In this document: piece by piece, positions 1-64,000 of the stretch
Layout of the letters: every line of letters starts with the position of its first letter
Numbering within the stretch: the stretch's first letter is position 1
Assembly: GCA_040285745.1 (NCBI GenBank)
Contig: JAUFOR010000003.1
Location: forward strand, 1,178,001 to 1,242,000
Direction: 5' to 3'
From: Barthelona sp. PCE
Lineage: Eukaryota
DNA length: 64,000 nt
The notes under the pieces: generated by a model
Seen by the model: the letters and a program-made list of their open reading frames with translations, nothing else
Database searches by the model: none
What the model was told of the DNA's origin: nothing
Position numbers and translations under genes: made by a program

Positions 1-2
1 GT

Positions 3-557
3 CGTGGAATTTACAACTATTTCCTCGACAAAATGAGCAGAATGGTTACTGACAGCGGCCTCACCCCTGTTGGTTGGGGCGAAATCTACCGTAAAACCGA
101 TGGAAAGGCGCCAAAATCAATGATTGTTGAAGCTTGGGCTTTTAATGATTTCTTTAAGGAAGCTATCCAGAAGGGTTACAAGGTCCTCCTCGCTCACGGT
201 TTCTACTTGGATCAGCAGGTTCCCTCCCCTAGTCGCACTACACACTACCTCTGGGGTGACACATTCTATGATTTCCTTGGTGTTGATCCCCTCAACGGTT
301 TGTCGAAAGAGGAGCAGAAATCAGTGTTGGGCGGCGAGATCCCCATGTGGGGAGAACAGGTGAACAACCGCATGATTGTATCTCGTGTTTTCCCTCGGGC
401 TTTCGGTGCTTCTGCAACTTTTTGGTCTGATGTGCAAGAATACGATGTTACTGCAACTAGATACGTTATTAACGATCTTTCCTGCCGCATGAACGGACGT
501 GGTCATGACATGGGCCCAATGTATGCTGGTTATTGTATGTATGCAGATGTTGAATAA
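3..557 (+). CDS. Beta-hexosaminidase (GH20), C-terminal part; 5' end lies outside the window
   Basis: Frame is open from position 3 (RGIYNYFLDKM...). Motifs VGWGE, GFYLD, VLGGEIPMWGEQV and SRVFPRA match the end of the GH20 catalytic barrel. Confidence 0.85.
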   Translation, partial: RGIYNYFLDKMSRMVTDSGLTPVGWGEIYRKTDGKAPKSMIVEAWAFNDFFKEAIQKGYKVLLAHGFYLDQQVPSPSRTTHYLWGDTFYDFLGVDPLNGLSKEEQKSVLGGEIPMWGEQVNNRMIVSRVFPRAFGASATFWSDVQEYDVTATRYVINDLSCRMNGRGHDMGPMYAGYCMYADVE

Positions 558-580
558 ATTTATTAAAATATTTTATTATA

Positions 581-2872
581 TTAAAATGAAAGTTTATCAG
601 AAATTGAAGAGTATTTACGTAGATTATGTTTGATATTAGTTATTACAAAATTAATCTCGGTATAACACTCTGTCAACATCGTGAACAATGGTAATGCGAG
701 AAAGTTAATAAATCCAATCTGTTGCTTACATACATCAGCCAATGATGCAGGTAAGGGTGGACTTAAATCGGGGGCAAATGATGGTGCTATAGTCACCATA
801 TCTTGTACCTCTCTGTAGTAACGTTGCGCCCATCTTTTTGCCAAACTAAAAGATTTCGTTACATTGGAGATATCAACTGCTTTAATAAACAATTGTAAGA
901 AAATAATGCGCTTTTCGGGAGGAATTTGTTCTAAAGTAAGACCTTCCAAAGCTGTAGCTGAATGTAGAATTTTTGAATGTAATGCCATATCCGTTGAAAT
1001 AATGAGCTGTTCGACGTTACTTATAATTCGATCAACAACACCACTGCCCAGATGACTTAACAACCCTGATGCAGTGATGGTATGTTTAGTTATTTTTAAA
1101 TGAAGCTTTTCCAAGGGTGATGCATCTGGAAAAGCCTTAGTGATATCATGGTCTATTTTTCGAAGACATGCTTCATTAAGACCAGGATGACCACAATCAT
1201 GGCATATTGTGGCAAGACCTACAGACAGTAATTCTTCAGGTTTAAAGCTATCTATGGTACTGTGAGCGATGAAGAAAACAGAAATATACAGGACATCCAA
1301 CACATGCGATCGATTGTGGTAAGCATTATGCTGAGACATAGTCTCGATAACATCAAAGAAGAACTGACGTAATCGCTGTTCTTTAAGATTAAACTGCTTA
1401 ATGACGCCAAGAAATTGGAATAGCACAAGGAAAAGATAATAAGAAGTGATTGGTCGTCGAGAAAAAGCACTGACATCAAATTTGTTGGTTAAAAATGGTC
1501 CAGAATCCATGCAGCTCTCTTGTAAAATTTGCAAATGCTCATATTCGAGAACATCCAAGTCATTAAGAATGTTCTTCATGATCGTAAATAACTGATTGTC
1601 ATCGTAACCAAACGTATCTAAATCAAAACAAGAGTTGGTCATTGACGTATAACTACTATCTGAATTAAGAGAAGAAGAAATTTCAAAATTATCAGTCTTT
1701 TCAATATTAAATTCAGCAAGTGAATCATCTACTATGTTAAAACCATCTACTGAAAACGTTCTATCAAAAGACTGAAAATGTGAATTTTTTAACAAATTTT
1801 CAGCTGATCCTGAAGTCAATGAGTTCCTGCTTGGGATTGAAATGACATCAATGTCTAATTCATCAAAACGACTTTTTAACAAATCTTCATCAAAACCACT
1901 CACTTTTAAATGTTCAGGAGTGTGAGTTCCTGATTCTATTCCGAATTCAACATTGTCAAAATACAAAAACTCAGCCACGTCAACCTCCCCATTTTCATCA
2001 ACATTACAAACTGCAGTACTTAATTCTTCAGTCTCATAAGAATCTTCTGCAATAACGCACTCCAGGCCATTGTAGTTCATACGCAACCTCGGGGACAAGA
2101 ATCTGTCCAATGTATTTGGGACATTACCGTCAATATTGTCTACCGGATAATTTGATCTATTAGACTGACGTAGGAATTCCAAAAACAATTTTGAACATGC
2201 GCATCTTATCAAATGGACTGCAAATGGGTCATTGTCGACGTGCATTTCAAGCAGTTTTAACCTCTTTATATGCTCAAAATCAATTAAATGGATATTTGGG
2301 AAAACCTTTTCTGTCTCAAAGAAAAATAATTCTGATGAAATATTCTGATAGAAGTCTGCATCGAGCTGACGCACAGCAATAAACTCTTCAATGTTTCTTC
2401 TCTCACTCTTGCAGTTGTAGTAGAAATTTTCAAAACCGTAGTCCAATCCTATACATTCATAAACCACTTTCATTGTGTCAAGGAACTTGCTGTGGTTCAG
2501 TAGCTGCAGCCTTACCGTGTCATATTCAAAAAATTGTGCTTCCTCGGTGTCAAGGGAATGAAGTTGAAAACGAGTCGATCCTGGTGCTGAAAAGCCTAAT
2601 GAGCAGCGTAATTCAGGTAAATTCAGTAATCCAACCGAGAACGAAGTACCATGAACGATGTCTGAAGGTTCTAACACAGCTATTTCCATTTTATGGTTAA
2701 ATATTTCTAACTCAAGGCCAACTGATCCGCACAGAAGGAAAAAAACACTTTTGCAACCAACATCCCTTATTTTTTCCATCACTTGCTCGCAAGAAAGGGT
2801 ATTAAAAATTTGTAATTGTGTTTGAAGCGATAATTCACTTATCATTTGTGTTATTTCATCAATAACACCCAT
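581..2872 (-). CDS. Class I 3',5'-cyclic nucleotide phosphodiesterase with an unassigned N-terminal region
   Basis: C-terminal PDEase_I motifs YHNRSHVLDV, HDCGHPG, LEKLH, STDMALH, KAVDISN and QIGFINF. Confidence 0.9.
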   Translation of the reverse strand: MGVIDEITQMISELSLQTQLQIFNTLSCEQVMEKIRDVGCKSVFFLLCGSVGLELEIFNHKMEIAVLEPSDIVHGTSFSVGLLNLPELRCSLGFSAPGSTRFQLHSLDTEEAQFFEYDTVRLQLLNHSKFLDTMKVVYECIGLDYGFENFYYNCKSERRNIEEFIAVRQLDADFYQNISSELFFFETEKVFPNIHLIDFEHIKRLKLLEMHVDNDPFAVHLIRCACSKLFLEFLRQSNRSNYPVDNIDGNVPNTLDRFLSPRLRMNYNGLECVIAEDSYETEELSTAVCNVDENGEVDVAEFLYFDNVEFGIESGTHTPEHLKVSGFDEDLLKSRFDELDIDVISIPSRNSLTSGSAENLLKNSHFQSFDRTFSVDGFNIVDDSLAEFNIEKTDNFEISSSLNSDSSYTSMTNSCFDLDTFGYDDNQLFTIMKNILNDLDVLEYEHLQILQESCMDSGPFLTNKFDVSAFSRRPITSYYLFLVLFQFLGVIKQFNLKEQRLRQFFFDVIETMSQHNAYHNRSHVLDVLYISVFFIAHSTIDSFKPEELLSVGLATICHDCGHPGLNEACLRKIDHDITKAFPDASPLEKLHLKITKHTITASGLLSHLGSGVVDRIISNVEQLIISTDMALHSKILHSATALEGLTLEQIPPEKRIIFLQLFIKAVDISNVTKSFSLAKRWAQRYYREVQDMVTIAPSFAPDLSPPLPASLADVCKQQIGFINFLALPLFTMLTECYTEINFVITNIKHNLRKYSSISDKLSF

Positions 2873-3284
2873 ATTTTATCCCTTGTACGTTGTAAGTAAC
2901 TGAATTATATGAAGAAGGTCAGAATTAGAGAAACACTTCTTAATATCTAAATAAGAACTATGCAGGACCTTGGTTCAATCGTTAAAGGAGTAGAAAGATA
3001 TTGTAATATTGTTATTGTAGTCTATACTACGAATTTTCTTTGTTCCTTAAAAAACTATTGGAAATGCGGCAATTTACTACATACTCTAACTTTTCTGCTA
3101 AACACTACTACTTTTATCGACATATACAGTTTCAAGAGAGAAAAAACAGGAAAACCAAATTGTATGGCTTATCCCTAATTTAATATCCAGCATCTGGATT
3201 TAATTAAGTGTGAGGCCATAATCTAAGTGGTTTAGTATTCTAAAAAACAGATTTTGATTTCTTTTCCTTTTACATAAAATTACC

Positions 3285-6200
3285 ATCACAAACCGACTTT
3301 TAGGGGCATATTTAGCCATATTGTGCTTATTCTATGTTGTTTTAGGAGAAAGTTGCCACGGTACCACAAGTTTCTTAGCATTGCAATCAGAAAAACACTT
3401 CTCAAACCTTAAGGACTGCACCCTAGGTATTGAAGTTGTGGAACCTACGTCTGTGTTCTTCGAAAACCTTGATAATGTCACAATCGAATGGAAAATCACC
3501 CAGAAATCTTTTATTTCTATTAATATATACGGTGGATCCATAATTTTCAGCAGTATACCCACAAATTCTACATTTTTCTCACAAGACTCCACCATATCAC
3601 TGCCAAAAAACATAGTAATTGAAGGAGAAATGTATATTGAAAATGGCGCACTAGATGGATCAAATTTTCATATAAACGGTGACATTCACATGAATGGTAC
3701 CCGTCTTGGTGTTTCAGTCATGGGTATATCGGAACATTATTGTGTCATGCGTAAGGTTATATGGCTTAAAACAAAAAAAATATACGTAGGAGGTTTTGAA
3801 TTTTTAACTATGTATAATTCTTTCAGTATACATTATAAATTAGATATCAATTTGGTTGAGATAACCAATGTTATCTTAGATGAATATGTTATGAATTCAT
3901 TACTTGATATGAGTATAAGTTGTTTTGAGATAGAAAAAATATCATTACTGAATTATGCTTCAAGTATAAAGAATTGGGCTTTTGGTTGCTCTGCAGATCA
4001 CATATACTTATCAAACGCAAATATTGAGAATCTAGATCTACAATATGCCTCCAGTTCTGTAATAACTCAAAGTAACATCAGTAGAATCACAGACAGAACA
4101 CCTGCTCAGAACATGAAATCGATCAATATCACAGACAGTACGATACAAAGCGTTGCTGTTGAAGGAAATTTATGTCTGAATAACGTCTGGCCAATACTTC
4201 AAGAGATTGAGGTTGATGCAAACCATGATTCGCTAATTACATTTGAAAATTTAAATATGAGTGAGAAAGGGTGGCATTTTATTTTGAATTCTCACATGAT
4301 TGGGGCCAAATTCGTTATGAAAAAGATTCAACTCAGTGCAATGAAAAAATCTATGTTTCCAGATTTTTTTGTAAGTTACATCATTATTGACAGTTTGATC
4401 ATTAATGCACATATCAGACACAACAACTTATATCTTTACAATTCTTCATTTGAGAGAATTACAGGTCTTGCTCTGAATACTATGACCATCAAGAACAGTA
4501 ACATTAGAAACTCTATTTATGTAGAATCCACCCCATTCACAGTGGATTTTGCGCTTGATCATTCAACTATCGTTAATGTTCGGATGAAACAGTGTTTTAG
4601 ATACAATGCAACAGACAGTTATTTCTATAAGGTTAGTTTTCTTGATATTTGTGATGAAATTACATACATCGATAACACAACGTTTAGCAATTCCGAAATA
4701 CACAATTCTTTCCTGTTGAAGGTAACGGAACATAGTGTGTTCAATGCTTTAACCTTTGAGAACTGTCAAGGTGATATCACCAGTCATAAGAATTCAACTT
4801 TTTTTACTCTAGATAGTCTGACTGATCATCCAGTGTATTTCAACAATTTGGAAGTCAAAGGGTCTTCGAATCGCATTACTGCTCTTTTGAACAGCAATGA
4901 TGATAAAAAAATTTCTAAATTCTTGCACATAGGAATTCATTATAGTACCATAAGCATGCTCAGCCTGGCCACCGTCAATACCCACATGATTGGCTTTGAG
5001 ATTTCTAATTCGGTTATAAGTACACCAATGGCGATTTTTTCAAACGGATATCAAACAAATTTAACTGTGATTGATTCAAAAATAATCACAGACACCCTAA
5101 TTTACTGCAATGAACTGTTTTTGTCGCTATTAGGGGAAGTTAACATCACAGTATACGGTATGCAAACGAAAATTGCACTGGCGCCGATTATTGCAAAATA
5201 CACACATATTGCAGTGCTGAATTCTTTCGTGTCTCTTGATTCTGCGTTTATTTACACGCTTTATAGTGATTTTCTTGACTTTTCTGGATTTTTCAGCTCA
5301 GAAAAAACTTCCAGCGCTGGTATTTTTGCTGCACACAAATGTTTATTCGTGTTCACAAACGTGACAGCAACTGTTAATTGTCATATTTTGAAAAAAGATG
5401 ATGTATCACATCTTCCTCATGCCACATGTTTTGCAACCGAAGATTGTCCAGCACAACACCGAGTCCAAAAGCGTACCTTCTACGTACTGGGTAATAACGA
5501 ATCATATGGAGAACCTGTTCCGCGAAGTGGATATCCTTATACAATTCCGTTAAGCAAAACAGGTGGTACTACTGTTCCAACGTCGTTTGTTGTCGCCCAT
5601 AACTATAATATCCATCACACAACAGCAGTTCTTGATCACAACAGTTATTCTGTTCACATTAGTATTGCAAAGATTTCACCCCTCACTGAGAGCAGTGTAT
5701 TCATCGTATCGCCTTTCACCGACATTAAGGAATATCAAATTACGGAGCCCTCCTGCGGAATGGGGTATTACCAGAAGTCTGAATCATGCTCTCCGTGTCA
5801 AATAGGAACTCATCAGTTTTCATCAAGTCTTGATGCATCTCCTGAGAATTGCAGAACGGACTGGGAACTGAATGGCATCGAGGATTTCCTGTTGGTCCGC
5901 TACACAGGCTCTCATTACACCGTTGACCCTGGATACTTCATCAGTGAGTACCCCAACAACAATACAGTTGCTCTTTTTAAATGCCGTGGTAGAGAGTGCT
6001 GTGGTGGCAGAGTTAACGCGGGTATCAGTGGCATGGACCTTTCACTGCCAGAGAATGCGCTCATTTCATATCAAGTAGCTTTGAGAGATGGTATCCCCAA
6101 TACAGGATGCACAATCCTCCATCGTGGCATGATGTGCGATAAGTGTGTTAAAAAATATAAGGGACAAAATGTTGTAATGCAGCCGTTCACTGGTTCCTGC

Positions 6201-7262
6201 ATGGTCGCCCCATCGAGTTATATATATTACTCGGCGATATTGACGCATGCAGTAATTGTTACAGTTGTGGTGTTCTTGTATAAAAGAGGACACTTGGCAC
6301 CCTGGACACGTATTTTGCGTATGAAAACGGAGATGGGATTATTAGATTATGACGTTTTTGAAGCTATTACTCTTTTATTTGATCTGCTGCTTATTAGCAT
6401 TCCTTTTTTATCGTTTTACAACCAAAATATTGTCCTTGAGCCTGAAGAGGGTCATTTTAAGCATTATCTGAAGATGCTACAAAATGTTTTTCTGTTCTCT
6501 TTGCTCACAACCAGATTTTCCATGAACAGAAACGAATTAGTGTTTTCATTCGTTCTTTCGCTTTTCATTCTTTGTGTTTTGCCCTTAGTATATGCAATTG
6601 TCAAGAAATTAATTCTTAGAAAACGTTTTAGGAATGTATCTAGACATATTCGAACTTCTTCTTCTTTAATCTTCTTCTTTTTCCCTGTTTTCATCTCTTC
6701 TTTCATCTCGTTCTGTGTTCCTGTTCACATTAATGACCAATTAGGCATCATATCAAAGAAATTTTCGAGTCCAAGACTTGTCGACACAAGAACATACACA
6801 GTATATGAGTTTGAAATACCTTTACCTTTAAAAGATCGTATCACCCAGTTTCTCATCCCGCTTGGCGTCATCATAATATGTGCATTATATGTTTTATGGC
6901 TTGGTCTTCGGGAGAGAGAAGGACTGCAAAAAAAATACAAGTACCTTTATCTTTACATCGTACTAATACAAGGTTTTGTTTTTTCCTTCAGCTCGGATGA
7001 ATTACCACTCTTCAGCATGTACCTCTGGGGCCTTGGTGCTCTGTTTTATGTTGTTAGACCATTTAGAATTGATGTCCTAAACACATTAGCTTTTGCATAT
7101 TTTGCTTGCTACATTTTGTTCAAGCTTGTCTGGTCGGGAGGCGTGCTGTTTGGCTTTGTCTTGGTGTTAATTGTGATTTTCAGTTTAGTTTTCGCTGTTC
7201 GAATCAAAGATAAAGAAAACTCCTTTGTTGACACGAACCTGCTCCAGCCTTTCATTGAATAG
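3285..7262 (+). CDS. Large surface/membrane protein: signal peptide, beta-helix-like Asn/Ser/Ile-rich ectodomain, Cys-rich segment, multi-pass C-terminus; start codon uncertain (ATC at 3285)
   Basis: Open frame of more than 1300 codons. Hydrophobic N-terminus NRLLGAYLAILCLFYVVLG; Cys motifs CGMGYYQKSESCSPCQIG and HRGMMCDKC; about 8-9 hydrophobic segments at the C-terminus. First in-frame ATG is only at 3630. Confidence 0.7.
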   Translation: MTNRLLGAYLAILCLFYVVLGESCHGTTSFLALQSEKHFSNLKDCTLGIEVVEPTSVFFENLDNVTIEWKITQKSFISINIYGGSIIFSSIPTNSTFFSQDSTISLPKNIVIEGEMYIENGALDGSNFHINGDIHMNGTRLGVSVMGISEHYCVMRKVIWLKTKKIYVGGFEFLTMYNSFSIHYKLDINLVEITNVILDEYVMNSLLDMSISCFEIEKISLLNYASSIKNWAFGCSADHIYLSNANIENLDLQYASSSVITQSNISRITDRTPAQNMKSINITDSTIQSVAVEGNLCLNNVWPILQEIEVDANHDSLITFENLNMSEKGWHFILNSHMIGAKFVMKKIQLSAMKKSMFPDFFVSYIIIDSLIINAHIRHNNLYLYNSSFERITGLALNTMTIKNSNIRNSIYVESTPFTVDFALDHSTIVNVRMKQCFRYNATDSYFYKVSFLDICDEITYIDNTTFSNSEIHNSFLLKVTEHSVFNALTFENCQGDITSHKNSTFFTLDSLTDHPVYFNNLEVKGSSNRITALLNSNDDKKISKFLHIGIHYSTISMLSLATVNTHMIGFEISNSVISTPMAIFSNGYQTNLTVIDSKIITDTLIYCNELFLSLLGEVNITVYGMQTKIALAPIIAKYTHIAVLNSFVSLDSAFIYTLYSDFLDFSGFFSSEKTSSAGIFAAHKCLFVFTNVTATVNCHILKKDDVSHLPHATCFATEDCPAQHRVQKRTFYVLGNNESYGEPVPRSGYPYTIPLSKTGGTTVPTSFVVAHNYNIHHTTAVLDHNSYSVHISIAKISPLTESSVFIVSPFTDIKEYQITEPSCGMGYYQKSESCSPCQIGTHQFSSSLDASPENCRTDWELNGIEDFLLVRYTGSHYTVDPGYFISEYPNNNTVALFKCRGRECCGGRVNAGISGMDLSLPENALISYQVALRDGIPNTGCTILHRGMMCDKCVKKYKGQNVVMQPFTGSCMVAPSSYIYYSAILTHAVIVTVVVFLYKRGHLAPWTRILRMKTEMGLLDYDVFEAITLLFDLLLISIPFLSFYNQNIVLEPEEGHFKHYLKMLQNVFLFSLLTTRFSMNRNELVFSFVLSLFILCVLPLVYAIVKKLILRKRFRNVSRHIRTSSSLIFFFFPVFISSFISFCVPVHINDQLGIISKKFSSPRLVDTRTYTVYEFEIPLPLKDRITQFLIPLGVIIICALYVLWLGLREREGLQKKYKYLYLYIVLIQGFVFSFSSDELPLFSMYLWGLGALFYVVRPFRIDVLNTLAFAYFACYILFKLVWSGGVLFGFVLVLIVIFSLVFAVRIKDKENSFVDTNLLQPFIE

Positions 7263-7278
7263 CTTGTTAATAAATTCC

Positions 7279-8238
7279 TTATGTATCCTTGAAGCAGAGA
7301 ACACTAGATACACGCCTTAAACACTTGTTTGGTGAGGTACCGCACTCAGACATTTGCATAAACGGGAAGCATTCATCGCTGCACTTGTTCAACAGTGTGT
7401 TGTATCTCATCAGGGTCGTGGAGCCGCCACCGTCAAGATTAACAGCATGCTGTATGTTTTCCCGCGTAACCAAGAAGTCTGCAAACTGATGCAGCGACAA
7501 TCCTTTAAGCTCCGGTTCGAATCCCTCGGCCTGAACGAGTTTGATAACGCCGTCCGCCGTTACACCTAATGCTACCCTAGGTGCGAATTCGTCGGCAAAT
7601 ATGTCATCAATGTGCTCGATCTCCCTTGCCTCTGCAACGTAATTCTCTCCGTCACGCACCAGCCATCCTATGCCCTGGATCAGGGTGTCTATATCTGTGT
7701 TCCTGATCGTTTCCGACTGCATATAGCCTACTAAAAGTCTGCCGTCTTTCAGAACTCCGATGTTAGTATTGCTACCCCCGAATATCTGCTGATACCCATC
7801 AAATATCGCATTACCGAGGCACATTCCGTTGTCCATGCCAAAGAACCCGGCGTTTGAGCCGGCTAAGCATCCTTGTCTTTCAAGAGTTTTAACCGCAGTG
7901 TTAAGATGTTGACCTTGACAACCATTAAGCGGTTCTAGAAACCTCATCCGCTTTGGACTGTAGCCTACACCAGTGGCTACAAGTACGTTCAACTTTTGAG
8001 TCCCACCTGGTCGATAGTAAGAAGCTTGATGGTGAGTTATTGAAAGAATCTTGTCCGAATTCAGATTAATTACGCGTATATCATCCTTATGGGCCATTTC
8101 TGTACTCATGCGCCTTGAGTTCACGAGAACATCACTGAATAAAGGCCCAAAACCGATATTTTCTGAAAAAATGGGTGTTGCAACACCAAACACAAAATAA
8201 AGTGCAAATAGTATGCCCGTCGCTACTGTTCTGTACAT
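7279..8238 (-). CDS. NAGPA: N-acetylglucosamine-1-phosphodiester alpha-N-acetylglucosaminidase (uncovering enzyme)-like, catalytic domain only
   Basis: ATG at 8238 (MYRTVA..., signal/anchor peptide). Motifs NAGFF-x5-CLGN, GRLLVGY, GIGWLVRDG, APRVALG, AVNLDGGGS and CxRRVSSVLC follow animal NAGPA in order. Confidence 0.85.
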   Translation of the reverse strand: MYRTVATGILFALYFVFGVATPIFSENIGFGPLFSDVLVNSRRMSTEMAHKDDIRVINLNSDKILSITHHQASYYRPGGTQKLNVLVATGVGYSPKRMRFLEPLNGCQGQHLNTAVKTLERQGCLAGSNAGFFGMDNGMCLGNAIFDGYQQIFGGSNTNIGVLKDGRLLVGYMQSETIRNTDIDTLIQGIGWLVRDGENYVAEAREIEHIDDIFADEFAPRVALGVTADGVIKLVQAEGFEPELKGLSLHQFADFLVTRENIQHAVNLDGGGSTTLMRYNTLLNKCSDECFPFMQMSECGTSPNKCLRRVSSVLCFKDT

Positions 8239-8409
8239 GATGTTTGAAAAAGGAAAAAAAGCGAGAAACACCTGCGCTACCTGAAAGTCGCACGTTGCTT
8301 CAGATTGCTTATGTCAGAGTTCTGATCACATATTCGGCGCACACGCATACAAACAGCCCGACAGCATCGCAGTAGAAATTCTGGACGTCATCAAAATGTC
8401 AGTCATCGT

Positions 8410-8800
8410 CGTGTGGTTCCAGCACACTTCCATTTTCAAAGAGTGTGCGCCGGTTGTGTGCCGCGCTGCAGAAGACACGAACCCTGAACAGTTAGATCTG
8501 CACTGACATCACACATAGATTTCAAAAGTCTGAGATTGTTGTGCTGCATAAACTGCCATACCAGCTGTGAACGCGAAACCCTATCGAAATGTCAGCCGGC
8601 CACGACGGTGCCGGGGTTTCAACCCCCAGCACGCGACGTAATCACCGAGCGGAACCAGTCTACAAAACAAAATTTATTATTCAATTGCTCTCGCCACTTA
8701 AGTTAACAACCAACCGGTGACGTAACACCGCTACTCCGGTACCCAGAAACAGTACACGGAGGCGAGTTACAATAATTTGGTTTGCAATGTTACAAATGCT
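8410..8800 (-). ncRNA. Candidate structured non-coding RNA, family unassigned
   Basis: ORF-free GC-rich island (38 of 60 bases G+C at 8581-8640) with several hairpins and a long-range helix. Mismatches read as G-U on the minus strand. See findings. Confidence 0.4.
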
Positions 8801-8933
8801 GCGTCAAAAGCTTGCTTTCCAAAAACTGATACATCGCACAAATACAAAACAGATTAAGGGACGAACTTACACATCGGGATACAGCCAGCACAGCCAAGAC
8901 GCATATTCCCCTTTTTCCCCTTTTTTCATCTGT

Positions 8934-8979
8934 GTATGTCAATATTTATACGTAATAAGACTCGACAGCTCATATTTAG
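8934..8979 (+). other. 46-nt spliceosomal intron in the aconitase 5' UTR
   Basis: GTATGT...GCTCATATTTAG. Same donor type, length class and 12-nt branch/acceptor spacing as the RPS4 intron. Lies between the CCTTT tract (8906-8928) and ACA-ATG. Confidence 0.7.
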
Positions 8980-8982
8980 ACA

Positions 8983-10956
8983 ATGCCTTGCGTTGCAAAG
9001 AAAATCCTTCAAGCTCACTGCGCTGAGCCCTTACCCGCTGTCGGCAACGAAATTATGCTCGCTGTTGACCTCAGTCTCAAGCAAGACGCCACTGGTACCG
9101 CCCAGAGTCTTGAATTAGAGCTTTTAATGGAAGATCGCGAAGATCCAAAAGAAAAGAAAGTTAAGCCTCGTGGATATATTTTTATTGATCACAACATGCA
9201 AGGCAATGGATATTTGAATCACGACGATCACGTATATCTCCGTTCTATCGCTGAAAGATATTCTCAACATTTTTTCCCTCCCGGTTCTGGAATTATTCAT
9301 CAACTGAACATTGAAAGCTGTATCCGCTCTGGTGAGGTTTGTATTGGTACCGATTCCCACACTCCTTCTGGTGGTGGTGTTGGTGCAATTTCCATTGGTG
9401 TCGGTGGACTTGATTCCGCCCTTGTCGATTCCGGTTCTGATCTGAAGCTCGTTATGCCCAAGATCGTCGGTATCCGTCTTGTTGGAAAGCTCCCTCCCTT
9501 TGTTTCTGCCAAGGACATTATTCTCCAAGTTCTCCGCGAACGTGGTTCACGTAACAAGAACATCATCTATGAGTACTTTGGTGAGGGTATTAAGGAGCTC
9601 GATGTTGCTGGCCGTGCCACCATCACTAACATGGGTGCCGAAGCCGGTGTCACCACCTCCCTCTTCCCCTCTGATGAGATTACCAAGATTTGGTTTGAGC
9701 AGATGGGCCGCCCAGAGCACTACGTCGAGATCCTCGCTGATGACGAGTCCGACTACGAGGAGATTCTTGAGATTGATCTCTCCAAGCTCCGCCCCAACGT
9801 TTCTATTCCCCATCAACCTCACTTTGTCAAGAGCGTTGACGAGTTCGAGGAGCCCATCCTTATCAACCAGGTCATCATTGGTTCTTGCACCAACGCTTCC
9901 TACCGTGATCTCATGACTGTCGCTGCTCTTCTGAAGGGTAAGACCTGTCACCCTGAGATCGAGGTTGCTATTGCCCCTGGTTCCCGTACCGTCCTCGAAA
10001 CCCTTGCCCGTAACGGTGCCCTCGCTGATCTAATCGCTTCTGGTTGCCGTATCCTTGAGTCTGGTTGCGGACCCTGTATTGGTATGGGTCTCTCCCCCAC
10101 AGCCGGTAACAACCCCGACAACCCACGTGGTGGCCGTACTCTCCGTTCTTTCAACCGTAACTTCTTCGGTCGTTGCGGTCACAAGGAAGGATCCGAGTCC
10201 TACCTCGCCTCCCCCGAGACATGTGCTGCTGCAGCACTCACTGGTTACATCTGCGGTGCTGACTCCCTGGGTATGGAAGTTCCCGTCATTCCTGAACCCG
10301 TGTACAACATCACTGACAACTGCGTCATCAAGCCTGATGAGAGCAAGGTCGGTATCACTCCCATTATCCGTGGCCCCAACATCAAGCCCATTCCTCCACT
10401 TTCTCCCCCTGAGGACATTGAGGTTCCCGTTATCCTGAAGTGTGGTGATGATATTACTACTGATGACATTATGCCTGCTGGTGCCAAGATTCTTCCCCTT
10501 CGTTCCAACGTTCCCGCTATTTCCAAGTTCGTTTTCGTCAACATGGATCCTACCTTCCACGATCGCGCTCTTGAAATGAAGGAGGAGCACGGTGGTTCCA
10601 TCATCATTGGTGGTGAAGCCTACGGCTCTGGTTCTTCCCGTGAACACGCTGCTCTCTGCCCCAGCGCTCAGTTGGGTGTTCGTATCGTCATTGCCAAGGA
10701 CGTTCAGCGTATTTTCGAGTCCAACGCCTGTAACTGGGGTCAGCTCGCTGCCTCATTCGAGGATCCCGCCGATTATGACCGTATCGAGCAAGGTGATATT
10801 CTTAAGACCATCAACCTCCGTGAAGGTGTTAAGGAAGGTACAATTAAGATCCGTAATGTCACCAAGGACTTTGAGTTCAACGTTGTCGTTGGATTCGGTG
10901 AAATTTCTAAGGAAGTTTACCTCGCTGGTGGTTTGATCAACTACGCCAAAAAATAA
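8983..10956 (+). CDS. Aconitate hydratase, prokaryotic Aquifex/archaeal-type single-chain [4Fe-4S] aconitase
   Basis: 657 aa. Motifs KILxAH, QDATGT, DHN, GIIHQ, DSHT, GSCTN, CGPCIG, FNRNF, ITTDDIMPAG, GSSREHA and terminal LAGGLINY; all three cluster cysteines present; no N-terminal presequence. Confidence 0.92.
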   Translation: MPCVAKKILQAHCAEPLPAVGNEIMLAVDLSLKQDATGTAQSLELELLMEDREDPKEKKVKPRGYIFIDHNMQGNGYLNHDDHVYLRSIAERYSQHFFPPGSGIIHQLNIESCIRSGEVCIGTDSHTPSGGGVGAISIGVGGLDSALVDSGSDLKLVMPKIVGIRLVGKLPPFVSAKDIILQVLRERGSRNKNIIYEYFGEGIKELDVAGRATITNMGAEAGVTTSLFPSDEITKIWFEQMGRPEHYVEILADDESDYEEILEIDLSKLRPNVSIPHQPHFVKSVDEFEEPILINQVIIGSCTNASYRDLMTVAALLKGKTCHPEIEVAIAPGSRTVLETLARNGALADLIASGCRILESGCGPCIGMGLSPTAGNNPDNPRGGRTLRSFNRNFFGRCGHKEGSESYLASPETCAAAALTGYICGADSLGMEVPVIPEPVYNITDNCVIKPDESKVGITPIIRGPNIKPIPPLSPPEDIEVPVILKCGDDITTDDIMPAGAKILPLRSNVPAISKFVFVNMDPTFHDRALEMKEEHGGSIIIGGEAYGSGSSREHAALCPSAQLGVRIVIAKDVQRIFESNACNWGQLAASFEDPADYDRIEQGDILKTINLREGVKEGTIKIRNVTKDFEFNVVVGFGEISKEVYLAGGLINYAKK

Positions 10957-10995
10957 TCCCCCAACCCAACATACATCCCCTGTAAACCGTTTCTC

Positions 10996-11826
10996 TTATT
11001 TATTACGATACATGTTTATAGTTTCTATTATTGCGCAAAAAATTGGAGGCTGAACATAACCTAATGTGCCACTGTTCAAGACTTCAGTACATAGTGCAGC
11101 ATCATCTTCAACAATAGGAGTAAACTCATCCTCTACCCACTTTAAGACTTGTGTCTTTATCTCTGCAGGGAATAATTCACCAACTACATTACTCAACATC
11201 AATAATGATACCTCAAAAAACTCTCGGGTAAGTGATGTGTCGCTCAATCTACACTGAATAATAAATTTAGCAATATAAGGATACATTGAAGGACTCCATG
11301 CAATTGGATACGATACTTTAAAAAATTCTTCAAACAACTCAAAGAAAATTCTAAAAAACGAAGAAAGCTCTTTGTGTATAACTAATATTTTGTTCATAAA
11401 TTCCTGAATAAACTGTTCTGCTAATTCTTTTTCTAATAATTTATCCTTTAGAAATTGTATTACTAACCTAGTATTCTGAATAAAAATCTCGCTCTCAAGA
11501 AATTGACTACATAAGCCTTGTTCTTTTTTTATCCACTTCAATGCAGTCTTGCTAATCAGATTGCTAATCAGTGTGTTATTTCCCTGATTACATACAGACC
11601 TAAAACTTTCTGTTTTTGCAATCATGTTGAATACCCACAATAAATTTAGCAGGCACTCGTAATCATTCTTAACACAAGGTGCATCAATCCACCCTACAAT
11701 GCGTCGCAGTACCTGAAGGTCTTTCATGTGAAAATCTGATCTTTTATCATTCAAGAACTGCTGAAATTCATTTAAGTAATCCATTGTTAACTCATCATTG
11801 CTCGGGTACAGCATACATTGCATCAT
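10996..11826 (-). CDS. Hypothetical protein, probably alpha-helical
   Basis: Open frame of about 276 aa from ATG 11826; no motif recognised. Confidence 0.6.
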   Translation of the reverse strand: MMQCMLYPSNDELTMDYLNEFQQFLNDKRSDFHMKDLQVLRRIVGWIDAPCVKNDYECLLNLLWVFNMIAKTESFRSVCNQGNNTLISNLISKTALKWIKKEQGLCSQFLESEIFIQNTRLVIQFLKDKLLEKELAEQFIQEFMNKILVIHKELSSFFRIFFELFEEFFKVSYPIAWSPSMYPYIAKFIIQCRLSDTSLTREFFEVSLLMLSNVVGELFPAEIKTQVLKWVEDEFTPIVEDDAALCTEVLNSGTLGYVQPPIFCAIIETINMYRNK

Positions 11827-12752
11827 TTTAAAAATTAAACAACCCAAAAAGAAGTGATAAACATTGAACGAAAAAAGTTAAAAATTCTAAAACAGTTATG
11901 GGCAGTAAAATACTTTATTAACTATATTTATGTCATACTTTGCACCATTTAATTTCATTTGAACATACTTTTATTCGAAATTATATTAAAATTATAGTGC
12001 CTGTCTTAATGGATCCAATATTTACCTTTTTTTCAGTAATGCGTTCGACAATAATTTCATATAGACTCTATTTATCAGACTTCTACAAAAACACTTATGC
12101 GATACTGATTTATATTGTAGATTTAAAATTTGTTAATCTTTGTTTTGCGATAAAAGAATATTATTTACCTCAAAAAAGGTTTTATAATCAATATTTATAC
12201 CTTATTTATTTAATTAAAAGTTGTTATTCTAAATATATGTAGAGAAAAAAATGGTAATCAATTTTCATTAAGGGTGAGTGGTAAATGTTTACTGTTGTTT
12301 GTAAATGTAAGTAAATATAGAGAATAAAACATAATTCATGACCCTAATATTAGTGGAACAGAATTGTGGATAAACAATATCAATAATTGGTATATATATA
12401 AAGATCTGTGGCTATAATTTGTGTAAAATCCATATATTATAATTATATGCATATGTTTTTTTTTTATCTTCTTCAAAGTAAAATTTCAGTAAAAGAATCT
12501 GTAAAAGATAGGGGAAATTAGTGGAAACATTCTGTAGATGCTGAAAAATGAACGTATAACTTGTAGTAGAAGATATTTTTATTATTTTTGTTACACATAT
12601 TTGAATGGTAGTATAGTTAATGTATCATAATGAGGATATTTAATGCATCATAAAACACACTCCTACATTGATTGTTTGTTGAATACAAGATGAAGAGATA
12701 TGTAACAAATAGTTCGAAATAAATATTTACACTGGAATAGTTGGAAAAGTGA

Positions 12753-14768
12753 TTAGACTTCCTGATCAGCACCAGAAAGATTCAAGTGAACAATCTCCAT
12801 TTCATAAAAGAATTGATCGATTGAAATATGATCTTCAAACTCTAAAGATAAACAAAGTTCAGCGCTTGAATCAAATCTCCACACCTTGCTGATCCACTCA
12901 CGAGTCTCATAGTCAAAGGAAAATTCGGAAAGATAACCTTCTTTGTTCTTCCATGGATCGTTGAGAAAAGGCATTCTTTCAACAGTATGAATATCAGCAG
13001 TGATCTCTCCCGTGTCCTTATTGAAGTGACACTCAACAAAACCATCAGAAGTTGCAAAAACATTGGCTGATACACTTGTTGATATTACTGAAGAGATTAA
13101 TTCGTTTTCATACACTGATCCTGACTCAATATCAACGAGATAGACACGTTTATCACTGAGAATATAGAGATGGTTGTTCTCTGTATAATAAGATGGAAGA
13201 CCATTAATTTTTTCTGAACTGTATGTGAATTTTTTCACTAACTCCAATTCATTATTGAGAATAAAGAGAAGAACACGATTGTTCATGCGAATAAGCACAG
13301 TCCTTTCACCAATATGAGCAGTAATAAATTCATCATCATCACTAACTTCAAAAAGAAATGTGCTATTTAACATCATATTGCGTGAAGGGCCTTCCCTAGA
13401 AATACCCAAGACCTTATCTGCCTGACTTCTTAATAACTCATAGTCAGAATAGTCAAAGTCTGTGGTCAGTCCATCCTGTTTCCAGTCGACGAATCGAGCC
13501 ATTTTAAAGTGAGCTGGAGGAACGGAGGAATCATTGTAATAAACCACAAGATCCTTAGCACCAGAAGTAACACAGTTTGATGACGAAATAGTCTGATACT
13601 TGGTGTTATGAACAAGAACTAAACGCTTCTGTTCAAGATAGAAGTAAGCAGCGTACTGCTTTTTAATATCAACAGGGACTTCGAAAGCCTCAGTCGAAAG
13701 ATCAATTGAATCGGTTCTGTACACAACAGCCTGTTCATTAACGATTTTGTGTTTGTCCAGATTGCAACCAGCAGTAAAAAACTCAGTAACAGGACTGTTA
13801 TGTGACAAATTGGTGAGACTAACAAAATCCTTGGAGGGAAAAACGATGTTCTTATCAGCGTTAATGAAACCATTATTTATATTGAGACGATCGTCAATAA
13901 CATGATAAGTTGTGGCAAAACCATTTTCAACAATAGTAAAACAGAACTCGTTATCCAGAAGGGTATGCACAAAGAGATCTTGAGCGTTGAACGGTTTTAC
14001 GCCAACAAGACTGGGGAATTTTTCAAGCATATTCAGCGTGCAGCCATTAGCATCAATTGCATAGAATTTCTCATATTTACCATAACCACGATCATCTAAC
14101 GAGAAAGCAAGAAGAGTGTTGGTGCTCTCAATAATATGGGAATATTGACCATTCCACACACCATCAAAAACAACAGGTTTGAGATGTGCATTACGGTCCT
14201 GGCTGATTGATCCATCAAAGGCAAGGCAGAACATGGGTGTGTCGTCCATTAAGTACTGGCGCATGAGGGGCATTGCTCTACTGTTACGAATTGAGATGAA
14301 ATCAAGACCTTCGAAAGTGTGATAGTTGCCTGTTCTGTCAGTTAGAACAACAGAACGACGGTTGAATTGGTTGGGGATAACATCTTCGTAGACAAACGCA
14401 AAGTGTTCATTGTCAAAGAAGAAGTTTTGGGGTTGAAGAACTGAAGAAATTGAATCAACTGTAATGGGAAGGTTGAGAATCTGTTCTTCTGCTTCGCTCA
14501 CATTGCTCTCGAAGTCACAGGTCTGCAGCATGATTTGAGCAGGCTTGTTGTGGATGGGTGCAGCTGAATATATTCCTTCGGTGCGAAGGACACGCTTATA
14601 ACCACAATTTTCGGCGATGTTTTCGGTTTGGATGGTTGTGAAGGAGCTTGTCTTCATATCTATGGCATCAGTCTTGAGATTAGCGATACTAACAAAATAA
14701 TTGCAGTTTTTAAAGGTTAACGAGCATTCAGGAGCGGCAGAAACAATTGGTGAAGTTGGACGGGGCAT
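12753..14768 (-). CDS. Hypothetical beta-rich protein, 'MPR-' paralog family member 1
   Basis: ATG at 14768 (MPRPTSP); shares sequence blocks with the ORF at 18385-20493. Confidence 0.75.
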   Translation of the reverse strand: MPRPTSPIVSAAPECSLTFKNCNYFVSIANLKTDAIDMKTSSFTTIQTENIAENCGYKRVLRTEGIYSAAPIHNKPAQIMLQTCDFESNVSEAEEQILNLPITVDSISSVLQPQNFFFDNEHFAFVYEDVIPNQFNRRSVVLTDRTGNYHTFEGLDFISIRNSRAMPLMRQYLMDDTPMFCLAFDGSISQDRNAHLKPVVFDGVWNGQYSHIIESTNTLLAFSLDDRGYGKYEKFYAIDANGCTLNMLEKFPSLVGVKPFNAQDLFVHTLLDNEFCFTIVENGFATTYHVIDDRLNINNGFINADKNIVFPSKDFVSLTNLSHNSPVTEFFTAGCNLDKHKIVNEQAVVYRTDSIDLSTEAFEVPVDIKKQYAAYFYLEQKRLVLVHNTKYQTISSSNCVTSGAKDLVVYYNDSSVPPAHFKMARFVDWKQDGLTTDFDYSDYELLRSQADKVLGISREGPSRNMMLNSTFLFEVSDDDEFITAHIGERTVLIRMNNRVLLFILNNELELVKKFTYSSEKINGLPSYYTENNHLYILSDKRVYLVDIESGSVYENELISSVISTSVSANVFATSDGFVECHFNKDTGEITADIHTVERMPFLNDPWKNKEGYLSEFSFDYETREWISKVWRFDSSAELCLSLEFEDHISIDQFFYEMEIVHLNLSGADQEV

Positions 14769-15228
14769 AAAAACAAAAGATTTAAACAAATAAGGGTAAG
14801 AAAAGAAAGAATATTAAATCAATTGAAGGAATTGGGAAACACAAACCTGCCTTTTATGGTTGTTCACGTTTTTATTGAAATTTGATCAGATTACGCAAAA
14901 TTCACAAAATATTTGCATGATTCACCATAGTTCCTTCCCTTATATACAGCGGTAGTAAAGCCTGAAACTTTGATGATTTACAGAGATCTACTCGATACTA
15001 ATAAATAGGTATAAAATATACAAAAGAAAATAGGTAACCTTGATATACGTGAACTAAGCAATTCAACTCTGCTTCGTGTTCCATTCTCTAATTGTTCATC
15101 AATCTGGGATCTTGAGGATCGGTTGGAGATTTTTTAAAAGTGTTTTTAATTGTGACTTTGTCTCTAGATTTTCACCCACAACTGCATTAGAATAAGCATA
15201 ATGAATAAACAGCAAAAAAGAGGAAGTG

Positions 15229-16350
15229 TTATTCGGTGTTGTCACACTTGGTGGTTGACTGCAACGTTTCAACAACATTAATGATTGCCTTTGCTGCAAA
15301 ACGAACCTCATCTTCGGTTGTAGTGAAACCCAAGCTGATTCTTGCTGTTCTGCGTATGATTTCAGGTTCAAGACCCATGAGAAGCAACGATTTGCTCAGC
15401 TTATCACCACAACAACTGCTCCCAGTTGAAAAACAAACCTGACTTCCCAGCTCCAGCATTACATCTTTCGCACAACATGGAAGAACTATAGAGAGTGTGT
15501 TATAAAGGGAATGAGCCTTCCTGTTATTAAGTGTTATCGAAGGAAAACGGTCTTTAAGGAGTGAAAAAAGCAATTGACTTAAATCAAACACTTTTGAAAC
15601 CAATTCCTCGCTCTCAATACAGAATTTAGTGGACGCGCTAAGCATTTGTGCTAAAGCGACAGGAAGTGTACCACTGCGCAGTTGCTGCTGTCTACCACCG
15701 TCCAGCCATTGAGATTGTATAGGTTCAAGTCCTTTTCTGACTAGAAGAGCGCCTATACCGGCAACTGCGTATTGCTTCTGTCCAGTGAGGGTGATGAGGT
15801 CTGGTTGGTGGTCTAAAAAAGTCAAAAGTTGTCTTGGAACCTTCCCCAAACCCTGGCTTGCATCACAATGGAGAAGTACATTGTTTTCTATGCAAACCTT
15901 CTTAATACGCTCAATTGGCTGGATTATACCGGTCTCATTGTTCGCAAACATGATAGATACAAGCCTAATATCCCGGTTGTCAACAATAATATTTGATAGT
16001 GCTTCCACATCCATCTGCCCTGTTGAAAGGCATGGGATCTCAATCAGAGTCCGTGCATTAAGGCGTACACTGGGGTGTTCGAACCCACAACACGCTATTT
16101 TATCCTCATCATCAATGAAGGATTGCAGTGCAAGACAGTTGGCTTCAGTGCCGCCCGATGTTATGACAATATCGTGCTCATGGAGTCCAAGAGCATCCCT
16201 TATGCCATTTAGGGCATCGTCGAATGCCTGTTTTGACTCGCGTGCAAGAAAATGTGACCCAGAAGCGTTGGAGAAGTGTTCGAAAGTAAATGGGTAAGCG
16301 GATCCAGCCAAGCACGGAGTTGCTGCGTTGTAGTCGAGGTACACAGTCAT
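15229..16350 (-). CDS. Group I cysteine desulfurase / selenocysteine lyase-like PLP enzyme (NifS-like)
   Basis: YLDYNAATP, ITSGGTEAN, EHPSV, ANNETG, HCDASQ, TGQK (PLP lysine), RSGT, STGSSC (catalytic Cys) and RISLG. Confidence 0.9.
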   Translation of the reverse strand: MTVYLDYNAATPCLAGSAYPFTFEHFSNASGSHFLARESKQAFDDALNGIRDALGLHEHDIVITSGGTEANCLALQSFIDDEDKIACCGFEHPSVRLNARTLIEIPCLSTGQMDVEALSNIIVDNRDIRLVSIMFANNETGIIQPIERIKKVCIENNVLLHCDASQGLGKVPRQLLTFLDHQPDLITLTGQKQYAVAGIGALLVRKGLEPIQSQWLDGGRQQQLRSGTLPVALAQMLSASTKFCIESEELVSKVFDLSQLLFSLLKDRFPSITLNNRKAHSLYNTLSIVLPCCAKDVMLELGSQVCFSTGSSCCGDKLSKSLLLMGLEPEIIRRTARISLGFTTTEDEVRFAAKAIINVVETLQSTTKCDNTE

Positions 16351-17152
16351 TATGTAGTGGTATGAAGGAGTTAAAACTTTTACAAAAACACTTTTATAGG
16401 CTTTGCATTCTGTAACATTGATGAATATTTAGGTGATTGATTTTACATATGTATGCAGATAAAGTTAATAAACAGAATAAATCTTGTTCTTGTAACTACC
16501 TGTTTAAGACACTAGCTTTCAATAAGCTATATTCAGTTTTAAACGGTTTTATGCAGTTGATCCTCCAATTGCCAATGTGTGTTGTCCATTTGAGTGTTTT
16601 TCATTATGAAAGGATAAGAATTTGTGTTTGTTGCAGTCACTATTTGTTTTCACAGTAGTGAACTATCAATGCAGCCCAGCCACAGGTGAATCACTCGGCC
16701 ACGGAAGATTTCATATTGAAACTACATTTAGTGAGGATTTTCATTTTTGTGAAAGTAACGCCGGGGGCAAAGAGGATTTGATATACCGAGTATATCACAG
16801 CTTTTGTTGTAAAATGATTGATTTGAGGTTATAGTGTTTGTTAGAGGATCAAAATCAATAGTTTAGAGGAAGAAGATGCAGGTTGTCTCTAGCTCATGTA
16901 TTATCATATATTTTAGATGTTTAAAGTCTTAATCGTTCATATTTATAGTAAGTTAAGAATATGAACAAGCTGTAAAAAGCATATTTGCAGTTATTTTTTT
17001 GAGGTTTTTGTAGTCATTGATGTTTCAATATCCATTATGCAGTTTTCTATAACCCCATGGACAATATCCAGGTAAGTTGAGCCGTAGTATAAAGCTTAGG
17101 AGTACTGAACAGTAAATAAACTTCCTTTCGCAAATACTTTCCTTTTACTACA

Positions 17153-17982
17153 ATGGTATGCTTTAAATATATATTATATGTGTTCAACGGCAATCTAACA
17201 TTCAGCCTCGTGGATTAAAGAAGCACTTAAAGACTCTTGCCGCCAACTCCCTTTACAACGTCGGTAAGACACACGGTACCTTTGTTATCCGTGCCACCGA
17301 GGGCCCTCACAAGGCCTCCGAGTCCATCCCCATCGCTATCCTTCTTAGAGAGCGTCTTGGTCTTGCACTTACCCGTCAGGAAGCCAACCACATCTGTAAG
17401 CAGAAGAACGTTCTTGTTGATGGTAAGGTCAAGACTAACTGCCGTTACCCCATCGGTTTCCAGGATGTCATCACTCTTCCCAAGTGCAACAAGCAGTACC
17501 GTATTCTTTTCGATACTAAGGGCCGTATGAAGATCCTCCCCATCACCGAGGAAGAGGCTACCTACAAGATCTGCAAGGTTCGTCGTTATGAGCTCCTCGC
17601 TAACGGTATTCCCGCTATTGTCACCCACGATGGCCGTACCATCCGTTATCCCCCTAAGGAGATCAAGAAGAACGATTCCGTCAAGATCAACATCGAGCAG
17701 AACTCTGTCGAGGAAGTTGCTCCCATCGAAGTCGGTGCTCTTGTTATGATTACTGGTGGTCGTTCCCGTGGTCGTGTTGGTCGTATCGTCCGTTTCGAGA
17801 AGCACATTGGTTCTTTCGAGATTATTCACATTCGTGATGCTGATGGTAACACCTTTGCCACTCGTCTCAACAACGCTTTCGTCATTGGTTCCGAGAACAC
17901 TTCTCTCATCACCCTCCCTACCGATCGTGGTGTCCGTGTTCACATCATGGATGATCGTGAGAACCGTCTTGCCCGTCAGTAA
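17153..17982 (+). CDS. RPS4: 40S ribosomal protein S4 (eS4); join(17153..17155,17206..17982), 259 aa
   Basis: Spliced product reads M-PRGLKKHLK...GPHK...VLVDGKV...YPIGFQDVI...THDGRTIRYP...FATRLNN. Strong optimal-codon bias. Confidence 0.97.
17156..17205 (+). other. 50-nt phase-0 spliceosomal intron directly after the RPS4 start codon
   Basis: ATG|GTATGC...TCTAACATTCAG|CCT. Removing it restores the conserved eS4 N-terminus; the intron is not a multiple of 3. Confidence 0.93.
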
Positions 17983-18384
17983 GCCACTTTTTGAGTAAAC
18001 TGGTTTGAAGATGGTTTGTGTATCATGCAGCTGTACTTTTTTTTTTGAAGAATCATGGAAACATTACGTTAATCAACCGCTTAAACATTAATAAAATAGA
18101 GAAAATGGAACAATGATGAGAAAGGCAATTTTTATTTATTTACAACAGTTTGTTTTTGGACTTTGCATTGAAGACAAAGAAGTACGTGCATGAATAGCCA
18201 TACTTTGTTTGCTTTTATCAATTGTACTTGCGGAAATATGTTGTTAGGTGTTACCTATGATTCAGAAGCAGAATGAATTATGCTGAATTAACAAAAATTT
18301 GTTCCATTATAACAAGTTTTCAAAAAAAAGTGTCTTTTTTAATGCGCTAAAGTAATGAAGCTATTCATTATTCATCTGGGCATG

Positions 18385-20493
18385 TTAATCTGGCATGTGA
18401 TACTCAACGATGGATGCTTCGGCCATAAATGAAGGAAGGTGGAACGTTTCCACTGTGGGATTGATCGATTCCGGGTCTTCCTCAATATTGTAAGTTTTCA
18501 ACAACATTGTTTTGGTCTCCTCTTCGTATGACATATCTTGAACAGTGTTATTGGGTAAATTATGATCAATATTCAGATTGGGTAAATTATTATCAATATT
18601 CAGATTGGGTAAATTGTCGTTTGTGAAAAAACGCGTCTTAATTGCACCGTGTTCAATATGTACTTTAATGATGCCACCCACTACGTGTATGTATGAATCT
18701 CCCACGAAATTATTGAAAAAGTTGCCTTCCTCAATTTTTTCATTCCTATAATACTGATAAAGGTGAACAGGCTCTAAGAAGCTTCCTGTTGACCAATCAA
18801 TACAGTGTAAATGTTGCAATGTTGCAACCCTACTGTGTGTATATACAACAAACAGCTGATGATCAGGTGTTTCAGCCAATGGACGAGGGTTAAAGTAAAC
18901 ATCACAATATTCATGTTCAAAAACAATGTGTTTTTGAACCTCCACATCATTCCCGTTGACATTGAGCTGAAGAAAATGGATTGTATTCTTACACAGAATA
19001 CATGCTGAATTATCAAAATGTGAACCCTGAACACTTCGAACATAAATATTCGGAGGAAGATCCAAAAGCAGCTTACTTCCCAAATACACCAAGCCTGTAC
19101 GATCCTCAAGACGGTCAACATTTAAGGGCAACCCTTGAATTAAACAATGGTTTATAGAACCGCAATGAGGTAAAATGGTTGTGATTGGCTTGGATTCTGA
19201 GCCATGCCAGTGAATTTTAACATATGTATTTGTTTCACTATGTTTCTCTGCCATTACAATAAAATCACCCCCTTCATTTGGATGAACTGATCGGATCACG
19301 TAGTTCGTACGTGAAATCTTATTATACTCACGCAGCACAATAAGCTTCCTTTCTTTGAAAAAAAAGTAATATCTTATCGAAGCGTTATCATACACTTCCG
19401 CTTTTCCATCAAAAAATATTTTCTTTGGGTGAAGACTTTTCAAACTCACAACCTCATTATCAACTGCTCTGAATTTGATTGGGCCATAACGTTCTGTTAT
19501 TTTATCAGTACCATAAAAAACACAATCTTCATCACGAAAGGAATTATCATTCAAATCTATATGCTTCCAGCCATCGCAAATTACATTATCAAGATTCATT
19601 TCACCCTCTAACATCTTCAATTCGTCGTTTTCGATATGAATCACCTTTATACCTGATCCAAAAAATATCATTGACAAAACATCTTGGGTGAGCGTCAACA
19701 ATGCAAAATTCGATAATTTGAAAATATTCAATCCTTTAAGCTGTGGAAACCTTTCTGTCAAGTTAACTTGGTTCCTCTGACAGTCAAATATTACCAATTC
19801 ACCATATCTATGATCTTGAAGGACTGAGAAAATGCAATCCGAGTTTAGACACCTGAAGTGTTCTAAATGAATACCATCTAACTGCTCAATATCAGGTTCA
19901 TGTGCCTCGTCCATGTCATCTGCAGAAAAATTGTAATGCCATGTGGTATCATCTTGGCATTTCCTTAACATAATGTAGTTTGAATTAATTGTTGATTGAG
20001 AGTCATACTCTCCAAGACATCGATATTCATCGGTTAGCACATTTAATATGTAGCACAGAATCACTTGTCTGTTATTAACGGTATCACTAATGGTGAATAG
20101 TAGGTGGTTTTCATCCATCGAAAATATTCTGCTAATTTGAAACCTTCCTATGTTGTCAAAAGGGAAGGGTATTCTCCTTCTTGTATGTTCAGCACTCATG
20201 ATTTCACTAAATAATAAGATATCAAGATGGGTTATAATACCACTGTCGTCAAAAAGCTGTTTGATGATCATGTAAGATTCTCCAGCTCTTCGCATATATG
20301 TGTACTTAAGAGGCTCACCCTTATCCTCCACATATCCAACAAAGCTCTTGCCTACAATGGCGCTTTCAATGAGGCTGATATCTGTGTTATCTCTTGACTT
20401 TAGCAATCTTAGACCCTGGCCCTCAAATATCAGTTGGCCCTCGGGATACGCCTTGATGATAAGGTCGTCCTCGAATTTACGAACCCTAGGCAT
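18385..20493 (-). CDS. Hypothetical beta-rich protein, 'MPR-' paralog family member 2
   Basis: ATG at 20493 (MPRVRKF); shares blocks with 12753-14768 (NLTERFPQLKGL vs NMLEKFPSLVGV). Confidence 0.75.
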   Translation of the reverse strand: MPRVRKFEDDLIIKAYPEGQLIFEGQGLRLLKSRDNTDISLIESAIVGKSFVGYVEDKGEPLKYTYMRRAGESYMIIKQLFDDSGIITHLDILLFSEIMSAEHTRRRIPFPFDNIGRFQISRIFSMDENHLLFTISDTVNNRQVILCYILNVLTDEYRCLGEYDSQSTINSNYIMLRKCQDDTTWHYNFSADDMDEAHEPDIEQLDGIHLEHFRCLNSDCIFSVLQDHRYGELVIFDCQRNQVNLTERFPQLKGLNIFKLSNFALLTLTQDVLSMIFFGSGIKVIHIENDELKMLEGEMNLDNVICDGWKHIDLNDNSFRDEDCVFYGTDKITERYGPIKFRAVDNEVVSLKSLHPKKIFFDGKAEVYDNASIRYYFFFKERKLIVLREYNKISRTNYVIRSVHPNEGGDFIVMAEKHSETNTYVKIHWHGSESKPITTILPHCGSINHCLIQGLPLNVDRLEDRTGLVYLGSKLLLDLPPNIYVRSVQGSHFDNSACILCKNTIHFLQLNVNGNDVEVQKHIVFEHEYCDVYFNPRPLAETPDHQLFVVYTHSRVATLQHLHCIDWSTGSFLEPVHLYQYYRNEKIEEGNFFNNFVGDSYIHVVGGIIKVHIEHGAIKTRFFTNDNLPNLNIDNNLPNLNIDHNLPNNTVQDMSYEEETKTMLLKTYNIEEDPESINPTVETFHLPSFMAEASIVEYHMPD
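18551..18615. repeat. 27-bp in-frame tandem repeat, about 2.4 copies, encoding (D-x-NLPNLNI)n
   Basis: TTGGGTAAATTATGATCAATATTCAGA / TTGGGTAAATTATTATCAATATTCAGA / TTGGGTAAATT. Confidence 0.9.
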
Positions 20494-20777
20494 GAATAGC
20501 CGTGATGAAGTAGGTGAATATTGAGATAGCTTGAATTTCTTAAATATTAGTGCTTGCACGTGGCATATATAGATGATATAATACACGTGAAGCGTAAACA
20601 GAAAGTGAAACAGAACTGCATTCGCAATTCTATCCCCTCAATTTTTTTTGAGTGAGCATGTTCTGTGTTGTGTATGCGTTTATCCGTTGTAAGACTGGCA
20701 TAGCTCGGTGAACACAGAGATAGACATTATCAAATATCCTCTAGTAAATTTTTTGAGGAATGGACCTCATTCTGATT

Positions 20778-20799
20778 TCACTAATATATATATTAGTGA
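20778..20799. repeat. Perfect 22-bp palindrome in a divergent intergenic region
   Basis: TCACTAATATATATATTAGTGA equals its own reverse complement. Confidence 0.9.
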
Positions 20800-20913
20800 T
20801 TTTTTGAATACTCACTTGGAATTTAGTACTTGCTAATATTTGTACACTATTGTTAAAATTTTCTTTGTGATGTCCAACTTGCTTTTTCTTATACTCCCTT
20901 ATTTTTTACTGCT

Positions 20914-22782
20914 ATGCAAGAGATTGATGTAGCAGAGACTACCGGGGCACTTGACATTGAACTGGCAGAGCGATTGTGCCAGATCACGTTCAACGATGCA
21001 CCAAAGGAATTTAGTTTTGCATCTGATGAGTTTGAGTTGACAGACGACGAGGGAGCAACGGGGGGCTTCAAGTTCGACGATACGTGGCACCAGACAGAGG
21101 AGTTTCTGTACGAGGGAGAGTTTTTTTCTCTGCCTCTTTACTGTTTAGTGGATGATTCGCTTCGGCATCTCGACTATGCCGCGTTTTACAACAAAATCGC
21201 TGGTCCTGAGCGCGAAAGGATGAAGCAATACCTTCCTGCAAATTTCTCCGATGATGATGTGATAACTGTTTTATCTGAACTGCAGTCCGGGGTTCTTTAT
21301 CGGGGACGTAATGACCAGCACACGCTTGCTGATGGTATACTAACTGGTACGATGAATTCTGGAATCGCACCAATCATAGAAGTGGAAACAGCTCTGCTTG
21401 CCGATGGTAAACGTTTTGCTGTCCGTGAGTCGTTTTTAAACTCACGCTACATGGCTGTATCGCTGATGGAACGAATGATGCATTATGAAATGCCGAAGTT
21501 CGAGGGTTTCGGACTATCTTCGTTTCTACCTCCTTTTTCCACACTTCTAAAGGCACAAAACACACACGAGAAGATCACAGCACTGTCTCGTCTCACAGAA
21601 TCTATTGACAAGGCTGCCAGACTTCGGTCCATCGTGAAAGCCCCTGTTGACCTCAACACAAAACCGTTAGAGGTGCCCGACTGCGAGGGTAAGACATGGC
21701 TTGGTCTCTTGATAACGCTAATGCATGAAGCTCAATTTGTAACGCTTGCCCAGTTGCAGCAGGTTTTTGACGCGGTTTCTATCGATCTATACGAGGGTTT
21801 CACCGCACCTGAGATCGCAATGGTTATTCTCTTTGGGCTTTTCTCACCAATACCATCTCTTGCCCAACTAGTTGATGGAACGCCAGTGGATATTGATGCC
21901 TTACCCCATCTCGGCACAGGAACTTACACGCTGCTGAAAGACCAGCTCCCTGAAGACTTCACACAGTACGAAGAATACGTGGCATCACTCTTTGTTGTTC
22001 CATCTGAAAGTTTTATAGAAGCGCTGAGTCGTAAGCCAAAACAGTTCCCTACTGGTTACAGCGAAGCAAAAACAAAGCACGCTTACCGCTGTCAGGAGAG
22101 GGAGAGGACAATTCGTATTCTGGAGCCTTTTCATTTCGTCATTGCCGGTCAACGTTGTTATTCTAATCCTTTGATGCAGAAACTCCGTGGCAACAAGGCG
22201 CGTAAGCACAACGCAATGCTCGACAACCGCCCATATTACATCACAGCAGCGTGCATCCTGCAAAACGCGGTCTGTGTACTTCCCGGCTTCACAGGTTCCA
22301 AGCCAATGACGCAGAAAGTGATAGGGTGGTCTATTTTCGTCCGCCCAGGCCTGAATACCGATTCGCTGTCCAAGTTTACAACAACTACCGTTGATAGATG
22401 CATTAAAAAGAGGAATCCGAGCCTAATGTATTACGCAAGAGGCAAGGTGTTTATCAGTTTACACTATCATCGAACGTTCATAACTTATTACAGCGACTAC
22501 AGCAAGCGAGAGATCGGACTACCCGATCTTTCTGAGTTGAAGAAGCCAACACCTGCCAGCAAGAAGAGAACTGCTGAGAACCGCACTAATAAGCGGAAAA
22601 CACATAGGAGATCTGTATCACAGCTGGAGACGTCGCGTTTTCTGGGCGTTTCATCACGTAAAAAGAGAAACAATAAGAAGAAAGTACAGGACATAGACAT
22701 TGATTCCCTGTTCGTCAACAGCACTGCTATGGAACATAAAACTGCGCCTCAGGCAGACATTAAGCAGATTCCACCACAATAG
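20914..22782 (+). CDS. NFRKB: NFRKB / INO80 complex subunit G-like
   Basis: DEUBAD-like ERERMKQYLP. The blocks YRCQERER...PFHF, KARKHNAMLDNRPYYIT...LPGFTGS and YARGKVFISLH parallel the conserved NFRKB blocks FQEQERYRY...AFTF, KAREHSLL..DRP.YVT...LP.GEGT and YD..RKLWIYLH. Basic NLS-like tail. Confidence 0.75.
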   Translation: MQEIDVAETTGALDIELAERLCQITFNDAPKEFSFASDEFELTDDEGATGGFKFDDTWHQTEEFLYEGEFFSLPLYCLVDDSLRHLDYAAFYNKIAGPERERMKQYLPANFSDDDVITVLSELQSGVLYRGRNDQHTLADGILTGTMNSGIAPIIEVETALLADGKRFAVRESFLNSRYMAVSLMERMMHYEMPKFEGFGLSSFLPPFSTLLKAQNTHEKITALSRLTESIDKAARLRSIVKAPVDLNTKPLEVPDCEGKTWLGLLITLMHEAQFVTLAQLQQVFDAVSIDLYEGFTAPEIAMVILFGLFSPIPSLAQLVDGTPVDIDALPHLGTGTYTLLKDQLPEDFTQYEEYVASLFVVPSESFIEALSRKPKQFPTGYSEAKTKHAYRCQERERTIRILEPFHFVIAGQRCYSNPLMQKLRGNKARKHNAMLDNRPYYITAACILQNAVCVLPGFTGSKPMTQKVIGWSIFVRPGLNTDSLSKFTTTTVDRCIKKRNPSLMYYARGKVFISLHYHRTFITYYSDYSKREIGLPDLSELKKPTPASKKRTAENRTNKRKTHRRSVSQLETSRFLGVSSRKKRNNKKKVQDIDIDSLFVNSTAMEHKTAPQADIKQIPPQ

Positions 22783-22784
22783 TT

Positions 22785-24368
22785 TTATTGATAAAGACCA
22801 ACGATACCGTCTATTCCAACGGTTGCAATTAAAGGAATGTCTCTGTGTATGTTCATCATAATAGGATCTCTATTCTCAGAGTAGTGAGTTGTCCGAATGA
22901 TCTGCCTTACCGGATTCTTTCCTCTCAAATCTAAAACGACAAGGTTTCCGTCTCTTCCGCATGTGATTAGGCTCATTGAGTTTCGGTGATGGACGATGCG
23001 GTCGATGGCGCCACCATGGTCGTGTCTGATGACAGAGATTTCGTTGTTGCGTGGATCGATCAATTCAAGTGAACCGTTTGTTTTACCTATTGCTATTCTA
23101 TTTGACGATTCTGCCCCGAAAGTAAAGGAACATGTTGATATGTTGTTTGTTTTGTAAGTATGCACGGCGTCCCCACTGCCAAGGTGAAGTATCGTTGCAG
23201 ATTGTTTGCAACCAACCAACGCAAAGGGGTCTGTCAAAGGCATAGGCGTTGTCTGCACAGACACAACAGGTGAGTCAAGCGTAACAGACTGGCCCATCTC
23301 TGGTCCATTCTTTCCAATATGGTGATACTTAACGGAACCATCTGAGCAACCTGTAACCAACATATTTTGGGAGTGGTGCACGTCCATTGCCCAAATTGTA
23401 TCGTTGTGGGCTCGGATCTTGCTCAATAAAAAGGGACAACTTGATACATGAGGAGAAAACGGTGTTGCGATGTTGTCTAAATCAAATCCAAAAGTGAGCA
23501 CTTCACCATTGCTATTTGAACCAAAGACAAAGCCAAGCTCACTGTACGCAACCGACAAAACAGGATCGGTGGATCCACGGAAGACACAAAGGGGGTCAAA
23601 AGTGGCGAGTCCGCGACGGTGCTTGTTGCTTAATAAATCATTAACGTTCCAAGCTCTGACAATACAATCACCACCTGCTGTGAACAGAAGGGGCTCGTCT
23701 GAATGCCAGACACAGTCGTGGATAGTTCCCAAATGCCCTCTTATCATGTTACATGGTTCAAACTTCTGGGTGCGAATTACTTCATCAGGCATATCTGATA
23801 CGCTGATCTCCATATCATTGTCAAGAACAAGCGGGGACGTGACCACAGTACCTTCTCCTGTGACGCTCATTGTGTTATTAACGCTGGGAGTCCTAGGAGT
23901 TGAAGGTGCTAATGATTCATCTTCTGGATCGAAAGATGATGTATGTGATACGTTACTGATAGATCTAGGTCGCACGTAGCGTGCGGAGAGAGAGTTAGTT
24001 CTGGAACGCTGCAATTCTCCTCCCATTAAGCTCACGTATTTTTCAAGGAGTTCTAGTTCTGTCCCTGTTGCTTCTTTCATGTGTGTGTATAGAGACTTTG
24101 CAAGGAAATCATCGCTTTCGGGTACCAGAACGGTGCTGTCGTTGTTATTGCTTTGTTGTTGTAGCAATGCGTTCTCTAACATGTCTAATCTGACTGAAGA
24201 TTGTGTGAGCATCTCGTCACTGAGCTTTAATCTATCGTTTGATATGCGTAACTGCTCATTTAACTCGACATTTTCTTGTTGTAGTTGCTCAAATCGAGAT
24301 TGGAAATCATTATAGTGTATCCGCAAGGCTTTAAGTGCCGTTGGAAAGTCAACATAGTCGTTTGACAT
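22785..24368 (-). CDS. Striatin-family protein (N-terminal coiled coil plus C-terminal WD40 repeats)
   Basis: ATG 24368. N-terminal coiled coil ends RLDMLENALLQQ (striatin RIKMLEYALKQE). WD repeats GHLGTIHD...VRAWN and AHNDTIWAM. Confidence 0.75.
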   Translation of the reverse strand: MSNDYVDFPTALKALRIHYNDFQSRFEQLQQENVELNEQLRISNDRLKLSDEMLTQSSVRLDMLENALLQQQSNNNDSTVLVPESDDFLAKSLYTHMKEATGTELELLEKYVSLMGGELQRSRTNSLSARYVRPRSISNVSHTSSFDPEDESLAPSTPRTPSVNNTMSVTGEGTVVTSPLVLDNDMEISVSDMPDEVIRTQKFEPCNMIRGHLGTIHDCVWHSDEPLLFTAGGDCIVRAWNVNDLLSNKHRRGLATFDPLCVFRGSTDPVLSVAYSELGFVFGSNSNGEVLTFGFDLDNIATPFSPHVSSCPFLLSKIRAHNDTIWAMDVHHSQNMLVTGCSDGSVKYHHIGKNGPEMGQSVTLDSPVVSVQTTPMPLTDPFALVGCKQSATILHLGSGDAVHTYKTNNISTCSFTFGAESSNRIAIGKTNGSLELIDPRNNEISVIRHDHGGAIDRIVHHRNSMSLITCGRDGNLVVLDLRGKNPVRQIIRTTHYSENRDPIMMNIHRDIPLIATVGIDGIVGLYQ

Positions 24369-24668
24369 CTTCAATGGTTAGAAAGAGGTGAGAATCTATG
24401 ATTACAAGTAGTGTTGTGATACCCATGTTTAAACAAACGCGGGGGGCGGGAATTGTCCGATTTATTATAGTATTTTCGTGATATATTGCGTTGTAGTATT
24501 CGGAGAAGCGTATTATGATTTATTTGCAGTTTATGTTCTTTAGATACCATTTATTATATATGGTGTGGGTATTTACTACGGTGTAAGGTTGATGGCATAT
24601 TCAAAACATATCCAAGTTCCAAAATATGGAAAAAGGGAAATTGACTATTCTTGTGGCTGAAACACTTA

Positions 24669-25082
24669 TTAGAGCGTGCTGTTGATCTTTTCGAGGATAT
24701 GGGGCTTTTCAAGAGCAGCACAGACTCTTTCCTTGTCATTCAATTGCTTGTTGATGTGTATATCTTGATTGTGTGTGCCAATCTTGACGAATACATTTGG
24801 AAATATCCTGGGGGGTAAGCAGCGCATCAGTTGTGCCTGGATAGATAAGGCAATAAGCATTGCTAAGGTGCAATGTGGAACAGTTGGAATAAATGTCAAT
24901 TTGACAATATTTTTATCATCCTGTACTTCTATAAGATCAGGACTAACAATCTGTAGGTCTTCAAGGGTAGCGCTTGGGTGTTCAGGATCTTTAATGTTTC
25001 GAACCATATTAAAAATTTCTTGGGGGGTAAAAGGTTCTCTCTCCACCGGAGACAAAGGTTCTCTTGCTGCTTCTGTCGACAT
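24669..25082 (-). CDS. CIA2: Cytosolic Fe-S assembly component CIA2 / MIP18 / FAM96 (DUF59)
   Basis: ATG 25082. IKDPEHP, TLEDLQIV, PTVPHC and INKQLNDKERVCAALE are family motifs. Confidence 0.93.
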   Translation of the reverse strand: MSTEAAREPLSPVEREPFTPQEIFNMVRNIKDPEHPSATLEDLQIVSPDLIEVQDDKNIVKLTFIPTVPHCTLAMLIALSIQAQLMRCLPPRIFPNVFVKIGTHNQDIHINKQLNDKERVCAALEKPHILEKINSTL

Positions 25083-25211
25083 GGTAATGCAAATAAAAGA
25101 TTTTGCAGGTAAAAATGGTAGAAAAAAGTACAACACAAACGAAGGTCAAAATCATCTTCTATAGAAGCAGGCATCATTAAAAATACTTGTACAACTGGCC
25201 AGAGCCAGGAT

Positions 25212-25248
25212 TATGGAATATTGTTTCCCCTGTAGGCAATATTCCATA
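25212..25248. repeat. 12-bp perfect inverted repeat with a 13-nt spacer between SPT16 and CIA2
   Basis: TATGGAATATTG (25212-25223) and CAATATTCCATA (25237-25248). Confidence 0.85.
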
Positions 25249-25308
25249 TCGTGAGCATAATTCAAGTATTCTAATCGATAAAGCAGCTATTTGTATTTAA
25301 TTTACTGT

Positions 25309-28300
25309 CTATCTAGTACGTGCTGCTTTCCTCTTGGGTCTACCAGGCTTTCTCTTTGTTTTAGGATTCTCACCATATGTATTCTTAGAGTCTTCTTCCT
25401 GTGCCCATCTCTCAAGCTCCTCACTGTCCAATCCCTCATCGATTTCTTCGACATAAGCATCAAATTCTTCTTCTTCTTCGAATTTCATGTTAGGGTTATA
25501 TTCTTCATCATCAGAATACTCTGCATCAAGATCAAACATTACGTCGGGGTCGTTCGGGTCCTCAGGCTCCTCATAAGACTCATCATAGGGTACTTCAACT
25601 AGAGCTCTCCAACCGCGTTGTGCAATGAACGATTCTGGGTCTTCCCTTGCGTATTGCACAAGATCACCCCACTTAAGTTGGGACGCGTATTCAAAAAACT
25701 TGATGTTACAGCTGTCTAACCAGACACGAATGTTGTCAGCCTTGGAGGAATTGATCATCGAAATAGTTTGGGGTGCCTTATTATAATCCTTCCAAATGAT
25801 AACCATATCAAATGTCTGGTTGAAGCCACCTCCGCCAGAGAAACGCTGTAAGAAAATGCAGTCTATCTCAGAAAGAGCAATGATGATTGGATCTCTGCTA
25901 TTGATTGATACAAGCAACTCATTCGTTGCGGTGGGCTTGAAAAGAGTAGAGGAGCGGTCGGGCGAGCCATAGAACTCACTCTTCTTCTTGCTGTTGGGGA
26001 TGTCGAAGTGAAGACCAAATGGGTTACCGAGGTGCTCAACCTGCTTTGCAAATTCATGGAACTCCTTCACCATGCGCTTGCGCCTCTGGTCCTCCTGGCG
26101 TTGCTCCTCAGCAGCAGAACGATAGCTGGACTGAGCAGTACTGAGCGAATCTTCAGAAATGATCTCTCGCTTGAAGGTCACATACTCTGTATCTTTTTTG
26201 TTAGTGAGTTGGATTCTCTTCAGCTTGAACACGATCTTGCATGCAGGCTGTGCGCGGGTAGCAGGAATAAAAACAGCATGCTTGACGTTGTTATAATGGA
26301 GGTCAAAGACATTCCCTTTCTTTGACTTGAACCTAATTCCGTTCATGTGGAACTCTACGTCTCCGATACACTTACCCAACGCCAACTTTGGGTACATTTC
26401 GGTATCACGAAGATAGAAACGCTTCATATTGCGGTCTGTGAGCATCTTCAAAGGTTCGTTCTTTGCGAGTTGCACGTTGAGCGAACGCTGCGTCTTCTGG
26501 TCCTTGTAACGCTTCAGCAAAGTCTTGACATTGCTGTGCACGTTTTCCATGTGCTTGGTGTTTGCAGAACGGAATGAGAGCGTCTTGATAAACTGGCATC
26601 CTCCATAGTGCTGGACACCAATATAGTCCTGGTTAGTGGACGACGGGTATTTGAGTTGAATGGTAACCATACAGTCAGCATCCGACTTGACTATCTGACA
26701 GGACTTGATTGTCTCAATGTGAAATGGCACGAGATTACCGTAGATGGGCACCAGAACTGTGTTGTTCTGTGAGTCGACGCGAATCATATCTGTCCTCTGC
26801 TCTGTAAATTGGGATCTTACAGCGTTGGCCTTTGCTTCGTTAGGGTATGAAGAGAAGTATCCGAGCTTCTCCTCCTCCTCGTTTCCGTTATCATGGATGG
26901 CTCTCAGGCGCTCAATGACCTCCTGCTCATGAATGTCTGCGAGTTCGTTCTGATGTGCAATGACTTTAGCCATAGCTGAACGACCGTCTTGATTCTTCAG
27001 AGCTGCAAGCTTCCTGCGGGTGAGCGGGCCCTTGATCTCGACGCCCTCAGGGATCTCAACAAGATCAATATCAAGATGGGCCATATCGTGTCGGTCTTCT
27101 GCTTTAGACCGATAAGCCTCAGTTGCAAAGTGGATATGACCAAAGTCAGCCTTGATGGGGGTGAGTAATTTGCATCCGTTTGTGGTGACCGAGACTGTAT
27201 CAACCAAGAGGATTCCGTAACGTCTAGTACGTCTATTGAAACGTACGTTGCCCAAACCCAAAAAGATGCATATAACCATATTATCGGTGATGACTCTCTC
27301 CGATCCCTCTTCAATTCTGAACGTCTTGTATCTATTGGCATAGTTACACACGAAACCGAAATAGTTCTTTAATGAATTAGTAAAAACGCGGTCTTGAGGC
27401 TGCTTATCAGTCTCTTTGACGCCATCCATGAAGTGATCCTTCAGCTGGGTGTAGAGATCGCCCAGAACCATACCAGGCTTGATGATCGTGCTGGCGTATT
27501 TTCTGGTTGCATTAAGGGCGGTGTAGCATAGCTTCTGATCTGCTGAAGCATCGAGCATAGTTGTTCGGGCGCAGTACGTGTGCACACCCTTGTACACACC
27601 GTGGCAGTAGACGGTGATGATGTCCTTGTAGATGTTCTCACCGTTTGGCTTTTGCTTAAGGGTGATTGGGTTGACACCACCAGAGTGCACATTGACCTGG
27701 TCGAGATAGAACTGGCCGCTCTTATTGTGCTCAGTGAGGCTGTCGTTGATGCGCTGACAGAGACTCTGATGAGTAACGTTTTGGTTTCGACCTAAAACCT
27801 TGACCACGTTCTTCTGGCCAAACTTGATTGCCTTGCAGAGGTGGGAAGCGCACTCGTTGGCGAGGAACTGGACTTTCTCAGTCGCAGAAGCGAGGATATC
27901 CTCAAGAGGGTTTGTAACATCAACAAACTTGGTGGAAACACTAGTAATGATAGAACTGACAGGCTTCGACAGGAAATCACGGACTTCTACATCGATCACA
28001 CCAATTGATTCACCGTTGAAACTGCCTGAAAGGTGCTCACCGACAGCATCAATACAATTCTGATAGTTCGTCGTTTTATCGAAAGGTAGAGCATTGATCT
28101 TGAGGGGGAAATTCTCAGGAACCGATTGAAGCAGGGTGGTTAGATAAGCTAACTTCTTCTTTGTAGTGCAGAAAAGTACACATGATTCACAACAAAGTAT
28201 AACTGAAGAAGGCAAATAGTACTCAAAAAAGTACAAATGTACGGCTTCTGTAACCTCATGAGCAACCTCAGACTTAGATTTGTCTGCAGCAATAAGCAAA

Positions 28301-28392
28301 GCGTCAACTCCGAAATTCTCGCCTTCTAGCCACTTAGAATGTATGTGAAGTAGATTGCTAAAGAAGTTTTCACTATCAAAAACGATATCCAT
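25309..28392 (-). CDS. SPT16: FACT complex subunit SPT16
   Basis: Peptidase-like N-domain; VLVPIYGNLVPFHIETIK; GDVEFHMNGIRF; YNNVKHAVF; TFDMVIIWKDY; acidic tail with EELERWAQEED. Confidence 0.95.
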   Translation of the reverse strand: MDIVFDSENFFSNLLHIHSKWLEGENFGVDALLIAADKSKSEVAHEVTEAVHLYFFEYYLPSSVILCCESCVLFCTTKKKLAYLTTLLQSVPENFPLKINALPFDKTTNYQNCIDAVGEHLSGSFNGESIGVIDVEVRDFLSKPVSSIITSVSTKFVDVTNPLEDILASATEKVQFLANECASHLCKAIKFGQKNVVKVLGRNQNVTHQSLCQRINDSLTEHNKSGQFYLDQVNVHSGGVNPITLKQKPNGENIYKDIITVYCHGVYKGVHTYCARTTMLDASADQKLCYTALNATRKYASTIIKPGMVLGDLYTQLKDHFMDGVKETDKQPQDRVFTNSLKNYFGFVCNYANRYKTFRIEEGSERVITDNMVICIFLGLGNVRFNRRTRRYGILLVDTVSVTTNGCKLLTPIKADFGHIHFATEAYRSKAEDRHDMAHLDIDLVEIPEGVEIKGPLTRRKLAALKNQDGRSAMAKVIAHQNELADIHEQEVIERLRAIHDNGNEEEEKLGYFSSYPNEAKANAVRSQFTEQRTDMIRVDSQNNTVLVPIYGNLVPFHIETIKSCQIVKSDADCMVTIQLKYPSSTNQDYIGVQHYGGCQFIKTLSFRSANTKHMENVHSNVKTLLKRYKDQKTQRSLNVQLAKNEPLKMLTDRNMKRFYLRDTEMYPKLALGKCIGDVEFHMNGIRFKSKKGNVFDLHYNNVKHAVFIPATRAQPACKIVFKLKRIQLTNKKDTEYVTFKREIISEDSLSTAQSSYRSAAEEQRQEDQRRKRMVKEFHEFAKQVEHLGNPFGLHFDIPNSKKKSEFYGSPDRSSTLFKPTATNELLVSINSRDPIIIALSEIDCIFLQRFSGGGGFNQTFDMVIIWKDYNKAPQTISMINSSKADNIRVWLDSCNIKFFEYASQLKWGDLVQYAREDPESFIAQRGWRALVEVPYDESYEEPEDPNDPDVMFDLDAEYSDDEEYNPNMKFEEEEEFDAYVEEIDEGLDSEELERWAQEEDSKNTYGENPKTKRKPGRPKRKAARTR

Positions 28393-28581
28393 GAGCTGAT
28401 AAGGATTGAAATGGTGGAGAAAATTGAAAACATTCTGGTTTCAAGCCGTTGGTGGATTTTATGTCTTTCAACGCACTTTAAACTGTCGTTAAAACTGTCT
28501 AGGGTTGCTTGAAAAACGAAACTGTTGTTTTAGCATTTCATTCCCTTTCACCATTCAGTTGTTGACTCAAGGAGTTGTTAA

Positions 28582-29988
28582 ATGATGACAATGATGAAAA
28601 TCGCATTTGTCTTACTTGTGGCTATGTTAGTCCAGTCATGTGCCCTTAAGATGTCAATGATCAGTGATTATGATAAATACGTGACAGAAAACCCTCACCA
28701 CTTCCTTGTGATGTTCAGCAGGAACGCCAAGGGTCTCGGAGAAATGAAATCCTTCTTCAGAAAGGAGCTCAGCTCATACATGGGCAAGCTTCCGGTCGGA
28801 TTCATGGATATCGCTGATTTCCCAGAGATCAAGGAGGCCAACGGACTGCCCGACACACTCCCCCGACCCATCGGCTTTGTACGTTACAATGGTGTTCTGT
28901 CTCAATACCGTGGAAATATTGGTGGTGATGTATTCAAGAAACGTTTCATTGGTTTGACTCGTCGTAAGTTGCAGGAAATTAATGATCTCTCCGCTGGTAA
29001 ATCATTCACTCGTGTTAAAGGATCTAAACTTTTGTTGTATATTCCCCTTGATGTAAGTGAGGAAACATATGAGTCTTTTATGGATCACCTTGATATTGTC
29101 ACTCACGTCAACGATCTCGCCGAGTTCGGTATCATCAGAGACGCAGATATCGCTAAGAAGTTGCGTTTGAGAGTGGGTAAGAAGCCTTCATATTTCGTTT
29201 ACCGTCCTTTCGAGAGAGTCCAGCGTGTCTCCGCTCGTAAGCCCACCAACACCCAGCAGTACCTTCAGCTCACCACAGACCTTACCGACTGTAAGGTTTG
29301 TGAGTTCGAAGATGATGTCAATGATCACTTGATGACCAGTGAACTTTTCCTTTATTTTGCTGATATGCAGAAGTCCCGTAAGGATGTCCGCACCACTCTG
29401 AAGCAGTTTGTACCCTCCGCCAAGAAGAATAAGATTCGTATTTTTAGCTTGGGTGGAAAAACATATTCGGATCTTGCTCAGCGTCTGAAGCTAAAGGATG
29501 TCCCTGCCCTTGTTGCTGTCCGTATGACAGAGCCACAGGGTCAGTTTATTTATGATGGTGATTATTCTTCCGAGTCATTGGATGAGTTTATCATTAAGTT
29601 TAGAAATAATGAACTGGTTAACAAGGCACGTTCTCAGCCCATTGTTCCCCCAGAGGAGCAGAAGAACAACAAGATAGTTGTTCTCGACGATTGGGAACAG
29701 TTCTTTAACCAGAAGACAACCCGTCTTTTGAAGATTTTCGCTCCCTGGTGTGGTCACTGCAAGGCAATGGCTGAGGATTGGAACACATTGGCTGATAGGC
29801 TCGCAGAGGAGGGCTCCGACGTCATTGTTGGTGAATATGATGGTGATAGCAATGATATGCCTGCTCAATTTGAAGGAAAGATTAAGGGGTATCCAACTGT
29901 TGTGAAGATCACTGCTGATGATGAGGTCAAGTTTTACGAGGGCCAAAGAACACTAGAAGCCATGTACGCTTGGGCAAAAGAAGAATAA
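28582..29988 (+). CDS. Protein disulfide isomerase-family protein with a single C-terminal CGHC domain
   Basis: Signal peptide; FAPWCGHCK, IKGYPT and YEGQRT. Upstream thioredoxin-like folds lack the active-site motif. Confidence 0.85.
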   Translation: MMTMMKIAFVLLVAMLVQSCALKMSMISDYDKYVTENPHHFLVMFSRNAKGLGEMKSFFRKELSSYMGKLPVGFMDIADFPEIKEANGLPDTLPRPIGFVRYNGVLSQYRGNIGGDVFKKRFIGLTRRKLQEINDLSAGKSFTRVKGSKLLLYIPLDVSEETYESFMDHLDIVTHVNDLAEFGIIRDADIAKKLRLRVGKKPSYFVYRPFERVQRVSARKPTNTQQYLQLTTDLTDCKVCEFEDDVNDHLMTSELFLYFADMQKSRKDVRTTLKQFVPSAKKNKIRIFSLGGKTYSDLAQRLKLKDVPALVAVRMTEPQGQFIYDGDYSSESLDEFIIKFRNNELVNKARSQPIVPPEEQKNNKIVVLDDWEQFFNQKTTRLLKIFAPWCGHCKAMAEDWNTLADRLAEEGSDVIVGEYDGDSNDMPAQFEGKIKGYPTVVKITADDEVKFYEGQRTLEAMYAWAKEE

Positions 29989-30149
29989 ATAGTGATTAAT
30001 ACAGGTAGATGATTCTATGCCTTAATCTATCGCGCACTTAGTTCATTGAAGTAGCATTGGTGTTTTAAGTCCATTTTGTACAGTAACTTATGCTAAGAAG
30101 CTGGATGGTTTTTTGTGATCTGTTTTTGTACATTTGACCTTTTTTTTGC

Positions 30150-31739
30150 ATGTCGAACGCTATAGACGTTACACAATGGGCAGCACAGCGCCGGGAGAAG
30201 ATCCTTCACGCGCAAAGGATGCGCGAAGAACGCGAGCAGATGCAAAACCCAGAAAATCCATCGAGGTATTCTGCGGTTAATGAGCATATGTCTCAAGACG
30301 ACTACAACCGCCAGCAACACAACCGTGTTGATTATGAAGATGATTATTTTGCTGAAACAGAGAAGAAAGAACCAGAATTTGAATGGGATGGAAAATTTGC
30401 TGATGAACCCTTTGATCCAGAGAAATTTAGACCAAAGAAAAAGAAGAAGAAGAGGAAGCCGAAAGAGAGTAATACACAGCGACCTTATTCAAGGAATTCA
30501 CAGGGGAAGTACAAAAATTTTATTTCTTTCGATGAAGAAGAGGAAGAAGAAGAGGATTTTGATTTTGAGCAGCCCAAACCCAAGGTTTCTTCAAGGACAG
30601 AGCGTAAACAATACACTCAGGAGGATATGGGCTTACCGATGACATCCAGGTTTGATTATAAGGAGCCGAATGATGTAACTAACTTCTACACGTCCAGAAA
30701 AACAGAGGAGGAGAGGGCCGAGCAACCAAAAACTGGAATTAAGTCTTCTCTAACACTATTGAAGAGTTTGACATCCGTTAATAGACGTTTCCAAACACCA
30801 AGATCGAAACAAGCAAGGCTTCGCAGTGCCAATTCGGCCAGACGTAGTCGTAGATCATTGGACTCGCCAAAGACAAAGTCAAGACAGACAAATAATAGTA
30901 TACCCCTTCGTACACAACGTTCATTGGAGAAAGTCGATCCTTTTGAGGATTTGAACCTTCAAGACGCAGTTAATGATTTTTCTGGTAAGCAAAAACCGTC
31001 CAAAGAGCGTCAAAGTAGGGAGGATCGTCGTAAGTACAGGCCACAGTCAAACGAGCGTAGAACTCAAACGAGAGAACGTCAGCAAAAGTCAAGAGAGCGA
31101 GAAGAAAGATCAAGACGCGAACCAGAGCCAGAAGAAAGGCATGCCCCAGCAAGAAATATTCCACCTCAGGTATCGCACAAGAGTGAGATAAATGTTGATG
31201 ACCAGCCAGTGGGAGTACCCTTGACATCAGCAGAAGAAGCTATCCCAGAATATGATTCTGTCCAACTTGTAGCTTGCTCCATATGCCAACGTCGGTTTAA
31301 CAAGGACAGGTTGGCTAAGCATACAAAGATATGCAGGAAAAACCAGGAAAAGGATGCGAAGAGACAGGCATTAATTGCAAAGAAGAATGCTAATAAGCCC
31401 AAACCTGTAGCATCACCGAAGAAGAAGTCTCCTGGTGAAGTTCCAAAGTGGAAACTTGATGCAGCACGGTTCAGATTAATAAGATTGAGAGAGAAATACG
31501 CAGCAAAGAATCCAGCAGAACAGTTTAAACTTATCATGAAGGATAAATTGATTAGAGAATTGGAACAGTTGAAACCAGGTTTTATTGATGGCGGTGGTAG
31601 TGTTGATACTCGTGTAGCTTGTAGATTTTGCAGTAGAAAGTTTGCAGAAGATCGTATAGCCAAGCATGAGAGTGTGTGTCCTCAGAAAAACAAGGGAGGT
31701 GGTCCTAAAAGACGTGCACCTCGTCGTAGACGTAGATAA
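30150..31739 (+). CDS. C2HC zinc-finger protein (ZC2HC1-like)
   Basis: Two fingers, CSICQRRFNKDRLAKHTKIC and CRFCSRKFAEDRIAKHESVC, in low-complexity charged sequence. Confidence 0.8.
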   Translation: MSNAIDVTQWAAQRREKILHAQRMREEREQMQNPENPSRYSAVNEHMSQDDYNRQQHNRVDYEDDYFAETEKKEPEFEWDGKFADEPFDPEKFRPKKKKKKRKPKESNTQRPYSRNSQGKYKNFISFDEEEEEEEDFDFEQPKPKVSSRTERKQYTQEDMGLPMTSRFDYKEPNDVTNFYTSRKTEEERAEQPKTGIKSSLTLLKSLTSVNRRFQTPRSKQARLRSANSARRSRRSLDSPKTKSRQTNNSIPLRTQRSLEKVDPFEDLNLQDAVNDFSGKQKPSKERQSREDRRKYRPQSNERRTQTRERQQKSREREERSRREPEPEERHAPARNIPPQVSHKSEINVDDQPVGVPLTSAEEAIPEYDSVQLVACSICQRRFNKDRLAKHTKICRKNQEKDAKRQALIAKKNANKPKPVASPKKKSPGEVPKWKLDAARFRLIRLREKYAAKNPAEQFKLIMKDKLIRELEQLKPGFIDGGGSVDTRVACRFCSRKFAEDRIAKHESVCPQKNKGGGPKRRAPRRRRR

Positions 31740-31757
31740 TGCAGGATTATTTATCAA

Positions 31758-32549
31758 TTAAGTTTGATGAGCTTCTTTACGCATATATCTTGAAAAGAAA
31801 CGTCTATTTTGTTTAAATGGTCGTTGATATCTGTCAAATAAAGCATAATATTGTGAAACTTTAGCTTTTTTAGGAAATTGCTCAATGGTATCAACAAAAA
31901 TTTTTTTTTCAGTACATTGCTCTTTTTTTGGAACTTGTTTCACTTTTCCTCCTAATTGAGTAAAGCGAGGAGAGCGGAAACGACAGTTAGGACAAGAGCG
32001 ATGTTCATGTACAACCCTATTAAGACAACTAGAACAACCTAACGCCCCACAACAATCCATGGTTGCTGGATTTGTTGGTGTGCAACGACATATCATACAT
32101 GTTGAAGTATTACTATCATCCATTCTATGCTTTCTACGCTGGGTACGCACCTGTTGAGGTTGAGGATCGTTAGAACTTGAGAAAAGTCCGGCAACACGAG
32201 AAATATCACCAGCAACATACATATCTGTTTGCTCAAAAAGCTCCTCAGTGCGGTCCTCTTCAATCTTATTGAATGCTGCAACTGAGGTTTCTTCCGGAGG
32301 ATGCAATTTTCGAGTAATTAGCAATTTGCTTCCTCTTTCAATTAACTCCTGATCCTCGTACTCTTTTTTGGTCCCAGCATCGACTATTTTCAAATCAAAC
32401 GCTCGTGCAGTTGCAGTTTGTGTTCCAAACTCGGCGTGGCTAAGAATGTTGGTTTTAATAAAGTTACAGCTCACATGGCTATTTCTAATGGGTATCTCAC
32501 GATACATTCTATCGATTTCATCAGGAAACTTCCACAAAATGGTTGCCAT
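31758..32549 (-). CDS. RBBP6/Mpe1-like protein (DWNN ubiquitin-like domain plus RING)
   Basis: N-terminal ILWKF...FDLKIVDAGTKKEYEDQELIERGSKLLITRK (DWNN). RING CMIC...CCGALGCSSC...CPNC. Confidence 0.8.
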   Translation of the reverse strand: MATILWKFPDEIDRMYREIPIRNSHVSCNFIKTNILSHAEFGTQTATARAFDLKIVDAGTKKEYEDQELIERGSKLLITRKLHPPEETSVAAFNKIEEDRTEELFEQTDMYVAGDISRVAGLFSSSNDPQPQQVRTQRRKHRMDDSNTSTCMICRCTPTNPATMDCCGALGCSSCLNRVVHEHRSCPNCRFRSPRFTQLGGKVKQVPKKEQCTEKKIFVDTIEQFPKKAKVSQYYALFDRYQRPFKQNRRFFSRYMRKEAHQT

Positions 32550-32693
32550 GATATTGAAAAAAGGTATAAAATTGGAAACAAGGATTACGTTATTGTAGTT
32601 TGGTTTTGAGGATGAAATAAGTTATTGTTACTCTGGATGAATCATAAATAAGGTAAATAAGTGTTTGAACATTTTTAACTCAGATCATGTACT

Positions 32694-34490
32694 ATGCCAA
32701 GACAACTAGGTAAAAAGAGTTCGATTTCGATTAAAAAAGAGGGCATTGTGTACCCAAAGGAGTACAATGATTTTCAATTGCATAAAGGTCCAGTTTTTTT
32801 TGAAGACATTTCATCTATAATGTTACAGGATAAGTATGAGTGTTGTTTATATGACAATACATTGTATCAGAAGCAGTTACATGAGGATGATGAAAGTATT
32901 AAAGCAACAGTTACGTTTTTTTCCATTGATGATAATGATGGCACGTTGAAAGAGCTTTCTTCTTGGATTGCAGATGTCCCAAGAAACACATGTGGCGTTG
33001 TTGGCATTGTGGAAGGTGTTTTTATCACTCTATACAAAAGTGATTGGATCTATGGAGTTTTTAAGAACGGGGTCAGGCAAGAAAACTCTGTTGCCAATGA
33101 CATGAAGTATTTCCATGACGAAAGATGCATTTCATGGATTGATGAATTTAACACAGATGTTGCTTTGTTTGATATGGATACCAAGCGATTTGTTTTTGAA
33201 TCTTTACAAGATTCAGTAATTTTAGCACTAGTAACGAACATGCCGGGCTGCTATATCGCGTTAAGCGTGAAAGAATGCAGTTTGCTTAGGCCAGGGAAGA
33301 GAGATTTTTTCTCATTCCAAGAACTGAATGAACTGGTTTATTTGTTATCGAGTAACCCAAATGGTTTTAACTGTAGTTCATGCTTTGTTAGTGTAGACAT
33401 GAAGGGTAATATTTCTGTTAATTTAACAACATGTGATTGTAATACATATTGTTTTAATGAGAATGGGATAATTTCTAAATATAAAGTTCCTAAATATGTT
33501 AATAACCCAAAATTGTTAGATAACCTAGATTACTTTTCGTTATCAAACTGGAGACTGACGTTTTGGAGAGTTGTATCACTTTATGAACATAAGTTTTTAT
33601 GCTCAGATATAAGTACATTAATATATAAGAAAGGTTTAGTGGTCTCAGAGACAGTATGTGGTTGTTTTTTCATGTTAGATGTGTATAGTAATCGAATTTT
33701 TTTAATTGATGACAGTGATTTGTGTGTTTTTGAATATTTACCATCTGTGAACACCATATGGTTTGGATTCAACACAGATATGGACTCAAAACATAATTTC
33801 ATAGTGAAATTTGAGGATAAGAAAAAAATTTGGAGCAGTGATGAAGAAATTCTTTTCTTTATTACTTTTGATAGGTATGTATTGTACAACATGCACACCA
33901 AAGCATTAAGCGTGAGATCATTAGTTAATTATGGTGAAGAACTTGTTTCATATAGTATCGGGCTTAGTTGCAAAGTATATGCTATTCATGATGATTTTAT
34001 TATTCTTTATCGTGACGGAGCTTTATATTTTGTTCACGCAGACTCACCAGATCGCATAACATGCACCATAAAGGATGTTGCTGCTGTTATTCCTAACCCA
34101 TTTAATCCATCATTGTTTATTGTTGTTTTTCCAGACAGATCGGTTGTGCATATGTACGATTGCGATTTGAGGGAGGCAATGGTGCTTGAAACAGTGCATG
34201 GGTTTGGGAAAAATTTTTTCTTCAGTCGATGGTGTTTTGCTGTTCCAGAAAAGGGTTTGTTTCGTATAAACCCTCATGACTTCGGCATCAGTGTTCTACT
34301 TGATATGAGTTTTGACGGGTTTGAGTGGTCAGTTCCTGAAAATGGTGTACTGTATGGAATTTCTATTCTTGACAACATGGTTTTAAGTCGGAAAATTGTG
34401 ATGAACGTGTGGGGAGAAATAGAAAGCGATGATATGGATCGATTTTCATTGGAAGGATGCATTATGAAATCGAAATGTTTTAATAGCTGA
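32694..34490 (+). CDS. Hypothetical beta-rich protein, possible 'MPR-' family member 3
   Basis: 598-aa ORF starting MPRQLGK; similar composition and weak C-terminal resemblance to the other two members. Confidence 0.65.
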   Translation: MPRQLGKKSSISIKKEGIVYPKEYNDFQLHKGPVFFEDISSIMLQDKYECCLYDNTLYQKQLHEDDESIKATVTFFSIDDNDGTLKELSSWIADVPRNTCGVVGIVEGVFITLYKSDWIYGVFKNGVRQENSVANDMKYFHDERCISWIDEFNTDVALFDMDTKRFVFESLQDSVILALVTNMPGCYIALSVKECSLLRPGKRDFFSFQELNELVYLLSSNPNGFNCSSCFVSVDMKGNISVNLTTCDCNTYCFNENGIISKYKVPKYVNNPKLLDNLDYFSLSNWRLTFWRVVSLYEHKFLCSDISTLIYKKGLVVSETVCGCFFMLDVYSNRIFLIDDSDLCVFEYLPSVNTIWFGFNTDMDSKHNFIVKFEDKKKIWSSDEEILFFITFDRYVLYNMHTKALSVRSLVNYGEELVSYSIGLSCKVYAIHDDFIILYRDGALYFVHADSPDRITCTIKDVAAVIPNPFNPSLFIVVFPDRSVVHMYDCDLREAMVLETVHGFGKNFFFSRWCFAVPEKGLFRINPHDFGISVLLDMSFDGFEWSVPENGVLYGISILDNMVLSRKIVMNVWGEIESDDMDRFSLEGCIMKSKCFNS

Positions 34491-34769
34491 GCGTTTGTTT
34501 TATTATTCAATAAATTGTATGTGTATATGCATATCTTGGTATCAAGCACCTCAATGGTGACTCATTGATACTAGAACATGCATGTGAGTTGATTTTCAAC
34601 ACATTCTTGGTTAAAGCATAATTTCACACTTTTATACTGTGACATAATGTAAAATCCAGAATAAATGGCCGCCCACAACAGAATATGAATGGATTGTGAA
34701 ATGATTGCGTTTTCACACATTCAACCTTTTCTTTCGTTTTATAGCAAATCTAGCCTCCCTTTACATCAA

Positions 34770-37700
34770 ATGGAGGCCGAGCTAATCAAACCACTTTGGC
34801 TAGGATCGCCATTTAGGATTAACGATAAAAAAGAGTTTGCTTTCGATAACAACGAGCTTTATGAGAAATTCTATGAACTCAGCGATAACACCTCGCTGAT
34901 GAACGACTGTAATCTGAGTGATGAACGCATCTCATATCTTGAGGACTCGGGAAATTTTGTAGATCTCATCTCGTTACTTTTCAAGGTTTTACACAACCGT
35001 ATGCGATTGGGATTGGTCGATAATGTGCAAATTAACCTTCCCCGTTTAGTTCTTAGAAGCAATTACTACGCAGTACAATGTATACTTCAAAATCAGTACA
35101 AGTTTGCTCAACGTTTGCTCGATTATGCAATGGAGCTCTCTGCAAGAGACAACCCTTTCCGTATGTCGTACCCAGAAAGGCAGAGTTTACGTGCTGTATC
35201 TCTTAATAATCTTGCAATCATTATGCGCAATCGTAATCGATATTTTGATGCATGTAATTACCTAAAACGGGCCATAAAGCTTGAATCCAAGGTAATGGAC
35301 GCAAATAATCGTGGCGGAACATTGTTAAATTGTTCAGTATTATTGTTGCAATTAGGTGATGAAGATTTAGCTTTAAATTATGCTAAAAAAAGTGTGAAGA
35401 TATTTGAGATAGAATTATCAGATATCCTTAGTGCAAATCCAAATTGTATAGATGATGATAGTAATGAACATCATGTTTTGCGCGAACTTGCATCTTACGT
35501 TAGTGCAGGTCGTTTGTGTGTAGCAGCAGCTGCTCAGCGTTTGTTCAAAAGAAAACTGTGTATGACTAATCTCCAACACGCTCTCAATACTTCTAATGCG
35601 TTTTTAGGAGGCAAAGATCGTATCACATTGACAGTTACACGTGTTTTCACCCAGGTTCGAGGTTCAATTCCTGGTGAAGTTGTTCCCAAAACACCACGTA
35701 TTTCACCAAAGAAAAAACAGAGACCAAAATCTTCACGTTTACCAAATAAGAATTCGCCAGTACCTTCATTGAAATTAAAAAGACCGAATACCGCAGCTGG
35801 TGTACGTAAATTCAGAAGAAAGTCGCCTAATCGGTCACAAAGAGTGCGTAAATCAGTACCAACACCATTGGCAGATTCCATTCGCCCAGTTATACCATCG
35901 CGTAAGAAAAAACCGAAAAAGAAGAGGAATGAAAGACGCACTTCACAGGCACAATCACAGGATCTTCTACAGGAGATCCTCAAGGTGCAGTCAAGGCTTG
36001 GTAGCTCATCGAAGTTGAATTTTTCACCTCATTTCGTTGATGATCTTTTGAACGTTATTGACAAGAGGAATAATTCAAGTAGTGCCCGTGGAGAGGTTGT
36101 ATCCCCATTGGACGATGACATGCCCCGTATGGAGCCACTGATGACGAACGAGGATGCAGCAAAGTTGATACAACGAGTGTATCGTGGTCACCGTGATCGT
36201 GAGCGTTATCGCAGGATCAAGCGTCGAAGAGATCGTAAGAGAAAGCAGGATCGGGAGCAGAAGGAGAAAGAGAGGATAAGGGAGTATAAGGAACGGAGAA
36301 AGATGGAAAAGGAACGTTTAGAGAAGGAGCATGAGGCTGCACGTCGTAGAGAACGTGATCGTATGCTCCGCAACCGAGAGCGCCGCATAAAGGAAAAGGA
36401 GGACGTTGAGAAAGAGGAGAAACAGCGTCAGGATAGAATGATGAGAGAAGGATATGTTACAAAGATATTACCTGTTGCTCGTTGTTTAATTCAGAGAAAC
36501 AGCTTCGAAAAGGTTCGCTGGGCCACAGTTAAGCTTCAATCCATGTGGCGTGGTCGAATGGATCGTATCTTTTACAAGAACGAGAGGAAAGAGAAATACG
36601 ATCTGGAGCGGGATATGGTCAAGCGTCGTCGCACAAAGGCAGCTAATATCATTGCTGACTCATATCTGTCATATCGGGCACGTAAAGAGCTGAACAGTAG
36701 GCGAAAATTTTCATCCGAAAAGCAAGCAGTGTTGTGTATCGAGCATGTATATAAGCGATTCACAATCAGGCGTGGACTCAAAAAGCTCCAATGGGCCGCA
36801 AAGGTTATCAAGAAGCACTCTGCGCTCTATAAAGCTAAATTGTTCAGGCAACAGCAGAAGCAGGCAGCATTAATAGCAAGTAGATTGTATAGAGGTCGTG
36901 CTGCACGTAAGCAGATATTGAGCATGCGGGAGGAGAAGAGGAAGCGAGAAGAGGCTGCAGTCATCCTCCAGGCTCATTGGCGTGGAAGGCAGGTCCGTAA
37001 GAAGCTCAAGGCGATGGAGCGCCATGTCAAGGACGAAGAAGACATTGAATTCGACTACCGCAGGACCTCCGTCACTAATTATCGAAACATGGTACGTAGA
37101 CAGGAGGAAGAACTGGCTTATGGTCGTGTTATGGAGCTTGATGAAGTTTTACAGGATGTTGATGAGGTTTTTGATTTCATGGATGAGGAGAGCGATTTTG
37201 AAAAGGAACCTGAAGTTAATGATATCATCTTGGACTCAGTTACAGTTGATGTCGACGATGAAGAGCCAATTTTTGTGTCACACACCGAGATGCTTGCTGA
37301 AGAACCAGTTGAAGAACCAATTGAAGAAGTTGAAGAACCAATTGAAGAAGTTGAAGAAGACATGGCGCATGATATGGAAATTGTTTCTAGCGTTGATGGG
37401 TATGTGGAAGACGTTGTTGATGATGTTTTTGAAGAGACTTATGTTGGTATCCTGCAAGATATTGATGCTGAAGTTGCTCCTGTCGCCCCACGTATTACAG
37501 AAATTAAAACCACAGTAAGTGACGATGAGGAGATTGTTGAGCCAAAAGCCTCAGTTGATCGTAGTGCAATTCCGTTTGATGATAAGATGGATGTCTTCGA
37601 CAGATCAATACGTAATGCTGGTATCCTTCAGGTTCCAGAACACGTTGATGCATTCACTGATGAGGAGGATGTGCAACCTACAAAGGAGAAACTGGATAAA

Positions 37701-38321
37701 ATGGTTGAAGAAATTGAATCTCATAATTTACCTCCTCCTTTTAGCGATGAAAGTGATGAGTTTGAGTCTATGTCAGAGGGAGAATTATCAGAGAATGAAG
37801 AACCAGCCCCTGTATCGACTATCCGTCGTCGCTCAGTGGCTGTCTCACGAATTAGTGATGAGAGTGACTTGAGTGACAGCGATTCTGATCTTTCAGCCAT
37901 AGAGGAAGATGTTCCTCCTCCAGTTTCCGTGCCAGAGGTTGAAGACCTCCCTTTCGATGATTATGATGAATACTATGACTCTGATGAGTTTGAGAGTTAT
38001 TCGGAGGATGAAGTCGAAAAGAAGACCGAGGCAGAAGAGGCAACCCCAACTGCATCTCCAATGATTTCTCCAACAAGCCTTCAACTTATGAGGGAGACAT
38101 CTACCGGTTCACTGGAGGACGCCATTGAGAGAAAGGTTGAGGAGGTTACGCCCAGGCAGCGATCAAAGCTTGTCGAAGCATCTGTAACACCCGGTCCTGA
38201 GCCAATTAAAAAGATTACGGCAATTACGCCTGAGAAGAAACAACCAGCTAAATCACAACTGCAAGCAATTGTGTTTGATGATTCAGAAAGTGACAGTGAT
38301 TTCGAAGATTTTTCTGATTAA
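34770..38321 (+). CDS. TPR plus multiple IQ calmodulin-binding motifs, charged coiled coil and acidic tail (alternative ATGs from 34689)
   Basis: TPR-like AVSLNNLA...YLKRAIKLE and TLLNCS...ALNYAKKS. IQ motifs AAKLIQRVYRGHRDR, KLQSMWRGRMDR and AAVILQAHWRGRQVRK. ATG 34770 follows CCCTTT. Confidence 0.8.
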   Translation: MEAELIKPLWLGSPFRINDKKEFAFDNNELYEKFYELSDNTSLMNDCNLSDERISYLEDSGNFVDLISLLFKVLHNRMRLGLVDNVQINLPRLVLRSNYYAVQCILQNQYKFAQRLLDYAMELSARDNPFRMSYPERQSLRAVSLNNLAIIMRNRNRYFDACNYLKRAIKLESKVMDANNRGGTLLNCSVLLLQLGDEDLALNYAKKSVKIFEIELSDILSANPNCIDDDSNEHHVLRELASYVSAGRLCVAAAAQRLFKRKLCMTNLQHALNTSNAFLGGKDRITLTVTRVFTQVRGSIPGEVVPKTPRISPKKKQRPKSSRLPNKNSPVPSLKLKRPNTAAGVRKFRRKSPNRSQRVRKSVPTPLADSIRPVIPSRKKKPKKKRNERRTSQAQSQDLLQEILKVQSRLGSSSKLNFSPHFVDDLLNVIDKRNNSSSARGEVVSPLDDDMPRMEPLMTNEDAAKLIQRVYRGHRDRERYRRIKRRRDRKRKQDREQKEKERIREYKERRKMEKERLEKEHEAARRRERDRMLRNRERRIKEKEDVEKEEKQRQDRMMREGYVTKILPVARCLIQRNSFEKVRWATVKLQSMWRGRMDRIFYKNERKEKYDLERDMVKRRRTKAANIIADSYLSYRARKELNSRRKFSSEKQAVLCIEHVYKRFTIRRGLKKLQWAAKVIKKHSALYKAKLFRQQQKQAALIASRLYRGRAARKQILSMREEKRKREEAAVILQAHWRGRQVRKKLKAMERHVKDEEDIEFDYRRTSVTNYRNMVRRQEEELAYGRVMELDEVLQDVDEVFDFMDEESDFEKEPEVNDIILDSVTVDVDDEEPIFVSHTEMLAEEPVEEPIEEVEEPIEEVEEDMAHDMEIVSSVDGYVEDVVDDVFEETYVGILQDIDAEVAPVAPRITEIKTTVSDDEEIVEPKASVDRSAIPFDDKMDVFDRSIRNAGILQVPEHVDAFTDEEDVQPTKEKLDKMVEEIESHNLPPPFSDESDEFESMSEGELSENEEPAPVSTIRRRSVAVSRISDESDLSDSDSDLSAIEEDVPPPVSVPEVEDLPFDDYDEYYDSDEFESYSEDEVEKKTEAEEATPTASPMISPTSLQLMRETSTGSLEDAIERKVEEVTPRQRSKLVEASVTPGPEPIKKITAITPEKKQPAKSQLQAIVFDDSESDSDFEDFSD
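37298..37358 (+). repeat. Short coding tandem repeat (EEPV EEPIEEV EEPIEEV EE)
   Basis: GAAGAACCAATTGAAGAAGTT occurs twice in tandem, with partial copies on both sides. Confidence 0.8.
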
Positions 38322-38325
38322 TTGA

Positions 38326-40587
38326 TTAATTTTCTTTATTATCAATATTTGTATTGTACGCAACAGTGCAGTAACTGAACTTAGCATACTCAATAATAAG
38401 TTCTAAACAACTCTGATCAATGTATTTAGAAGCTCTTTCTACAAGATAAAAGATGAACTCGAATTGTTCGTTATGATTCTCAAGATAAGCAAGTAGTAAA
38501 ACACATAAATGGGTTAATAAAGGAACTACAACCTCAAAAACTTCAATAATTTGATCATTTCTCTCTTTTTCTTCTTCGTTCTCTGAAAGCTGTTCATCAA
38601 ACTGGAGAATATGTTGCATCAATGCATACGCCTCATCAAACAGACTAACACCCAAAGAATGCCTCGAATCTGCAAATTCACTGTTTGCAATACTCGAGTG
38701 TAATTTCTGTGATGATCGTACGAGTGCAGAAAAGTTCATATAAAGTTCAACCTCGGCAATAATATCCTTGCATTCGGCAGTTTTAGATAGTTCGGGGAAG
38801 TAAGGCGATGTGACAAACACCTCTTTGAGATGCACACATAAATACTGCAGTGTTTGGTACTCGCCACTAACGATGAACCACCGCAATGAACTAGCAATAG
38901 TAACTAAAGCAAACTCGACTGAATCCTGCTTGCCTTCCAACGCCCACGTGAGAATATCCAAACGAGCCTGGCTATTACTCTTATCTTCCTCCGTAAGATC
39001 CTCACATCCACTGAACATCTCTCCCAATAAGCCCAGTAAGCTCTTGCGCAAGACAATCTTGTCGGTAGACCCAAGATCAAAGACTTTTTTGATTTTGTTA
39101 AGCGGTGTGTACGGTACCTTCACGTTTGGCGTGTCCACAATATGCGTTGCTACATCGAACGCGACACATTTAGCAAGGGCTTCGACATCTACGTCGACAT
39201 CTTTGAGAGAGTTAAGGGCAAGAGATCTTGCCGACTTATCTGAAGAAAAGAGCTTCAAGAACTCAATTAACAGCTCCTCCTGGATGTCAAGAGGCAGTAG
39301 GACTGCGTAGAGAGAAAATAATCCAAAATTGCGCTCATTTAGTACATTATCGCAGTAGCTCTCAATGAGATATGCGCAGTGAGCCTCGTGTATGTCCATG
39401 TTGATGTATTTATGGTCATCCATGACAGGATACCCACCACTGACCATCAGAACGGCTATATGCGTCGCGAAACGAAGTTGCTGAGTTGTAATAGTTGATT
39501 CATCCTCTATTGTATCAACTATACCGCGTAAGTACTCTCCACACAGATCAAGGATACAGAAGCGCTGCTCAAAAGCGAAAGGAGCGTCTGTCATGGCACA
39601 CGCGTCCAAGGTCTCAACAAGTGAAGTGCTGATCTTGTTCTGCTTTACGTACTCCTCAAGGCTGGACTCAACATAACTGCGGAAAAACACATACATGCGC
39701 TCGTACGGGGTTCTTGCGATACTTAAAGCAGCGTCAATATTACCACTCAGCAGACCATAAATTCCGCTCAGATACTTTCTTATCTCGCACTTATTTGCGT
39801 TGTGTTCGTTGGAGAGCAGCTTACTAATCGAGTAAACGTTCTTTCTATGTTCAAATATGTTGATGTTGCCCAAGACAACATTCTCTTCTATATGCGGCAA
39901 CATGAAACCACCGAGGACACCTGATACGGCATGCAATCCAGCATCCTCAGCCACCTTGATAGCCTCGTCAAGCTGTCCAATGACAATTAGGCGATATATG
40001 TTTTGTAATGTATCAACTATGATCATCTTTGTTTGTGAATTAACCTCACTGAAATCGTCCAGCAAGTCATCAAAAGAATCTATGTACTCCACCTTGAAGT
40101 CAAGATCACCTGAGTAATGTTCGTAATTTAAATCTTCTAACCAATATTGAACAAGAAAACCACGTTGGATACTTCCATTGGTCATTATAAGCTCTTTCAG
40201 TACATCACAGTACATTCCTTCGCCCAGGTTTGTGAAGAAAATGCTGGGGTCAATCTTAAAACGGGTGAGATATAAAAGTAATAACCAAACACTATATTCT
40301 CCGTAAAAATAGTCATAATCCAAGAGTTCTTCGGAAAACAGTTTATCATAGTCCTTGTGATTGGTATCTATGTACCGCAGAGATAACCGTTGCTCAGATA
40401 ATTGTTGTAGTTTGTTTTTTAATACCGAAGTGATGCCCTCAAGGAATTCCACACTGTTTTCTAAGCTTATTTCGCCGCTAGCATCTAGCAACGACGATTT
40501 CAAACAATTAGCAAAGCCGAAATCAATGTTTGTGTGTACATTTTTTGCTGAACGCCAGTATATTGGATTGTTGAGACTGTTGTTCAT
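38326..40587 (-). CDS. NUP107: Nucleoporin Nup107/Nup84-like
   Basis: VQYWLE, IYRLIVIGQLDEA...G...LGG, GNIN and IYGLLSGN...ERMYVFFR parallel Nup107 VVDWLE, LFTLIRAG..EEA, GNP and IYAALSGN...EDTVWAYFR. Confidence 0.78.
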   Translation of the reverse strand: MNNSLNNPIYWRSAKNVHTNIDFGFANCLKSSLLDASGEISLENSVEFLEGITSVLKNKLQQLSEQRLSLRYIDTNHKDYDKLFSEELLDYDYFYGEYSVWLLLLYLTRFKIDPSIFFTNLGEGMYCDVLKELIMTNGSIQRGFLVQYWLEDLNYEHYSGDLDFKVEYIDSFDDLLDDFSEVNSQTKMIIVDTLQNIYRLIVIGQLDEAIKVAEDAGLHAVSGVLGGFMLPHIEENVVLGNINIFEHRKNVYSISKLLSNEHNANKCEIRKYLSGIYGLLSGNIDAALSIARTPYERMYVFFRSYVESSLEEYVKQNKISTSLVETLDACAMTDAPFAFEQRFCILDLCGEYLRGIVDTIEDESTITTQQLRFATHIAVLMVSGGYPVMDDHKYINMDIHEAHCAYLIESYCDNVLNERNFGLFSLYAVLLPLDIQEELLIEFLKLFSSDKSARSLALNSLKDVDVDVEALAKCVAFDVATHIVDTPNVKVPYTPLNKIKKVFDLGSTDKIVLRKSLLGLLGEMFSGCEDLTEEDKSNSQARLDILTWALEGKQDSVEFALVTIASSLRWFIVSGEYQTLQYLCVHLKEVFVTSPYFPELSKTAECKDIIAEVELYMNFSALVRSSQKLHSSIANSEFADSRHSLGVSLFDEAYALMQHILQFDEQLSENEEEKERNDQIIEVFEVVVPLLTHLCVLLLAYLENHNEQFEFIFYLVERASKYIDQSCLELIIEYAKFSYCTVAYNTNIDNKEN

Positions 40588-40933
40588 CGCAAAAGCTGTG
40601 TGACTTCTGTAAATGGTGTGTGATAGGTTGGAAAGGGTGTTAAACTAGTCTTCGTTTCAGAAGAATGAAAATTTTATTTATTTCGATTGAAATGTACGGC
40701 ACTTACCCTTTATGATTTTATGCTACATATAACTCCAAAAGATACGAAAAAGTAGCGTCTACTATAATTAGTACAGTTACAAATCCTCTAGCATATTTTT
40801 GTGAATACAGCGTGACATATATTTGATGATATGGCAGAATAATGCTCAATTAAATGATATATCAGCTTTAACTATATATTTAAACATGTTAACATTTTTT
40901 TGTACATTTTCACACATTCATGGGCAATTTATA

Positions 40934-43423
40934 ATGACAGAGTCGGCAGAAACGAAGAGGGATTTCGGAAAAACGCTCTCTTCCATCGATTCCCACAATA
41001 GTAATAGTTTTTCTAGCCTAACCTTGGATAGAACGTATCTACACAACCAGTTTGAGAAGATATCTTCCCAAAACTCCCTATTGGAGCACCTACAATATAG
41101 ACTAAACGAATTATGTATATCCACGAACGCAGCTAGAAATATTGACAGTGCAATCAAGAGACATCAAAGAAAACATGATGAATTTGTGGATATCCACCGC
41201 TTTATGAACAATTTGCCACCCGAGATAATTGGTTTACTTGAAAAGACAGCTTCAAATGGAGGTGGTGTGAATTTGGAGAATTTATCAAATGACAAACACC
41301 CTTCTCACATATCATCAATCAAGGAAGAGACAGTGAAGAACGTTGAGAAGATGTGGAATCGTCAGGCACATAAGAAAATATGGTTACAGGTTTCGCTCCA
41401 ATGGTTCAAACATCGTTTGTTACAGAGAGAATTGTTAAGGCGTATCCCATCATTTCTAATGAACTCCAGGCGGAAGAAAGCAAAGGCTGTTGAAGTAGAT
41501 TCAGTAATGGACTTAAGAAGATTGAGTGAGATGTATAAGATGCAGAACAAAAGAAGATGGATACATGTTGATAACGTAAAGAACGCACAGCTTTCGAAGT
41601 CATTGGGTAGTCCATTGAGTAGAGTTCGTGCTCAAAAATTAGAAGAAGAGGAATATTCAGCATTATCAGAGTTTATTACGCCACAAAAGGCAAATGTCTC
41701 TCGATTAGGTGTCGTAGACATCCGCTCATCGCCTCTGTTCAAGATAGATCATACAGCGTTGAAGGACACTATCACACTGGATGAAGCAGTGGCGATAATC
41801 GAGCGATGGTGGAAGGTTAATTCTTTTTTTAAGCATATTCGTAGTACGAAAGCTTCTGTAAGGCTTTTTGAGAGACTGTGGCGGGAGAAAAAGAACAGAT
41901 ATTACCGTAGGCACATATTAAAGACTGGCGTTGATTTTTCAAAGTTTGAAAGGGCAATCAAACGAATTGAGAGTTGGTGGTCATTTAAGGCAAAACACAG
42001 TCCTAGAATGCACAAATCTCAAAGTGGATTCCTTACAAAAGAAGCAGAGGAGGTTGTCACAAAGAAGGAAGACTTTGCTATGTTTCATTATGCATTGTAC
42101 AGAGGCAGTGATGGATTTTTGCATCTTCCACCGTCAACACTCCCTCCTAAACAGCCAAATGAGTTTAGTTTCTTCATCACTCCACACCTTGAGCGAATGG
42201 TTGGCTCAATTTCGCTGGAAGACATGTTTGAGTACAACCCCTACGTGTTTCCAATCAACAGAGAACTGCCTACTGAGAAACTAACACCAAACAAGGAGCT
42301 GGTGTTAATTCATCAAATTTTGTGGTTCCACGAGCCTTACACCGCACCTTCTTTTGCGTTTGGCTACCCTCCATCGTTTTTGCGCAGAGTTGATGACGTG
42401 GATACACCTCCAGGTGTTATTGAGCAGTTTACACTGAAGGTCCCACCAATTTTTGAGGCGAGTGAGCGATATAAGATAGAAGAAGGATTGTTGGAGTACT
42501 ATAGTGCAGGCAACGAAGAGTATCAGTCGATCCTCAAGCTGGAATCAGAGCCTGTACCAGAAGAAAAGGCAGGGAAATCGCTTTATCATTTTGTTATAAG
42601 GGTACCTGATTATCGCATTAGGTTTGCAAAGAGTGGTGCAAAGTCCATTCTTTCCAACAGTATGACGGCAACGAGCAACACATCGGAGCGCCGTGAACAA
42701 CAACAACAAAGAAAGCATAACGTTCGTATAGAAAAGCACAATCGTAACATGATTAAACTTTGTGATCTTCCAGAGGATCTAGAGTTTGGAATGCCGAATC
42801 TATATGCGAATTATTCAACAGAGCATCATTTGAAGAACCCCTGTTTTTATTCAGCACAGCAGAAGAAGCGTAAGGTTGATCAGCACTTGAATAGCATGGT
42901 TGATGATCTTAAGCAAATTGTGCTGGACGCCGAATCTTTGGCAGCAGAGCGGGATTCAAGGTTGTATATAGCTGAGCAGTTGGACAAACAGCTGGCGACG
43001 AATATTTTCTTTGCGTTTCAAAATAGAAGGCAGAAGAAACGGCAACTGCGCGGTAAAACGCCTAATCGTAAGCATCGTGGTATCGAGCTTGATAAAAAGA
43101 AGAAAATTCCAGGCTCACGTGCTGCTTCACGTATCAGCAGTCGTCCCGAGAGTCAGATGTCGTTGAGGAGTGGGTTTACTGAGCTAGGGTTCGCTAAAAA
43201 GAAGAAAAAGGTTGTAACCAAATCACGTAAAGATCATTTGAAGGATGTAATTGAGAAGAGTATCAATGAGCTAGACTCTAAGTTTCCCACGTTGCCAACG
43301 CCCAGAAACAGATCAATACCGCCATCCAGAAATGATGATCGTATGAGTACAGGAAGTAGACAAAGTCATAATAGTATGGCAAGGAACAACTCTTCAAGAA
43401 GGGTCCGTTTACCTGCTTTATAG
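40934..43423 (+). CDS. Hypothetical protein with degenerate IQ-like motifs
   Basis: Long ORF from ATG 40934; AVAIIERWWK and AIKRIESWWS; basic C-terminus. Confidence 0.65.
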   Translation: MTESAETKRDFGKTLSSIDSHNSNSFSSLTLDRTYLHNQFEKISSQNSLLEHLQYRLNELCISTNAARNIDSAIKRHQRKHDEFVDIHRFMNNLPPEIIGLLEKTASNGGGVNLENLSNDKHPSHISSIKEETVKNVEKMWNRQAHKKIWLQVSLQWFKHRLLQRELLRRIPSFLMNSRRKKAKAVEVDSVMDLRRLSEMYKMQNKRRWIHVDNVKNAQLSKSLGSPLSRVRAQKLEEEEYSALSEFITPQKANVSRLGVVDIRSSPLFKIDHTALKDTITLDEAVAIIERWWKVNSFFKHIRSTKASVRLFERLWREKKNRYYRRHILKTGVDFSKFERAIKRIESWWSFKAKHSPRMHKSQSGFLTKEAEEVVTKKEDFAMFHYALYRGSDGFLHLPPSTLPPKQPNEFSFFITPHLERMVGSISLEDMFEYNPYVFPINRELPTEKLTPNKELVLIHQILWFHEPYTAPSFAFGYPPSFLRRVDDVDTPPGVIEQFTLKVPPIFEASERYKIEEGLLEYYSAGNEEYQSILKLESEPVPEEKAGKSLYHFVIRVPDYRIRFAKSGAKSILSNSMTATSNTSERREQQQQRKHNVRIEKHNRNMIKLCDLPEDLEFGMPNLYANYSTEHHLKNPCFYSAQQKKRKVDQHLNSMVDDLKQIVLDAESLAAERDSRLYIAEQLDKQLATNIFFAFQNRRQKKRQLRGKTPNRKHRGIELDKKKKIPGSRAASRISSRPESQMSLRSGFTELGFAKKKKKVVTKSRKDHLKDVIEKSINELDSKFPTLPTPRNRSIPPSRNDDRMSTGSRQSHNSMARNNSSRRVRLPAL

Positions 43424-43425
43424 AG

Positions 43426-45411
43426 CTAGATTTTATTGATAAGGTCTTTTGCAAGTAAATCAACAGCAGTATCCACAGTTTTTGATTGTTTTTCAATGAG
43501 TTTCGAAAACGCTGAAAAGAATTCTTCCGTCATTGCAGACTCGAATACTTTTCCGACTTCAGCATCTTGGGACGTACTCAATATAATGTTACCGACTGTT
43601 GTTGGACTGAGATATATCCCGAAATTCAGCATTTTGCTAATCAAACCAATAAACACGTCAAGAGGGTCTTGTATTTCGGAAAACACACCAATGATGCAGT
43701 GTAGGACAAACACAGCGAGCGTGTTCCGTGCTGCTCCTCCAACAGATTGTAATAATAAACAAACATCGTCATACAAGCCATTCATGAGCAGAACGCGGAC
43801 TGATTCCCGCTTCTCGTTGCCTAAATACAGAATCGAAGCCTTCACACGCGTGTGATCATCGGTTATGAGACCGTCTGATGTGTGATTAAACGTGAGAACG
43901 CACAATTCAAATATGTTGAAAGAGAGCTGATCGCTTAATAAACTGTTTGCAATCGTCTCGTTTAAGACCACCAGTAGACCTAACAGGGCAAGCGGATCTT
44001 TGACAAATAATGCCCGACAGAAGGGTTCGAATAAGAAATTTTTTCTAATTGGCAAAAAGTTTTCAAGCTTGAACCAATCAATGCTTGATGCCACTTCTAC
44101 TACGTTTGATTCCATACCCTTTATATACGGAAAGATTGCCTGTTCTTTATATGCAAAAGCATTTAAACCAGTGTTGTGGGTAAATGATTCAAATATCAAC
44201 TTTTGATCATGCCTCATGACCCGATCAAAGATAACAAAGTCAGCCTCTTCGAAATCAGTGATACCTGACTGTATTGATGTACTATTTCTCCTTGATTTTG
44301 GTATAAAGGAGGATGTATTTGAGAAGCTCAGTTTATCTTGATGCAAGGTCATAGGTGTGAACAATTGCTTCAAGAACGGACTACACGGCTCAGTGAACTC
44401 ATCAATCGTTGATGCCTCAATATGAACCGAATAGAACCCACTGGTCGTTAAGCAAAAACGTTGGTTGAAATCAAAATGAAGAACTGTACCTATTGAAGAA
44501 CGCCATTCTGACACGTGTTCCTGGTTTTTACCATCATTATCATATATATAAATCGATTTGCTTGTAACCAGCAATAACTTCTTTTGCAAAGTTATTACAG
44601 TCACAATGTTCTTTGTAAGCATTCCTGGTGGAATTATGAAACTCTTACCGTCATGTAATGAGAAAATATGGGTGAGAGAATACAAATAACCATTGATAGT
44701 GTGTAAATCTTCACATTTTTCTTTGTAGAACTGCTCGAATTCAGCAGACAAATCCAAAACCACGCCAATGTCAGTCACCAGGGTGTCTCCATTCTTTAAA
44801 AAGAGTGGTACAGACTCTTCAACGCCAGCAAATATAAGTTGTCCGCATGTAACAAACTTTGTGTTTTTTGAGTCAAATACTTCACTTGTGAAATGTATCG
44901 TGCCACTAGCGATATCTAGAGTTAATAACTGCAAATTTTGCTCACCACCACACCACACATGTATGTTTTTTCGATATTCAATGTGTTTCACTCTTTGCTT
45001 CAAATCATGTTCAGCCACACAAGCAAAGGAACCAGTCTCTTCGTCTATCGTGAACAAACGTATCAAAGACCCAGAAGATACAATAAAGCTCTCATTATCC
45101 ATGCAGCAATACCGATCTATGCTATGTAGCACCAGTGAATTTGCTTTGCCCAGAAGCTTGAGCAGCTGTGCACCTCTGGCATCCCGCATAAAGTTACTAG
45201 ACGGAATATCCATTTGAGTTTCTGATGTCTTTGAGCTTACAAGCCATAAAATGTGTTGCTTTGTGCTGAAAAACCCTACATGTTTTGTGTCCCCGAAACT
45301 AAAAATCGAGTCAAACTCAACAAACTTAGCGTAGCTGAGAATATCGTTAATAAGATCGATTTCAAAGAAACTAGCGTTTCTTTTTGTATATTTGGTGAAC
45401 TTTAAACTCAT
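43426..45411 (-). CDS. Hypothetical protein (beta-rich N-terminal half, helical C-terminal half)
   Basis: 661-aa ORF preceded by a CCCTTTT motif; family not recognised. Confidence 0.65.
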   Translation of the reverse strand: MSLKFTKYTKRNASFFEIDLINDILSYAKFVEFDSIFSFGDTKHVGFFSTKQHILWLVSSKTSETQMDIPSSNFMRDARGAQLLKLLGKANSLVLHSIDRYCCMDNESFIVSSGSLIRLFTIDEETGSFACVAEHDLKQRVKHIEYRKNIHVWCGGEQNLQLLTLDIASGTIHFTSEVFDSKNTKFVTCGQLIFAGVEESVPLFLKNGDTLVTDIGVVLDLSAEFEQFYKEKCEDLHTINGYLYSLTHIFSLHDGKSFIIPPGMLTKNIVTVITLQKKLLLVTSKSIYIYDNDGKNQEHVSEWRSSIGTVLHFDFNQRFCLTTSGFYSVHIEASTIDEFTEPCSPFLKQLFTPMTLHQDKLSFSNTSSFIPKSRRNSTSIQSGITDFEEADFVIFDRVMRHDQKLIFESFTHNTGLNAFAYKEQAIFPYIKGMESNVVEVASSIDWFKLENFLPIRKNFLFEPFCRALFVKDPLALLGLLVVLNETIANSLLSDQLSFNIFELCVLTFNHTSDGLITDDHTRVKASILYLGNEKRESVRVLLMNGLYDDVCLLLQSVGGAARNTLAVFVLHCIIGVFSEIQDPLDVFIGLISKMLNFGIYLSPTTVGNIILSTSQDAEVGKVFESAMTEEFFSAFSKLIEKQSKTVDTAVDLLAKDLINKI

Positions 45412-45483
45412 TTCATTGAAAAAAACTATGTGAAATTGTAATGAGGAAAAGGGAGAGATAAGTAATACAAAATTTTTACTAGA

Positions 45484-47361
45484 CTAGTGCGCGTGTTGAT
45501 ACATTGACCACATATCTGACATCAGCCGCTGGCTTGTTGTTGGTCTATTACCAATGCGTAGATTGCGTGGTGTATCCTCAACGGTTGAGAAAAAAGGAAG
45601 TGTTGAATTCAAAAAGTCACTGATATTGTCAATGCTTAGATCTCGTTCACTTCCAATGTGTGCCAGGAGATCATGTGCCCTTTGTATGGTATCTGTGGAC
45701 ATCATACTTTGTTTTTCAACTAAACTTTCATGTGCCTGTGATCTCCACAATTTAACACCCTTCACTAAATTGGAAAGAAGTTTTTCACGGCAAAAGATGC
45801 GCTCTCGGAACGCAAGGCGCCATGAAAGTATACTTCTTGTCAGAAGAGTGCGATAATACTCAAGAAATACATATGGAGCTAAGTCCCGAAACTCTGGCTG
45901 CGTTTTTTCCAATGAAGGAAGCCTGTCCAGTGATAACAAAATGTCATTAAGCGGTAGTGGTCTACCAACAAAAAGAATGAGTCTGCGTAGATAGAAAGCA
46001 TCCGCCATCGTTTCAAGACACACAGATCTTTCGTTTTTCTTCATCTCTGCAACGAAATAGTGTCTGAAAGAGTCCAATACACGCCTCTTTATCGTATTTT
46101 CGCGTTTCTTCAAAAAGTGTCCTTGTTTTAACTTCTGGAAAGTATGTTTAAGAACATTTTGTTCATATTTACGCTTTGCAACAACCATATTCTTCACAAG
46201 AGGATGTCGTTTCCAGCGCTTGACACAACGATACACTATAAAACTGTTAACAATGTTGTTCCACAGTTGCTGTTTCCTTCTTGAAACATTGTTCCATTTT
46301 TTCAATGTTTTCATGAGCAAAAGAGTCATTCTAAATACAATAAACTTTGTCTTTCGACGATTTAATCGTGTGAAATAGCGCCATTTTCTAATGCATTTTT
46401 TCACAACTTTTTTCACATTAGAAGCTAATAATTCGGTGCTGTACCCATTTACGTCGTAATTGTACACCTTTCTACCATTAAAGATAAACTTTCGCTTTAG
46501 GTAGGCATGTCTTTTTAGTTTATATTCATTTTCATATCTTGAAAGTTTAGATAACATATCTCTTTTTCTCTGATTCTTTTGCAACCGTTCACGCCACTTT
46601 CTGATACCCTTTTGCATAACAAACTTGTTCTTTAAGGGTAATAATTTAATTATCTTACTTGCATTTTTTTGAAAATATAAATATACTTGATTTCTTTGAA
46701 ATTTCCTTATTTCCTTCTCTACGTTCAGAAAAGATTCTCTTATTTCAACATCTCTCTGTGTATAACCTTTTAATGTAAAGAAAAAGAGACATTTACGAAG
46801 TTTGGCTATAGCATCATCATGTAAAACTTGTCTTACCATAAATTGTTGATTCCTATGTCTTTTTTCTGTTAAATCTATACTTTTAAACTTCTGTATTTTG
46901 TTAAAAATATCAATTTCATAGTCTCGAAGTTGTTCAACAAGGGTATCTTTTGACATTAACTGAAGTATGGTTTTCATCTTTAGAAAGAAAACATATGAAG
47001 GAAAATCACGAACTAGTGTCTTTCGATCGAAATTCAGGTTCAAATACACAGGTTTTGGTTTAAAAAAAAACCTGGGAATGATGAAGCTTTGTTGTTTGGT
47101 TTTTGGATGTTGTGTCAGTGGTACAGGGATAGAATCATCAAGTACTTCCTGTTTTCTTGATATATTACGTGCAAAATTTGGAATATGATTGATTGACCCT
47201 AAAAAATTGTCAATACGTGGTTTGCTAGTACTGAACGGTGTGTTTCCCAGGCTCAACGAGTTTGTACTTGCGATGCTATCGTAGTAAGTTCTACCTGCTG
47301 CTGAATTAGATGAGTTATGATCCTTCGATGCTGTCGCGCCTGCATTAATGCTATAATTCAT
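45484..47361 (-). CDS. Basic helical protein with spaced Trp repeats, possibly Sfi1-like (centrin-binding)
   Basis: KGIRKWR, KCIRKWR, KTLKKWN, RCVKRWK, SILSWR and KGVKLWR. The ORF is solid; the family call is weak. Confidence 0.5.
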   Translation of the reverse strand: MNYSINAGATASKDHNSSNSAAGRTYYDSIASTNSLSLGNTPFSTSKPRIDNFLGSINHIPNFARNISRKQEVLDDSIPVPLTQHPKTKQQSFIIPRFFFKPKPVYLNLNFDRKTLVRDFPSYVFFLKMKTILQLMSKDTLVEQLRDYEIDIFNKIQKFKSIDLTEKRHRNQQFMVRQVLHDDAIAKLRKCLFFFTLKGYTQRDVEIRESFLNVEKEIRKFQRNQVYLYFQKNASKIIKLLPLKNKFVMQKGIRKWRERLQKNQRKRDMLSKLSRYENEYKLKRHAYLKRKFIFNGRKVYNYDVNGYSTELLASNVKKVVKKCIRKWRYFTRLNRRKTKFIVFRMTLLLMKTLKKWNNVSRRKQQLWNNIVNSFIVYRCVKRWKRHPLVKNMVVAKRKYEQNVLKHTFQKLKQGHFLKKRENTIKRRVLDSFRHYFVAEMKKNERSVCLETMADAFYLRRLILFVGRPLPLNDILLSLDRLPSLEKTQPEFRDLAPYVFLEYYRTLLTRSILSWRLAFRERIFCREKLLSNLVKGVKLWRSQAHESLVEKQSMMSTDTIQRAHDLLAHIGSERDLSIDNISDFLNSTLPFFSTVEDTPRNLRIGNRPTTSQRLMSDMWSMYQHAH

Positions 47362-47466
47362 GGATAAGTTGCTCTATTCTTGGATATTAAACCAGTTTCT
47401 CCATAGAAATAGTTGTGAAAAGGGTTGTTTGTACTTTTATAGACCATATACACATTGTAATTTTTA

Positions 47467-47844
47467 ATGTCTGTGCATTTTGACGATTTCAACGCGATCA
47501 AGCTACTTCCGGAGGACACAGAGAAACACACGCTCTCTTTACAGCAAAACGCAGAGAAATTTCTTCTAGAATCATCTAGCTTTTCTACAGATGTGGGGAC
47601 TATCGTAGATCTCCTGGACGAGTTCTACGTCTTTGTTGAACGGGCACGTTTAACAACAATCGGTCTTCGTAACAGAATAGATAATTTTGACCAACACAAA
47701 GCAATGCAACGCGAAGAACTCAATCGCGTATTGCAACAGAAGGAGGATGAGCTCAAGAAACTCGAGATTGAACACCAAATACTTCATGATACATATCGCA
47801 CACAACAACAATTTGAATCACGTCTTTCTAACAATAGAGTATGA
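47467..47844 (+). CDS. IFT20: Intraflagellar transport protein 20
   Basis: VHFDDFNAIKLL...VERARLTTIGLRN...ELKKLEIEHQIL parallels IFT20 LHFDELNKLRVL...AENEKMKAIGARN...; 125 aa. Confidence 0.88.
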   Translation: MSVHFDDFNAIKLLPEDTEKHTLSLQQNAEKFLLESSSFSTDVGTIVDLLDEFYVFVERARLTTIGLRNRIDNFDQHKAMQREELNRVLQQKEDELKKLEIEHQILHDTYRTQQQFESRLSNNRV

Positions 47845-47862
47845 TCAATAGATGTTTTATTT

Positions 47863-50800
47863 TCAATTTTCTAAAAGTTGCATTATCTTATGCTCGATAT
47901 CATTATTCTCCTTGGCTTGTAAATTTAACGAATTTGACTGTTGTAACTGTGACCGCACTATTGCGGTGTTCTTAATATAATAACCTGGTTCAAACTTTGG
48001 TACAATATATGATTTAAAAGGATCTAATGCTTGTTGCATATTGTGACCTTTAAACTCATATTGTTGATTAGATTTCACTTCTGCTACTTCAGAGAAATAA
48101 TGTTTTGTTCCAAATTGTCTGTTAATTATGTTTGTTAAATATAAAGAAGCATTCTTTCGTGTAATATTACTGTATTTAGAAATACATTCTCGAACAACCT
48201 TCATCTCATGATTTGATAATGGATACTTATTACCATCCACTACATTTATCTTTGCACCTAACTGAATTGTTTTATCATACATATGAGAATTCAGAACCAT
48301 TCTGCTGTCGTACGACAACCGATCTTTGAAATGCAAGCGCTCAAACAACTGGTTCTGACCAATAATGAGTTTTCCTTTGTTCCTGGGTTGTATGCCAATA
48401 GTTTTTGATAACAATGGATGATCTAACACAAACGGAGCATCTTCACTCTTATTTGTGATTGCATCAAGCGTGATACGGTGTTGGAGTAGTGTGAGATTGG
48501 TAACTTTACCAAATCGCTGAATATATTCAGGAGTGATAAACCCCTTACGAGCTAGTAATTTTGGATTCACCAATTGCAATGCCAAAAATTCGCTTAGACG
48601 CTGCTCGTCCGTCTTTGCCAAAGAAGTAATACGAGGTATGATGATTCTTCTCAACAATTGGGTGATTAACGATGCAAACAAGTTACTTGTCGCACGGAAA
48701 CCATGCAAAGAACAACGAGAGAACAGCATCCATATGTTCTGCGCTGTTGGTGTTAGAGCACGTGTCATATCATAGTACGCTGGATTCACAAATTCACTAC
48801 GGGATGGATTATAATTCCACAAAAGTAGCATATCATTGTACATATCCTTACTAATCCTCGATCCCCCAAAGTACTCATTGAGCTGGAAATCAGTCGATGG
48901 TACCGTGATATCCTCCAGTAACGAGTATTGCTCACCACACGAACATAACTTATTGGTTTTGAACGAAGAAGGAACAAAGAACTCGCTCAGATCACTCAAC
49001 TGCAAGCACACCTCCTCCACAGTGTTGGGGGTGATGATATGGTACAGGTTTGTGACGCTGGATGATATCAACTTAAATTGGAGATGAAGCATTGCTTGTA
49101 GACCTGCTGGTACAAGATCACAATCAAAGATAATAAAAGTGTGAACATTCTCAACCGGTATGGGTATCTCATTCAACCTACTGTTAAGTATCAGTACATC
49201 CACATCTTCATTATTGAACGCGTCAATTAAATGAGTCAACTTGAAGAAGTCAGCATCACTCTTCACATTTCCACTGAAACCCTTCGCCTTGTAGTTGTTC
49301 TGGGTGAGATATCCAGCGAGAGGATGTACAAGATCTGTGAAGCTAGTAACGACAACCGTGGATCCATCTTTCTCAAGAGCACCATCAATGAGTGATGTAA
49401 GGACAGACAGCTTTCCAGAGTCCTCAGTCTTTAGCTTGTATTTCTTATGCTGCTGTGTGGTACCCCACACATAATCTAACGTGGACGTGTCTTTGTCACC
49501 CGGATACGGTAATGTCACGATTCTTGTGAAGCTAATATCAGCTAGATCAAGCAAGGGAATGCTCTCCGATACGACTGGGGCTTCATCCAGCGACATTACG
49601 TGTGTTCTCATCATGCTATGAATACCACACGACGGGATATGAATATCGGGTGTGGAAAAACCAAACTCTTCATTGAGCCATCTAAACTGCATAGTATCAA
49701 CAGCAGGGATACGTTTCCATGAGTCGTAGAAGAAAAGCGCTTGTGACGCACTCCACATACCACTCGCGACACCACGTAACAAAATTGTCTCAAAGTAAGA
49801 GCCTTCACGTATACGCTGGAACACTGAAGGTGACATAGCAGCACATTCATGGATTCTATTGTACCACTTAAACTCATCATTAAACCTCATTTCACCGTAC
49901 TGGCCCAACAACTCTCTGTAATCAACTCCCTGTTGCTCTGTATAGGGGGACAGTGCGATGAACTCATGTTTCAAAGAAAGACAATTCGCAACAGTCTTTG
50001 CGTTATTTCTTATTGTAAGCTCTGTTACCAACTGCTGCATGCTACGTTTCAAAGATATTGATGCCTTTTCAATGTGAAGTGGAAGCAGCGGGAATGATAA
50101 GCGGCATAAGAAAGTGTAGTACGGGTCTGAAAGTTGCCCTATATTAATGGAATCATTGGTTCCAACGACGATTCTTGGTGATTCAATTAGTAACTTGCGG
50201 ATACTAGAACTACAAAAGCACTCGATGTCAGATTCAGTGATGCGTTCCACATCCACAATAACTGTAAGGTCTCCTATACTGGAGAGTAAAGAGGAGCTGA
50301 AGAGTTTAAAGTGGAAATAATCAAATAAAATCATACTAGGTTTCGAAAAAGGTTCCATAACGACTGTTTTTGAATAAACATTCATCTTGATGCTCGGAAG
50401 GAACTTAATACAGTGCCTGATCCACTTTTGTAACCTCAAATCATTGGCCACTACTATTATTTTCTGATTATCGTAATTAAGGAACAAATAAGTAAGATAA
50501 CACATTACTGTACCAATCTTTGACAGGTATTCATCCTCTGTAACAAATATAGGTAAAGGGATCTTTTCTGTCTTGAATGAATCCCATTTGATCTCTAGCA
50601 AAGCATTCATCTTCTCAGCGTTCTTCTTTTGATAGTGTCTAAAAGATATTGCTGGGTTAAAACTATGCGTAAACAACCGTTGGCGCTTACGTTTCTTAGA
50701 TAAACAACTATGTACGGCTTTTTGTGCTTCCTTTTGATATGCGTCTAACCTATTTTTGTAATACAACGATGCCTCATTTCTCAATGTTCTAGTATTCTTG

Positions 50801-51876
50801 CTACCATAAGTTACCATTTCCTGGATGTCATCTTCATCGATCTGTTCATCCAGTTCCTCTTCATCACTTTCTATATCTTCCATAAAAAATTCGCTATCTT
50901 CAATATTCATTTCATATGAATATTTTTGTTGAAAAGGTGCAAGACTATCATCAACGCACTGGATCTTGTTGTCAACATCCTCTTGCTTACTCATCTTCTT
51001 CCTCTTAAAACAGTCAAAATAATGTAGTTTATCAACCGACAACACATTTTCTTCATTGATTATAAGCATCAATCGTGACCAGAAACTCTTGACTGTAGCG
51101 CTAAATTTAATACTCTTAATCAGGTGTATACGTTCTGTAGGTGATAATTCCATCGTCGAATTTACCAAATACAAGGATTCCATCTCTGTATGTAGTTGTT
51201 TAACCTTATATCTAAGCAAATCATGATTGGTCTTAATAAGCTTTTGAGCAAAGTTAACCTGCTTGAATAGACTTTGTTTAAATGTATAAACAGGAAAATC
51301 ATCATCATCATCGATATCATTTTGCATTTGATACATCTTCAAAACACTCTTTGGGTCCAAAATACTATTTTTGATAATAATACTGTCACAATCTTCCATG
51401 CCACTTGTTTGATAGTTTGAATGAGAATGTAATTCATTCAATTTCTCATCAATATCCTTCAAGGTGATTGATTTTTGAGGAATAATAACTTGTGAATGTT
51501 TCTTCTTATTGCTTGCAGATACGTGAGTTTTGTGTCCACTGAAGTGCTGAAAATCATGACTTGGAGTGGGAGTAGGTGTACGTGCAGAAACTTGAGATGG
51601 AACCATCAACATGTTGGGTTCGTTCGCTCCAAACTTGAAGTTGGGGTTGAATTGCTGGTATACGTTCTCCAGTTCTGGGGGTTCAGCCTTATAACCAGCA
51701 GCAAAATGAAACAAAACTTCGGTGGCAGTTTTTTTAGAACGTCTGTCAAGTGGATGGAATTCTCTGAGTACCTCAACATCGCGGGAATGAATGTCAACCC
51801 GGTTCCTTAAGTTCTCAATCTCCTTCTGGAGGTGCGAAGAGTTTAAATTTTTTCTATTTCGTCTTCCGCTTACCAT
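47863..51876 (-). CDS. SWR1/SRCAP/INO80-subfamily SNF2 protein with degenerate ATPase motifs
   Basis: HSA-like ATVKSFWSRLMLII. Split helicase core with EDSGKLSVLTSLI, LIDAFN...VLILNSR, TFIIFDCD and LYHIITPNTVEE. Confidence 0.7.
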   Translation of the reverse strand: MVSGRRNRKNLNSSHLQKEIENLRNRVDIHSRDVEVLREFHPLDRRSKKTATEVLFHFAAGYKAEPPELENVYQQFNPNFKFGANEPNMLMVPSQVSARTPTPTPSHDFQHFSGHKTHVSASNKKKHSQVIIPQKSITLKDIDEKLNELHSHSNYQTSGMEDCDSIIIKNSILDPKSVLKMYQMQNDIDDDDDFPVYTFKQSLFKQVNFAQKLIKTNHDLLRYKVKQLHTEMESLYLVNSTMELSPTERIHLIKSIKFSATVKSFWSRLMLIINEENVLSVDKLHYFDCFKRKKMSKQEDVDNKIQCVDDSLAPFQQKYSYEMNIEDSEFFMEDIESDEEELDEQIDEDDIQEMVTYGSKNTRTLRNEASLYYKNRLDAYQKEAQKAVHSCLSKKRKRQRLFTHSFNPAISFRHYQKKNAEKMNALLEIKWDSFKTEKIPLPIFVTEDEYLSKIGTVMCYLTYLFLNYDNQKIIVVANDLRLQKWIRHCIKFLPSIKMNVYSKTVVMEPFSKPSMILFDYFHFKLFSSSLLSSIGDLTVIVDVERITESDIECFCSSSIRKLLIESPRIVVGTNDSINIGQLSDPYYTFLCRLSFPLLPLHIEKASISLKRSMQQLVTELTIRNNAKTVANCLSLKHEFIALSPYTEQQGVDYRELLGQYGEMRFNDEFKWYNRIHECAAMSPSVFQRIREGSYFETILLRGVASGMWSASQALFFYDSWKRIPAVDTMQFRWLNEEFGFSTPDIHIPSCGIHSMMRTHVMSLDEAPVVSESIPLLDLADISFTRIVTLPYPGDKDTSTLDYVWGTTQQHKKYKLKTEDSGKLSVLTSLIDGALEKDGSTVVVTSFTDLVHPLAGYLTQNNYKAKGFSGNVKSDADFFKLTHLIDAFNNEDVDVLILNSRLNEIPIPVENVHTFIIFDCDLVPAGLQAMLHLQFKLISSSVTNLYHIITPNTVEEVCLQLSDLSEFFVPSSFKTNKLCSCGEQYSLLEDITVPSTDFQLNEYFGGSRISKDMYNDMLLLWNYNPSRSEFVNPAYYDMTRALTPTAQNIWMLFSRCSLHGFRATSNLFASLITQLLRRIIIPRITSLAKTDEQRLSEFLALQLVNPKLLARKGFITPEYIQRFGKVTNLTLLQHRITLDAITNKSEDAPFVLDHPLLSKTIGIQPRNKGKLIIGQNQLFERLHFKDRLSYDSRMVLNSHMYDKTIQLGAKINVVDGNKYPLSNHEMKVVRECISKYSNITRKNASLYLTNIINRQFGTKHYFSEVAEVKSNQQYEFKGHNMQQALDPFKSYIVPKFEPGYYIKNTAIVRSQLQQSNSLNLQAKENNDIEHKIMQLLEN

Positions 51877-52110
51877 TTAACTTAGGTTGGCCATTTAAAC
51901 AATAAAGTACAATAGTCCAAGGTAACAAATCCAAGGTGAATAGCTCGGAAGAGGAGAATAACAAAAGCTGATATCCTGTGTTTATTCGTTACACTTTATG
52001 TGTCTCAAGGCACGTAAAGTATTATTAAAGCCCGAATAATGATACTCTTTTAACTGAATATGCAATATGCATAGAAATTTTCTCCTTTTCTATTTTTCCA
52101 GCACTTTGAA

Positions 52111-52440
52111 ATGGCTCGTTCAGGTAAAAAGAAGTCCCACGGTTCTGTCAACCAACAGCTCTCTCTCGTTATGCGTTCCGGTAAAGCTTCACTTGGTATT
52201 CGTACCACTCTCCGTACCATCCGTCGTGGTCAGGCTAAGCTTACTCTCATCGCCAACAACACTCCTGCTTTAACCCGCTCACAGATTGAGTACTACTGTG
52301 CCCTCACCAACACTGGTGTTCTCCACTACAACGGTACTAACAACGATTTGGGTACTGCTTGCGGTAAGTTCTTCCGTGTTTCCGCTATGTCCATCACCAA
52401 CCCCGGTGATTCTGACATTGTTGAGAAGCACAGCGAGTAA
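52111..52440 (+). CDS. RPL30: 60S ribosomal protein L30 (eL30), intronless
   Basis: LSLVMRSGK...IANNTP...IEYY...YNGTNNDLGTACGKFFRV...PGDSDI. Confidence 0.97.
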   Translation: MARSGKKKSHGSVNQQLSLVMRSGKASLGIRTTLRTIRRGQAKLTLIANNTPALTRSQIEYYCALTNTGVLHYNGTNNDLGTACGKFFRVSAMSITNPGDSDIVEKHSE

Positions 52441-52560
52441 GGTTAGAGATTCACACAGAAGTACTGGTTTTTCTTATGGTTTCATTAGAAAATAAAAAGC
52501 GACCGTTTTAAACTGTCACAATACTCTAAAAATTAAAAAATCTGAAAAAAGAAAAATTTA

Positions 52561-53574
52561 TTATAAAAATCCGGTATTCATTGTCATATTTGATTGAAAT
52601 TGACTTTTGAACATTAATTCACCCGATTCATCATCGATAGGCAAACTATCTTCCCTAGATTGTGCCCGAACAGAATTAAAAGTTGGTAAAGTAAAACAAC
52701 TAGATGTACGTTTTGCTTGAGAGTGAATAATATTTGCCTGATCTGAGCTAACAGAATCATTACTTTTTGTTCTTAAAGGTTGAGAAAGATCAATGCAAAA
52801 CTCATTTGTTCTTTCAAAATAAAATACAGCAGTTTTCAATTGTTCCAAAAGGTGGAATTTTAACCGCACGTCCTCTATGAATTGAGGTGGTTCTAGTTTA
52901 GCGTTAATATTATATTTTGGACAGTATGTTTTCAATGAATTAAAAAAACATGCTAAGGTGTGTATATTTGAAAGAGTCACTAAATAGTAACCATTCGCAT
53001 CAGTACCCAGCTGAATTAATTCTAAAATCATTGAAATAAATGAAGTAAACATTTTTTTCTTTTGAAAACTATCCAGTTCATTGAGAACGTCTTTAACATA
53101 GTCAGGGACCTTCTCCATCAGCTCCTTATAACGCTGGAGGAGGATATATCGTTGGGAAAATAAATGAATATGTGGTAAAATTACGTCACTTTCCTTAATA
53201 ATATGTAAAACATTGTTTTCATCTTCTCGTAGAATTCCAACGCTAAAAAGTACCAGAATGATAGAGCAGAGCTTACGTCGCTCCACGAAATCACTGAATG
53301 GTTTGTACAGAGCGACTCTAGTACATGGCTTTTTAGATAAGTGCTTGAATATGTGATTAATCATACGGTTTACCAGTGTATCATCCGGTGGAGGGTTAAA
53401 TGCACGCTCCTTAAGCATGATTGCAGTCTCATCAATCGGAGGAAGCTTGAAATTGAGGGGTTTATATGTTATTGGTGGAGAATAAACCACTTCATTGAGC
53501 CCAAAAGATTGCCCATAAGGTCCCGGCGACGGTGTCATCGGCGGGGGCGGTGTATTTAGGGAGAACGCATTCAT
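52561..53574 (-). CDS. Hypothetical protein with a possible divergent E2F/DP-like winged helix
   Basis: 337-aa ORF; Pro-rich N-terminus with TP/SP sites; VERRKLCSIILVLFSVGILRE. Confidence 0.55.
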   Translation of the reverse strand: MNAFSLNTPPPPMTPSPGPYGQSFGLNEVVYSPPITYKPLNFKLPPIDETAIMLKERAFNPPPDDTLVNRMINHIFKHLSKKPCTRVALYKPFSDFVERRKLCSIILVLFSVGILREDENNVLHIIKESDVILPHIHLFSQRYILLQRYKELMEKVPDYVKDVLNELDSFQKKKMFTSFISMILELIQLGTDANGYYLVTLSNIHTLACFFNSLKTYCPKYNINAKLEPPQFIEDVRLKFHLLEQLKTAVFYFERTNEFCIDLSQPLRTKSNDSVSSDQANIIHSQAKRTSSCFTLPTFNSVRAQSREDSLPIDDESGELMFKSQFQSNMTMNTGFL

Positions 53575-53654
53575 TAATGTTGTAAGAAAAGCAATTCCAA
53601 GTTGCGATTATTTACAGAGTTATACGCTCCATCCAGAGCATATTTTTTGTGTGT

Positions 53655-53921
53655 TTAGTTGTTTACGTATGTTAAATATACATCATTATTTGAAGCAGGG
53701 TCTGTAGGTGCGCTTGGTGCTTGTTTCGTCTTCATCGGAATAGCAGGGTTATAGAGTTCTCCACCTATAGCTTGAGGATTCGCTACAACCTCAACAGGTG
53801 GCTTGGGCTCATCATTGGCAGACATCCTCTTTCTGACAGCTTTGCTTGTACAAGCCAGATATAAAGCTGCTGCAAGACATGCTATGATTACAAAAATGCC
53901 AACTGTTCGCCAAGCAGACAT
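53655..53921 (-). CDS. Small single-pass membrane protein (88 aa)
   Basis: ATG 53921; TM segment VGIFVIIACLAAALYLAC, then basic KAVRKR and a Pro-rich tail. Confidence 0.65.
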   Translation of the reverse strand: MSAWRTVGIFVIIACLAAALYLACTSKAVRKRMSANDEPKPPVEVVANPQAIGGELYNPAIPMKTKQAPSAPTDPASNNDVYLTYVNN

Positions 53922-53999
53922 AAAGTTTTTAAGATAAGGGTTTAAAAGTAGTTTCAAGTGTTTTTTGCAATTTCTTCTGTATTGCTAACATATTTTAAT

Positions 54000-56102
54000 A
54001 TGTCAGAACATGCATCGTCTCCGATAAAGACCGTAGGGCAACGAAAAAGAAGACGTAGGGCACGTGCGAAACTTACACAATTCTACCATGGTGAGGCGTC
54101 GACTGAGGATATGTTGAACATCGATGAAGCCACATTCGATCCCACGGTGTACCTTGAACACACGTTAAAGGGTAAGGGAGTCCGAGATTTGGTACCTTTG
54201 TATCATTCACTTGATCATAGCATTGTTACTCTTCAAACCGATCTGAAAACCCTTGTACACGATAACTTTGACAAGTTCCTTGAGGCATCAAAAGTTGTTG
54301 AGACTCTTCAAAGCGAGGTAAACATCATAGGAGCTGAAGCTAAAGATTTAATGAGTAATGTCGAGCATTTGGGCGAGCTGAGCATGCGAAAGAAAACCAG
54401 ATTCACCGATCGTGTGAGTGAGTACCGAAAGAACCTTGATCTACGCACATTTTTCATCAAATTCAAATACATTTTTGATTTCCCCTTAAAACTTAATCTT
54501 TTTATTGAACAAACGGCATACCATGATGCACTGAAATTGTGTCTTGAAATGAAAGACATTATAGCATTAAAGGAATTTGGTAATGTGAAGAAATCTGCCA
54601 TGCCAAGTATCACAAACTTAAAAAGAATTATTTTAGATCGACTTCAGACACAGAAGCTTAGTCATCCCGATGCGCTTGACCTGGCCACCGATTTATATCG
54701 ACTGGATGATGCCCAGGCTGCGGAAATTCAAGAATCTTGGAGAATTGGTCGAGAATCTTCATTGTCTTCACGATTATTATCAAATGATACTTTGGATAAG
54801 TATGATATGTGTGTTTCGTTTTATAATACATGTTATTTTGAGCATGTAATTGATTTAATGAACTTTGTTCCAACATTTTTCGAAATTGATGGAAAACTAG
54901 AATTAATAACAACAAAAGTTCGCTTTTTTTTTGAGTTAATCAGTACAAATTATGAAGTCACCGTTACCGACAATCCTATAGATATAGCTCACGGTCTTGT
55001 TTTAATTGGGAACTTATTAAACAGATTTCCTAAAGATTCAGCAGAGTTCATTCAACCAATATTTAAACAGTATGTGGATGAGACTGTGCGCAATCTTCTT
55101 TCGATCACGTTCCATAACTTTGACTTTGAGTTTGATCTGAACAGTATTGAAGGTGAGACGGTTAAGGATGTATGGAAGAAAGAGGCTGATCGTTTCTCTT
55201 TCACGGTCAAAAAGAACATCATGTATGTTCTACCAGTTATTTTTCTCAATATCCCAATGCTTGAAGATTGTGATTTGCGATCAGTTTATTCGAATGTTTT
55301 GTTAGGTCATACTTCATTTGTGCTCAACATGTTTCTATTTGATAAATCCGTAAAAGCTACCCCACTTTCTCAAGCGCGTCTCTTTCACACTTTTTCTGTC
55401 AGCGGATTATCGTATCTTGCTATGTTATTCAAGGAAGTATTTGGTGATGACTTTGAACAATTATTTAACGCTAAGCACTGGCAGACACTATTGGAGAATA
55501 GAATAGTTGAAATATTATCATCAGCTATTGAAGCACAACAGAAGAAAATCAAGAGATTCCTCAACAAATTCCACAGTGAAGTAAGTCAAGTAAGTGTTGG
55601 TTGTGAATTTATTTGTGATACATTGGGTGAGTGGATGTCAACAGTGACATCAGTACTCCCTATTAACCCCAGTTCAATAGTTTCAGAGAATGTTGGCTTT
55701 TACGAGTTGGATTTGCAGACATTAACCGAAGAGTTTGATGACTTTGAGTTTGATTTCAGTATTCAATCAACGGAGTACCTTAACATCTTACAAGCATATG
55801 ACAATCAGCCAATCAAACTTGATTCCAACTTGATAATTGAGAAAGTATTCTTTTACACGGTTAATGAGCTTTTAGAACGTGTCAGTGCATCAGGTGCTGA
55901 AACAGCCGATGGATTCTTAGTGAACATGCATTATTTAAGATTATCGAGCATATCTCTGTTACCCGATTCTATCATGACCATGCTGAACAAGTTTTATAAC
56001 ATGGTGATTGGAAAAATGCTTCTCAAAATAGATTACAATGGACTAAAGGATCTTATTACATCAACTGAAATTGAAGAAATTTGCGATTTGAAAAAAATGT
56101 AA
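54000..56102 (+). CDS. VPS51: GARP/EARP subunit Vps51 (Ang2)
   Basis: LTQFY, NIDEATFDPTVYL and LQTDLKTLVHDNFDKFLEAS match the Vps51 N-terminus (LKxYY, [25 protein letters not shown]). Confidence 0.85.
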   Translation: MSEHASSPIKTVGQRKRRRRARAKLTQFYHGEASTEDMLNIDEATFDPTVYLEHTLKGKGVRDLVPLYHSLDHSIVTLQTDLKTLVHDNFDKFLEASKVVETLQSEVNIIGAEAKDLMSNVEHLGELSMRKKTRFTDRVSEYRKNLDLRTFFIKFKYIFDFPLKLNLFIEQTAYHDALKLCLEMKDIIALKEFGNVKKSAMPSITNLKRIILDRLQTQKLSHPDALDLATDLYRLDDAQAAEIQESWRIGRESSLSSRLLSNDTLDKYDMCVSFYNTCYFEHVIDLMNFVPTFFEIDGKLELITTKVRFFFELISTNYEVTVTDNPIDIAHGLVLIGNLLNRFPKDSAEFIQPIFKQYVDETVRNLLSITFHNFDFEFDLNSIEGETVKDVWKKEADRFSFTVKKNIMYVLPVIFLNIPMLEDCDLRSVYSNVLLGHTSFVLNMFLFDKSVKATPLSQARLFHTFSVSGLSYLAMLFKEVFGDDFEQLFNAKHWQTLLENRIVEILSSAIEAQQKKIKRFLNKFHSEVSQVSVGCEFICDTLGEWMSTVTSVLPINPSSIVSENVGFYELDLQTLTEEFDDFEFDFSIQSTEYLNILQAYDNQPIKLDSNLIIEKVFFYTVNELLERVSASGAETADGFLVNMHYLRLSSISLLPDSIMTMLNKFYNMVIGKMLLKIDYNGLKDLITSTEIEEICDLKKM

Positions 56103-56105
56103 GAT

Positions 56106-57872
56106 TTATGATCGTCGATCCAGTTCCTCTATCAAAAATTTAGAAGCGTATGTCATGATATCGAAGCAGCTGTTTCTGTATAGTTCTACTTGAGCTTTTG
56201 TGGGCGGGTTTATGACTCTATAAATAGGAACATTGAATAGTATATCAAGAAAATAATGGATGTAGTAAGTGTAATTCTTTAGCAATAATCGTAGCGCACG
56301 GATAGTACCTGGCGTATCCCTTCTATAAGATCGATTCTGTCTAAATTCCTTTATCTTCTTTAGAAAATCATATATACTTGAAATAAAACCGAAATGTTCA
56401 CCAATATTAACAATTGTAGGTGCAAAATCTGCTATTTCAGGTGGTTCATCAACTTCTTCTTCCTCTTCTTCCTCTTCTTCACTATCATAATCATCATAAT
56501 CGTCATAAGGATCATACTCTGATTCTATATTGTTTTCTGCATCACTGATAACCTCTAGATCAACGAGTTTGTTTGGGGGACTATGTGATACGTCAATTAA
56601 TGAATCTAAGACCATATCGACATCTTTTAGAGCAGTTCTCGTTGGAGGAAGTGTGAATGATCTCATCAGGCGTGGGATTGGTAACCCAAATCGAGGATCC
56701 TTTCTTCTCTTAATATTAAGGCGTTTCACTGCAACGTCATCAACCTCTTTCTTCCTTCTGTTTTTGCATATCGAGCATTGGCACTGCCTATCTTTTGATC
56801 GATACCTGAGATGTTTCATCTTTGCTTGTGGCCGTTTAGAACACTTGAGCACTAAATGATAGAATTTCACAGCGAAACTTGCCAATAAACTAAATTCAAA
56901 GACAAAATCAACTAATGCATCGAGTTTATAGTACTTGTCAACCAAAGGGTAGTGTAAGACATGTAGAAATACGAGATTAAACACACGCTGGATACCTATC
57001 TTAGCAAAATCCATATCTCCATCACTATATTTGAAGAAGCTTTTCAATCCCTTCTTTGGACGTTTCAATAAAGTTTTATAAACTTGATATACCTTTTTTG
57101 ACACCTGAGCAACTGGTACAAAAAGTGGAATAGGCATATCTGTCTCAATAAATGCACCAATAAAACTGGTTTTTCTAGCAATTAAGTCCATTCGTTGCGG
57201 TTCTAATTCGTAAAAAGCACGCGTTAGCATCTCGTTAGCAAGCGTTGTGAGGCGCTCTTCATGATGTAAAGCAGCAATTTGCATAAAAGAATCTATAAGT
57301 TTTAATCTTGAATCTTCAATTTTTCCATGATGAAGATACAGAAAAACAAATTGACAGGGATGGTTCCAAAAACGGACTGGCTCACCTCCACTTCCATATC
57401 GAAGAGCATATACAAGAACTCGTAAGCATAAAAAAGGTATTCGAGGATCACGAAAATTCAATTGATTAGAAAAAACACCAATGAAGAAGCTTTCTGATGA
57501 AATAGGAAAAGGATCCAGGTTATCATAATTCTTATGCCCAGAAAAAACGCTTGCTAAAAGCTGAATTGCTGTTATACAATCTTTAGAGTCAAGGTAGGCC
57601 GTATCCGTATCGTTTGGGAATATGACTTTCCATACTTGATCCCTTAGGTGCTTGGCATGCTTGGTTTCAAAACGCGCGCAACTAAAACCGGCTTTAAATA
57701 GCTGATCTTGGTTTAGCCTCCCTATTTTATCCACTATCTCGACGCAGACTTGGTCATTTGTCATAAAAGGTGATAGTATTGGCCCAACAGAGAAATCAAA
57801 GATTTCTGCACGACTTGTAAGTGCAGGATCAGACAATAAATCGACACTAACGGGTTCTGGCTCAATGGTCAT
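56106..57872 (-). CDS. Hypothetical protein with an acidic tract
   Basis: 588-aa ORF; CQCSIC motif and a D/E run; family not recognised. Confidence 0.65.
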   Translation of the reverse strand: MTIEPEPVSVDLLSDPALTSRAEIFDFSVGPILSPFMTNDQVCVEIVDKIGRLNQDQLFKAGFSCARFETKHAKHLRDQVWKVIFPNDTDTAYLDSKDCITAIQLLASVFSGHKNYDNLDPFPISSESFFIGVFSNQLNFRDPRIPFLCLRVLVYALRYGSGGEPVRFWNHPCQFVFLYLHHGKIEDSRLKLIDSFMQIAALHHEERLTTLANEMLTRAFYELEPQRMDLIARKTSFIGAFIETDMPIPLFVPVAQVSKKVYQVYKTLLKRPKKGLKSFFKYSDGDMDFAKIGIQRVFNLVFLHVLHYPLVDKYYKLDALVDFVFEFSLLASFAVKFYHLVLKCSKRPQAKMKHLRYRSKDRQCQCSICKNRRKKEVDDVAVKRLNIKRRKDPRFGLPIPRLMRSFTLPPTRTALKDVDMVLDSLIDVSHSPPNKLVDLEVISDAENNIESEYDPYDDYDDYDSEEEEEEEEEVDEPPEIADFAPTIVNIGEHFGFISSIYDFLKKIKEFRQNRSYRRDTPGTIRALRLLLKNYTYYIHYFLDILFNVPIYRVINPPTKAQVELYRNSCFDIMTYASKFLIEELDRRS

Positions 57873-57992
57873 ATGTTTTCTAACACATTAGTAAACTATT
57901 TAATGTGGAATAGGATATAAAAATGTTAACATTTTCACAAATTCCAATCAATGTTTTGTTGAGAAAATAGTTTACTAGTTATTAACAAGGGT

Positions 57993-59774
57993 CTAAGCAT
58001 CATTAGTGCATTCATTTTCTGATTTTAAAACACTATCAGTAACGTCCACAACCTTGAATTCCTTTTCATCTTGAATAACAATGTGAATTTCTTCATCAAT
58101 TTTTTCCTTATCCTCTTCCTTATCCTCCTCAGGGTTACATGGATCACGTACCAATGCGGCAAAGATACTGGCAAAGAATAGCAGAACTGCACTAATCAGG
58201 AAAATAATGTTGAAACCAGTTCTGGTATTCAAACCGTTATCATCAGCAGTAGCAGAAAGAATACGTGAAGCAATAACAGGAGCAAGAGAAGCAAAAACAG
58301 AAGAAATAGTATGAATGGCAGCTAATGCAACAGTTTTTGCTTCAAAGTCAAATTGTTCAGTGATTTTTTGAGTTGTAGTAACAACAGCAATAGAAATAGA
58401 AACAAAGATGAAACCTAAGAATAGACCATAGATAAAGAGAACAAATCTAAAATGATTAACTGTCTTACACATTAAAAATCCAAAGTATGATAATGAACAA
58501 CCGAAAATACCACTAGCCATGGATGTCATGGGGTTCAGAGGACGATCCTTGCTCTTCATCATACGTGGAACTACTACAGCACCAATTGGTTGTAATATAA
58601 CATCAAATATGATTGTGAATGCAATTTCCGTTGTCGATGTAATGTTGAACAAATCATTCAACATGAGTGGAAACGCATATATGATATTGAACATACCAAG
58701 TGAGCAAATAGCAATGGCAACCGCTGTTGACATCAAGTTTCTGTTTTTGTAAAGCACTAGAGGGATGATGGGGAACTCTGCCTTTTTTTCGATTTTGTAA
58801 AATATATAAAACAGTAACACCGCGGCAACTAAAGTTAGATATATTAAAGGATGATCAAAAATATCAATAAAAACAGCAAAACCTGTGATTGAGATAAGAA
58901 TAAAGAATAAAGCACTGCCACCTGCAATATCCATGGTCACGCCATCGTTTTTAACAGGGACATGTTCGATGATGAGATAACAAGGTATTAAACAAATTAA
59001 TAATGAGATGCCAACTGAAACGAAACAAGTTCTCCAACCAGCAACATCAATAATAATACCACCAACGATAATACTAATGAAAATACCAACAGAAAATGTA
59101 ATCTCAAGGATACCCAAGACCATCTCAATTTTTGATTTGGGAAAGATAGAAACTGATATACTCATTAAAAGAACAAAAGAAGCAACGCCTACAGCTGATA
59201 ATGATCTAAAAATAATGACTAGAATTAGATTATCAAGGAATCCAGCTATAATATTAAATACTGCGTAGTAACCAAGTAGGAAAATTACACCTTCTTTCAA
59301 TCCTCCAATCTGTTCAAAATATGCACTAACAACTGTTTGGGTAGCTGCATTCACCATGAGGAACACAGCGAGGAGCAATGAGTATACAGTTGAGCTGTAA
59401 TTGGGAAAGTCTTCCTCAAATTTCGGGAGTGCAGGGGCTACACTGGTTTCTAGAGTCATCATACACAGACTGAGCAGGAGGAAAAGGCCTAAGATTAAGT
59501 AGTGCCTCCTCTCCAAGCCTTCTTCTGACTCAGCTTCTGACTCGTTATCAGAGTTGGTCAAAGTATTTGAAACTTTCGAAGTTGAATTTTCTGGTTTATG
59601 ATCCGACTCTACATCAGAGGTTGTTGCTTGTGCATTACTCATCACATTTGAATCAGTAGTCTCTGCTTCTAAATCAGAGTTATGTTGTTCTGTATCTATA
59701 GTATCTTCAGTAAGTGTACTGTGGTCAACCACAGTAGGAGGTTCGTCAGAAACACCGAACTGTTCTATGCTCAT
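57993..59774 (-). CDS. MFS transporter, DHA2/EmrB-like (about 14 TM segments)
   Basis: LETSVAPALP, IFRSLSAVG, GGIIIDVAGWR, DIAG and EKKAEFPIIPLVLYKNRN. Confidence 0.88.
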   Translation of the reverse strand: MSIEQFGVSDEPPTVVDHSTLTEDTIDTEQHNSDLEAETTDSNVMSNAQATTSDVESDHKPENSTSKVSNTLTNSDNESEAESEEGLERRHYLILGLFLLLSLCMMTLETSVAPALPKFEEDFPNYSSTVYSLLLAVFLMVNAATQTVVSAYFEQIGGLKEGVIFLLGYYAVFNIIAGFLDNLILVIIFRSLSAVGVASFVLLMSISVSIFPKSKIEMVLGILEITFSVGIFISIIVGGIIIDVAGWRTCFVSVGISLLICLIPCYLIIEHVPVKNDGVTMDIAGGSALFFILISITGFAVFIDIFDHPLIYLTLVAAVLLFYIFYKIEKKAEFPIIPLVLYKNRNLMSTAVAIAICSLGMFNIIYAFPLMLNDLFNITSTTEIAFTIIFDVILQPIGAVVVPRMMKSKDRPLNPMTSMASGIFGCSLSYFGFLMCKTVNHFRFVLFIYGLFLGFIFVSISIAVVTTTQKITEQFDFEAKTVALAAIHTISSVFASLAPVIASRILSATADDNGLNTRTGFNIIFLISAVLLFFASIFAALVRDPCNPEEDKEEDKEKIDEEIHIVIQDEKEFKVVDVTDSVLKSENECTNDA

Positions 59775-60235
59775 CGTGAAAAGGGAGATAGTTGTAGTTG
59801 AGCCTTAACCAGGGCTGTTGCAAATAGATAGGAAATTTTGTATTGGAAATCGGACTAAATTGATCGTAGGACCCAGTAAAAATGTGTTAAACTGTCATAT
59901 ATACAAGAAATAGTGAACAACAATGTTTTTTTTGTATGAGCTATGTATTGGGGACGATTCTACGGTTATGGGCATGTTGCACAATGTATATGATAGAAAA
60001 GTGTATAAGAAGTGTCTTATTCAAGGTCATATGGAAAGCTTTGTGCCGGTAATTTTCTGACTCTATTTCATCGCATATAAATGTCAGCCACATGTTTTTA
60101 TGTACTATTATACTGTCTTAATCCTGCCCAATTATATATTATACGATGTAGTTACAAAAAAAAATTGTTTTGAGTTGTTAACACTTCTATTACCCTTTTA
60201 CACCGCTTAACCCCGTTAAACGTGATACATTTGCT

Positions 60236-63200
60236 ATGAGCCTCCCCGTTAAGCTCTCCAAAGTGCACGGCTTTGATGGTTCCGTATCAAATGGTTTCTG
60301 TAAGCTCGATATAGAGACACATGTGGCTACCACAGGAGGAAGAATAGTATTTTCAGATTCAACCAAATCGCGAGAACATGATATTGTAACGTTAAATGAT
60401 TATGTCACAGGTATTCAGTCAATGGATGCTTCTAGCAATCACAGATACCTTGCAATCGGCTTTAGGACCCAGCAGCCGAATACAGAGCAAGAAATTTGTC
60501 AGATTGCACTCATTTTCGTACCCAAAAAAGAGCTTGTCAGGGTATACACCATTCCTAAAGCATTTCAAGATGCAAAAATCAAGCGCGTGGCGTTCAGCCC
60601 ATGCTCAATGTACATATTTACTTTATTTGAGCATCCATCCAATTCAATTATAGTTTTTCACAGAGAGTCTTCAGATCATGTGTATGTTTTGGGTAATATC
60701 TCAACTGAAGGCATCAATGACATTGCATTCAACAAGAGTCCAGACCAGAAACTCACAGTTGTTGGTGATAAAGGAACATTTTTTAGTTTTGATTGGAAGG
60801 ATACTTCAAGTCGTCCAGATTTCATTCCTGATTCGTTTAATAACAATATTCAGGACGCATTCAACTGCTGTTGCTACCTTAGTCCATCTTATTTATGTAT
60901 AGGTTCGAGATCAAGACTTTTGTTCATTCGTGCTGGTCAAATAGAGGAAGAAATTTCCAACGGTCCTTTTTCTGATCAAGATATTGTCGCTGTGGATTTC
61001 ATTGATAATAACCTGATTGTAGTCACGTCCAATGGTGTGATCTATCGTTTCATGAACAAACAGCCCGAAGCCCAGTTACTGGAATTCAAACATTTTGGGC
61101 TCGTTGCTTTCAGTGGAATTGCAAAGACTGATGATGCACGTATCACTGGTTTTAACATACTTGATGCCGATTTCAAGCATACGTATGTCAGTACCACTGA
61201 TAATCAACTTGTCGTTGCAGATTTATCGGAAAACGTTACGTTAGAGGATATCCCATTCCATGAACGTGAGCGTTTTGATGTTTCTCCACTCATTGCCATT
61301 GAGATGGACCTTGAAAAACCAAAACTTCCAATCGCTACTGCACTTCACTCTGTTTATCATATGAATGACGTTGTTGATGTGGCATCATGTTCACGGCGTG
61401 GTATTATCGTAACTGTCGGCCAAGACAGGCGCCTATCGGTGTATAACTACATTAGTGGTGAACAACTCATGACTACTCTCCTGAGCGGGCTTCCGATTTC
61501 ATGTTCCCTTCATCCAACAGGCCATTATATCATCATAGGCTTCAACGATCGCGTGAAGGTGTTTGAGATATTGTTAAGTGGTCTCAACTGTATTTTCGAA
61601 TTGGCGTTCAAGAAAGTTCAATCTGTTGAGCTCAGTCATGGTGGTCATCTTTTGGCTGTCACACAGGGTACAACGATATCTCTGTTCAACTTCTACAGTC
61701 AAGCACTTGTTGGTGATCTTCGTGGTCATACGGGCCGTGTTGTATGCTTAAAATGGAGTTCTGATGATTCACTTCTTTTTTCAACAGGATTAGACGGTTC
61801 TCTGTACGCATGGGATGTGCGTAAGTTGACCCGCGTCTTGGAGTATTTAAGCAAAGCCAGCCATTGTACCCACATTAAGTCACTAAATGATAATTCAAAT
61901 TTATTCGTTGCATCAAGTCATCATTCCATTCGTCAGTTGTTTAATTTCAACGTTGTCAACGAAATCGACTTATTTACAAAGATTACTGCACTAGGATTAT
62001 TGGAGACGCATTTGTTAGTAGGTCGTGCAGATGGAACCCTCTTACTTTATTCATTACCACTGAACTCAAAGACTCAAGTCGTCCCCCAGACTATGGCCCT
62101 TTCGATGGCTGCAATTATCGAGATTACATATGTTAAGGATTATAACATTGTTATTGTAACGGATGAGAGGGGAACAATGTGGTTTTTGGAGCTTACAAGT
62201 ATTGCAGTCACCAAGTCTGTTGAAGCATTGCCTGATGAAATATTAATGCATCATGATGAGTTGATAGATATGACTAGCAAAATCCAGGAACTTACACGTA
62301 AAATAGAGAACAGAAAGACGGCAAATGCTTATGAGTTACGTAATTTACAGGACGAGAAGGAGGTTGATATCACAAAGATGAAGGAGAATCTTGAGGAAGA
62401 GATATTTGTCGTTCAACGGGAGATCAAGCAAATATTAGACACATATGAAGAACGTAGAGAATATTGGGACAGAGAACTGAACACCCTCAACGAGGATCAT
62501 CAGCTGGCGTTGGAGCGTTTACGTTCGTCATTTGATGAACTGTGGACAGAGAGCACCAAACGCGCTGATTCGTTGAAAGATGAGATTGGTAGTCTAAAGA
62601 TTCACTATGAGCAGGAGCAGCAGCGTCTTATTGAAGGGCATGAGAAGACCATGCGAGACATGAGGGACGAGTATGAGTTGCAGTTGAGAGAGGACTTACT
62701 GTTCCAAGAGAAGTTTGTCGACGATAAGACAATGGAAGAGAATGCATACGTCGAAGCGTTGAATCAAATTAACGATGATAGTGAGATTGAATATCAACGT
62801 ATCAGAAAGAGTCTTGATGAGAGTTTATCTGAGAAGAAGGAACAACTTTCAAGATTGAAGGCGGAGAACTCAATGCAAAAGAAGAAGAAGAAGCATTCAG
62901 AGAAGACACTGTTGAGCCAACAATCTGATATTGAAAATATGAAGACACAGAAACACAAGCTGAATAATCAAATATTGCAACAAAAGAAGGAGAACGAGAA
63001 GCTATCTAAACAAATTGAGGAATATAACGAGCTTATCCAGCAGAAGGAGACAAAAATCTATGATTTGAAGAGAAAGAACCAGACGTTGGAGAAGCATAAG
63101 TTTGTTTTGGATTTCAAAATTAAGAACTTGAAGAAGGAGATTGACCCTAAAATTCAAGAAATTGAAAAGATGAAGAACATCATCCTTAATATCAACCAGG

Positions 63201-63916
63201 ACCTTGAGAAATTCCATTTCAAGAATTTCAAGGTCTTTATCGAGTTAAAGAACATTCTTGATGTGATCAAGAATAAGCACAGTGAGCGTCAGTCGGTGTC
63301 ACAGACCACAAGCTCTCTTGACAAGACATACGACTACATAGTCTTGAAGATCCATCAGTGCAGCGGCTTCTTAGCCAACAATGATAAACTGATGCGCGCT
63401 TTGGAGAGTTTGTTGCATCAATATGAAAGTGAAATTGGTAATGTCATCAAGACGGAAGAACTGGATGATGATGAAAGAATGGGATTGTTAGAACAACAAA
63501 ACCAGGTTGCCTATCTTCGTCGTTCTATTAAATCGTTAGAAACCGACACAGATGTTGAAGAGAAGGATATGAAACAAGTTAATATGCAGATGGTGAATAA
63601 CAACATTGCTCTTATCGGAGAGATTAAGCAACTGCGTGATGAGATCACTAATCTGGAGAATCAGCACAGGTTCCTATCTCTTAATTCAAAGAGTCATGCA
63701 CTTCTTAACATCCTCAAGAAGGAAGTCCCAGACCTGCCAGAGCTTGATGAGAAGTATTGTGCACAGATGGACGATGATATCAAGACGCTTCATGCTGAGA
63801 TCGCCACGTTCCAGGCTTCCATCGACGCGCTCAATGCTTCAGGTCAGTTTATGCTCGCTCAGCAACCTAGAGCGCTCCGCCCCATTTCAAGAGAAGAGCT
63901 TGCACCTCTCCGTTAA
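60236..63916 (+). CDS. CFAP57: Cilia- and flagella-associated protein 57 (WDR65)
   Basis: WD40 array (SLHPTGHYIIIGFNDRV, LRGHTGRV...STGLDGSLYAW) followed by a coiled coil with IYDLKRKNQTLEKHKFVLDFKIKNLKKEIDPK. Confidence 0.92.
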   Translation: MSLPVKLSKVHGFDGSVSNGFCKLDIETHVATTGGRIVFSDSTKSREHDIVTLNDYVTGIQSMDASSNHRYLAIGFRTQQPNTEQEICQIALIFVPKKELVRVYTIPKAFQDAKIKRVAFSPCSMYIFTLFEHPSNSIIVFHRESSDHVYVLGNISTEGINDIAFNKSPDQKLTVVGDKGTFFSFDWKDTSSRPDFIPDSFNNNIQDAFNCCCYLSPSYLCIGSRSRLLFIRAGQIEEEISNGPFSDQDIVAVDFIDNNLIVVTSNGVIYRFMNKQPEAQLLEFKHFGLVAFSGIAKTDDARITGFNILDADFKHTYVSTTDNQLVVADLSENVTLEDIPFHERERFDVSPLIAIEMDLEKPKLPIATALHSVYHMNDVVDVASCSRRGIIVTVGQDRRLSVYNYISGEQLMTTLLSGLPISCSLHPTGHYIIIGFNDRVKVFEILLSGLNCIFELAFKKVQSVELSHGGHLLAVTQGTTISLFNFYSQALVGDLRGHTGRVVCLKWSSDDSLLFSTGLDGSLYAWDVRKLTRVLEYLSKASHCTHIKSLNDNSNLFVASSHHSIRQLFNFNVVNEIDLFTKITALGLLETHLLVGRADGTLLLYSLPLNSKTQVVPQTMALSMAAIIEITYVKDYNIVIVTDERGTMWFLELTSIAVTKSVEALPDEILMHHDELIDMTSKIQELTRKIENRKTANAYELRNLQDEKEVDITKMKENLEEEIFVVQREIKQILDTYEERREYWDRELNTLNEDHQLALERLRSSFDELWTESTKRADSLKDEIGSLKIHYEQEQQRLIEGHEKTMRDMRDEYELQLREDLLFQEKFVDDKTMEENAYVEALNQINDDSEIEYQRIRKSLDESLSEKKEQLSRLKAENSMQKKKKKHSEKTLLSQQSDIENMKTQKHKLNNQILQQKKENEKLSKQIEEYNELIQQKETKIYDLKRKNQTLEKHKFVLDFKIKNLKKEIDPKIQEIEKMKNIILNINQDLEKFHFKNFKVFIELKNILDVIKNKHSERQSVSQTTSSLDKTYDYIVLKIHQCSGFLANNDKLMRALESLLHQYESEIGNVIKTEELDDDERMGLLEQQNQVAYLRRSIKSLETDTDVEEKDMKQVNMQMVNNNIALIGEIKQLRDEITNLENQHRFLSLNSKSHALLNILKKEVPDLPELDEKYCAQMDDDIKTLHAEIATFQASIDALNASGQFMLAQQPRALRPISREELAPLR

Positions 63917-63963
63917 TGTAAAGTACCACTTTGTTGTGTTTGTTTTGCAAATTTTATTCAGCA

Positions 63964-64000
63964 ATGGCAAGACTATCAAGCATCGAAATACCAACGGCCA
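63964..64000 (+). CDS. Possible start of the next gene, truncated by the window end
   Basis: ATG after a T-rich tract, open to the window edge (MARLSSIEIPTA); too short to verify. Confidence 0.3.
   Translation, partial: MARLSSIEIPTA

Follow-up and report, generated by a model that had tools for sequence, protein, structure and literature searches.

In the 64-kb window analysed here (64,000 nucleotides of contig JAUFOR010000003.1 from Barthelona sp. PCE), a gene for a NAGPA-like phosphodiester glycosidase on the minus strand and an aconitase gene on the plus strand flank a spacer that contains a GC-rich island. The window consists of compact, intron-poor eukaryotic DNA with a GC content of 39.5%, and the gaps between its convergent ORFs measure 2-39 bp. 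Convergent ORF ends are only 2-4 bp apart at 22782/22785, 38321/38326, 43423/43426 and 56102/56106, where the 3' UTRs must therefore overlap on opposite strands and compaction is extreme. Long AT-rich gaps are tolerated in this compact genome, as evidenced by the spacers 11848-12752 and 16351-17226 (905 and 876 bp, GC 0.24 and 0.33), which hold no convincing ORF. Barthelona sp. PCE is a metamonad whose genome, according to PMC11316075, is the smallest known for a free-living eukaryote (10.2 Mb, 40.3% GC, 4.46% repetitive DNA, 5064 predicted proteins) and has an unusual telomere repeat, TATATGGTCT. The main text of that paper, as distinct from its supplements, has no occurrence of the terms snRNA, ncRNA or aconitase, and the RNA genes of the organism are not described there.

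The NAGPA-like gene (7279-8238, minus strand, Pfam 7e-24) is complete and encodes a protein of 319 aa. An exact copy of the protein is present in a public collection, and its relatives reach only 31-34% identity. The gene has its own pyrimidine tract at 8246-8265. This proximal tract, together with the ten AUGs found on the minus strand of 8270-8786, makes the spacer a poor 5' leader for the NAGPA-like gene. A 588-nt 5'-UTR intron of the same gene, bounded on the minus strand by GTAAGT (8870) and TTTCAG (8283), was considered and judged implausible for this genome.

On the other side, the aconitase ORF at 8983-10956 (657 aa) matches the last 657 residues of PCE1_001234, a 704-aa NCBI "hypothetical protein" of Barthelona sp. 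PCE, at 100% identity. In the public model, the gene comprises an annotated exon 1 of 46 codons (8796-8933, plus strand), a 46-nt intron of the form GTATGT...TTTAG (8934-8979) and exon 2 (8980-10956); translation of the two exons gives exactly the public 704-aa protein. Besides one EukProt transcript (53% identity), the best matches of the aconitase are archaeal and bacterial short aconitases (47-53% identity), including those of Micrarchaeota, Nitrospirota and Promethearchaeota, a pattern that suggests acquisition by an old lateral transfer. Recent import of a gene block is not supported, as the homologues of the NAGPA-like protein and of the aconitase do not exceed 34% and 53% identity, respectively. 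With no sign of recent import in the genes on either side, the GC content of the island is unlikely to be a remnant of donor DNA.

Because the public CDS starts at 8796 rather than at 8983, the annotated non-coding gap is 8239-8795. This start affects the claim of an earlier note, made from the letters of the window, which had placed a structured RNA of about 390 nt at 8410-8800, transcribed away from the aconitase. The proposed 5' end of that RNA would abut or overlap the aconitase CDS: positions 8796-8800 lie within the annotated CDS on the opposite strand, and the putative 5' hairpin 8781-86/8791-96 reaches into the start codon of the public model (ATG 8796).

The exon 1 peptide is basic and hydroxylated (Ser/Thr-rich), and resembles a targeting peptide. 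The extension is somewhat doubtful, given the start of the homologue, the codon scores and a translated pyrimidine tract. The closest eukaryotic homologue (53% identity) has no N-terminal extension, and its start aligns with ATG 8983. The codon score of exon 1 is near 0, as in non-coding DNA. Moreover, ATG 8983 is preceded by an uninterrupted run of 20 pyrimidines (8908-8927, plus strand), of a kind found ahead of many start codons in the window and the strongest among the 22 genes examined; the public model translates this tract as part of exon 1. Pyrimidine-tract scores are 1.00 for ATG 8983 and 0.65 upstream of 8796, the latter among the weakest, on a statistic that discriminates weakly (gene median 0.80, random mean 0.70). 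Either a targeting peptide has been gained here, or the extension is an artefact of annotation and the intron belongs to the 5' UTR.

These features bear on an explanation of the island that needs no RNA gene. The island may be the aconitase promoter together with a long plus-strand 5' leader, any fold on the minus strand being incidental; transcription would start inside the island or farther upstream, with ATG 8796 (or 8787) opening the targeting-like exon. The public gene model, with its start at 8796 and its splicing of 8934-8979, is consistent with this explanation, whereas the start of the homologue, the weak tract upstream of 8796, the translation of the strong tract as coding sequence and the non-coding codon scores of exon 1 argue against it. 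We regard the leader as doubtful, yet as the chief rival of an RNA gene. If correct, it would bear on the question of whether a targeting extension was gained by an archaeal- or bacterial-type aconitase.

The island itself spans 8300-8780, contains neither an ORF nor a repeat, and has a GC content of 0.486. The GC content of the whole spacer (8241-8982) is 0.456, compared with 0.24-0.40 in all other spacers of at least 100 bp in the window. The GC-rich, ORF-free island of the earlier note is thus real. Its richest 200 nt (8448-8647) reach 0.54. Among the 13 spacers of at least 200 bp, the three next-richest have 200-nt GC peaks of 0.515, 0.475 and 0.445, and each holds a small ORF (codon scores 0.196, 0.126 and 0.159); peaks do not exceed 0.395 in the remaining nine. 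Spacers were defined with an ORF cut-off of 150 aa, and smaller genes remain inside them. The small ORFs of these three spacers, all with coding-like codon scores, are an L30e/L7Ae-family ribosomal protein gene (52111-52440, plus strand, Pfam 3.5e-21), an IFT20 gene (47467-47844, plus strand, Pfam 2.8e-19) and an 88-aa ORF with no Pfam match (53655-53921, minus strand). Within the 64-kb window, no GC-rich spacer segment other than the island lacks a small protein gene as its explanation.

The example of these three spacers could suggest that the island, too, hides an unannotated protein gene, interrupted by several short introns or read from a non-standard start, and one plus-strand frame has just 4 stops across 8241-8786. 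However, the longest ATG ORF of the island is 43 aa (codon score 0.01), and no frame has coding-like codon use. Codon log-likelihoods are at most 0.02 in the structured core described below and at most 0.06 in the island, compared with a mean of 0.151 and a 5th percentile of 0.027 in true frames, and no island frame reaches the true-frame 25th percentile. Pfam searches of six read-through frames gave no match at E<=0.1 and no relic of a known domain, and none of the four short island ORFs tested was found in a protein collection that contains the annotated proteins of this genome. A protein gene is therefore very improbable.

A further explanation is that the island is non-functional, a stretch of decayed or neutral DNA, for example what is left of a former gene or of an ancient insertion, the fold being a chance event of the top 1%. 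This agrees with the lack of any family match or repeat and of motifs more frequent than chance, and with the existence in this genome of the 905-bp and 876-bp spacers mentioned above. The other non-coding spacers are AT-rich, however, and neutral DNA should not hold 49-54% GC. Likewise, the six frames contain no domain relic, 25-nt and 33-nt pieces of the core have no exact match at any locus in collections of prokaryotic genomes and viral contigs, recent import of the genes on either side is not supported, and repeats make up just 4.46% of a highly streamlined genome of 10.2 Mb (PMC11316075). We consider a non-functional island unlikely.

No second copy of the island was found within the window, and its CpG level is unremarkable. 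Two direct-repeat pairs hinted at a tandem repeat or at a periodicity of about 84 nt, which was not supported on testing. In metagenome scans with the NAGPA-like protein and with a neighbouring orphan protein of 1313 aa, no encoded relative was found. On the minus strand, CUGACAUUU(C/U)GAU occurs twice (8595-8583 and 8402-8390, 12/13 identical). The word CUGACAU occurs on this strand a third time (8317-8311) and its complement AUGUCAG once (8509-8503), allowing alternative pairings of 7-8 bp.

Folding stability was compared with that of shuffled sequences. The full 8410-8800 stretch surpasses its shuffles only modestly, with a z-score of -2.11 on the minus strand, equalled by 2 of 100 shuffles, and of -1.55 on the plus strand, equalled by 6 of 100. 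A fixed 150-nt grid served as background (640 window-strands, mean z -0.09, sd 1.09) and places the folding signal at 8500-8775 on the minus strand. Segment 8601-8750 of this strand, with a z-score of -3.27, ranks 5th of the 640, and all four better window-strands are inside long ORFs. By contrast with the claim that 8410-8500 belongs to a structured RNA, windows starting at 8400-8475 show no signal on either strand (z -0.71 to +1.44). Segment 8540-8780 has a z-score of -3.11 on the minus strand (0 of 200 shuffles as good), where the MFE and centroid structures are almost identical, and of -0.57 on the plus strand (54 of 200). For 8556-8775, limits that were chosen after seeing the scan and on which the value depends, the minus strand reaches -3.62 (0 of 150) and the plus strand -1.37; ensemble diversity on the minus strand is 18, compared with 53+-19 in shuffles (4 of 150 as low).

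Folding beyond chance, as modelled from the single sequence, thus appears to be limited to 8556-8775 on the minus strand, and the claim of better-than-shuffled folding stands for this segment and not for the rest. The half of the island at 8300-8555 (GC 0.469) is devoid of folding signal on both strands. Instead of about 390 nt, the supported structured part comprises about 220 nt. Z-scores near -3 are reached by about 1% of window-strands, including four inside ORFs, and so can arise by chance, as the non-functional explanation would have it. The strand asymmetry that had been claimed is present (minus z -3.1 to -3.6 versus plus -0.6 to -1.4), but a difference as large as that of the core occurs in 6.2% of the 320 grid windows.

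In the predicted minimum-free-energy fold, the core (8556-8775, minus strand) has an energy of -84.5 kcal/mol and 70 pairs (38 G-C, 20 A-U and 12 G-U), arranged in four abutting hairpin domains. Domain 1 (8722-8770) is a near-perfect 49-nt hairpin with the 7-nt loop GUUUCUG, on which the MFE and centroid structures agree; it competes with helix 8684-95/8761-73 of the earlier note. Domain 2 (8641-8721) is closed by a predicted 8-bp stem, GUCACCGG/UCGGUGAU, and has a weakly paired, A/U-rich interior that includes the Sm-like word AAUUUUG (8674-8668). Domain 3 (8601-8640) is predicted to form a 15-bp hairpin with the core GUGCUGGGG-GUUGAAA-CCCCGGCAC (8632-8608). Domain 4 (8560-8600) would consist of an 8-bp stem, an internal loop of 6+6 nt and an apical stem of 3 bp, and holds CAUUUCGAUAG (8591-8581), which differs from the core of U3 box A at a single position. 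When the MFE fold was read by eye, no GNRA-type loops were seen, nor any other features by which large RNAs with a catalytic or scaffold role are recognised.

The helices on which the RNA had been proposed are complementary: six were checked residue by residue and pair as described. C-A mismatches on the plus strand that become G-U pairs on the minus strand, reported for at least four helices, were seen at three (8781-86/8791-96, 8608-32 and 8701-15). As for the long-range 7-bp helix 8414-20/8651-57, by our arithmetic several helices of this kind are expected by chance per 391 nt.

The distribution of ATGs brings the aconitase leader back into consideration. Plus-strand ATGs are depleted over 8270-8786 (3 observed versus 7.9+-2.1 expected, P ~0.014), which would fit a plus-strand mRNA leader instead of an RNA gene, and none occurs between 8590 and 8786. 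In addition, A+C make up 61% of the plus strand of the core, which folds no better than shuffles (z -0.57), as expected of an open leader. Nevertheless, the ATG-free run 8592-8786 is not significant against a control that preserves dinucleotides (P 0.34), and a leader accounts neither for the GC content of 49-54% nor for the minus-strand fold.

The explanation that we favour, with somewhat less than even confidence, is that the island holds an unannotated, independent structured RNA gene of no assigned class on the minus strand. Geneless DNA is AT-rich in this genome, and a unique 480-bp segment with 49-54% GC and no coding signal calls for constraint. The RNA gene builds on what is observed, namely composition, the lack of coding signal and strand-specific thermodynamic stability, to which it would add transcription, the RNA ends and any function. 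Points against it are the lack of matching Rfam families, the z-scores near -3 in about 1% of window-strands and the unexceptional strand asymmetry. The new ncRNA of the earlier note survives as an option, with different limits, and is a reasonable candidate resting on composition and single-sequence thermodynamics.

According to this model, the candidate RNA would have a minus-strand transcription unit to itself, starting in 8780-8840 and diverging from the aconitase promoter. The promoter may be shared bidirectionally by the two, and a pyrimidine-rich tract upstream of the proposed RNA (16/20, 8846-8865, minus strand) may be a promoter element, though it is not distinctive, as its score of 0.80 is reached by 22% of random positions. 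The RNA would fold into the four stacked hairpin domains of the 8556-8775 core and may extend through the remaining GC-rich stretch towards about 8300. Selection on the hairpin domains would keep G+C high, while unconstrained spacers drifted to 24-40% GC. A minus-strand transcript of about 220-480 nt could thus be a lineage-specific or unrecognisably divergent structured RNA of no described family, a possibility that we put forward with more reserve. If the candidate is genuine, an orphan structured RNA would extend the minimal ncRNA set of a deep-branching metamonad, or might be a missing essential RNA in disguise, and that such a streamlined genome has kept it would imply that its function is important.

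Comparison with known RNA classes was based on covariance-model searches with the 4227 models of Rfam release 15. None matches the window at the gathering threshold, in agreement with the earlier statement that U1, U2, U4, U5, SRP, RNase P/MRP and a telomerase template could not be matched by eye. At E<=10, searches of both strands of the candidate yielded only Plasmid_R1162, RMST_5 and mir-21 in one case and RMST_5 and mir-3804 in another, all obviously spurious, with scores of 13-17 bits against thresholds of 52-90; matches to domain 3 are of this spurious kind only. ARAGORN found no tRNA or tmRNA gene in the window. RNase P and MRP RNAs carry the CR-I word GNAANNUCNGNG, which is found on neither strand; with no Rfam match, these RNAs were rejected. 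H/ACA, SRP, U4-like and tRNA-like RNAs were compared by eye and likewise rejected, as the defining spacing or boxes are missing and Rfam is silent.

The earlier note had suggested a divergent snRNA or a telomerase-like RNA, and the search results speak against both. Like the candidate, a telomerase RNA would be GC-rich, poorly conserved and several hundred nucleotides long, and an unannotated one would be expected somewhere in the genome. Unlike a telomerase RNA, the island has no template complementary to TATATGGTCT, the repeat given in PMC11316075. Both strands were searched for every permutation of TATATGGTCT, as exact 11-mers, 12-13-mers with 1 mismatch, 14-mers with 2 and 16-mers with 3, and no match of at least 11 nt was found in 8239-8982. 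A telomerase RNA is largely refuted by this result. The only exact 11-nt match to the repeat in the window (56607-56617, minus strand) lies inside a 588-aa ORF (56106-57872) and is probably due to chance.

The candidate resembles Sm-class snRNAs (U1, U2, U4 and U5) in that GC-rich hairpins stand beside a single-stranded, A/U-rich segment with AAUUUUG, and in that its gene would stand by itself in a spacer; the snRNAs of metamonads are described as divergent. The Sm-like word is indeed present at 8674-8668 on the minus strand, but is uninformative, as this heptamer is commoner by chance (32 expected in the window) than observed (18). The strict Sm pattern RAU4-6GR is absent from both strands of 8270-8900, the AAUUUUG being followed by U. 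Typical signatures of snRNAs are the U1 5' end, GUAGUA of U2, the U5 loop and ACAGAGA of U6. GUAGUA, ACAGAGA, ACUUAC, ACAUAC and U5-loop words do not occur on the minus strand of 8270-8900; ACTTAC is found at 8865-8870 on the plus strand only, inside the annotated aconitase exon 1. As no snRNA model matches either, a divergent Sm-class snRNA or telomerase RNA is extremely improbable.

U3 snoRNA provided one lead. The candidate falls in the size range of 200-330 nt, and CAUUUCGAUAG at 8591-8581 (minus strand) matches the 11-nt core of U3 box A (GGAUCAUUUCUAUAG-like, consensus as in Entamoeba U3 sequences) with 1 mismatch. Downstream on the same strand, the 8300-8555 segment contains UGAUGU (8511), ACGAUGA (8409), UUGAUGA (8394) and CUGACAU (8402 and 8317), so that the box-A-like word is followed, in the right order, by C'-like, C-like and D words. 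A very divergent box C/D RNA, either a U3 snoRNA at about 8612-8310 or a small snoRNA cluster, could be read from these words, which include two WYGAUGA (8409 and 8394) and a CUGA (8317); in our reading, a 4-bp UAUG/CAUA stem is placeable around the boxes at 8511 and 8317. Among the U3 boxes set out in the relevant portion of PMC5832005 (A' TACTY, B AGYGA, C RTGATGA, C' WYGATGA and D CTGA), however, A', B and strict C are absent from the minus strand, where C' occurs twice (8409 and 8394) and D four times.

GGAUCA is absent from the minus strand as well, and a box A 15-mer with up to 3 mismatches gives no match at 8591-8581. The box A core match is the only one in the window with at most 1 mismatch, although 1.75 are expected per window by chance, and it was found after many motif families had been tried. 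Rfam U3 models are silent at E<=10, even on 326 nt. Kink-turn geometry is not favoured, AUGUCAG/CUGACAU forming a plain 7-bp Watson-Crick helix in the MFE structure, and the putative 5' end would fall inside the strong hairpin of domain 3 and cut it. The candidate was consequently rejected as a member of the U3 family, and a box C/D RNA of any such kind is very unlikely.

A further parallel is a way of finding RNA genes rather than an RNA family. GC-rich islands can reveal ncRNA genes in AT-rich genomes, and such screens are usually backed by expression or conservation data. The present candidate differs in being known from composition and single-sequence folding alone. Like the genes found in those screens, it has a GC peak in AT-rich non-coding DNA, where no ORF is present and one strand folds stably.
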